Virus record (IMG/VR): IMGVR_UViG_2778261417_000010
Reading direction: 5' to 3' (one strand)
Source of the DNA: a virus
Taxonomy: Duplodnaviria; Heunggongvirae; Uroviricota; Caudoviricetes
Length of the DNA stretch: 20,995 nucleotides
The position numbers were made by a program, and so were the translations under genes. The notes under the pieces were generated by a model. That model did not search any database, was not told the origin of the DNA, and saw nothing but the letters and a program-made list of their open reading frames with translations. Positions 1 through 20,995 of this stretch are shown one piece after another (within the stretch, counting starts at the first letter, position 1; every line of letters starts with the position of its first letter).

Positions 1-318
1 ATGAAAAAGATAGCTGCTATATCATTAATTAGTATTTTTATTATGTCTGGTTGTGCTGTGCATAATGATGAGACAAGTATCGGTAAATTTGGTCTTGCAT
101 ATAAAAGTAATATTCAGCGTAAACTCGATAACCAATACTACACCGAAGCCGAAGCTTCTTTAGCCAGGGGTAGAATATCTGGTGCAGAAAATATAGTAAA
201 AAATGATGCAACTCATTTCTGTGTTACTCAGGGCAAAAAAATGCAAATAGTTGAGCTGAAGACAGAAGGTGTAGGATTACATGGTGTCGCTCGTCTGACA
301 TTCAAATGTGGAGAGTGA
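1..318 (+). CDS. small putative lipoprotein (host flank, outside the prophage)
   Basis: Complete ATG..TGA ORF, 105 aa. N-terminus MKKIAAISLISIFIMSGC looks like a signal peptide ending in a lipobox-like MSGC. Sequence is visibly AT-rich. No family recognised. Confidence 0.55.
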   Translation: MKKIAAISLISIFIMSGCAVHNDETSIGKFGLAYKSNIQRKLDNQYYTEAEASLARGRISGAENIVKNDATHFCVTQGKKMQIVELKTEGVGLHGVARLTFKCGE

Positions 319-380
319 GAATATTTTTTGGTAAGCGTCAAATATGCGCGTTCTGGCTGTGCGTAGCCGGAACCTGTGGG

Positions 381-413
381 AGCACGATGCCGATAAGTGA
401 AAGGCATCGTGCT
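381..413. repeat. perfect 11-bp inverted repeat with 11-nt loop in host flank
   Basis: AGCACGATGCC (381-391) / GGCATCGTGCT (403-413), read directly. No T-run follows on either strand, so not a canonical intrinsic terminator. Confidence 0.5.
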
Positions 414-477
414 ATGAAGGAGGATTCTATCGATGTGGTCAATGGAAGACGGTTACCAGAGATAGGGCTTATGCATA

Positions 478-504
478 AAAAAATAAGCCCGTGTAAGGGA
501 GATT
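478..504. other. attL: putative P2-type attachment core (attL junction between host and prophage)
   Basis: AAAAAATAAGCCCGTGTAAGGGAGATT lies ~80 bp beyond the 3' end of int. It matches the 27-bp P2 att core as I recall it from memory, not verified. AT-rich host-like sequence lies to its left. Confidence 0.5.
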
Positions 505-583
505 TAGGGTGTCACCAGTAGGGGCTTTCAACGGTACAATGCGGGTTTGAGCGGCATAAATTACCACTGAAAGCCCTTAAACG

Positions 584-1597
584 TTACTCTACTGTGGACA
601 CTGTGTGGACACTCTCGACCTCAGTACCACCTCTTAGCGGATTAAGAGAAATGGCGTCCTGAAGGTACTCTGGCGCAAAATGAGCGTAAACCATAGTTTG
701 CTCAATCCGCGTGTGACCTAGTATCCGTTGTAGCGTGATAATACTTCCTCCATTAATCATGAAATGAGTGGCAAAGCTGTGCCTTAGTGCATGTGTAGCT
801 TGCCCCATTGGCAAATCCGGTTTTATTGCTTTCATTGTTCGTCTGAAGCGAGGGTAATCAGCATCAGGGAATAAAAAACCTCGTTTGTTATCCGCGATCA
901 TTTTGGCAACAGCCTCTGAGATCGGGACGGTGCGTGGTTTGTTTGTTTTCGTTTTAACAAACGTGACGCGGTTATGGATGATATTTTCTGCTTTCAAACG
1001 AGCTGCTTCTCCCCAACGTGCTCCAGTACTCAGGCAAAGAATCGCAATCTTTTTGTTGTCGCCGTCAAGAGCAGCAAGCAGTAAGGCAATTTCTTCCTGC
1101 GTGAGATAGCCTGTGTCTGGTTTTTCCTCCTTAAGCCTTTTTGTCCCTCTGATAGGGTGCTCACCAAAGAATAACTCCGCTTCAATCAGGGCTGTAAACA
1201 TGCCGCTAATACATGTTAAATCACGATTGATACTCGAAGGTTTAATACCCTGACTTCTTCGGGTGGCGCAGTACTGGCTGATAAGCGATTTCGTAATTTG
1301 AAATGCGCATGGGTCATTCGTTATTTTTGTGAAGATTTCAATTTTCCCAAGATTAGATTTCCCATGCTCTTCGTGTTTACCCTTTAAATCCCACCAGATC
1401 TGTGTCAGCTCCGACAGACGTCGCTTGTCTGTTGGTTTTGATAGCCATTCTTTATTGTGGTGGTTGTACAACGTGTATTTCTCGAAAGCGACAGCTTCGC
1501 TTTTCTTATCAAACTTCCTACGGATGCGTTTTCCATTACGTCCAGTAGGGCGGATGTCCACTTCATATCGACCATCATCGAGTTTTTTGATTGCCAT
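584..1597 (-). CDS. int: tyrosine integrase (P2 Int-like)
   Basis: 337-aa ORF, ATG start preceded by GGAGGG. Sequence MAIKKLDDGRYEVDIRPTG...HALRHSFATHFMINGGSIITLQRILGHTRIEQTMVYAH carries the tyrosine-recombinase R..H..R..Y C-terminal catalytic region. Length equals P2 Int as recalled. Confidence 0.95.
   Translation of the reverse strand: MAIKKLDDGRYEVDIRPTGRNGKRIRRKFDKKSEAVAFEKYTLYNHHNKEWLSKPTDKRRLSELTQIWWDLKGKHEEHGKSNLGKIEIFTKITNDPCAFQITKSLISQYCATRRSQGIKPSSINRDLTCISGMFTALIEAELFFGEHPIRGTKRLKEEKPDTGYLTQEEIALLLAALDGDNKKIAILCLSTGARWGEAARLKAENIIHNRVTFVKTKTNKPRTVPISEAVAKMIADNKRGFLFPDADYPRFRRTMKAIKPDLPMGQATHALRHSFATHFMINGGSIITLQRILGHTRIEQTMVYAHFAPEYLQDAISLNPLRGGTEVESVHTVSTVE
593..612. repeat. tandem direct repeat TGTGGACAC x2 at the int 3' end; candidate Int arm-type binding sites
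   Basis: TGTGGACAC at 593-601 and 604-612, read directly. Overlaps the last codons of int (..HTVSTVE). Assignment as arm sites is inference. Confidence 0.3.
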
Positions 1598-1712
1598 CAG
1601 AAAACCCTCCGAGTGGTGTGTTTTTTTGCGACTACTAATCGCTTTTTTCGTGGTGGCTGAAATTTAGCCACCAATAGTAGGCACTTGTGATGAATATATT
1701 CACGATGAATTG

Positions 1713-2012
1713 TTAACCAGTCTTTTGACCGGAGTGGGGCGACGTTGTTTCGTTTTGCCCAAAGTGTGCGAGAGCGGGCGCAATTTGCCCGGACTCAGGA
1801 GCGATCTGATTGGTCATGAACCATAAAGTGTATTTGGTGAATTGTGGGGTCTGCAGGATGTTCATCATGACATCTGTTGGAGGTGTTGAACGACCACTTT
1901 CATAGTAACTCAGCGTGCCATACGGAACCCCTGTTAAATCAGCAAGTTGTTGTCTGCTCAAATACTCTGATTTTCGCATTAAGACTATCTTCTCGCTTAT
2001 CGTGTTTGACAT
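1713..2012 (-). CDS. C: immunity repressor (P2 C-like)
   Basis: 99-aa ORF upstream of and co-oriented with int. N-terminal helix-turn-helix-like segment (SRQQLADLTGVPYGTLSYYESG). Length and position match P2 C. Confidence 0.9.
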   Translation of the reverse strand: MSNTISEKIVLMRKSEYLSRQQLADLTGVPYGTLSYYESGRSTPPTDVMMNILQTPQFTKYTLWFMTNQIAPESGQIAPALAHFGQNETTSPHSGQKTG

Positions 2013-2045
2013 GGTGTTTAGATCTCAATAGTATTTAGTTTAGAT
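2006..2045 (+). promoter_or_regulatory. early promoter Pe with two direct-repeat operator half-sites (lysis-lysogeny switch)
   Basis: -35 TTGACA 2006-2011, 17-bp spacer, -10 TAGTAT 2029-2034. Direct repeats TTTAGAT at 2017-2023 and 2039-2045 (22 bp centre-to-centre) flank the -10, as described for P2 C operators O1/O2. Confidence 0.5.
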
Positions 2046-2083
2046 GTAGATTGTTTAGTGCTTGGATGTGGGCACTAAAAGGC

Positions 2084-2112
2084 ATTATAAGACATTAAAC
2101 GCAATTCATGAG
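2084..2112 (-). promoter_or_regulatory. candidate Pc (repressor promoter), face-to-face with Pe
   Basis: Minus-strand TATAAT at 2084-2089. I could not find a good -35. Placed by analogy with the convergent Pe/Pc arrangement of P2. Confidence 0.3.
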
Positions 2113-2126
2113 GGCTAGAGGACGAC

Positions 2127-2402
2127 ATGAGCAAGCAAGTAACACTCATGACTGATGCGATTCCTTATCAGGAGTTCGCAAAACTAATAGGAAAATCGAC
2201 AGGAGCGGTTCGTCGGATGATCGATAAAGGAAAGCTGCCTGTAATTGATATGACCGATCCACAATCAGCTTCAGGTCGTGCAGGTGAATATTGGGTATAC
2301 CTTCCGGCATGGAATAACGGACTAAAACTGGCTTATGAAAGCCGCCCTAAAGAGATTCGTGACGGCTGGTTGATGTGGTTAGGTCTCGGTGAACCACGTT
2401 AA
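2127..2402 (+). CDS. cox: Cox (excisionase / Pc repressor)
   Basis: 91-aa ORF, first gene of the rightward early operon. Sequence MSKQVTLMTDAIPYQEFAKLIGKSTGAVRRMIDKGKLPVIDM recognised as P2 Cox-like. Confidence 0.9.
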   Translation: MSKQVTLMTDAIPYQEFAKLIGKSTGAVRRMIDKGKLPVIDMTDPQSASGRAGEYWVYLPAWNNGLKLAYESRPKEIRDGWLMWLGLGEPR

Positions 2403-2412
2403 GGAGAACCGT

Positions 2413-2583
2413 ATGAATGAGCCTCGTTGTATTGCTCAGTTACTGCGTAACGAAAGCCCCAGGGCGATTGACTTCACCATCACCCACGGTAAGGGGCGTA
2501 AGGGAATCATTATCCGCACCAAAAAACAGAGTCCGTTAAAAAAGGCTCTGACCTTTCTGAAAAGCCGGAGGGTATGGAAATGA
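2413..2583 (+). CDS. small early protein (P2 orf78 position)
   Basis: ORF track starts at GTG 2389, but ATG 2413 has a consensus AAGGAG (2401-2406) 6 nt upstream. 56 aa, basic. Assigned by synteny. Confidence 0.55.
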   Translation: MNEPRCIAQLLRNESPRAIDFTITHGKGRKGIIIRTKKQSPLKKALTFLKSRRVWK

Positions 2584-3080
2584 CAGTGATGACGCTCAAT
2601 CTCGTTGAAAAACAGCCAGCAGCTATGCGCCGGATAATTGGCAAGCATCTTGCCGTCCCTCGCTGGCAGGATACATGTGATTATTATAATCAGATGATGG
2701 AGCGCGAACGGCTAACGGTTTGCTTTCATGCACAGTTAAAACAGCGTCACGCAACGATGCGTTTTGAAGAAATGAACGACGTCGAACGTGAACGGCTGGT
2801 TTGTGCAATTGATGAATTGCGTGGGGCATTCTCAAAACGCCGTCAGGTCGGTGCAAGTGAGTATGCATATATTAGTTTTTTAACAGTCAGCCAGCGACGT
2901 ACTTTATTTATGCACGCACGACTGACAGAAAAAGAATTCAACCAGCCGTACTGGCGAATTAATGAAGAATCATGTTACTGGCGTGATGCTTTATTCCGTG
3001 CATTACGTGAATTATTCAGTCTGTTTGAGTATGCACCGACAATTCTGACGTCGGTAAAACCAGAGCAATATCTGCATTAA
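2580..3080 (+). CDS. B: replication protein B (helicase-loader-like)
   Basis: ORF from ATG 2574 is 168 aa; ATG 2580 has better spacing from GGAGGG (2566-2571) and gives 166 aa, the P2 B length as recalled. Position between cox and A. Confidence 0.8.
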   Translation: MTVMTLNLVEKQPAAMRRIIGKHLAVPRWQDTCDYYNQMMERERLTVCFHAQLKQRHATMRFEEMNDVERERLVCAIDELRGAFSKRRQVGASEYAYISFLTVSQRRTLFMHARLTEKEFNQPYWRINEESCYWRDALFRALRELFSLFEYAPTILTSVKPEQYLH

Positions 3081-3143
3081 ATAATTAACCAGAGTTTTTA
3101 ACGCACTTAATCGTGCGGGGCTTCTTTTTGCCTGGAGAAAGTC

Positions 3144-3368
3144 ATGCATACAGTTTCTGAAAATCAGTGCGGTAAATACGCATTACTGCTGCAACAGGCC
3201 AGAACCGAAGCACAGGCCGACGCTGCGACGCGCTTTTCTTCTCATCTTGACGCCATGATTCGCCATATCACAAAGGCGGAGTTATCCCGCGTGGAGATAG
3301 TCGAGCTGCTCAGTCAGGAGTCGGAAAAATTTCACAATATCGGATTGTCTCGCGGGGAGGTGCTTTGA
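3144..3368 (+). CDS. hypothetical early protein (P2 orf80 position)
   Basis: 74-aa ORF, ATG preceded by GGAGAAA. Assigned by synteny. Confidence 0.65.
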
Positions 3369-3670
3369 TGTCCTGTTCTCATTCAGTTGTATTACTGAAT
3401 AACGCCTTAAAAATCGCCGTTATGGAAAATGGTGATTTATCTCTTATTCAACTTTGTCTTGATAAAGAAAAACGCGACATAACTGAATCTGTTATCGCGA
3501 TTTATCAGAATGAATTAAACCTCCTGTCTGATGTGGTCAATTTACTTGTTAAACGCGCTGTATTCCACAAGCAAATTTCCTCCGTGGATGAACTGACAAA
3601 ATTAACGACAGAAATCGTCAGCTATTGCGCTGATGAATTTAAGAAACTGAACGACAAAAGGAACTGGTAA
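3368..3670 (+). CDS. hypothetical early protein (P2 orf81 position)
   Basis: ORF track start 3365 is TTG. ATG 3368 overlaps the upstream stop (TGATG coupling). About 100 aa. Confidence 0.65.
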   Translation: MSCSHSVVLLNNALKIAVMENGDLSLIQLCLDKEKRDITESVIAIYQNELNLLSDVVNLLVKRAVFHKQISSVDELTKLTTEIVSYCADEFKKLNDKRNW

Positions 3671-3894
3671 TGCCGGACAACGTAGATTTCATTCAGGAAC
3701 AACAGGCTGAATTACTGGAGCGCCAGATTAACGCGGCAAGGGTAAAACATTGCGGTGTTTCTGCGCTGGTTTGCGAAGAGTGTGACGTGCCAATACCTGC
3801 TGCCCGTCGTGCGGCTTATCCGTCAGCCACGCGTTGTGTTTCCTGTCAGTCAGTCTTTGAAGCAAAAAACAAACATTACCGGAGAACGGCATGA
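3670..3894 (+). CDS. TraR/DksA-family C4 zinc-finger protein (P2 orf82 position)
   Basis: 74 aa with CxxC-N17-CxxC (CEECDVPIPAARRAAYPSATRCVSCQ), typical of the TraR/DksA zinc finger. TAATG coupling with the upstream gene. Confidence 0.8.
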   Translation: MPDNVDFIQEQQAELLERQINAARVKHCGVSALVCEECDVPIPAARRAAYPSATRCVSCQSVFEAKNKHYRRTA

Positions 3895-4166
3895 GTATTC
3901 GTATTGAAATTGGCGAACGTTATGTCGTTACCAGTGACAGCTTTCAGTTTATTCTCCACGAGAAAAAGAGAGCGGAAAGCGGTAAAAACGCCGGTCAGGA
4001 ATGGCTGTCGGTGGTTGGTTATTACCCGAAATTAAGCCAGCTCGTTTCCGGCATGATGCATCACGATATTCTGACCGGAAGCGCAAAGTCTTTTGCTGAT
4101 TTAAACGCGCAGGTTGAGCAACTCAGCAAGCGTTGTTCAGAGGCTTTTGGCTCATATGGCCGTTAA
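3891..4166 (+). CDS. hypothetical early protein (P2 orf83 position)
   Basis: 91-aa ORF, ATGA overlap with the upstream gene. Assigned by synteny. Confidence 0.65.
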   Translation: MSIRIEIGERYVVTSDSFQFILHEKKRAESGKNAGQEWLSVVGYYPKLSQLVSGMMHHDILTGSAKSFADLNAQVEQLSKRCSEAFGSYGR

Positions 4167-6426
4167 AGCCTCCGGGCGTTTTGTCCCTCCATCAGCATTT
4201 GCCGCAGGCACCGGTAAGGCGTTTACCGGTGCTTATGCATGGAACGCGCCACGCGAGGCTGTCGGGCGCGAAAGACCCCTTACACGTGACGAGATGCGTC
4301 AGGTGCAAGGTGTTTTATCCACGATTAACCGCCTGCCTTACTTTTTGCGCTCGCTGTTTACTTCACGCTATGACTACATCCGGCGCAATAAAAGCCCGGT
4401 GCACGGGTTTTATTTCCTCACATCCACTTTTCAGCGTCGTTTATGGCCGCGCATTGAGCGCGTGAATCAGCGCCATGAAATGAACACCGACGCGTCGTTG
4501 CTGTTTCTGGCAGAGCGTGACCATTATGCGCGTCTGCCGGGGATGAATGACAAGGAACTGAAAAAGTTTGCCGCCCGTATCTCATCGCAGCTTTTCATGA
4601 TGTATGAGGAACTCTGCGATGCATGGGTTGATGCACATGGCGAGAAAGAATCGCTGTTTACGGATGAGGCTCAGGCGCATCTGTATGGTCATGTTGCTGG
4701 CGCTGCACGAGCTTTCAATATTTCCCCTCTCTACTGGAAAAAATACCGTAAAGGACAGATGACCACGAGGCAGGCATATTCTGCCATTGCCCGTCTGTTT
4801 AACGATGAGTGGTGGACTCATCAGCTTAAAGGTCAGCGTATGCGCTGGCATGAGGCGTTACTGATTGCTGTCGGGGAGGTGAATAAAGACCGTTCTCCTT
4901 ATGCCAGTAAACATGCCATTCGTGATGTGCGTGCGCGCCGCCAGGCAAATCTGGAATTTCTTAAATCGTGTGACCTTGAAAACAGGGAAACCGGCGAGCG
5001 CATCGACCTTATCAGTAAGGTGATGGGAAGTATTTCTAATCCTGAAATTCGCCGGATGGAGCTGATGAACACCATTGCCGGTATTGAGCGTTACGCCGCC
5101 GCAGAGGGTGATGTGGGGATGTTTATCACGCTGACCGCGCCGTCAAAGTATCACCCGACACGTCAGGTCGGAAAAGGTGAAAGTAAAACCGTCCAGCTAA
5201 ATCACGGCTGGAACGATGAGGCATTTAATCCAAAGGATGCGCAGCGTTATCTCTGCCGCATCTGGAGCCTGATGCGCACGGCATTCAAGGATAATGATTT
5301 ACAGGTCTACGGTTTGCGTGTCGTCGAGCCACACCACGACGGAACGCCGCACTGGCATATGATGCTTTTTTGTAATCCACGTCAGCGTAACCAGATTATC
5401 GAAACCATGCGTCGCTACGCGCTCAAAGAGGATGGCGACGAAAGAGGAGCCGAGCGAAACCGTTTTCAGGCGAAACACCTTAACCGGGGCGGTGCTGCGG
5501 GGTATATCGCGAAATACATTTCAAAAAATATCGACGGCTATGCACTGGATGGTCAGCTCGATAACGATACCGGCAGACCTCTGAAAGATACTGCCGCGGC
5601 TGTTACTGCATGGGCGTCAACGTGGCGCATCCCGCAATTTAAAACGGTTGGTCTGCCGACAATGGGGGCTTACCGTGAACTACGCAAATTGCCTCGCGGC
5701 GTCAGCATTGCTGATGAGTTTGACGAACGCGTCGAGGCTGCACGCGCTGCCGCAGACAGTGGCGATTTTGCGTTGTATATCAGTGCGCAGGGTGGGGCAA
5801 ATGTTCCGCGCGATTGCCAGACTGTCAGAGTCGCCCGTAGCCCGTCGGATGAAGTTAACGAGTACGAGGAAGAAGTCGAGAGAGTGGTCGGCATTTACGC
5901 GCCGCATCTCGGCGCGCGTCATATTCATATCACCAGAACGACGGACTGGCGCATTGTTCCGAAAGTTCCGGTCGTGGAGCCTTTAACTTTAAAAAGCGGC
6001 ATCGCCGCGCCTCGGAGTCCTGTCAATAACTGTGGAAAGCTCACCAGTGGTGATACTTCGTTACCGGCTCCCACACCTTCTGAGCACGTCGCAGCAGTGC
6101 TTAATCTGGTTGATGACGGTGTTATCGAATGGAATGACCCGGAGGTCGTGAGGGCGCTCAGGGGCGCATTAAAACACGGACTGAGAACACCAAATCGTCA
6201 GCAAAGAGCCGGAAGCCCGTTAAAACCGCATGAAATAGCACCGTCGGCCAGACTGACCCGGTCGGAACGATTGCAAATTACCCGTATCCGCGTTGACCTC
6301 GCTCAGAACGGTATCAGGCCGCAACGATGGGAGCTTGAGGTGCTGGCGCGTGGCGCGACCGTAAATTATGACGGGAAAAAATTCACGTATCCGGTCACTG
6401 ATGAGTGGCCGGGGTTTGTGGATTAA
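4156..6426 (+). CDS. A: replication initiation endonuclease A (rolling-circle nicking protein)
   Basis: ORF track start 4114 is TTG. ATG 4156 (MAVKASGRF...) follows GAGG and overlaps the upstream stop by 11 nt. Contains HUH-type motif HWHMMLF (~5351-5368) and active-site tyrosine pair in GYIAKYISK (~5503-5526). Confidence 0.9.
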   Translation: MAVKASGRFVPPSAFAAGTGKAFTGAYAWNAPREAVGRERPLTRDEMRQVQGVLSTINRLPYFLRSLFTSRYDYIRRNKSPVHGFYFLTSTFQRRLWPRIERVNQRHEMNTDASLLFLAERDHYARLPGMNDKELKKFAARISSQLFMMYEELCDAWVDAHGEKESLFTDEAQAHLYGHVAGAARAFNISPLYWKKYRKGQMTTRQAYSAIARLFNDEWWTHQLKGQRMRWHEALLIAVGEVNKDRSPYASKHAIRDVRARRQANLEFLKSCDLENRETGERIDLISKVMGSISNPEIRRMELMNTIAGIERYAAAEGDVGMFITLTAPSKYHPTRQVGKGESKTVQLNHGWNDEAFNPKDAQRYLCRIWSLMRTAFKDNDLQVYGLRVVEPHHDGTPHWHMMLFCNPRQRNQIIETMRRYALKEDGDERGAERNRFQAKHLNRGGAAGYIAKYISKNIDGYALDGQLDNDTGRPLKDTAAAVTAWASTWRIPQFKTVGLPTMGAYRELRKLPRGVSIADEFDERVEAARAAADSGDFALYISAQGGANVPRDCQTVRVARSPSDEVNEYEEEVERVVGIYAPHLGARHIHITRTTDWRIVPKVPVVEPLTLKSGIAAPRSPVNNCGKLTSGDTSLPAPTPSEHVAAVLNLVDDGVIEWNDPEVVRALRGALKHGLRTPNRQQRAGSPLKPHEIAPSARLTRSERLQITRIRVDLAQNGIRPQRWELEVLARGATVNYDGKKFTYPVTDEWPGFVD

Positions 6427-6471
6427 ACTTATTGATAAATAATGTGTCAAGATAACGCCAGGTAATTATAT

Positions 6472-6909
6472 ATGGTAAGAGTTTGCATTGATAAGAAAGG
6501 GAATGTTATCACCGATATCTCTTTGGGAGTCGGGGATTTTGAAGATTGTTGTAGCGTAGCAGAGGAGAAGTATAATCAGGCACTTTGCAGTAATTTTGTG
6601 AGTGTGGTGGCAGTGGTGAATGACGATAATGAGAAAATAGGTTTTTGTTCATTCATCATTGAATCTACAGAGGACGCTGTAATATATCAAATCGATTATG
6701 TTTGGGTTAAGCAAAGTGAGCGGGGACAAGGGTTATCAAAATTAATGATTCCTTATGTGGCTCAAGAGCTTATTTCTATTTATAAAGACTTGCTTGGAAA
6801 GTATTCATTTGGTGATATATGTCTTTGTGATAATTCTGTTTATATATCGGATGGAGGGGCTGTTTTTGGTCGAGGGGTAAAGGGATTCACCTTTAATGTA
6901 ATTAAGTAA
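6472..6909 (+). CDS. small GNAT-like N-acetyltransferase (cargo gene in the A-cos hotspot)
   Basis: 145-aa ORF in a conspicuously AT-rich island. Beta strand IYQIDYVWV followed by RGQGLSKLM fits the GNAT motif-A acetyl-CoA pyrophosphate loop (R/Q-x-x-G-x-G/A/S). No obvious SD before ATG 6472. Family call from motif only. Confidence 0.55.
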   Translation: MVRVCIDKKGNVITDISLGVGDFEDCCSVAEEKYNQALCSNFVSVVAVVNDDNEKIGFCSFIIESTEDAVIYQIDYVWVKQSERGQGLSKLMIPYVAQELISIYKDLLGKYSFGDICLCDNSVYISDGGAVFGRGVKGFTFNVIK

Positions 6910-6950
6910 TTCCGGGTGAAATGAAAAAGATATCTCAATGTTTGAGATGG

Positions 6951-7004
6951 AACAAATTTAAGAAACTCCGCCGGTGCTGAAACTTGCTTTCAGTGCTGGC
7001 GGAG
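6951..7004 (-). terminator. candidate intrinsic terminator for the 143-aa cargo gene; hairpin also foldable on the plus transcript
   Basis: Hairpin 6966-7004 (CTCCGCCGGTGCTGAAA / loop CTTGC / TTTCAGTGCTGGCGGAG) starts 14 nt past the minus-gene stop. On the minus strand it is followed by a U-rich run (complement of 6951-6965). On plus RNA the stem is 17 bp with three G-U pairs but no U-tract. Confidence 0.4.
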
Positions 7005-7017
7005 GTGAAGTAAGGCG

Positions 7018-7449
7018 TTAGCTAGTTATCAGATTGACACCGAGGGTAAGCAGGTTTGTTACTGCACCGGCAATAACACCAGGTGTCCCGTCCTTCACTG
7101 CGCTGATAATCTTATCTCCCATCGTTTCATTACCGCCAAGTGCTTCGGGTTTTTTGTTGAGCACCGCGAGTGCTTTCTCGGTCAGTCGCACATCATGAAA
7201 ACCGGTCTGATGGTCTGTTCCGTACAGAATATAGCCGTTTTCGCTTAAGAAAGTGAATGTGCCATCAACCACACTACGCAACTGATTCAGTGCTTTCATT
7301 TCTGGTGAGTTAAGTTGGTCAAAGTAGTCATCAGGTAACGCGGCGTTAAATTTTTTGTAGGTGATGACTTGTGGTACAGGAAAGTTATCCCATAGCACCG
7401 CAAAGATTTCTGCCGTCTGTTGGTTGAATAATTCGAGATTTTTGGACAT
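7018..7449 (-). CDS. hypothetical protein, 143 aa, hydrophobic glycine-rich C-terminus (cargo gene in the A-cos hotspot)
   Basis: ATG (plus CAT 7447-7449) with AAGGGA about 9 nt upstream on the minus strand. AT-rich. C-terminal GTPGVIAGAVTNLLTLGVNLI is glycine-zipper-like. No family recognised. Confidence 0.65.
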   Translation of the reverse strand: MSKNLELFNQQTAEIFAVLWDNFPVPQVITYKKFNAALPDDYFDQLNSPEMKALNQLRSVVDGTFTFLSENGYILYGTDHQTGFHDVRLTEKALAVLNKKPEALGGNETMGDKIISAVKDGTPGVIAGAVTNLLTLGVNLITS

Positions 7450-7510
7450 GCATAGTTCCCTTTCATCAATTAAAGACCCTTATGCCGACTGGGCAAAGAG
7501 GCTAACTGTA

Positions 7511-7642
7511 ATGGCCTCAAATAACGACCTGAGCTCACGCGAGGTGGACAGTTACACTGAAAAAATGGTTGAACAAGCCAGTAAAGATGAGCTTATGGTC
7601 GTTATAAAATACCTGTTAAATCACATCAGAATGAGTAAATAA
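7511..7642 (+). CDS. possible small ORF (43 aa) divergent from the 143-aa gene
   Basis: ATG 7511 with AAGAGG (7496-7501) 9 nt upstream; MASNNDLSSREVDSYTEKMVEQASKDELMVVIKYLLNHIRMSK. Could instead be the untranslated promoter region of the minus-strand gene. Confidence 0.3.
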   Translation: MASNNDLSSREVDSYTEKMVEQASKDELMVVIKYLLNHIRMSK

Positions 7643-7782
7643 AATGATCTATATCAAGATGTTATCTCACATTTATGAAAGTCCGTGGACAACGATTTTT
7701 CTGCTAATTGTTGTCAGTACGTGCCTCAACAGTGTGATTGGTGCATTGCGCGGCCAGTGACAACTATAAAAATTGATCAGAA

Positions 7783-7808
7783 CCGGCACCATGAATGCCG
7801 GTTTTTTT
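7783..7808 (+). terminator. rho-independent terminator upstream of cos
   Basis: CCGGCA (7783-7788) / loop CCATGAA / TGCCGG (7796-7801) followed by TTTTTTT (7802-7808). Confidence 0.6.
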
Positions 7809-7953
7809 GTGCTTTTTCTGTGATATCCCCGTTTTTATCTGTGCATGGTTTTGCATGTGCCGGAGTTACATGTTCTGGCTGTGCGTCCGCCAGGACTGGC
7901 GTGGCTCAAAAGCGGTATTGCAACTGCATTAAAACCGCCCCATGAAGCGGGCG

Positions 7954-7972
7954 GGCGAGGCGGGGAAAGCAC
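7954..7972. other. cos: cos site (19-nt cohesive end sequence of P2-type phages)
   Basis: GGCGAGGCGGGGAAAGCAC matches the P2 cohesive-end sequence as I recall it. Located just upstream of the Q gene end, as expected for cos in a P2 prophage. Confidence 0.7.
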
Positions 7973-8115
7973 TGCGCGCTGGCGGTGGTGCTGATTTTAT
8001 TTTTTCAGCGTCTGAGCGCGTCGTGACGGCGTTTAGTCTGCCCGTTGGGGGCGTTGGTGTGTCTGCGGGCTGTTTTGTGCTGTGGTGAGCGTGTGAGGGC
8101 GTGATGACGGGATGT

Positions 8116-8137
8116 AAAAAAGCCGCCCGCAGGCGGC
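8116..8137 (-). terminator. rho-independent terminator downstream of Q
   Basis: On the minus strand GCCGCC / loop TGCG / GGCGGC followed by TTTTTT (plus-strand A-run 8116-8121), beginning 6 nt after the Q stop. Confidence 0.55.
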
Positions 8138-8142
8138 GATGT

Positions 8143-9177
8143 TCAGCCGTTGTCAGTGTCCAGTGAGTAGTTTTTAAAGCGGATGACCTCCTGACCGAGC
8201 CAGCCGTTTATCTCGCGGATCCTGTCCTGTAACGGGATAAGCTCATTGCGGACAAAGACCTTTGCCACTTTCTCAATATCTCCCAGTGACCCGACGTTCT
8301 CCGGCTTGCCGCCCATCAACTGAAAGGGGATACGGTGCGCGTCCAGCAGGTCAGCGGCGCTGGCTTTTTTGATATTAAAAAAATCGTCCTTCGTTGCCAC
8401 TTCACTGAGCGGGATAATTTTAATGCCGTCGGCTTTCCCCTGTGGGGCATAGAGAAACAGATTTTTAAAGTTATTGCGGCCTTTCGACTTAACCATGTTT
8501 TCGCGAAGCATTTCGATATCGTTGCGGTCCTGCACGGCATCGGTGACGTACATGATGTATCCGGCATGTGCGCCGTTTTCGTAATACTTGCGGCGGAACA
8601 GCGTGGCCGACTCATTCAGCCAGGCAGAGTTAAGGGCGCTGAGATATTCCGGCAGGCCGTACAGCTCCTGATTAATATCAGGCTCCAGCAGGTGAAACAC
8701 GGAGCCGGGCGCGAAGGCTGTCGGCTCGTTGAAGGACGGCACCCACCAGTAAACATCCTCCTCCACGCCACGACGGGTATATTTGGCCGGTGAGGTTTCC
8801 AGTCTGATGACCTTACCGGTGGTGCTGTAACGCTTTTCCAGAAACGCATTACCAAACACCAGAAAATCCAGCACAAAGCGGCTGAAATCCTGCTGGGACA
8901 GCCACGGATGCGGGATAAATGTCGAGGCCAGAATATTACGTTTGACGTAAATCGGTGAGCTGTGATGCACGGCAGCACGCAGGCTTTTTGCCAGACCGGT
9001 AAAGCTGACCGGTGGCTCATACCATCTGCCGTTACTGATGCACTCGACGTAATCCAGAATGTCACGGCGGTCGAGTACCGGCACCGGCTCACCAAAGGTG
9101 AATGCCTCCATTTTCGGGGCGCTGGCGGTCATTTTTTTTGCCGCAGGTTGCGGTGTTTTCCCTTTTTTCTTGCTCAT
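8143..9177 (-). CDS. Q: capsid portal protein
   Basis: 344-aa ORF, same length as P2 gpQ as recalled. ATGA overlap with the P stop. Located between cos and P. Confidence 0.95.
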   Translation of the reverse strand: MSKKKGKTPQPAAKKMTASAPKMEAFTFGEPVPVLDRRDILDYVECISNGRWYEPPVSFTGLAKSLRAAVHHSSPIYVKRNILASTFIPHPWLSQQDFSRFVLDFLVFGNAFLEKRYSTTGKVIRLETSPAKYTRRGVEEDVYWWVPSFNEPTAFAPGSVFHLLEPDINQELYGLPEYLSALNSAWLNESATLFRRKYYENGAHAGYIMYVTDAVQDRNDIEMLRENMVKSKGRNNFKNLFLYAPQGKADGIKIIPLSEVATKDDFFNIKKASAADLLDAHRIPFQLMGGKPENVGSLGDIEKVAKVFVRNELIPLQDRIREINGWLGQEVIRFKNYSLDTDNG

Positions 9178-10949
9178 CAGTAAAACTCCAGAATGGTGGA
9201 TGTCAGCGGGGTGCTGATACCGGCGGTGAGTGGCTCATTTAACAGGGCGTGCATGGTCGCCCAGGCGAGGTCGGCGTGGCTGGCTTCCTCGCTGCGGCTG
9301 GCCTCATAGGTGGCGCTGCGTCCGCTGCTGGTCATGGTCTTGCGGATAGCCATGAACGAGCTGGTGATGTCGGTGGCGCTGACGTCATATTCCAGACAGC
9401 CACGGCGGATAACGTCTTTGGCCTTGAGCACCATTGCGGTTTTCATTTCCGGCGTGTAGCGGATATCGCGCGCGGCGGGATAGAACGAGCGCACGAGCTG
9501 GAACACACCGACACCGAGGCCGGTGGCATCAATACCGATGTATTCAACGTTATATTTTTCGGTGAGTTTGCGGATGGATTCTGCCTGGGTGGCAAAGTCC
9601 ATGCCTTTCCACTGGTGACGCTCAAGGATCCTGAATTTGCCACCGGCCACCACCGGCGGTGCCAGTACCACGCATCCGGCGCTGTCGCCACGGTGTGACG
9701 GGTCGTAACCAATCCAGACCGGGCGGGAGCCGAACGGATTTGCGGCAAACGGCGCATAGTCTTCCCATTCTTCCAGCGTGTCGACCATGCAGCGTTGCAG
9801 CTCCTCGAACGGGAACACCGACGCCTTGTCGTCAACAAATTCACACATGAACAGGTTTTTAAAATCGTCGGCGCTGTTTTCACGTTTGAGCTGCTCAATG
9901 TCGAACAGCGTGCAACCACCTTTCAGGGCGTCCTCAATGGTGACAATCTGCCGCCACTGGCCGTCCGCACAGAGAAGCCCACCGGCAAGGGCGTTATGAC
10001 TGACGTCGATTTCCACGCGTTCGGCGGCGCTGGCGCGTCCCCGGTTGAACAGTTCACCCGACCAGAACGGGTAGGCGTCGTGCGCCAGCGTGGACGGGGT
10101 GGAGAAATAGGTCGAGCGCAGGTGACTCTGTGAGGCCATACCTGATGCCACCTTACGCAGTACCTGAAAATTCGGGATCCAGAAAATCTCGTCGACGTAC
10201 AGGTCGCCGTTATGGCTCTGTGCGGTGTTGGAGTTGGTGCCGAGAAAAATCAGTTTTGCGCCGTTATTGCCCAGGACAATCGGGTCACCGGTCAGGTCAA
10301 CGTCAACCAGCCGGGCAAAGGCGATGATGTATTCGCGGAACACATACGCCTGCGTTTTACTGGCCGACAGAAAAATCTGGTTATGACCGGTTTTCAGGGC
10401 ACGCAGCAGCGCCTCGCGGGAAAAATAAAACGTCGCGCCAATCTGGCGGGATTTCAGGATATCGCGGATGCGGTGCTCAAGCCCGGCGCGATACCAGTGC
10501 AACTGATATTCGAAAGACTGCTCAAAGAAAATCTGCTCCAGCTTTTCGATGGCCTCGTCACTGAAAAAATTCTTTTTTGGTTTGCGCCGCCCGCCTTTGT
10601 TGCGGTTAGCGACGTTCGGATTAAGGTCTGCCTCGTTGCCGGTCTGGCTGTAACGGTTTACCCGTGCCAGTCGTTCAATCTGGCGTCCCAGCAGGTCAAT
10701 TTCCTTGAAGTCACCGCCGGTTTTCTGCGGTTTGATGATGAGCTGGGTCAGCCGCGCTTCCAGACTCATTTCGACACGGCTGATGGGAGCAACGCTGTCC
10801 CAGCCGTCGCGCTGTTTCCAGCTCTGCACCGTCGGGCGTTTCATCTGCAACATGGCGGCAATCTGCGGCACGGAAAACCCCTGCCAGTACAGCAGCGCCG
10901 CCTGACGACGCGGGTCGTGTAAAAGAGTGGTGTCTGTGGTGATGGTCAT
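9177..10949 (-). CDS. P: terminase large (ATPase) subunit
   Basis: ORF track start 10979 is TTG. ATG at 10947-10949 (MTITTDTTLLHDP...) has GAGGT 5 nt upstream and gives 590 aa, the P2 gpP length as recalled. Confidence 0.95.
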   Translation of the reverse strand: MTITTDTTLLHDPRRQAALLYWQGFSVPQIAAMLQMKRPTVQSWKQRDGWDSVAPISRVEMSLEARLTQLIIKPQKTGGDFKEIDLLGRQIERLARVNRYSQTGNEADLNPNVANRNKGGRRKPKKNFFSDEAIEKLEQIFFEQSFEYQLHWYRAGLEHRIRDILKSRQIGATFYFSREALLRALKTGHNQIFLSASKTQAYVFREYIIAFARLVDVDLTGDPIVLGNNGAKLIFLGTNSNTAQSHNGDLYVDEIFWIPNFQVLRKVASGMASQSHLRSTYFSTPSTLAHDAYPFWSGELFNRGRASAAERVEIDVSHNALAGGLLCADGQWRQIVTIEDALKGGCTLFDIEQLKRENSADDFKNLFMCEFVDDKASVFPFEELQRCMVDTLEEWEDYAPFAANPFGSRPVWIGYDPSHRGDSAGCVVLAPPVVAGGKFRILERHQWKGMDFATQAESIRKLTEKYNVEYIGIDATGLGVGVFQLVRSFYPAARDIRYTPEMKTAMVLKAKDVIRRGCLEYDVSATDITSSFMAIRKTMTSSGRSATYEASRSEEASHADLAWATMHALLNEPLTAGISTPLTSTILEFY

Positions 10950-11122
10950 GAATACCTCGCCGTGATGAATACACGGCAAGGCTACTGAGTCGCGCCCCGC
11001 GATTCGCTAAGGTGCTGTTGTGTCAGTGATAAGCCATCCGGGACTGATGGCGGAGGATGCGCATCGTCGGGAAACTGATGCCGACATGTGACTCCTCTAA
11101 TCACTATTCAGGACTCCTGACA
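10950..11122. promoter_or_regulatory. divergent late-promoter region between P (leftward) and O (rightward)
   Basis: Intergenic region between divergent late operons; in P2 this holds the Ogr-dependent promoters PP and PO. I could not find an exact TGT-N12-ACA dyad, so the call is by position only. Confidence 0.35.
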
Positions 11123-11977
11123 ATGGCAAAAAAAGTCTCAAAATTCTTTCGTATCGGCGTTGAGGGTGACACCTGTGACGGGCGTGTCATCAGTGCGCAG
11201 GATATTCAGGAAATGGCCGAAACCTTTGACCCGCGAGTCTATGGTTGCCGCATTAACCTGGAACATCTGCGCGGCATCCTGCCTGACGGTATTTTTAAGC
11301 GTTATGGCGATGTGGTCGAACTGAAGGCCGAAAAGATTGACGATGATTCGGCGCTGAAAGGCAAATGGGCGCTGTTTGCGAAAATCACCCCGACCGACGA
11401 CCTTATCGCGATGAACAAGGCCGCGCAGAAGGTCTACACCTCAATGGAAATTCAGCCGAACTTTGCCAACACCGGCAAATGTTATCTGGTGGGGCTGGCC
11501 GTCACCGATGACCCGGCAAGCCTCGGCACGGAATACCTGGAATTCTGCCGCACGGCAAAACACAACCCCCTGAACCGCTTCAAATTAAGCCCTGAAAACC
11601 TGATTTCAGTGGCAACGCCTGTTGAGCTGGAATTTGAAGACCTGCCTGAAACCGTGTTCACAGCCCTGACCGAAAAGGTGAAATCCATTTTTGGCCGCAA
11701 ACAGGCCAGCGATGACGCCCGTCTGAATGACGTGCATGAAGCGGTGACCGCTGTCGCTGAGCATGTGCAGGAAAAACTGAGCGCCACTGAGCAGCGCCTT
11801 GCTGAGATGGAAACCGCCTTTTCCGCACTTAAGCAGGATGTGACTGACAGGGCGGATGAAACCAGCCAGGCATTCACCCGCCTGAAAAACAGTCTCGACC
11901 ACACCGAAAGTCTGACCCAGCAGCGCCGCAGCAAGGCCACCGGCGGTGGCGGTGACGCCCTGATGACGAACTGCTGA
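11123..11977 (+). CDS. O: capsid scaffolding protein
   Basis: ORF track start 11057 is an ATG immediately abutting GGAGG (no spacer). ATG 11123 (MAKKVSKFFRIGVEGDTCDG...) gives 284 aa, the P2 gpO length and N-terminus as recalled. Confidence 0.9.
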   Translation: MAKKVSKFFRIGVEGDTCDGRVISAQDIQEMAETFDPRVYGCRINLEHLRGILPDGIFKRYGDVVELKAEKIDDDSALKGKWALFAKITPTDDLIAMNKAAQKVYTSMEIQPNFANTGKCYLVGLAVTDDPASLGTEYLEFCRTAKHNPLNRFKLSPENLISVATPVELEFEDLPETVFTALTEKVKSIFGRKQASDDARLNDVHEAVTAVAEHVQEKLSATEQRLAEMETAFSALKQDVTDRADETSQAFTRLKNSLDHTESLTQQRRSKATGGGGDALMTNC

Positions 11978-12035
11978 CCGGCGTCAGTCAGTCCGGAAAA
12001 ACCTTCACGATTAACCCTTAATTTCAGGAAAAACT

Positions 12036-13109
12036 ATGCGCCAGGAAACCCGCTTTAAATTTAATGCCTACCTGTCCCGTGTTGCCGAACTGAACGGCAT
12101 CGACGCCGGTGATGTGTCGAAAAAATTCACCGTTGAACCGTCGGTCACCCAGACCCTGATGAACACCATGCAGGAGTCCTCTGACTTTCTGACCCGCATC
12201 AACATTGTGCCGGTCAGCGAAATGAAAGGGGAAAAAATTGGTATCGGTGTCACCGGCTCCATCGCCAGCACTACCGACACTGCCGGTGGTACCGAGCGTC
12301 AGCCGAAGGACTTCTCGAAGCTGGCGTCAAACAAGTACGAATGCGACCAGATTAACTTCGATTTTTATATCCGCTACAAAACGCTGGACCTATGGGCGCG
12401 TTATCAGGATTTCCAGCTCCGTGTCCGTAACGCCATTATCAAACGCCAGTCCCTTGATTTAATCATGGCCGGTTTTAACGGCGTGAGGCGTGCCGAAACC
12501 TCTGACCGCAGCAGTAACCAGATGCTGCAGGATGTGGCGGTCGGCTGGCTGCAGAAATACCGCAATGAAGCCCCGGCGCGCGTGATGAGCAAGGTTACTG
12601 ACGAGGAAGGTCGCACCACCTCTGAGGTCATCCGCGTGGGTAAGGGCGGTGATTATGCCAGCCTCGATGCACTGGTGATGGATGCGACCAACAACCTGAT
12701 TGAGCCGTGGTATCAGGAAGACCCTGACCTTGTGGTGATTGTGGGGCGTCAGCTACTGGCGGACAAGTATTTCCCCATCGTTAACAAGGAGCAGGACAAC
12801 AGCGAAATGCTGGCCGCTGACGTCATCATCAGCCAGAAACGCATCGGTAACCTGCCGGCGGTACGCGTCCCGTACTTCCCGGCGGATGCGATGCTCATCA
12901 CGAAGCTGGAAAACCTGTCCATCTACTACATGGATGACAGCCATCGCCGCGTGATTGAGGAAAACCCGAAACTCGACCGCGTGGAGAACTACGAGTCAAT
13001 GAACATTGATTACGTGGTGGAAGACTACGCCGCCGGTTGTCTGGTGGAAAAAATTAAGGTCGGTGATTTCTCCACACCGGTTAAGGCGACCGCAGAGCCG
13101 GGAGCGTAA
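12036..13109 (+). CDS. N: major capsid protein
   Basis: 357-aa ORF following O; length and position match P2 gpN. Confidence 0.95.
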   Translation: MRQETRFKFNAYLSRVAELNGIDAGDVSKKFTVEPSVTQTLMNTMQESSDFLTRINIVPVSEMKGEKIGIGVTGSIASTTDTAGGTERQPKDFSKLASNKYECDQINFDFYIRYKTLDLWARYQDFQLRVRNAIIKRQSLDLIMAGFNGVRRAETSDRSSNQMLQDVAVGWLQKYRNEAPARVMSKVTDEEGRTTSEVIRVGKGGDYASLDALVMDATNNLIEPWYQEDPDLVVIVGRQLLADKYFPIVNKEQDNSEMLAADVIISQKRIGNLPAVRVPYFPADAMLITKLENLSIYYMDDSHRRVIEENPKLDRVENYESMNIDYVVEDYAAGCLVEKIKVGDFSTPVKATAEPGA

Positions 13110-13112
13110 CCG

Positions 13113-13856
13113 ATGACGAGTCCCGCACAGCGCCACATGATGCGGGTCTCGGCAGCGATGACCGCGCAGCGGGAAGCCGCCCCGCTGCGACATGCAACTG
13201 TCTATGAGCAGATGCTGGTTAAGCTGGCCGCAGACCAGCGCACACTGAAAGCGATTTATTCAAAAGAGCTGAAGGCCGCGAAAAAACGCGAGCTGCTGCC
13301 GTTCTGGTTGCCGTGGGTGAACGGCGTGCTGGAGCAGGGCAAAGGTGCACAGGATGACATTCTGATGACGGTCATGCTGTGGCGTCTGGATACCGGTGAT
13401 ATTGCCGGTGCGCTGGAGATTGCCCGTTATGCCCTGAAGTACGGTCTGACCATGCCGGGTAAACACCGCCGCACCCCGCCGTACATGTTCACCGAGGAGG
13501 TCGCACTCGCGGCCATGCGCGCCCACGCTGCCGGTGAGTCTGTAGCTCCCCGCCTGCTGACGGAGACCCTCGAACTGACCGCCACGGCTGACATGCCTGA
13601 TGAAGTGCGCGCAAAGCTGCACAAAATCACCGGTCTGTTTCTGCGTGACGCTGGTGATGCCGCCGGTGCGCTGGCGCACCTGCAACGTGCGACACAGCTC
13701 GACTGTCAGGCAGGCGTCAAAAAAGAGATTGAACGACTGGAGCGGGAGCTGAAACCGAAGCCGGAGCCGCAGCCAAAAGCGGTCACCCGCGCCCCGCGTA
13801 AGACCCGGAGCGTGACCCCGGCAAAACGTGGACGCCCGAAAAAGAAAGCCAGTTAA
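13113..13856 (+). CDS. M: terminase endonuclease (small) subunit
   Basis: 247-aa ORF starting 3 nt after the N stop; basic Pro/Lys-rich C-terminal tail. Matches P2 gpM length and position. Confidence 0.9.
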   Translation: MTSPAQRHMMRVSAAMTAQREAAPLRHATVYEQMLVKLAADQRTLKAIYSKELKAAKKRELLPFWLPWVNGVLEQGKGAQDDILMTVMLWRLDTGDIAGALEIARYALKYGLTMPGKHRRTPPYMFTEEVALAAMRAHAAGESVAPRLLTETLELTATADMPDEVRAKLHKITGLFLRDAGDAAGALAHLQRATQLDCQAGVKKEIERLERELKPKPEPQPKAVTRAPRKTRSVTPAKRGRPKKKAS

Positions 13857-13955
13857 CAACCGAATGCGCCCCGCGCCAGGGCGGCACGCCGGTCAGTGAG
13901 GGTGAATCACCTGACACTGTACCGGCGTCCACCGCCCGACTTTTCAGAGGTGGTC

Positions 13956-14465
13956 ATGATGACGCTGATTATTCCGCGAAAGGAGGCTCCTGTATCCGGT
14001 GAGGGTACGGTGGTCATCCCGCAACCGGCAGGCGACGAGCCGGTGATTAAAAACACGTTCTTTTTTCCCGATATCGACCCGAAGCGCGTCCGGGAACGTA
14101 TGCGCCTTGAGCAGACCGTCGCCCCCGCCCGTCTGCGTGAGGCCATCAAGTCAGGCATGGCGGAGACGAATGCGGAGCTGTACGAGTACCGCGAACAGAA
14201 AATTGCCGCCGGTTTTACGCGTCTGGCGGACGTCCCGGCGGACGACATCGACGGTGAAAGCATCAAAGTTTTTTACTACGAGCGCGCCGTGTGTGCGATG
14301 GCGACCGCGTCGCTTTATGAGCGTTATCGCGGCGTGGATGCCAGTGCGAAAGGCGACAAGAAGGCTGACAGCATTGACAGCACCATTGATGAACTGTGGC
14401 GGGATATGCGCTGGGCGGTGGCGCGTATCCAGGACAAGCCGCGCTGCATCGTGAGTCAAATCTGA
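13956..14465 (+). CDS. L: head completion / stabilisation protein
   Basis: ORF track start 13896 has no SD. ATG 13956 or 13959 (MMTLIIPRKEA...) follows GAGGTGG and gives about 169 aa, the P2 gpL length. ATGA overlap with X at the 3' end. Confidence 0.85.
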   Translation: MMTLIIPRKEAPVSGEGTVVIPQPAGDEPVIKNTFFFPDIDPKRVRERMRLEQTVAPARLREAIKSGMAETNAELYEYREQKIAAGFTRLADVPADDIDGESIKVFYYERAVCAMATASLYERYRGVDASAKGDKKADSIDSTIDELWRDMRWAVARIQDKPRCIVSQI

Positions 14466-14668
14466 TGAAGACCTTTGCGCTACAGGGCGACACGCTCGAC
14501 GCCATTTGTGTCCGGTATTACGGGCGCACTGAGGGCGTGGTTGAGACCGTGCTCGCCGCAAATCCGGGACTGGCTGAACTGGGTGCGGTGCTGCCACACG
14601 GCACCGCCGTCGAACTGCCCGACGTTCAGACCGCGCCCGTGGCTGAAACTGTCAATCTGTGGGAGTAA
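14465..14668 (+). CDS. X: tail protein X (LysM-like)
   Basis: ORF track start 14396 rejected. ATG 14465 overlaps the L stop and gives 67 aa (MKTFALQGDTLDAICVRYYGRTEG...), the P2 gpX length. Confidence 0.85.
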   Translation: MKTFALQGDTLDAICVRYYGRTEGVVETVLAANPGLAELGAVLPHGTAVELPDVQTAPVAETVNLWE

Positions 14669-14671
14669 CGC

Positions 14672-14953
14672 ATGACAGCAGAAGAAAAAAGCGTCCTGTC
14701 GCTTTTCATGATTGGGGTGCTGATTGTTGTCGGCAAGGTGCTTGCCGGTGGTGAACCCATCACCCCGCGTCTGTTTATCGGGCGCATGTTGCTCGGTGGT
14801 TTTGTCTCGATGGTTGCCGGTGTTGTTCTGGTGCAGTTTCCTGACCTGTCACTGCCTGCGGTGTGCGGCATCGGCTCCATGCTGGGTATCGCCGGTTATC
14901 AGGTAATTGAGATTGCCATTCAGCGCCGCTTTAAGGGCAGGGGGAAACCGTAA
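14672..14953 (+). CDS. Y: holin
   Basis: 93-aa ORF with GGGAG upstream and hydrophobic segments (VLSLFMIGVLIVVGKVLAGG, FVSMVAGVVLVQF). First gene of the lysis cassette. Confidence 0.85.
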   Translation: MTAEEKSVLSLFMIGVLIVVGKVLAGGEPITPRLFIGRMLLGGFVSMVAGVVLVQFPDLSLPAVCGIGSMLGIAGYQVIEIAIQRRFKGRGKP

Positions 14954-15450
14954 TGCCGGTAATTAACACACATCAGAATATCGCCGCCTTTCTCGACATG
15001 CTGGCCGTGTCCGAAGGGACGGCGAATCATCCGCTGACGAAAAACCGGGGCTATGACGTGATAGTCACCGGACTGGACGGAAAGCCGGAAATTTTCACCG
15101 ACTACAGTGACCACCCGTTCGCGCATGGCCGACCGGCGAAGGTGTTTAACCGTCGCGGTGAAAAATCCACGGCCTCCGGTCGCTATCAGCAGCTTTACCT
15201 GTTCTGGCCGCACTACCGCAAACAGCTTGCCCTGCCGGATTTCAGTCCGTTGTCACAGGACAGACTTGCCATTCAGTTGATCCGTGAACGCGGTGCACTG
15301 GATGACATCCGGGCGGGACGCATTGAGCGCGCCATTTCACGCTGTCGCAATATCTGGGCGTCCCTGCCGGGTGCCGGTTACGGTCAGCGTGAGCATTCAC
15401 TGGAAAAACTGGTCACCGTCTGGCGTACCGCTGGCGGCGTACCGGCTTAA
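14953..15450 (+). CDS. K: endolysin
   Basis: 165-aa soluble ORF directly after the holin, TAATG coupling. Length and position match P2 gpK. Confidence 0.9.
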   Translation: MPVINTHQNIAAFLDMLAVSEGTANHPLTKNRGYDVIVTGLDGKPEIFTDYSDHPFAHGRPAKVFNRRGEKSTASGRYQQLYLFWPHYRKQLALPDFSPLSQDRLAIQLIRERGALDDIRAGRIERAISRCRNIWASLPGAGYGQREHSLEKLVTVWRTAGGVPA

Positions 15451-15464
15451 ACGGAGTAAACACC

Positions 15465-15890
15465 ATGAAGAAATTATCCCTTTCACTGATGCTGAACGTG
15501 TCGCTGGCGCTGATGCTGGCACTGTCCCTGATTTACCCGCAGAGCGTGGCCGTCAGTTTTGTCGCCACCTGGGCGATTCTGGCGACGGTTATCTGTGTGG
15601 TTGCCGGTGGTGTCGGCGTGTATGCCACGGAGTATGTGCTGGAACGCTACGGGCGGGAGCTGCCGCCGGAATCGCTGGCCGTGAAGATTGTCACGTCGCT
15701 GTTTTTGCAGCCGGTGCCGTGGCGCAGACGGGCGGCGGCTCTGGTGGTGATGGTGGCGACATTTATCTCGCTGGTCGCCGCCGGATGGATTTTTACCGCG
15801 CTGATTTATCTCGTGGCGTCACTGTTTTTCCGGCTGATACGCACGGCCTGCCGTCAGCGTTTTGAGGGGCGGGAACCATGTCAAAGCTGA
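15465..15890 (+). CDS. lysA: lysis-timing membrane protein LysA
   Basis: 141-aa ORF with GGAG upstream and several predicted transmembrane segments. Position matches P2 lysA. Confidence 0.8.
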   Translation: MKKLSLSLMLNVSLALMLALSLIYPQSVAVSFVATWAILATVICVVAGGVGVYATEYVLERYGRELPPESLAVKIVTSLFLQPVPWRRRAAALVVMVATFISLVAAGWIFTALIYLVASLFFRLIRTACRQRFEGREPCQS

Positions 15891-16303
15891 TGATTGTGCT
15901 GGTCGTGTTGTTATCGCTGGCGGTGGCGGGGCTGTTTCTGGCGAAGCATGAAAACGCCAGCCTGCGCGCCTCGCTGGACAGGGCGAACAACGTCGCCAGC
16001 GGGCAGCAGACGACCATCACCATGCTGAAAAATCAGCTTCATGTTGCCCTCACCAGGGCAGACAAAAACGAGCTGGCGCAGGTGGCACTGCGTCAGGAGC
16101 TGGAAAACGCCGCGAAGCGTGAAGCACAGCGCGAGAAAACCATCACGAGGTTACTGAATGAAAACGAAGATTTTCGCCGCTGGTACGGTGCTGACCTGCC
16201 TGATGCTGTGCGCCGGTTGCACCAGCGCCCGGCCTGCACCGACGCCAGTGATTGTCGCCAACGCCTGCCCGAAAGTGAGCCTTTGCCCGATGCCGGGCAG
16301 TGA
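15878..16303 (+). CDS. lysB: Rz-like inner-membrane spanin LysB
   Basis: 141-aa ORF with an N-terminal transmembrane helix (LMIVLVVLLSLAVAGLFLA) then a charged helical region. Confidence 0.8.
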   Translation: MSKLMIVLVVLLSLAVAGLFLAKHENASLRASLDRANNVASGQQTTITMLKNQLHVALTRADKNELAQVALRQELENAAKREAQREKTITRLLNENEDFRRWYGADLPDAVRRLHQRPACTDASDCRQRLPESEPLPDAGQ

Positions 16304-16448
16304 CCCGGAGACGAACGGCGATTTAAGTGCCGATATCCGGCAGCTTGAGAACGCGCTGGCACGTTGTGCCAGCCAGGTAAAAATGATTAAACACTGTCAG
16401 GACGGAAACGATGCTCAAACCCGACAGCCTGCGCAGGGCGCTGACTGA
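16158..16448 (+). CDS. lysC: Rz1-like outer-membrane lipoprotein spanin LysC, nested out of frame in lysB
   Basis: 96-aa ORF in a different frame, starting inside lysB and ending inside R. GAGG 7 nt upstream. Signal peptide with lipobox (LTCLMLCAGC). Confidence 0.75.
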   Translation: MKTKIFAAGTVLTCLMLCAGCTSARPAPTPVIVANACPKVSLCPMPGSDPETNGDLSADIRQLENALARCASQVKMIKHCQDGNDAQTRQPAQGAD

Positions 16449-16878
16449 TGCCGTCACGGTGCTGAAAACCAGTCCCGAGATGCTGCGGATATTCGTGGAT
16501 AACGGGAGTATTGCCTCCACACTGGCGACGTCGCTGTCATTTGAAAAGCGTTACACGCTCAATGTCATTGTGACCGACTTTACCGGTGATTTTGACCTGC
16601 TCATCGTGCCGGTGCTGGCGTGGCTGCGGGAAAATCAGCCCGACATCATGACCACCGACGAAGGCCAGAAAAAGGGCTTCACGTTTTATGCAGACATCAA
16701 CAATGACAGCAGCTTTGATATCAGCATCAGCCTGATGCTGACCGAGCGCACGCTGGTCAGTGAGGTGGACGGCGCGCTGCATGTGAAGAATATCCCGGAA
16801 CCCACGCCGCCGGAGCCGGTCACCCGCCCGGTGGAGCTTTATATCAATGGCGAACTGGTGAGCAAGTGGGATGAATGA
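16411..16878 (+). CDS. R: tail completion protein R
   Basis: 155-aa ORF; length and position match P2 gpR. Confidence 0.9.
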   Translation: MLKPDSLRRALTDAVTVLKTSPEMLRIFVDNGSIASTLATSLSFEKRYTLNVIVTDFTGDFDLLIVPVLAWLRENQPDIMTTDEGQKKGFTFYADINNDSSFDISISLMLTERTLVSEVDGALHVKNIPEPTPPEPVTRPVELYINGELVSKWDE

Positions 16879-17323
16879 GTTTAAGCGTTTTGAAGACCGG
16901 CTGGCCGGACTGATTGAATCGCTGTCACCGTCAGGGCGTCGGCGACTGAGTGCCGAACTGGCGAAACGCCTGCGGCAGAGTCAGCAGCGTCGGGTGATGG
17001 CACAGAAAGCCCCGGACGGCACACCCTACGTGCCACGCCAGCAGCAGAGCGCCAGAAAAAAGACCGGTCGCGTTAAGCGAAAAATGTTTGCGAAACTTAT
17101 CACCAGTCGTTTTTTGCATATCCGCGCCAGCCCGGAACAGGCATCAATGGAGTTTTACGGCGGGAAGTCACCGAAAATCGCCAGCGTGCATCAGTTCGGT
17201 CTGTCGGAAGAAAACCGGAAAGACGGTAAGAAAATTGATTATCCGGCGCGTCCTCTGCTCGGCTTTACCGGTGAGGATGTGCAGATGATTGAAGAGATTA
17301 TCCTGGCTCACCTCGACCGTTAG
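16871..17323 (+). CDS. S: tail completion protein S
   Basis: 150-aa ORF overlapping R by 8 nt; matches P2 gpS length and position. Confidence 0.9.
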   Translation: MNEFKRFEDRLAGLIESLSPSGRRRLSAELAKRLRQSQQRRVMAQKAPDGTPYVPRQQQSARKKTGRVKRKMFAKLITSRFLHIRASPEQASMEFYGGKSPKIASVHQFGLSEENRKDGKKIDYPARPLLGFTGEDVQMIEEIILAHLDR

Positions 17324-17355
17324 TTGTGCCATTCCCGACACCTCATCGTCACATT

Positions 17356-17377
17356 GCCGCCGGTATGACCCGGCGGC
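17356..17377 (+). other. GC-rich hairpin in the S-V intergenic region (late-operon boundary)
   Basis: GCCGCCGG (17356-17363) / loop TATGAC / CCGGCGGC (17370-17377), followed by ATCCTTCCCGTT, not a clean U-tract. In P2, V begins a separate late operon. Confidence 0.35.
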
Positions 17378-17389
17378 ATCCTTCCCGTT

Positions 17390-18025
17390 ATGAACACTCT
17401 CGCAAATATCCAGGAACTCGCGCGCGCACTGCGCAACATGATTCGCACCGGCCTTGTCGTCGAAACCGACCTTAACGCCGGTCGTTGCCGAGTGCAGACC
17501 GGCGGCATGTGCACTGACTGGCTTCAGTGGCTGACCTGTCGTGCCGGGCGTTCGCGCACATGGTGGGCACCTTCCGTGGGGGAGCAGGTGCTGATTCTGG
17601 CCGTGGGCGGCGAACTCGACACGGCGTTCGTTCTGCCGGGGATTTATTCCGGCGATAACCCCGCGCCGTCTGCGTCGGCGGATGCCCTGCATATCCGTTT
17701 CCCTGACGGGGCGGTGATTGAATATGAACCCGAAACCAGTGCACTCATGGTAAGCGGAATTAAAACGGCCAGCGTGACGGCTTCAGATTCTGTTACTGCC
17801 ACGGTGCCGGTGGTCATGGTGAAAGCATCAACCCGCGTCACCCTGGACACACCGGAGGTGGTCTGCACTAACAAGCTGATTACCGGCACGCTGGAAGTGC
17901 AGAAGGGCGGGACGATGCGCGGCAACATTGAACATACCGGCGGTGAACTCTCATCAAACGGTAAGGTACTGCATACCCATAAACACCCCGGCGACAGCGG
18001 CGGCACAACCGGGGGACCTCTATGA
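17390..18025 (+). CDS. V: baseplate spike / assembly protein V
   Basis: 211-aa ORF (MNTLANIQELARALRNMIRTG...); length and N-terminus match P2 gpV as recalled. Confidence 0.9.
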   Translation: MNTLANIQELARALRNMIRTGLVVETDLNAGRCRVQTGGMCTDWLQWLTCRAGRSRTWWAPSVGEQVLILAVGGELDTAFVLPGIYSGDNPAPSASADALHIRFPDGAVIEYEPETSALMVSGIKTASVTASDSVTATVPVVMVKASTRVTLDTPEVVCTNKLITGTLEVQKGGTMRGNIEHTGGELSSNGKVLHTHKHPGDSGGTTGGPL

Positions 18026-18369
18026 CAGCGCGTTATCTCGGAATGAATCGCAGTGATGGCCTGACTGTCACTGACCTTGAGCATATCAGCCAGAGTATCG
18101 GCGATATCCTGCGCACACCGGTCGGCTCACGGGTGATGCGTCGTGATTACGGCTCGTTGCTGGCATCAATGATTGACCAGCCGCAGACCCCGGCGCTTGA
18201 GTTGCAGATTAAGGTCGCCTGTTACATGGCGGTGCTGAAATGGGAACCCCGCGTCACCCTGTCATCCGTCACCACTGAGCGCAGTTTTGACGGGCGAATG
18301 ACAGTTACGTTAACCGGCCAGCACAACGACACCGGCCAGCCACTTTCGTTAACCATCCCTGTGAGTTGA
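18022..18369 (+). CDS. W: baseplate wedge protein W
   Basis: 115-aa ORF, ATGA overlap with V; matches P2 gpW length. Confidence 0.9.
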   Translation: MTARYLGMNRSDGLTVTDLEHISQSIGDILRTPVGSRVMRRDYGSLLASMIDQPQTPALELQIKVACYMAVLKWEPRVTLSSVTTERSFDGRMTVTLTGQHNDTGQPLSLTIPVS

Positions 18370-18373
18370 AACC

Positions 18374-19282
18374 ATGCCGATTATCGACCTGAACCAGCTA
18401 CCCGCACCGGATGTGGTTGAGGAGCTGGACTTTGAAACCATTCTTGCTGAACGCAAGGCGACACTGATTTCCCTTTACCCGGAAGACCAGCAGGAGGCGG
18501 TCGCCCGTACCCTGACGCTGGAATCCGAACCTCTCGTCAAACTGCTGGAGGAAAATGCTTATCGTGAGCTTATCTGGCGTCAGCGTGTGAATGAGGCCGC
18601 ACGGGCGGTGATGCTGGCCTGTGCCGCCGGTAATGACCTTGATGTGATTGGTGCCAATTACAACACCACGCGCCTGACTATCACCCCGGCAGATGATTCG
18701 ACCCTCCCGCCGACACCGGCAGTGATGGAGTCTGACACCGATTATCGTCTGCGTATTCAGCAGGCGTTTGAGGGTTTAAGCGTCGCCGGGTCGGTGGGTG
18801 CCTATCAGTATCATGGTCGCAGTGCCGACGGGCGTGTCGCGGATATCTCTGTCACCAGTCCGTCTCCGGCCTGCGTCACTATCTCTGTGCTGTCCCGCGA
18901 AAATAACGGTGTCGCATCCGAAGACCTGCTGGCTGTGGTACGTAACGCCCTTAATGGCGAGGACGTCAGGCCGGTGGCCGACCGCGTGACCGTGCAGTCT
19001 GCCGCCATTGTTGAATACCAGATAAACGCCACGCTTTACCTTTACCCTGGTCCCGAAAGCGAACCCATCCGCGCTGCCGCCGTGAAAAAGCTGGAAGCGT
19101 ACATCACAGCACAGCACCGGCTGGGGCGCGACATCCGTCTGTCTGCCATTTATGCCGCCTTGCATGTGGAAGGCGTGCAGCGTGTCGAACTGACTGCACC
19201 ACTGGCCGACATTGTGCTCAACAGTACGCAGGCGTCTTTCTGTACAGAATACCGCGTCGTGACCGGAGGCTCGGATGAGTGA
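18374..19282 (+). CDS. J: baseplate protein J
   Basis: 302-aa ORF; matches P2 gpJ length and position. Confidence 0.9.
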   Translation: MPIIDLNQLPAPDVVEELDFETILAERKATLISLYPEDQQEAVARTLTLESEPLVKLLEENAYRELIWRQRVNEAARAVMLACAAGNDLDVIGANYNTTRLTITPADDSTLPPTPAVMESDTDYRLRIQQAFEGLSVAGSVGAYQYHGRSADGRVADISVTSPSPACVTISVLSRENNGVASEDLLAVVRNALNGEDVRPVADRVTVQSAAIVEYQINATLYLYPGPESEPIRAAAVKKLEAYITAQHRLGRDIRLSAIYAALHVEGVQRVELTAPLADIVLNSTQASFCTEYRVVTGGSDE

Positions 19283-19886
19283 TTCGCGACTGCTGCCGAC
19301 TGGCTCATCACCGCTTGAAGTTGCCGCCGCAAAAGCCTGTGCGGAAATTGAAAAAACGCCGGTCAGTATTCGTGAGCTGTGGAACCCGGATACCTGCCCG
19401 GCAAATCTGCTGCCGTGGCTGGCGTGGTCATTTTCGGTTGACCGCTGGGATGATAATTGGCCGGAAGCGACAAAACGCGCTGTTATCCGCGATGCGTATT
19501 TCATTCACTGCCATAAGGGCACTATAGGCGCAATCCGGCGTGTGGTGGAGCCGCTCGGCTATCTGATTGAGGTGAGGGAGTGGTGGCAACTCAATGAGGA
19601 GCCGGGGACGTTCCGCATCGTTGTTGGCGTGCTTGAGCAGGGTATTACCGAGGAAATGTATCAGGAGCTGGAGCGCCTCGTTGCTGATGCAAAACCGGCG
19701 AGCCGCCATCTGACGGGACTGGCTATCAGTTTAAGTACAACCGGCAACATTTTTGCCGGTGCGGGATGCTATCACGGTGACGCCCTGACGGTTTATCCCT
19801 ACACCCCGGAGGCCATTATTGTCGGAGGGGATTATTTCCCGGCCTCGGCCATTCATTTAATTGATAACCTGAGAGTAAACGCATGA
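19275..19886 (+). CDS. I: baseplate protein I
   Basis: 203-aa ORF, GGAGG 5 nt upstream, overlaps the J stop. Longer than the ~176 aa I recall for P2 gpI, so the start or length may differ. Confidence 0.8.
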   Translation: MSDSRLLPTGSSPLEVAAAKACAEIEKTPVSIRELWNPDTCPANLLPWLAWSFSVDRWDDNWPEATKRAVIRDAYFIHCHKGTIGAIRRVVEPLGYLIEVREWWQLNEEPGTFRIVVGVLEQGITEEMYQELERLVADAKPASRHLTGLAISLSTTGNIFAGAGCYHGDALTVYPYTPEAIIVGGDYFPASAIHLIDNLRVNA

Positions 19887-20995
19887 CAGTGAAATACTAC
19901 GCCATTCTGACTAATCAGGGCGCAGCACGGCTGGCTAACGCGACGATGCTCGGCAGTAAGCTGAATCTGACGCAAATGGCCGTTGGTGATGCGAATGGTG
20001 TCTTGCCGACCCCAGACCCGGCACAGACAAAACTGATTAACCAGAAACGCATCGCGCCGCTGAATCTTCTGAGTGTTGACCCGAACAACCAGAGCCAGAT
20101 TATTGCGGAGCAAATCATCCCTGAGAACGAGGGCGGATTCTGGATCCGTGAGATTGGGCTTTATGATGATGAAGGCGTACTCATTGCGGTGGCGAACTGC
20201 CCGGAAACGTACAAACCGCAGTTGCAGGAAGGCAGTGGTCGTACCCAGACTATCCGCATGATTCTGGTTGTCACGAATACCGAAGCCATCACGCTGAAAA
20301 TCGACCCGTCGGTGGTACTGGCGACCCGTAAATACGTGGATGATGAAGTCCTGGAATTAAAGCTGTATGTGGATGACCAGATGAGAAACCACATTGCCGC
20401 ACAGGATCCTCATACCCAGTATGCGCAGAAACATAATCCGACATTTACCGGAGAACCAAAAGCGCCGACGCCTGCCGCAGGAAATAACACCACGCGGATT
20501 GCGACCACTGCGTTTGTTCAGGCCGCTATTACCGCTCTGATTAACGGTGCGCCAGCCACACTGGACACACTGAAAGAAATTGCCGCGGCCATTAACAATG
20601 ACCCGAAATTCAGCACCACCATTAACAATGCGCTGTCAGGTAAGCAGCCACTGGATGAGACGCTGACTAATTTGAGTGGAAAGGATGTAGCTGGTCTTCT
20701 CACATACCTTGGTTTGGGAGAAGGTTCGGCATTACCTGTTGGTGTACCTGTTCCATGGCCTTCAGCCACTCCGCCGACAGGCTGGCTGAAATGCAACGGT
20801 GCAGCTTTTTCTGCTGAAGAATACCCGGAACTGGCAAAGGCTTATCCGACAAATAAATTGCCTGATTTACGTGGTGAGTTTATGCGTGGCTGGGATGATG
20901 GAAGAGGCGTTGATAGTGACAGGGGGATTCTCACTGCGCAATCTCATGGTATGCCGTCTATTTCAGGAACGTTTAATGGTCTTTTTGCTGTTAAA
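19883..20995 (+). CDS. H: tail fibre protein H (5' part; truncated by window end)
   Basis: ATG 19883 overlaps the I stop (ATGA). Frame is open to the window end (371 codons, no stop; checked by reading). Contains the conserved tail-fibre motif GWLKCNGAAFSAEEYPELAKAYP. Confidence 0.85.
   Translation, partial: MTVKYYAILTNQGAARLANATMLGSKLNLTQMAVGDANGVLPTPDPAQTKLINQKRIAPLNLLSVDPNNQSQIIAEQIIPENEGGFWIREIGLYDDEGVLIAVANCPETYKPQLQEGSGRTQTIRMILVVTNTEAITLKIDPSVVLATRKYVDDEVLELKLYVDDQMRNHIAAQDPHTQYAQKHNPTFTGEPKAPTPAAGNNTTRIATTAFVQAAITALINGAPATLDTLKEIAAAINNDPKFSTTINNALSGKQPLDETLTNLSGKDVAGLLTYLGLGEGSALPVGVPVPWPSATPPTGWLKCNGAAFSAEEYPELAKAYPTNKLPDLRGEFMRGWDDGRGVDSDRGILTAQSHGMPSISGTFNGLFAVK

Follow-up and report, generated by a model that had tools for sequence, protein, structure and literature searches.

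Evidence for a P2-type attL at locI, between yegR and the sRNA gene cyaR

Introduction

Where does a P2-like prophage begin in the chromosome of its host, and what do the sequences on either side of that boundary do? This question is raised by a stretch of 20,995 nucleotides recorded as a tailed virus (IMG/VR record IMGVR_UViG_2778261417_000010), which we refer to as the window. It opens with the host gene yegR (1-318, plus strand), an open reading frame for a 105-aa lipoprotein that is annotated as yegR in thousands of E. coli genomes and is the chromosomal neighbour of the junction, and it soon runs into int, encoding the P2 tyrosine integrase (584-1597, minus strand). A preliminary description of this DNA, made from its letters, placed a host-prophage junction between the two genes, with a 27-bp att core matched to that of P2 and a tandem repeat in the last int codons that was proposed as a pair of integrase arm-type sites; it also held that the flank is not the 3' end of a tRNA or tmRNA gene.

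Recombination systems of the lambda type use a heterobivalent integrase, arm-type and core-type sites, and a directionality factor. The attL junction of P2 is itself already known, and integration at locI is published, textbook P2 biology. Here, we fix the boundary in the window, examine the sites around it and the gene into which the phage integrates, and describe a remnant in the host flank that bears on the history of the locus.

Results

The boundary falls on a 27-bp core identical to that of P2

The 27-mer AAAAAATAAGCCCGTGTAAGGGAGATT is found at 478-504 on the plus strand. With up to 3 mismatches permitted it still has no second match in the window, and 100 shuffles gave 0 matches. It is identical at 27/27 positions to the attP core of P2 (AF063097, misc_feature 24356-24382), which is the crossover region with core-type Int binding; thus the P2 attP does contain the 27-mer, as the preliminary description had stated. 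When 320-2100 was compared with phage records by megablast, P2 (AF063097/NC_001895) matched at 99.4% and several Peduovirus genomes at 99.8%, and all of the alignments start at query base 159, which is position 478 of the window. From there to 6416 the window is colinear with P2 24356-30294, with a coordinate offset of 23,878, and it is free of mismatches up to 617; the first differing base is 618 (A, with G in P2).

The host side was approached by searching window 1-620 against 5,426 complete E. coli genomes and viewing the hits as a spread sample. yegR is present in nearly all of these genomes. Most of those in the sample match 1-504 and then end, while a minority run on into a 'site-specific integrase'. 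Phage homology therefore starts at 478 and host homology reaches 504, as a host-prophage junction at this point predicts. The preliminary description had put the core about 80 bp from the end of int; the measured distance to the int stop codon (584-586) is 79 nt, with int reading towards the core. Between yegR and the core lies a spacer of 159 bp (319-477), the host 'B' arm of attL.

A second copy of the core was sought at the far end of the prophage and was found at its ogr end in 027_SK3 (NZ_CP067311.1), a strain that is 100% identical to the window over 1-620. There, the two copies stand at 4,627,849 and 26,664 of a 4,631,526-bp record; the second, between ogrK and yegQ (locus L004, 26664-26690), is about 30.3 kb onward along the circular chromosome. 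This strain holds a complete prophage and an intact attR. Strain 13C1065T provided the unoccupied site, with one core, between yegR and yegQ (locus L002, 2978-3004).

We compared the 100-nt flanks of the core in all four configurations. The left flank of attL in the window matches the left flank of the empty site at 100/100 positions, and its right flank matches the right flank of P2 attP at 100/100. Reciprocally, the left flank of attR in 027_SK3 matches that of attP at 94/100, and its right flank matches that of the empty site at 100/100. The cross comparisons gave background only (18-24/100). This pattern fits the Campbell model, and 478-618 is almost certainly the attL (B-O-P') of a P2-type prophage at the classical locI, between yegR and cyaR.

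The genes beside this junction are of P2 type, and they are intact. int encodes a protein of 337 aa (Pfam Int_N, 1.3e-24; Phage_integrase, 8.7e-22) that differs from P2 Int by only two substitutions, E161D and A327V, the second of which results from the A for G change at 618. Upstream of int lies the gene for the immunity repressor C (1713-2012, minus strand; HTH_3), which matches P2 C at 25591-25890, and the P2 record annotates a Pc promoter upstream of C. The cox gene follows at 2127-2402 on the plus strand, assigned by P2 annotation and Pfam Phage_Cox (5.5e-48).

A tandem motif in the last codons of int matches the arm-type sites of P2

Two exact copies of TGTGGACAC occupy 593-601 and 604-612, precisely where the preliminary description had located a tandem repeat. 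Their period is 11 bp, and the fuller unit, TGTGGACACT, is likewise present twice. Both copies fall within the final codons of int (...E S V H T V S T V E *), and together they overlap nine sense codons at its end (V-H-T-V-S-T-V-E and a single base of the preceding Ser codon). Such a repeat might simply reflect the coding sequence of the integrase C-terminus, or chance, and have no role in DNA binding. Its position within int codons is compatible with this, some 9-mer is repeated at an offset of 9-15 bp in 43% of windows simulated with a first-order Markov model, and single copies of TGTGGACAC with 1 mismatch are not enriched in the window. As a bare repeat the pair is thus weak evidence. As a specific arm-type motif it is strong, and several observations run against a coding or chance origin.

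First, with an offset of 11 bp the copies are read in different frames, and therefore they do not form a peptide repeat. Second, when we searched for two copies of TGTGGACA at 11-bp spacing, with at most 1 mismatch each, 0.02 pairs were expected per window by chance and one was found, at 593. The whole 33.6-kb genome of P2 has only two such pairs, in the same orientation, one in the non-coding P arm (24297) and one in the P' arm (24471). Third, the P2 record annotates a protein_bind feature, 'Int, P' arm' (24470-24496), which corresponds to 592-618 on the plus strand of the window and spans both repeats, one helical turn apart and inside the int CDS; the window differs from P2 in a single base of this site, at its last position. 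Fourth, the published arm-site consensus for P2-type phages, tgTGGaCa, arranged as two direct repeats on each side of the core (PMC3448106), is matched by both copies. Fifth, a diverged relative, the Klebsiella phage ST16-OXA48phi5.4 (a peduovirus with an int region 74% identical), has TGTGGACAT twice with the same 11-bp period in the equivalent place, just downstream of the int stop codon (locus L007, 1258-1277, with the int CDS from 1279). Because this relative keeps the repeats outside int, the arm repeat is conserved as DNA and not as coding sequence. A mere coding or chance repeat is, in our judgement, scarcely credible, and the tandem motif that had been put forward as a candidate Int arm-type pair very probably is one.

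The same P2 record places the other Int sites in the P arm (24293-24320) and at the 'attP core' (24356-24383, window 478-505), and an IHF site at 24324-24357. The putative binding sites for Int and Cox in the window follow from this GenBank annotation and from secondary papers. In ST16-OXA48phi5.4 (L007 1170-1280) the core itself differs, and a gene with a diguanylate-cyclase domain lies directly beyond.

Opposed cox-box-like elements lie between the core and the P' arm

The region from 521 to 594 is 100% identical to the P2 protein_bind feature 'Cox' (24399-24472), and is by this annotation the binding region for Cox, the excision directionality factor. It lies between the core and the P' arm, and it contains cox-box-like elements in both orientations. 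The opposed elements form a 15-bp inverted repeat, at about 521-535 and 562-576, which is visible on folding. We considered whether this inverted repeat (521-576) could be an RNA hairpin or terminator and rejected the idea: its fold z is only -1.8, there is no U-run after it, and opposed cox-boxes fit better. The inverted cox-box hairpin is kept in ST16-OXA48phi5.4 (GGCTTTCAACGGT...ACCGTTGAAAGCC).

In the account of Berntsson et al. 2014 (PMC3936717), attP has six cox-boxes that point in two directions with 10-11 bp spacing; the authors propose that Cox filaments extending towards the Int core and arm sites block integration and shape the excisome at attL. Since they place Cox at attL, their paper confirms that the int-proximal junction is attL in the nomenclature of P2.

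Based upon established P2 and lambda-type recombinase biology, we propose how these elements would work, with protein binding, bending and strand exchange all taken from the literature. P2 Int would act as a heterobivalent recombinase, its N-terminal domain binding the arm repeats (P'1/P'2, 593-612) and its core-binding and catalytic domains binding and cutting within the 27-bp core (478-504). For integration, attP (P arm - core - P' arm), with its P arm presumably bent by IHF, would recombine with attB, the 3' end of cyaR, and strand exchange within the 27-bp identity would yield attL, as seen in the window, and attR. The core would be duplicated in the process, leaving one copy beside int and another at the ogr end, where it would complete cyaR. 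For excision, Cox would polymerise on the cox-boxes between core and P' arm (521-594) and bend attL, such that Int bound at the arm could also contact the core and form a synapse with attR, the junction that holds the P arm and IHF site.

The core is the 3' end of the sRNA gene cyaR

The preliminary description had stated that the flank is not a tRNA or tmRNA 3' end. This is correct as far as it goes, as ARAGORN detected neither tRNA nor tmRNA genes in the window and the core overlaps none. Yet the statement is incomplete, for the core is the 3' end of another structured RNA gene, that of the sRNA CyaR. The Rfam model RF00112 (CyaR_RyeE) scores 100.7 bits, against a gathering score of 47, at both the empty site and attR (L002 2981-3066 and L004 26667-26752, both on the minus strand), with the 3' end of the model inside the core. 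Read on the minus strand, the core is the last 27 nt of cyaR, and within the intrinsic terminator of CyaR it takes in two bases at the end of the 5' stem arm, then the loop, the 3' stem arm and the U-tail. Folding of the empty site shows the full CyaR terminator hairpin. P2 therefore uses the logic of integration at tRNA 3' ends: it targets the 3' end of a structured-RNA gene and carries a replacement copy, and because of this copy the gene is rebuilt after integration. Archer et al. 2011 (PMC3032704) name 'cyaR RNA' as the P2-type insertion site in E. coli W, K-12 (ogr-D') and B, and ryeE was previously known as a phage target according to Bobay et al. 2013 (PMC3603311).

Within the window, the core is an orphan copy whose cyaR body sits at the other junction, so that Rfam is silent here and the terminator hairpin cannot form. 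An Rfam scan of 1-2200 (E<=10) gave no CyaR, its sole match being a chance Flavo-1 inside int, and a scan of 250-750 for terminators and promoters gave no terminator and only two weak promoter-like matches. These results also bear on a different idea of what the core does here, namely that its chief role is at the RNA level, where this orphaned half of the CyaR terminator would end or stabilise the minus-strand int transcript. The idea has some appeal, as the core supplies the 3' arm and U-tail of that terminator, and int is transcribed towards it on the minus strand. Against it, the hairpin is absent when the cyaR body is missing, with the fold giving only a 3-bp stem, and neither a terminator nor CyaR was recovered in the scanned parts of the window. 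We regard such a role as highly improbable and continue to read the core as a recombination site.

Two further observations concern the cyaR end. The empty site has 7 A (7 U in the tail of CyaR), while the lysogen attR has 6 (L002 2968-2995 versus L004 26655-26680; window 477-483); the terminal U-run shortens from 7 to 6 at attR, since the base before the core in P2 is a T. According to Morita et al. 2022 (PMC9765468), efficient Hfq binding requires at least 7 U.

The exact 27-mer is also found more widely, at 21 loci in Escherichia, Shigella, Kluyvera and Enterobacter when one genome per species is considered. In Kluyvera spp. and Enterobacter hormaechei it ends cyaR as well, and the sequence across from cyaR is neither the spacer seen in E. 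coli nor a P2 P arm. At least 3 flank types recur among these loci (L009, L011-L013, L016-L021, L023, L027), one of which ends like an HTH/antitoxin-type gene. As flanks unlike that of P2 occur in many Kluyvera and Enterobacter genomes, other integrative elements probably use the 3' end of cyaR.

The host flank carries what looks like a fossil P arm

The spacer between yegR and the core has structure of its own. It contains two perfect hairpins (350-373 and 381-413), and its fold z is -4.7 whichever strand is folded. Part of the core recurs as an 8-nt inverted copy (GGGCTTAT / ATAAGCCC; 465-472 / 483-490), the pair bracketing the A-run. Some E. coli genomes have an insertion of about 170 bp in this spacer, apparent as two-piece hits spanning about 672 bp and as a longer yegR-int distance in locus L005.

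Beyond these features, local alignment pairs TTCTATCGATGTGGTCAATGGAAGACGGTTACCAGAGATA, at 425-464 on the plus strand of the host flank, with P2 24288-24328, the stretch that holds the P-arm Int site. The alignment scores 44, compared with means of 15-20 and maxima of 28-32 for shuffled sequences (z of 8-11). Of the two arm-type repeats, the first, TGTGGTCAA (434-442), survives intact and the second is degraded. The empty-site flank of Escherichia sp. MOD1-EC7003 aligns colinearly with the P arm as far as the core, the region of the IHF site included (score 53, z = 12); in that stretch, the empty sites of E. coli and Shigella are shorter by a deletion of about 16 nt. Corresponding segments are L029, about 600-660, and L030, 2025-2064. 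On these alignments, homology of 425-464 to a P2-type P arm seems to us well supported.

A record that matched the 'host' spacer, ON470606.1, hinted at a living phage with this sequence as its P arm. We rejected it as such, since it is an excerpted prophage whose record extends over gatR, yegS and yegR.

Because a remnant of a P arm stands in the host flank, the simplest reading of the sequence is that the 'empty' attB at locI is a fossil attR, dating from an older P2-like prophage. In K-12-type strains, the host spacer runs into a core truncated after its first 18 nt; a gene D fragment and ogrK come next, followed by an intact P arm, a complete core and cyaR. This D'-ogrK remnant resembles an intermediate in the same course of decay. 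The fossil P arm may be unreported: the fossil-attR reading is not mentioned in the secondary literature searched. The primary footprinting papers on the P2 att sites are Yu et al. 1989 and Yu and Haggard-Ljungquist 1993. A more speculative extension, which we hold to be a long shot, is that locI is a fossil attR whose retained TGTGGTCAA site still binds the N-terminal domain of Int.

The prophage beyond the junction is colinear with P2 apart from cargo

Could the attL in the window be a relic, with genuine sites and a defective prophage, as in K-12, that no longer recombines? The far end of this prophage lies beyond the window, the K-12-type strains described above hold a decayed P2 at the same locus (18 nt of core, then D'-ogrK), and P2-type prophages are known for poor excision. 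On the other hand, core, Cox region and P' arm are those of P2 but for one base, and both substitutions in Int are conservative. Moreover, the 20.5 kb past the core are colinear with the early and late genes of P2, with full-length open reading frames and only cargo swaps, and 027_SK3, whose junction is identical, has the complete prophage and intact attR noted above. A relic is thus unlikely, and we favour an intact attL beside a colinear P2-type prophage. In its cargo the window's prophage departs from that of 027_SK3, and the best coverage of the window by any complete E. coli genome in the collection was 95-96%.

Over its colinear parts, the prophage is about 97.5% identical to P2. A non-P2 insert at 6417-7924 replaces orf91, tin and old, a region that is the known variable 'hotspot' next to gene A. 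The insert holds an open reading frame for a GNAT-family acetyltransferase (6472-6909, plus strand; Pfam Acetyltransf_1, 22 bits) and unannotated frames of 143 aa (7018-7449, minus strand) and 93 aa, and PADLOC gave no convincing match within it. The same module is 100% identical in NZ_CP031833.1, where it belongs to a P2-like prophage with a different integrase at pflB/pflA; this was the one genome inspected among those sharing the module at 100%. P2 orf30 (786 bp), which is nonessential, is absent, with about 64 bp between the S and V homology blocks (17326-17389). From 19712 to the end of the window (19712-20995), homology to the P2 tail-fibre gene H fails, with one 68%-identical patch remaining.

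Discussion

The closest known counterpart of this junction is that of P2 itself (AF063097; locI of E. coli C). Core and Cox region are identical in the two, the P' arm is identical except for base 618, and the position relative to int, the host site (yegR / 3' end of cyaR) and the flanking int-C-cox module are the same. The differences lie in the two Int substitutions and, further away, in the replacement of tin, old and orf91, the absence of orf30 and the diverged tail fibre.

The cryptic P2 remnant of K-12 (ogrK-D', 'yegZ') shares the host flank and the right P arm-core-cyaR junction (PMC3032704). Whereas the remnant lacks int, P', the Cox sites and the last 9 nt of its left core, the window has an intact attL and a colinear prophage.

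At the level of architecture, the junction resembles lambda attP/attL (Int, IHF, Xis), in that a heterobivalent tyrosine integrase would act on arm-type and core-type sites (PMC3448106, PMC3936717) and a directionality factor would be bound between the core and an arm. There is no sequence similarity to lambda, however, and the 27-bp identity region is larger. Unlike in lambda, the directionality factor, Cox, is also a repressor of the lysis-lysogeny switch, the P' arm sites lie inside int, and integration is into an sRNA gene at its 3' end.

This choice of target brings P2 close to phages that integrate into the 3' ends of tRNA or tmRNA genes, such as 186, HP1, Fels-2 and P4 (PMC3448106). In each case the phage carries the 3' end of a structured RNA, including its terminator, and the RNA gene is rebuilt at one junction. 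What sets P2 apart from them is that its target is the Hfq-dependent sRNA CyaR and that the duplicated segment is only 27 nt long.

The significance of this junction is mainly one of annotation. The left boundary of this prophage is fixed to the base (478-504), and the element is a P2 (Peduovirus) lysogen at locI. The view of an anonymous intergenic site for P2 is corrected, since P2 targets the CyaR sRNA terminator. The 3' end of int would be at once coding sequence and binding site for Int, a point to respect when int is recoded or deleted. If the arm-type site retained in the host flank does still bind Int, it could contribute to the strong preference of P2 for locI, and it could change the architecture of the excision complex at attL, by providing arm-type sites on both sides of the core. 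The fossil P arm itself would be modest evidence that previous rounds of prophage decay can shape attachment sites.

What the first reader, a model, noticed from the sequence alone, without database searches (positions are those of the whole stretch)
6427..7950. AT-rich cargo island at the P2 tin/old hotspot with an unassigned two-to-three-gene module
Between replication gene A and cos, P2 carries the exclusion genes tin and old, and P2-like prophages are known to swap diverse anti-phage systems in at this locus. Here the slot holds different content: a 145-aa GNAT-like acetyltransferase (plus strand), a convergent 143-aa protein with a hydrophobic glycine-rich C-terminus (minus strand), and a possible 43-aa ORF, all visibly AT-rich against the GC-rich phage backbone. 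I do not recognise the pair as any named defence or toxin-antitoxin system. Location plus composition make it the best candidate in the window for an undescribed defence or abortive-infection module.
Basis: partly seen in the sequence, partly recalled or inferred. Interest (0 to 1): 0.8.

Follow-up and report, generated by a model that had tools for sequence, protein, structure and literature searches.

The report
Two unrelated cargo units, P2 hotspot
The AT-rich island between the replication gene and the packaging site of this P2-like prophage is real. It is not one module but two independent accessory units of untested function: a lone, very unusual acetyltransferase-fold gene, and a separately conserved pair of small genes.

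Summary
ORFs of 145 aa (6472-6909 +), 143 aa (7018-7449 -) and 64 aa (7448-7642 +, or 43 aa from 7511) lie between gene A and cos (7956-7974). Their GC is 37-45%, against 53% for the backbone.

The interpretation as one module fails. In 5,426 complete E. coli genomes the GNAT gene occurs in 11. The 143/64-aa pair occurs in 79, next to other cargo: retron type VI, DinI/Tum-like genes, or PDC-M48.

The 143-aa protein is a winged-helix protein. It and the 64-aa ORF are under purifying selection, with conserved overlapping start codons.

Neither unit is a housekeeping gene or a named defence system. A defence or counter-defence role for the GNAT is plausible but untested. Both accessions appear as unannotated "hypothetical" entries in a published catalogue of this hotspot. 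This is a reasonable experimental lead, not a demonstrated new system.

The parts
4114..6426 (+). Replication gene A (left, conserved flank of the hotspot)
   Evidence: 770-aa ORF. Near-identical RefSeq loci annotate it as replication endonuclease.
6427..6957 (+). AT-rich single-gene GNAT cassette (cargo position 1)
   Evidence: GC 0.37. The left edge is the stop codon of A. The right edge is where homology to DinI-bearing P2/186-like loci starts (query 519-570 = window 6958-7009). Found in 11 of 5,426 E. coli genomes, all at 99.8% identity or more.
6472..6909 (+). 145-aa minimal, divergent GNAT-fold protein (RefSeq WP_000252694.1)
6966..7004 (.). Hairpin between the convergent GNAT and 143-aa genes, likely a bidirectional terminator
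   Evidence: 17-nt inverted repeat with a 5-nt loop. It belongs to the conserved pair module: 88-92% identity to DinI-bearing loci.
7018..7449 (-). 143-aa winged-helix protein with a hydrophobic Gly/Ala-rich C-terminal helix (phrog_2266; WP_000042039.1)
7448..7642 (+). 64-aa ORF (phrog_2454; WP_024173623.1), divergent from the 143-aa gene, with start codons overlapping in CATG.
   Evidence: PHROG E 4e-38. Full length is kept at 54% identity. There is an in-frame 1-codon indel, and substitutions are biased to the third codon position. An AAGAGG Shine-Dalgarno sequence precedes the 7511 ATG (sequence).
7779..7805 (+). Intrinsic-terminator-like hairpin plus T-run after the 64-aa gene
7650..7950 (.). 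Conserved non-coding stretch between the pair and cos
   Evidence: Conserved at the DNA level in related loci, but other records annotate it in different frames. It is broken by stops and frameshifts here. There is no Rfam match above the gathering score.
7956..7974 (+). cos cohesive-end sequence GGCGAGGCGGGGAAAGCAC
   Evidence: Sequence. The exact 19-mer occurs in 11 related loci. It is given as the cohesive end of P2-related phages in PMC3931495.
8143..9177 (-). Portal gene Q (right, conserved flank)
   Evidence: Annotated as portal in near-identical loci.

Best explanation
The interval holds two independent accessory units inside the already described P2 A-Q hotspot.

Unit 1 (6427-6957) is a single-gene, AT-rich cassette. 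It encodes a minimal, very divergent GNAT-fold acyltransferase that acts without a dedicated partner. Its small family recurs in the A-Q slot of at least five diverged P2-like phages, usually on the same strand just downstream of A. Family members elsewhere sit among defence or anti-defence genes, or at a variable chromosomal spot in Vibrio.

Inferred mechanism for unit 1: an acyl-CoA-dependent modification of a macromolecule involved in phage-host conflict. The most likely version is acetylation of an aminoacyl-tRNA or a protein, which protects the lysogen from other phages. A counter-defence role during P2's own lytic cycle is the main alternative.

Unit 2 (about 6958-7810) is a conserved divergent gene pair at the extreme right end of the packaged genome: a soluble winged-helix protein and a 64-aa protein with overlapping start codons. 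It is carried by many P2/186-like phages of Enterobacteriaceae whatever the neighbouring cargo.

Inferred mechanism for unit 2: the winged-helix protein binds the shared, overlapping promoter region and controls itself and the small gene.

Shown: the anatomy, the independence of the two units, the folds and the purifying selection. Inferred: enzymatic activity, targets, timing of expression and any phenotype.
For: Independence of the two units:
- The GNAT is in 11 of 5,426 E. coli genomes and the pair is in 79.
- The pair is flanked on the A side by retron type VI (RT_VI E 4e-105, HTH_VI), DinI, Tum-like DinI plus retron, or PDC-M48.
- The homology breakpoint lies at 6958-7033, at the 3' end of the 143-aa gene.

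GNAT as a solo, recurrent hotspot gene:
- Relatives lie in the P2-like A-Q slot in L013 (next to Old, E 5e-207), L021 (the only gene in the slot, opposite orientation), L032 and L033 (beside Dazbog DzbA).
- GNAT identity among these is 26-47% while A identity is 38-80%, and the two are loosely congruent.
- Other contexts: next to an AcrVA2-like gene and a PRTase retron; between DUF932/RadC and MAD7; chromosomal in Vibrio.
- No partner gene is shared across these contexts.

Fold:
- An R84-G-Q-G87-L-S89 pyrophosphate-loop motif is present, with R84 invariant in the family.

Pair:
- Both ORFs show third-position-biased substitutions and keep their length. The CATG start overlap is conserved.
- The 143-aa protein has a winged-helix fold, pLDDT 91.

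Prior for this locus: 3 of 8 newly cloned P2-locus systems, plus the cloned old-tin genes, protected against phages (PMC9122126).
Against: - There is no functional evidence of any kind.
- There is no informative hit in PADLOC: best E 0.025 for the window's GNAT, 0.0033 for one family member, and nothing for the other ORFs.
- The model ends after helix alpha-4, so the usual C-terminal strands beta-6/7 are absent. The canonical catalytic Tyr of motif B is not evident. The family-invariant motif is instead G-x-C59-S60. Catalytic competence is therefore uncertain.
- In the window the GNAT starts 45 bp after A with no terminator between them and no convincing promoter of its own. It may therefore be expressed only with the early lytic operon. 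That would fit counter-defence better than protection of the lysogen.
- The Vibrio copies are not obviously on mobile elements.
Confidence: 0.6

Rival explanations
1. One reading: the GNAT, the 143-aa protein and possibly the small ORF form one undescribed defence or abortive-infection (or toxin-antitoxin) module.
For: The genes are adjacent in a defence hotspot and share low GC. All 11 E. coli genomes with the GNAT also have the pair. The nearest structural neighbours of the GNAT include the TacT and AtaT toxins.
Against: - 68 of the 79 E. coli genomes with the pair lack the GNAT.
- None of the GNAT relatives examined in other contexts has the pair next to it.
- The genes are convergent, with a terminator hairpin between them.
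- The recombination breakpoint falls between them.
- The 11 co-occurrences are one nearly clonal prophage lineage, at 99.8% identity or more.
Confidence: 0.05
2. The GNAT is a counter-defence or host-takeover enzyme of the phage. It would be transcribed as the last gene of the early (Pe) operon during lytic growth, and would inactivate a host or rival defence protein by acetylation, as the anti-CRISPR AcrVA5 does (precedent from my own knowledge).
For: - It lies on the same strand within 31-105 bp of the preceding early-operon ORF in three of five P2-like contexts. No terminator-like site precedes it, and one follows it in the window.
- Relatives lie next to an AcrVA2-like gene and next to a DUF932/RadC anti-restriction cluster.
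- It diverges fast but loosely tracks the A phylogeny.
Against: - Recognised anti-defence genes are rare in P2-like phages: 28 of 1,511 (PMC13586616).
- In two P2-like contexts the gene is opposite to A or separated from it, so it needs its own promoter there.
- Conserved chromosomal copies in several Vibrio species suggest a benefit to the cell rather than to a phage.
Confidence: 0.2
3. The GNAT is an ordinary lysogenic-conversion or detoxification gene, for example acetylation of an antibiotic, microcin or polyamine. Alternatively it is a non-catalytic GNAT-like remnant. Either way it is unrelated to phage conflict.
For: - The best NCBIfam hit is EctA, though only weakly.
- The Vibrio copies sit among stress genes (MscS, OsmC).
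- The missing C-terminal strands and missing canonical Tyr allow a pseudoenzyme.
- About a quarter of P2 hotspot loci carry non-defence cargo such as partition systems (PMC9122126).
Against: - Recurrence in the same phage slot in five diverged P2-like phages, and among defence or anti-defence genes elsewhere.
- Invariant residues (C59, S60, R84, S122, G129) persist across 25-40% identity, which argues for a selected activity.
Confidence: 0.2
4. The 143-aa protein is a tail-anchored membrane protein that excludes superinfecting phage or acts as a membrane-active effector. The 64-aa protein is its regulator or antidote.
For: The C-terminal 19-20 residues are hydrophobic and rich in Gly and Ala, and are conserved. 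The mean Kyte-Doolittle value of about 1.56 is borderline for a transmembrane helix (my own hand calculation). Prophage exclusion proteins are often small membrane proteins (my own knowledge).
Against: - AF2 packs the last two helices onto the winged-helix domain with high confidence: pLDDT 88-95 for residues 111-140, pTM 0.86.
- N132 is invariant and T131 is nearly invariant inside the helix.
- The distant homologue in the Mu-like phage PhiKM ends in an amphipathic, charged helix.
- Some copies exist without an intact 64-aa gene (L024, L026).
Confidence: 0.15

Closest known systems
Cargo of the P2 A-Q (tin/old) hotspot as catalogued by Rousset et al. 2022 (PMC9122126) and Moura de Sousa et al. 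2026 (PMC13586616)
   Same: Same locus between gpA and gpQ next to cos. The island is AT-rich and swapped between otherwise similar prophages. These exact accessions (WP_000252694, WP_000042039/38) are listed in Table S5A of PMC9122126 as 'hypothetical'.
   Different: Neither the GNAT cassette nor the pair was found, by its start-of-gene sequences, in that paper's held supplementary files, which include the table of systems evaluated. Neither has an informative PADLOC match. P2's own tin and old are absent from the window.
GNAT toxins of type II toxin-antitoxin systems (TacT, AtaT, KacT, ItaT), which acetylate aminoacyl-tRNA
AcrVA5, a GNAT-fold anti-CRISPR that acetylates Cas12a (from my own knowledge, not tested here)
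   Same: A small solo GNAT on a mobile element that acts alone in phage-host conflict. One relative lies next to an AcrVA2-like gene.
   Different: No sequence or structural comparison was made. E. coli has no Cas12a, so any target would be different.
Winged-helix DNA-binding regulators (MarR, CtsR, CodY-C) and winged-helix domains of kleisin/KITE proteins (Scc1-C, ScpA-C, ScpB, JetB)
   Different: There is no sequence-level family membership: Pfam, NCBIfam and PADLOC gave nothing, and PDB sequence search gave E>=0.45. It has an extra C-terminal helical hairpin with a hydrophobic last helix. BFVD has no structural match. The HHpred similarity to T7 gp5.5/5.7 noted by the annotators of phage Midge was not reproduced.

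Membership tests
GNAT (GCN5-related N-acetyltransferase) superfamily | Sequence match to a GNAT profile at or above the curated threshold | tested here: met
   Acetyltransf_1 scores 22.0 bits against a gathering score of 20.7, which is marginal. Acetyltransf_7 scores 26 against 27, just below. Six of 10 family members hit Acetyltransf_1 weakly.
GNAT (GCN5-related N-acetyltransferase) superfamily | GNAT alpha/beta fold | tested here: met
   [not shown]
GNAT (GCN5-related N-acetyltransferase) superfamily | Motif A pyrophosphate-binding loop R/Q-x-x-G-x-G/A after beta-4 | tested here: inconclusive
   R84-G-Q-G87-L-S89 is present in the window's protein. R84 is invariant and S89 nearly invariant, but G87 is K or S in most relatives.
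GNAT (GCN5-related N-acetyltransferase) superfamily | Acyl-CoA-dependent transferase activity | not testable with these tools
   Needs biochemistry.
GNAT/RHH type II toxin-antitoxin toxins (TacT/AtaT family) | Adjacent co-transcribed RHH (DUF1778) antitoxin gene | tested here: not met
   The neighbours are gene A (45 bp upstream) and a convergent winged-helix gene. No small ORF with a family match is present. No such partner is next to any relative.
GNAT/RHH type II toxin-antitoxin toxins (TacT/AtaT family) | Close structural similarity, including the catalytic Tyr on the C-terminal helix | tested here: inconclusive
   [not shown]
Named or candidate anti-phage defence systems (PADLOC-DB v2) | Significant match of any protein to a defence-system model | tested here: not met
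   The best hit for the window's GNAT is E 0.025 (PDC-M23A). There is nothing for the 143-aa, 64-aa or other ORFs. Across the family the best is E 0.0033, for a single member. DefenseFinder was not available.
P2 hotspot cargo (accessory gene in the gpA-gpQ slot) | Located between gpA and gpQ next to cos, and variable among otherwise related prophages | tested here: met
   Coordinates. cos. Alternative cargo at the same position in related loci.
Winged-helix DNA-binding proteins (for the 143-aa protein) | Winged-helix fold | tested here: met
   [not shown]
Winged-helix DNA-binding proteins (for the 143-aa protein) | Sequence-specific DNA binding | not testable with these tools
   Needs EMSA or ChIP. 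No repeated operator-like motif stood out in 7400-7700.

The most novel reading that the evidence does not exclude
A tiny family of minimal, partner-less GNAT-fold enzymes may be a new kind of single-gene conflict effector, either anti-phage or anti-defence. It would have co-diversified with P2-like phages at the A-proximal edge of the hotspot. It has an unusual invariant Cys-Ser motif and lacks the canonical C-terminal half of the GNAT active site. Separately, the cos-adjacent winged-helix/64-aa pair may be an undescribed regulatory switch or exclusion function shared by P2/186-like phages of Enterobacteriaceae.
Probability: 0.3. Interest if true: 0.7.

Novelty: new member of a known kind. 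Interest (0 to 1): 0.42.

Why it matters
The P2 A-Q hotspot is a proven source of new anti-phage systems, and a fair share of untested loci there turn out to protect. This analysis turns a vague 'island' into two cleanly delimited, separately clonable units with defined boundaries.

It also shows that the GNAT gene is more than a one-off. It belongs to a very small family that keeps returning to the same phage slot at 26-47% identity. That makes it a specific and inexpensive candidate for a phage-plating and counter-defence test.

If active, a partner-less GNAT effector would add acetylation to the short list of single-gene defence or anti-defence chemistries. If inactive, the locus is simply an example of uncharacterised prophage cargo.

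Tried and rejected
- One GNAT + 143-aa module or TA pair: rejected on distribution and breakpoints.
- A known defence system: PADLOC gave nothing informative for the window's ORFs or across the GNAT family.
- The 'third hypothetical' gene (about 89 aa, minus strand) that some records annotate between the pair and cos: rejected. Its frames differ between records, and the window has stops and frameshifts there.
- A structured RNA in 6300-8200: only a sub-threshold Rfam hit, 20.7 bits against 45.
- SOS control: there is no LexA-box-like site in the island. The 7 window-wide matches equal the chance expectation.
- The search for related loci with the 10-sequence alignment failed because no stretch was conserved enough.
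- The species-representative genome scan with the 4-sequence alignment found no relative.
- Foldseek against AFDB50 was unavailable.
- Promoter scans around the GNAT and the pair gave nothing above chance, so timing of expression remains open.
- A recurrent link between the GNAT and OLD/AAA_15-type ATPases (seen in L013, L030 and the sister prophages L010/L027) was considered. It was judged unproven, because such ATPases are very common in these hotspots.

Full report
**1. Observation**

The window is a P2-like prophage. Gene A (replication endonuclease) ends at 6426. A 145-aa ORF runs 6472-6909 (+). A convergent 143-aa ORF runs 7018-7449 (-).

The portal gene Q is 8143-9177 (-). The 19-nt cohesive-end sequence GGCGAGGCGGGGAAAGCAC lies at 7956-7974. 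It is given as the cohesive end of P2-related phages in PMC3931495.

GC is 0.37 for the GNAT gene, 0.45 for the 143-aa gene and 0.40 for the 64-aa gene. It is 0.53 for A, for Q and for the whole window. The description is therefore correct.

**2. What the proteins are**

*The 145-aa protein.* It scores just above Pfam's threshold for Acetyltransf_1 (22.0 against 20.7 bits) and just below for Acetyltransf_7. RefSeq names it a GNAT family N-acetyltransferase. It is strikingly isolated:
- A word-indexed search of 5.8 billion proteins found only its own cluster.
- An exhaustive HMMER pass over 1.84 billion representatives found 10 proteins at E<=1e-3.

The model ends after helix alpha-4, so the usual C-terminal strands are missing. 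The family keeps R84 of the pyrophosphate loop and an unusual invariant Cys59-Ser60. It does not keep the canonical motif B tyrosine.

*No match to known systems.* None of the ORFs has an informative match to a PADLOC model. The best is E 0.025 for the GNAT.

*Both small ORFs are real genes.* Against the most distant E. coli copy, the 143-aa gene shows 44 synonymous and 20 non-synonymous codon changes. The 64-aa ORF keeps its exact length at 54% identity, has an in-frame one-codon indel, and shows third-position-biased changes. The overlap of the two start codons (CATG) is conserved in every locus that has both genes.

**3. Are they one module? No**

In 5,426 complete E. coli genomes the GNAT cassette is found in 11, all at 99.8% identity or more. 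The pair is found in 79.

Sampling every identity class of the pair shows different genes in the place of the GNAT:

| Cargo on the A side of the pair | Loci |
|---|---|
| Retron type VI (RT_VI E 4e-105 plus HTH_VI) | L002, L003, L005, L009 and Klebsiella phage ST147-VIM1phi7.1 |
| DinI | L006, L028, L029 and phage Midge |
| Tum-like DinI plus retron | L007 |
| PDC-M48 | L008 |

Homology to these loci begins at window 6958-7033. That is the terminator hairpin and 3' end of the 143-aa gene. The GNAT cassette is therefore 6427-6957, and the pair is a separate unit.

The pair, or the 143-aa gene alone, also occurs elsewhere:
- in Kluyvera-like and Citrobacter P2/186-like elements;
- in a Klebsiella aerogenes island next to a PDC-S06 ATPase, where the 64-aa ORF carries a stop codon;
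- distantly, in the Mu-like phage PhiKM.

**4. Where the GNAT family lives**

Four relatives lie in the A-Q slot of other, diverged P2-like elements:
- L013: 35% identity, beside an Old homologue and next to cos.
- L021, a Klebsiella element: 32% identity, the only gene in the slot, in the opposite orientation.
- L032 and L033: 39-40% identity, on the same strand just downstream of A. L033 also carries Dazbog DzbA.

GNAT identity among the five is 26-47%, while A identity is 38-80%. The ranking is loosely congruent.

Other relatives sit in these contexts:
- next to an AcrVA2-like gene and a PRTase retron;
- between a DUF932/RadC anti-restriction cluster and a MAD7-containing system;
- at a variable chromosomal spot in several Vibrio genomes, once near an OLD-like nuclease.

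No partner gene is shared between these contexts, so the gene works alone.

**5. Mechanism**

*What is shown.* The locus holds a solo, fast-evolving, GNAT-fold gene that recurs at the same phage hotspot, and an independent conserved winged-helix/small-protein pair next to cos.

*What is inferred for the GNAT.* It is probably an acyl-CoA-dependent transferase acting on a conflict-related macromolecule. I rate the options as follows:
- Protection of the lysogen: about 0.35. This rests on the locus prior (PMC9122126) and on the chromosomal copies in Vibrio.
- Counter-defence from the early operon: about 0.2. The gene is on the same strand 45 bp after A, with no terminator before it and one after it, and relatives have anti-defence neighbours.
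- A detoxification role, another unrelated role, or a non-catalytic remnant: the rest.

*What is inferred for the pair.* The overlapping divergent starts force the two promoters to overlap. A winged-helix autoregulator controlling the small gene is the simplest reading. A tail-anchored membrane role for the hydrophobic C-terminus is not excluded. It is disfavoured by the confident packing in the model, by the invariant Asn within the helix, and by the charged tail of the PhiKM homologue.

**6. Comparison with what is known, and novelty**

The hotspot itself is well described (PMC9122126, PMC13586616). The exact accessions are listed there as 'hypothetical' in Table S5A. Their start-of-gene sequences were not found in that paper's held supplementary files, which include the table of systems evaluated. 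No paper in the library mentions the accessions or the PHROG families.

The GNAT is not a TacT/AtaT-type toxin, because the defining adjacent antitoxin is absent. It meets GNAT superfamily criteria only marginally by sequence, but clearly by fold.

The finding is thus a pair of new, uncharacterised members of a known kind of locus. It is not a demonstrated new system.

**7. Verdict**

- Observation: confirmed.
- 'Cargo in the hotspot, not a known system': correct.
- 'One two-to-three-gene module': refuted.
- Function: open.

Interest is moderate. The GNAT family's repeated return to the same slot makes it a specific and inexpensive experimental candidate.

Noticed in passing
window 7975-8142 (between cos and Q); L027 5280-7027; L010 7531-9278; L028 4581-6160; L006 5326-7115: There is a second cargo position on the Q side of cos. 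Eight of the 11 E. coli genomes with the GNAT diverge from the window right after cos, at about 7978. One of them was checked (L027), as was the viral contig L010. Both carry an AAA_15/21-type ATPase (433 aa, PDC-M29A/AriA-like) plus a 145-aa gene between cos and the portal gene. Other pair-bearing prophages carry a P-loop NTPase plus a hypothetical gene, or four hypothetical genes, between the pair and Q. The window has nothing there.
   Followed up: partly
window 7650-7950: This stretch is conserved at the DNA level among pair-bearing phages. RefSeq and GenBank records annotate it as an 89-90-aa 'hypothetical protein' in different reading frames (for example L003 4641-4910 and Midge CPTMidge_047). 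The window has stops and frameshifts in both frames. It is probably non-coding cos-proximal DNA that has been mis-annotated.
   Followed up: partly
L021 4860-5000 (Klebsiella CP052639.1, upstream of its GNAT-like gene): Repeated and inverted TGTGCA-containing motifs (TTGTGCAAATTTGTGCGCTTTTTTGCACA) lie just upstream of the GNAT relative, between cos and the gene. This could be an operator.
   Followed up: no
[not shown]
   Followed up: no
L033 6950-11757: The P2-like prophage that carries the closest GNAT relative also holds a Dazbog DzbA homologue (E 1e-50) with a 364-aa partner, and a DUF4365+TPR protein, in the same A-Q slot. This is an example of stacked cargo.
   Followed up: partly
L033 5956-6408: The database protein P0073 (135 aa) appears to be N-terminally truncated by the gene call. 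An upstream in-frame ATG adds MLRICINKQGSVIPS, which matches the family's conserved N-terminus.
   Followed up: partly

Follow-up and report, generated by a model that had tools for sequence, protein, structure and literature searches.

The 20,995-nt stretch of DNA analysed here (the window) is a P2-like prophage of Escherichia coli. Its genes follow the order integrase, repressor, Cox, B-like, small early genes, gene A, a gene annotated as a GNAT family N-acetyltransferase, two small backbone genes and portal gene Q, after which the terminase, scaffold, capsid, lysis and tail genes are found. The P2-like order is complete in the identical prophage region annotated by PGAP. The GNAT gene is placed between gene A and portal gene Q, and this gpA-gpQ interval is a published P2 hotspot of anti-phage systems; P2 itself has old and tin (PMC9122126). 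Table S5 of the same study (Rousset et al. 2022) includes the GNAT protein, labelled 'hypothetical' and outside the tested systems. For function, this prophage and hotspot context, which an earlier sequence-only reading of the DNA overlooked, outweighs the comparison with GNAT toxins drawn there. The coordinates of the features are given in Table 1.

In one sibling prophage, an extra 335-aa PAPS_reduct-domain gene is located just upstream of gene A (L022:3675-4682) and looks like another early-operon cargo insertion.

Table 1. Features of the gene A to portal Q region, with positions numbered from the first letter of the window
Feature	Position	Strand	Description
P2-type replication endonuclease gene A	4114..6426	+	Phage_GPA, E 7e-124; left hotspot border; PGAP start 4156
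Single-gene cargo cassette, 0.53 kb	6427..6957		35.6% GC vs 52.8% in the window; similarity to siblings lost and regained at its edges
Weak Shine-Dalgarno-like AGGTAA	6460..6465	+	Last base 7 nt ahead of the ATG
GNAT-fold ORF	6472..6909	+	ATG start; 145 aa; RefSeq WP_000252694.1, 'GNAT family N-acetyltransferase'
Strand b4 (IYQIDYVWV) and motif-A pyrophosphate loop R84-G-Q-G-L-S89	6682..6738	+	Family alignment; 2jlm alignment
Motif-B-like S122-x-Y124-x-S126-x-x-G129-x-x-F132, b5/a4 junction	6835..6870	+	Family alignment
17-bp hairpin, right cassette edge	6966..7004	+	Kept whether the slot has GNAT, DinI or retron cargo
Backbone gene, 143 aa	7018..7449	-	phrog_2266; convergent with the GNAT gene
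Backbone gene, 64 aa	7448..7642	+	phrog_2454; start overlaps that of the 143-aa gene
Portal gene Q	8143..9177	-	Phage_portal; right border of the gpA-gpQ hotspot

The GNAT gene and its cassette

The 145-aa open frame was found at the position given in the earlier reading, and both motifs quoted there are present, with the codons of IYQIDYVWV at 6682-6708 and those of RGQGLS(KLM) from 6721. The chance of a 145-codon open frame is about 3e-6 in DNA at the GC content of the cassette, and by index lookup the exact protein sequence was found in 1342 blocks of public assemblies. Together with the existence of diverged homologues that keep the motifs, these results indicate that the ORF is a real gene. 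Its GC3 is 0.32, vs 0.54 in gene A. The duplex between AGGTAA and the 16S 3' end was calculated at -3.8 kcal/mol, which is among the weakest of the 20 gene starts tested in the window (range -2.2 to -10.0 kcal/mol). The earlier remark that a clear Shine-Dalgarno sequence is lacking is therefore correct as to weakness and incorrect as to absence.

The GNAT gene follows gene A after 45 nt on the same strand, and scanning revealed neither a terminator between the two genes nor a + strand promoter-like site upstream. Four antisense promoter-like sites were found inside the ORF, vs 3.2 expected from shuffles, which is no excess. Taken together, the short gap, the shared strand, the missing terminator and promoter, and a + strand hairpin downstream suggest that the early (Cox-B-A) operon ends with this gene, which is most likely transcribed here as its final cistron. 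The leaderless transcript envisaged previously is not indicated by this arrangement. The other two P2-like phages that have a member of the family (see below) carry it in other orientations, so early-operon expression is no property of the family.

The left junction of the cassette lies at the last codons of gene A, where similarity to sibling phages ends; similarity to Midge, FSLSP004 and Klebsiella phages returns at about 6958. As + strand RNA, the hairpin at the right edge folds with -32.3 kcal/mol (z -4.6), vs -20.4 for the - strand, and no U-tract follows it on the + strand. This hairpin could be the 3' end or a stabiliser of the early transcript, as well as a recombination boundary of the slot.

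In Midge, FSLSP004 and E. coli EC1, the same slot is occupied by a small hypothetical gene and a DinI gene with a LexA box, which in the Midge and EC1 cassette has the canonical form TACTGTATAAA(C/T)ATACAGTA. This DinI cassette is SOS-controlled and reminiscent of tum in phage 186. The box TACTGTATAAACATACAGTA was located at L026:1990-2015 and, in Midge (L001), at about 3545-3570, ahead of the hypothetical and DinI-family genes. The GNAT cassette has no LexA box. In O157:H7 FRIK2069 the slot holds an HTH gene and a type VI retron reverse transcriptase, and in strain 144 an MBL-fold PDC-M48B candidate. The gene-A-proximal slot is most commonly occupied by DinI, which does not count among the defence genes. 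Swapping by unrelated genes in collinear relatives, combined with the foreign GC content, identifies the GNAT gene as cargo: it forms a cassette of one gene that is exchanged for others in the slot nearest gene A within the gpA-gpQ hotspot. The gene was found to be identical in prophages at three or more attachment sites, which points to recombinational spread, and in every case it has no companion gene beside gene A.

A further cargo slot adjoins the portal gene, at about 7979-8142; it is empty in the window, where identity with the siblings ends at 7978. In most GNAT-bearing prophages this portal-side slot contains an AAA_21/AAA_15 gene pair encoding 433 and 145 aa (L015/L016:8608-10355), the best PADLOC matches of which are PDC-M29A/B, AriA-like.

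A divergent GNAT fold in a very small family

Profile searches and structure prediction indicate that the gene product is a divergent GNAT-fold protein. Pfam Acetyltransf_1 was passed marginally (22.0 bits vs a gathering score of 20.7) and Acetyltransf_7 was missed by one bit (26 bits vs a cut-off of 27). Acetyltransf_1 was also matched by 9 of 14 family members on their own (best E 2.4e-6), and PHROG acetyltransferase families matched the protein with E 3e-7 (phrog_3810). In the NCBIfam scan, no curated resistance-acetyltransferase model matched and just a faint match to EctA was obtained; at 18.3 bits this is far below the cut-off of 120.6, so that no curated acetyltransferase family, resistance-related or other, claims the protein. 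PADLOC yielded no credible model match (best E 0.025), and phmmer against the PDB returned a chance antibody match alone.

As AlphaFold reached a pLDDT of 40.7 with the single sequence, an alignment of 14 sequences was taken as the AF2 input instead. The resulting model (pLDDT 94.6, pTM 0.87) has five strands and three helices, in the predicted order b1(3-6), helix(28-39), b2(44-49), b3(55-66), b4(69-79), a3(88-108), b5(117-120) and a4(127-144). Canonical GNAT proteins are built as b1-a1-a2-b2-b3-b4-a3-b5-a4-b6(-b7), with a second N-terminal helix and with b6/b7 after a4. In the model there is one N-terminal helix, without a1, and the chain stops after a4, so b6/b7 appear to be missing. The family members are 135-155 aa long and their tails are not conserved in the alignment. 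The proposal of a minimal GNAT fold in 145 aa is thus backed by both the profiles and the AF2 model. With the GNAT superfamily, for example RimI (PDB 7n1l), Gna1 (6yug) and the polyamine acetyltransferase DpA (8a9n), the protein has in common the core of b2-b3-b4, motif A (RGQGLS), a3, b5 and a4, and on this core the profile and fold matches agree. Structures of the aminoglycoside acetyltransferases AAC(3)-I match it at the level of the generic fold alone (TM 0.35-0.48).

Motif A was taken to be the pyrophosphate loop Q/R-x-x-G-x-G/A after strand b4. In this copy it is canonical (R84-G-Q-G87-L-S89), and the family profile sets the R84 loop against YRGLGLS of phosphinothricin acetyltransferase (PDB 2jlm). 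Invariant positions in the 14-sequence alignment are C59, S60, I74, R84, S122 and G129, and residue 89 is one of S, G or A. At position 87, 4 of the 14 members have G and 7 have K; since K, R or S stands there in 10 of 14, CoA binding across the family is not guaranteed. In the motif-B-like segment, where S122 and G129 are invariant, Y124 is kept in 12 members and S126 in 13.

Exhaustive phmmer searching over 1.84 billion representatives found 10 proteins at E 1e-3 or better, and a profile search of a 5.8-billion-cluster set found 8. The word-indexed homologue search returned the gene's own cluster alone, and 7 more clusters were obtained by profile search. No match was given by P0002 and P0004 scans of viral, genome and metagenome collections or by tblastn against plasmids; with a 4-sequence profile, GTDB species genomes gave no match and other collections identical copies alone.

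Diverged members of the family occupy the gpA-gpQ hotspot in three P2-like phages. In another P2-like phage, from IMG/VR, P0003 (31-37% identity) is flanked by an Old homologue (PADLOC E 5e-207) on one side and by the portal gene on the other. In a P2-like element of Klebsiella pneumoniae, a P0007-type member (32% identity), antisense to A, has the interval from Q to A to itself. The Klebsiella pneumoniae record, filed as 'unnamed plasmid' (L035; CP052639.1:6274-18606), is a 32-kb P2-like phage genome with cytosine and Dam methyltransferase genes in its early operon and a family member as the sole hotspot gene. P0005 is two genes away from an AcrVA2-like gene and adjoins a type III-A retron (PRTase and reverse transcriptase), and its relative P0011 has PDC-S02 directly after it. 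Near P0005, L010:957-5478 encodes a 135-aa zinc-ribbon-like protein, the AcrVA2-like protein and the complete type III-A retron, so that a single contig of 9 kb combines anti-defence with defence genes. The metagenomic contig bearing P0009, which also has YqaJ, RadC and DUF932 genes, is probably a mobile element.

A separate Vibrio clade is chromosomal and syntenic, always alone between mscS and osmC/DUF218. Its members are neutral to basic (pI 7.6-9.5), in contrast to the mobile-element members (pI 4.5-5.2), and this charge split may reflect different targets. The chromosomal, syntenic and basic character of the Vibrio clade fits a housekeeping or small-molecule role. As far as these searches reach, this GNAT family appears to be extremely small and structurally pared down, recurring in P2-like cargo slots and beside defence genes.

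Neighbouring genes and the toxin-antitoxin comparison

The earlier reading described the neighbouring 143-aa gene as convergent and found no co-directional antitoxin gene, and both observations hold. No ORF of at least 40 aa is adjacent to the GNAT gene; the gap upstream separates it from gene A, and the 108 nt downstream contain the hairpin. PGAP annotation of the identical prophage region likewise shows no antitoxin. The 143-aa and 64-aa genes are divergent, their start codons overlapping at CATG 7447-7450, and P2-like phages of Escherichia, Salmonella and Klebsiella contain both of them. For phage Midge, the annotators recorded that HHpred shows the 143-aa protein to resemble T7 gp5.5/5.7.

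Two neighbours were considered as partners and rejected. Of 5426 complete E. coli genomes, 79 have the 143-aa gene and 11 the GNAT gene, leaving 68 with the former and without the latter; in one assembly, an IS3-family element (HTH_Tnp_1 and rve; L023:7861-9023) splits the 143-aa gene while the GNAT gene is intact. The AAA_21/AAA_15 pair occurs with the GNAT gene in 8 complete genomes, the GNAT gene without the pair in 3 and the pair without the GNAT gene in 2. The pair is missing from the window and, among complete genomes with inspected loci, from LSN03-016011/A and O157:H16 98-3133; E24377A has the pair and neither the GNAT nor the 143-aa gene. Coupling to the pair was rejected because each occurs without the other and two backbone genes lie in between. 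Across the family no conserved partner was found in the contexts of the Vibrio chromosomes, the YqaJ/RadC/DUF932 element, the retron island and the three P2-like phages.

An Rfam scan over 6300-8200 gave one sub-threshold match, which lies outside the GNAT gene, and hence nothing points to an RNA antitoxin. The match, to the Burkholderia sRNA Bp1_738 at 7701-7808 on the - strand (20.7 bits vs a gathering score of 45, E 0.15), falls in a GC-rich, hairpin-rich stretch ahead of the portal gene where the cos site is expected, and is probably due to chance. From these gene contexts, the GNAT gene appears to stand alone, without a dedicated partner.

The toxins TacT, AtaT, ItaT and KacT have a DUF1778 antitoxin (PMC9177977), whereas the GNAT gene has neither such a gene, nor room for one, nor a conserved partner. 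The toxin chains matched by the protein comprise 154-180 residues; the protein itself has 145, lacks the C-terminal strands and is acidic, and its identity to GNAT/DUF1778 toxins is 9-15%. No toxin family model was matched and no RNA candidate emerged. With a pI of 4.50 and a net charge of -7, binding to tRNA is not favoured, charge being a proxy only, and the Vibrio orthologues are chromosomal and stand alone. The suggestion that the gene encodes a toxin restrained by some non-canonical partner found no support, as the 143-aa gene belongs to the backbone and no neighbour is conserved family-wide. The GNAT protein is therefore unlikely to be an aminoacyl-tRNA-acetylating toxin of a toxin-antitoxin pair.

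Possible roles of the GNAT protein

The explanation that we favour, with confidence a little above even, is that the protein is a stand-alone, divergent and C-terminally shortened GNAT-fold acyl-CoA transferase, carried as hotspot cargo, that acylates a target in a conflict. Acetyl-CoA or another acyl-CoA would bind at the R84-x-x-G-x-S loop and in the b4/b5 cleft, and the acyl group would be passed to an amine of some molecule belonging to the host, a phage or a competitor. The acceptor side, predicted to be open since b6/b7 are missing, would suit a macromolecular target, or else the sheet may be completed by dimerisation. Expression from the early operon would imply action during infection or induction, and the role would lie in phage-host or phage-phage conflict, either counter-defence or host modulation by acetylation of a target, or exclusion of other phages.

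Precedents for both directions of action may be found among GNAT proteins, AcrVA5 for counter-defence and Brc113 for defence. AcrVA5 is a GNAT-fold anti-CRISPR protein that acetylates Cas12a (10.1101/2021.11.16.468554). By analogy, the GNAT protein, which is likewise very small and located on a mobile element, could disable its target by acetylation; the two are unrelated, and the likeness is one of proposed working. Brc113/BrcP, which are integron cassettes with a single GNAT gene, have been reported to make bacteria resistant to phages (10.1101/2024.07.02.601719). The GNAT gene resembles Brc113, by description, in being a solitary cassette with a GNAT domain on a mobile platform, the platform being an integron for Brc113 and a prophage hotspot here.

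A more far-reaching form of the favoured explanation is possible and is put forward tentatively. According to this, five-stranded GNATs without b6/b7 would constitute an unrecognised single-gene conflict module that has been captured repeatedly by P2-like phages of several enterobacterial genera, acting as an acetyltransferase that switches off an immune protein of the host or of a rival, or as an exclusion system of one gene, with a component of the incoming phage as the substrate of acetylation. With the known cargo of the gpA-gpQ hotspot (old, tin and retrons; PMC9122126), the GNAT cassette shares the locus, the cassette-like swapping and the low GC content. It differs from that cargo in being unrecognised by PADLOC and in sitting in the gene-A-proximal sub-slot, usually the place of the LexA-controlled DinI. 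As the commonest gene of this slot is a non-defence gene, the argument from hotspot location is one of guilt by association.

Single-gene anti-phage defence in the lysogen is somewhat doubtful as an alternative. In such a case the gene would be expressed from its own weak promoter and would acetylate a component of the incoming phage or a host factor that it needs. The position in the P2 gpA-gpQ hotspot, the retron and PDC-M48B in sibling slots, the family members beside Old, a type III-A retron and PDC-S02, and the low GC content of the cassette all speak for this, as does the precedent of Brc113, by analogy. The homologues in two other P2-like phages, moreover, must have a promoter of their own. 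The GNAT gene, however, has no + strand promoter-like site upstream and a gap of just 45 nt to gene A, and it is without a PADLOC match. Defence in the lysogen overlaps in part with the explanation that we favour, in which the direction of action is left free.

Acetylation of a small molecule (a polyamine, a diamine, an antibiotic or another xenobiotic), which would give the lysogen a metabolic or resistance benefit and make the gene a conventional moron, is improbable. It agrees with the Vibrio clade and with the weak similarity to EctA, diamine and AAC-like proteins, but all of these similarities are generic to the fold and the NCBIfam models offer nothing beyond EctA at 18 bits vs 120.6. 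Furthermore, the mobile-element members form a distinct acidic group among defence and anti-defence genes. It is more improbable still that the protein is a non-catalytic remnant of the GNAT fold, serving as a decoy or inhibitor through binding to CoA or to a target protein. The predicted fold without a1 and b6/b7, the motif-A glycine that is not conserved in the family, and the small size and acidity, as in many phage inhibitors, speak for such a remnant. On the other side, this copy has a canonical motif A, and R84, C59, S60, S122 and G129 never vary in the family, which argues for a conserved small-ligand site rather than a surface alone. The weakest of the rivals is a TacT/AtaT/ItaT-like toxin that acetylates aminoacyl-tRNA and is neutralised by an unusual partner, for instance an RNA or the 143-aa protein, which the evidence on partners, size and charge given above makes highly improbable.

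The GNAT name in RefSeq and the hotspot, described in 2022, were already known. WP_000252694 is mentioned in no paper found by literature search. New are the tiny, reduced family, its repeated capture in the P2-like hotspot, the lack of a partner gene and the absence from defence databases. Nothing in this analysis shows an unusual mechanism for the GNAT protein, and if it is a plain small-molecule acetyltransferase, the gene would be an ordinary moron. Very few examples of one-gene, acylation-based defence or counter-defence have been characterised, and the GNAT gene of this prophage is a cheap and well-defined candidate for such an enzyme.

Follow-up and report, generated by a model that had tools for sequence, protein, structure and literature searches.

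The 143-codon gene analysed here forms, with a much smaller gene on the opposite strand, a conserved head-to-head pair in a P2-like (Peduoviridae) E. coli prophage, and the best explanation for this pair is that the two genes constitute one mobile accessory cassette carried by temperate phages. The gene had been predicted previously to act on its own, as a defence effector made of a sensor-like N-terminal domain plus a membrane-disrupting tail, but it turned out to be one half of a conserved two-gene unit; its location on the minus strand, the divergent 64-aa partner and the P2-like hotspot context were all absent from that original prediction. By analogy with the staphylococcal Tha/Ith system, we propose that a protein made in lysogeny is coupled to an antagonist made in lytic growth through mutually exclusive expression, a reading to which we give somewhat less than even confidence. 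The features of the pair, in positions of the window (the whole stretch of 20,995 nucleotides that was analysed), are the following.

6966-7004, minus strand: hairpin terminator of the large gene, with 17-nt arms, 14 nt past the stop
7018-7449, minus strand: large gene, 143 codons, ATG at 7449-7447 and TAA at 7020-7018; PHROG 2266
7447-7450, both strands: CATG, in which the two start codons share 2 nt (read from the sequence)
7448-7642, plus strand: small partner gene, 64 aa; PHROG 2454, predicted three-helix protein
7457-7463, minus strand: Shine-Dalgarno-like AAGGGAA of the large gene, 7-13 nt upstream and inside codons 4-6 of the small gene
7469-7496, minus strand: candidate sigma-70 promoter for the large gene, with TTGCCC and TTTAAT separated by 16 nt; it falls in the weakly conserved 5' portion of the small ORF

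The large gene is a genuine gene, as had been claimed. In five copies that diverged to about 78% DNA identity, the variable columns at codon positions 1, 2 and 3 were 17, 7 and 68 of 143, a skew that denotes purifying selection, and full-length homologues are abundant. The signals noticed previously around it also stood up to scrutiny. The anti-Shine-Dalgarno duplex of the start had a predicted energy of -5.3 kcal/mol, where the random mean was about -1.5, and the hairpin near the 3' end was strong (-20.4 kcal/mol, z = -2.8) and followed by a U-rich tail on the minus strand only, so that read-through on the plus strand is allowed. This hairpin is also the left limit of the DNA that the window has in common with phages Midge and FSL SP-004 (query 532-538). 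The AT-rich composition was borne out by GC contents of 44.9% for the large ORF and 40.0% for its partner, compared with 52.8% for the whole window. The candidate promoter of the large gene, which is a consensus match only, obtained a position-weight score of 9.1, the 90th percentile of the background being 6.4; the enrichment of such consensus matches over background was modest (mean 4.97 vs 3.29). No comparable promoter for the small gene was found inside the large one (best score 3.2). In one JGI gene call, the large gene has been given 17 extra codons and runs over the start of its small partner (L018, 5001-5495).

The small gene showed a coding signature as well. In codons 22-64, the variable columns at the three codon positions were 8, 6 and 31 of 43, and its first 21 codons, although fast-evolving (12, 9 and 14 of 20), remained in frame throughout, a 3-nt indel included. 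The encoded protein matched PHROG 2454, a family with no functional annotation, with an E-value of 4e-38 over 64 of its 64 residues, and 160 homologous clusters were found. AlphaFold predicted helices at residues 11-24, 30-43 and 46-63 (pLDDT 81). The annotations of RefSeq and of phage Midge include the gene, except that RefSeq lacks this ORF in E. coli strain 4/1-1 and similar genomes (L019, 3921-4115). We also considered a start at the internal ATG at 7511, which has AAGAGG ahead of it, and rejected it as the general start: the methionine is replaced by leucine in Klebsiella and is absent in the Aeromonas copies, so that both need the full-length start, and the full frame is always open. This internal ATG could nevertheless be used in the window strain. 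The first 21 codons exist in two very different versions within Enterobacteriaceae (window 7450-7510 compared with L004 and L037), namely MHNSLSS..DPFADWAK and MQNSISSEGKWVKRW. Since this segment also holds the promoter and the leader of the large gene, the two versions may be alternative control regions.

The overlap of the two starts is conserved from E. coli to Pseudomonas. Among 65 pairs supported by HMM searches (Enterobacteriaceae, Pseudomonas and others), the starts were arranged as CATG in 61 and as CATATG in three, and the remaining pair was separated by a 17-nt gap. Across the pairs, a Shine-Dalgarno-like sequence of each gene lay inside the first codons of the other, with median duplex energies of -5.3 to -6.6 kcal/mol against random means of -1.5 to -2.1. 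As a consequence of the CATG overlap, each ribosome-binding site, plus the promoter of the large gene, is inside the other gene. The pair was present in all 44 close viral loci, and an HMM-supported small partner abutted the large gene in 18 of the 46 diverse genome loci (Pseudomonas, Pectobacterium, Kushneria and others); plausible small partners were seen too in phage PhiKM, Gulbenkiania and Bilophila. Large-protein homologues of only 27-30% identity, found in Pseudomonas, Aeromonas, Morganella and a metagenomic phage, were each accompanied by a divergent ORF of 69-80 aa at or overlapping the start of the large gene. The products of these ORFs were mutually homologous (blastp 1e-5 to 1e-14), and hhalign gave a weak but in-register alignment between them and the enterobacterial small proteins (P = 0.03). 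On the basis of these alignments, we consider it probable that the small partners are homologous across the whole family. Conversely, about 15 distant large-protein homologues (about a third) had no divergent ORF, and three of three look-ups begun from the small protein found a partner of about 145 aa adjacent to it. The fact that the large gene is alone in distant branches, and that the small gene was never seen without it, points to the large protein as the main actor. The linkage between PHROG 2266 and PHROG 2454 is recorded in neither family.

Two small, closely linked genes that travel jointly as one cassette, with a 5' antisense overlap as in some type I systems, might also suggest a toxin-antitoxin-like addiction module that stabilises the prophage. 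We regard this as very improbable. Neither the large nor the small protein matched any toxin or antitoxin family, the genes are divergent rather than co-transcribed, the large gene is alone in many genomes, and an addiction module would leave unexplained the orientation that the pair keeps with respect to lytic operons (see below).

The cassette lies between gpA and the portal gene, close to cos, within the following prophage genes of the window.

584-1597, minus strand: integrase
1713-2012, minus strand: C repressor-like gene
plus strand: cox-like gene and early operon
4114-6426, plus strand: replication endonuclease gpA
6472-6909, plus strand: lone GNAT-type acetyltransferase, 145 aa, between gpA and the pair
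7779-7812, plus strand: strong terminator-like hairpin with a 10-bp stem and a T-run (TTTTTTTGTGC after the stem), between the small gene and cos
8143-9177, minus strand: portal
9177-10979, minus strand: terminase, with the capsid and tail genes beyond

Rousset et al. (PMC9122126) reported the interval between gpA and the portal gene of P2-like phages to be a hotspot for anti-phage systems. E. coli chromosomes carry DNA nearly identical to that of the window, and the 625-bp core of the pair (7018-7642) was found in 79 of 5,426 complete genomes, as a single copy in each and always in the chromosome. The neighbours of the pair in the hotspot vary, and include a retron, an AAA_13 ATPase, a metallo-beta-lactamase-fold protein, a GNAT protein, DinI, and BRCT and WYL proteins. 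We considered whether the GNAT gene of the window could be a further member of the system. It matched Acetyltransf_1 with an E-value of 2e-4 (just above the cut-off of that family) and Acetyltransf_7 with one of 1e-5 (just below), and no antitoxin-like partner for it was evident. It is beside the pair in only 11 E. coli genomes, other cargo substituting for it elsewhere, and it was rejected as a member because the pair accompanies a retron, DinI, AAA_13 ATPase or metallo-beta-lactamase-fold gene instead. In other P2-like phages of E. coli and Klebsiella, the gene is replaced by a retron-like unit adjoining the pair and composed of a small ORF, an HTH protein and a reverse transcriptase (L003, 2428-3856; L004, 906-2334). 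In Yersinia ruckeri, a 740-aa AAA_13/SMC_N ATPase is encoded directly downstream of the large gene and in the same direction (L115, 289-2511), and the two might form one operon.

On the other side of the pair, GGCGAGGCGGGGAAAGCAC at 7954-7972 matches the 19-nt cohesive end of P2. Midge and FSL SP-004 have linear genomes that end near this position, so that the pair occupies the right-hand extremity of the packaged DNA. From the small gene to cos (7643-7950) there are about 300 nt of conserved non-coding DNA, with a 10-nt inverted repeat (7707-7716 and 7758-7767) and the strong terminator of the plus strand, at 7779-7805 when counted without its full T-run. An 86-codon ORF with a GTG start (7685-7945) matched no family and is probably not a gene. 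A search of 6300-8300 against Rfam gave nothing near threshold.

The orientation of the pair relative to the phage operons followed a common rule. The small gene was co-directional with the flanking lytic operon, irrespective of whether the pair was between the tail tube and tail chaperone genes, the large terminase and portal genes, the holin and terminase genes, cox and gpA, or gpA and cargo as in the window, and the large gene typically had the opposite strand to itself, its stop often facing that of the neighbouring gene. Of 42 distinct contexts, 30 had the gene beyond the large one oriented like the small gene. The sites themselves were diverse: the pair was found between the tail tube and tail chaperone genes in Pseudomonas, next to int in Aeromonas, and between cox and the early genes in Morganella. 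In the window, int and C are on the strand of the large gene, and cox, gpA and the GNAT gene are on that of the small one. In Aeromonas, cI, cargo, the large gene and int follow one another on one strand, with the end of the large gene overlapping the start of int by 4 nt and the small gene antisense.

This layout resembles that of tha and ith in phage 80alpha, where the lysogeny operon contains a defence gene that has a small antisense gene as its counterpart. Ith inhibits Tha, which spares the phage from the immunity that it encodes, and overlapping transcription has been demonstrated experimentally to make the two states of expression mutually exclusive (Rostol et al. 2024, PMC11087260). 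In both cases there is an accessory gene on the lysogeny strand and a small gene (about 65-80 aa) on the opposite strand, and the order cI, cargo, large gene, int and small antisense gene in Aeromonas mirrors the lysogeny operon of 80alpha. Gene order and strands place the large gene on the lysogeny strand, and the small one opposite it in an overlapping unit, in the window, Aeromonas, Pseudomonas and Morganella. The two systems also differ. Tha belongs to the HEPN RNases, but in the large protein, a predicted winged helix of 143 aa, neither a HEPN nor any other enzymatic domain was found, and the two are not related in sequence or fold. Among defence effectors, a protein of this length that lacks an enzymatic domain is unusual. 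Moreover, the genes described here overlap head-to-head by 2 nt at their starts, in contrast to a gene nested antisense in an operon.

According to the reading modelled on Tha/Ith, the large protein would be made from its own promoter during the prophage state, and the small three-helix protein would be made upon transcription of the lytic operon and would antagonise or replace the activity of the large one. Lytic read-through would yield an RNA antisense to the entire large gene, and the 5' leader of the large gene would be antisense to the start of the small one; by these two antisense effects, the expression of the two products would become mutually exclusive. The role of the system would be prophage exclusion or defence, switched off for the lytic growth of the phage itself. 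The analysis established the pair with its conservation and orientation rule, the fold and the character of the tail; we infer the timing of expression, the antagonism and the defence role, and the last of these is plausible given the hotspot location, the lysogeny-like orientation and the variable, defence-like neighbours. Of the defence effector originally predicted, what holds is a moron placed in the P2 anti-phage hotspot with a lysogeny-like orientation, and what is not supported is the mechanism by sensor and membrane tail. Going further, the pair could be a widespread and unrecognised immunity switch of Proteobacteria prophages, in which a non-enzymatic lysogen protein would block incoming phages (perhaps by sequestering a phage protein or through the release of its amphipathic hairpin at the C-terminus), a three-helix antidote would be made only in the lytic state and the 2-nt overlap would enforce exclusivity; in this extended form, we consider the proposal doubtful. 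The cassette is in no defence catalogue, and P2-like hotspots are a proven source of anti-phage systems. Overlapping head-to-head starts with each ribosome-binding site inside the other gene are, in addition, an unusual architecture. If the switch were true, the avoidance of autoimmunity by an antisense-coupled inhibitor, so far shown for Tha/Ith in staphylococcal phages, would extend to Gram-negative temperate phages and to an unrelated protein family, and there would be a simple genomic signature to find further pairs. For annotation, it should be borne in mind that the small gene is sometimes unannotated and that the large gene is sometimes given a wrong, extended start.

To characterise the large protein, we carried out similarity searches and structure prediction. 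It had no match in Pfam, NCBIfam or PADLOC, in keeping with the previous statement that no family could be recognised, but it aligned end-to-end with PHROG 2266 (E = 3.3e-61, residues 1-142 on positions 1-143 of a 144-position profile), itself without functional annotation. A word-indexed search found 71 clusters, all from Enterobacteriaceae and at least 60% identical to the large protein; an exhaustive profile search found at least 681 clusters (clustering at 50% identity) with E-values of 1e-3 or less, nearly all of 125-160 aa and aligned end-to-end. Among 48 relatives, Pfam gave two weak matches to DUF4364 and one to DUF6293_C, and PADLOC a single match at chance level. Neither the large nor the small protein matched PADLOC-DB 2.0, and literature searches for the protein accessions or the PHROG numbers found nothing. 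The alignment-based AlphaFold2 model (pLDDT 90.8, pTM 0.86) depicted a long helix at the N-terminus, then a winged-helix core and, at the C-terminus, two amphipathic helices folded as a hairpin (residues 110-120 and 123-142), so that the domain described previously as sensor-like is a generic winged helix and not a recognisable sensor. Foldseek gave no match in the PDB below E = 0.1. Several sub-threshold PDB matches to leucine-rich-repeat "repebody" proteins (E down to 5e-4) corresponded to one unit of about 24 residues within residues 36-74, and were treated as a chance motif because this segment is variable in the family and predicted to be helical. A Pfam match to RecJ_C (E = 0.012, 16 bits for a cut-off of 30) was also discarded as sub-threshold.

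A winged helix, with weak matches to PadR, MarR, ArsR, Rrf2 and CodY domains, and the position of the gene in a divergent pair with overlapping control regions, would be compatible with a transcription factor that autoregulates the divergent promoter region, with the small protein as its target or anti-repressor; the annotators of phage Midge did label it as a putative transcriptional regulator. Several observations make this rather doubtful. The predicted fold is shared with PadR- and MarR-like regulators, but the large protein has a pI of 4.9 and the family is acidic (median pI 5.1, with 167 of 188 members below 6). Furthermore, residues 35-59, which in a canonical winged helix form the DNA-reading surface (first half of helix 3), are variable in sequence and length and contain 20-40% Asp or Glu across the family, and the only conserved basic residues, K92 and K98, come after the wing. 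The Pfam HTH families were all below threshold, and there was no match to a curated HTH family in Pfam or NCBIfam. Finally, the cassette hops among tail, head, early and integrase regions in unrelated phages, and a core regulator would be unlikely to do so. From the model and the charge distribution, we consider that the large protein is a soluble acidic winged helix, more likely a binding protein for another protein than for DNA, and that it probably does not act on membranes either.

A small, acidic, non-enzymatic protein with an acidic variable insert, encoded at the extreme right end of the linear Midge and FSL SP-004 genomes, could alternatively be part of a counter-defence or host-takeover unit. 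The acidic protein would bind and block a host protein that interacts with nucleic acids or serves in defence, as Ocr or T7 gp5.5 does, and would be expressed from a constitutive promoter once the cos-proximal DNA has entered the cell, and the Midge annotation in GenBank does cite HHpred similarity to T7 gp5.5/5.7. This similarity was not reproduced here: hhalign gave probabilities of 0.1% for gp5.5 (DUF2675) and 1% for gp5.7, although a 48-sequence family profile against single-sequence templates is a weak test. In addition, the strand shared with cI and int in Aeromonas and the antisense position deep in late operons fit expression in lysogeny better than early in the lytic cycle. We therefore deem this alternative unlikely, and retain the reading of a lysogeny protein with a lytic antagonist.

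The C-terminal stretch GTPGVIAGAVTNLLTLGVNLITS was the basis of the membrane-acting mechanism put forward originally, in which the N-terminal domain would sense the infection and a glycine-zipper-like helix would insert into the inner membrane and permeabilise it, causing abortive infection. The stretch is real and has 23 uncharged residues, two Asn included, that are near-invariant on all faces within the enterobacterial subfamily, where the last 33 residues are the best-conserved part of the protein. It thus resembles glycine-zipper or tail-anchored peptides in being an uncharged, small-residue-rich C-terminal segment of about 20 residues with one GxxxG, and its Wimley-White octanol sum was slightly favourable (-2.4). 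Together with the location of the gene in a defence hotspot, these are the points in favour of a membrane effector. However, the GxxxG is single (G124-G128), the next in-register position being N132, and the repeated (G/A/S)xxxGxxxG motif is absent. The best 19-residue Kyte-Doolittle mean, on what is a crude scale, was 1.58, under the usual cut-off of 1.6, the Hessa apparent insertion energies summed to an unfavourable +3.8 kcal/mol (a simple sum, also on a crude scale), and no basic residues follow the segment. As the tail is below the transmembrane thresholds, the membrane reading is not supported.

The comparison with 188 family members less than 50% identical to the window protein pointed in the same direction. 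In these relatives the last helix is amphipathic, with charged residues at positions 123, 124, 127, 128, 131, 132 and 139 in 26-66% of them (26-56% if only 127, 128, 131, 132 and 139 are taken). Their median best Kyte-Doolittle mean was 0.89, only one of the 188 reached 1.6, and none had a Hessa sum of zero or less. The window protein and its relatives have in common a hydrophobic face (125, 126, 129, 130, 133, 134, 138, 140 and 141), and position 137, a glycine in the window protein, is a small residue in 92% of the relatives. The window tail also keeps a continuous polar face, formed by A127, G128, T131, N132, T135, N139 and T142. These alignments indicate that the tail is the amphipathic terminal helix of the family with its polar face neutralised by Gly, Thr, Asn and Ala, and no transmembrane glycine zipper. 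In the pTM 0.86 model, the tail is a confident helix within the fold, and the hydrophobic periodicity together with the high pTM suggests that it packs on the winged-helix domain. Both the amphipathicity analysis and the structure prediction, therefore, went against a membrane-disrupting tail, and we see an effector of this kind as quite improbable.

The small proteins of the Pseudomonas group (L006, L017, L018, L066-L070 and L082) have a Cys-rich end, such as MTPRCQCQCCRQC, which is absent in the enterobacterial, Aeromonas and Morganella versions and could be a metal-binding or modification motif.
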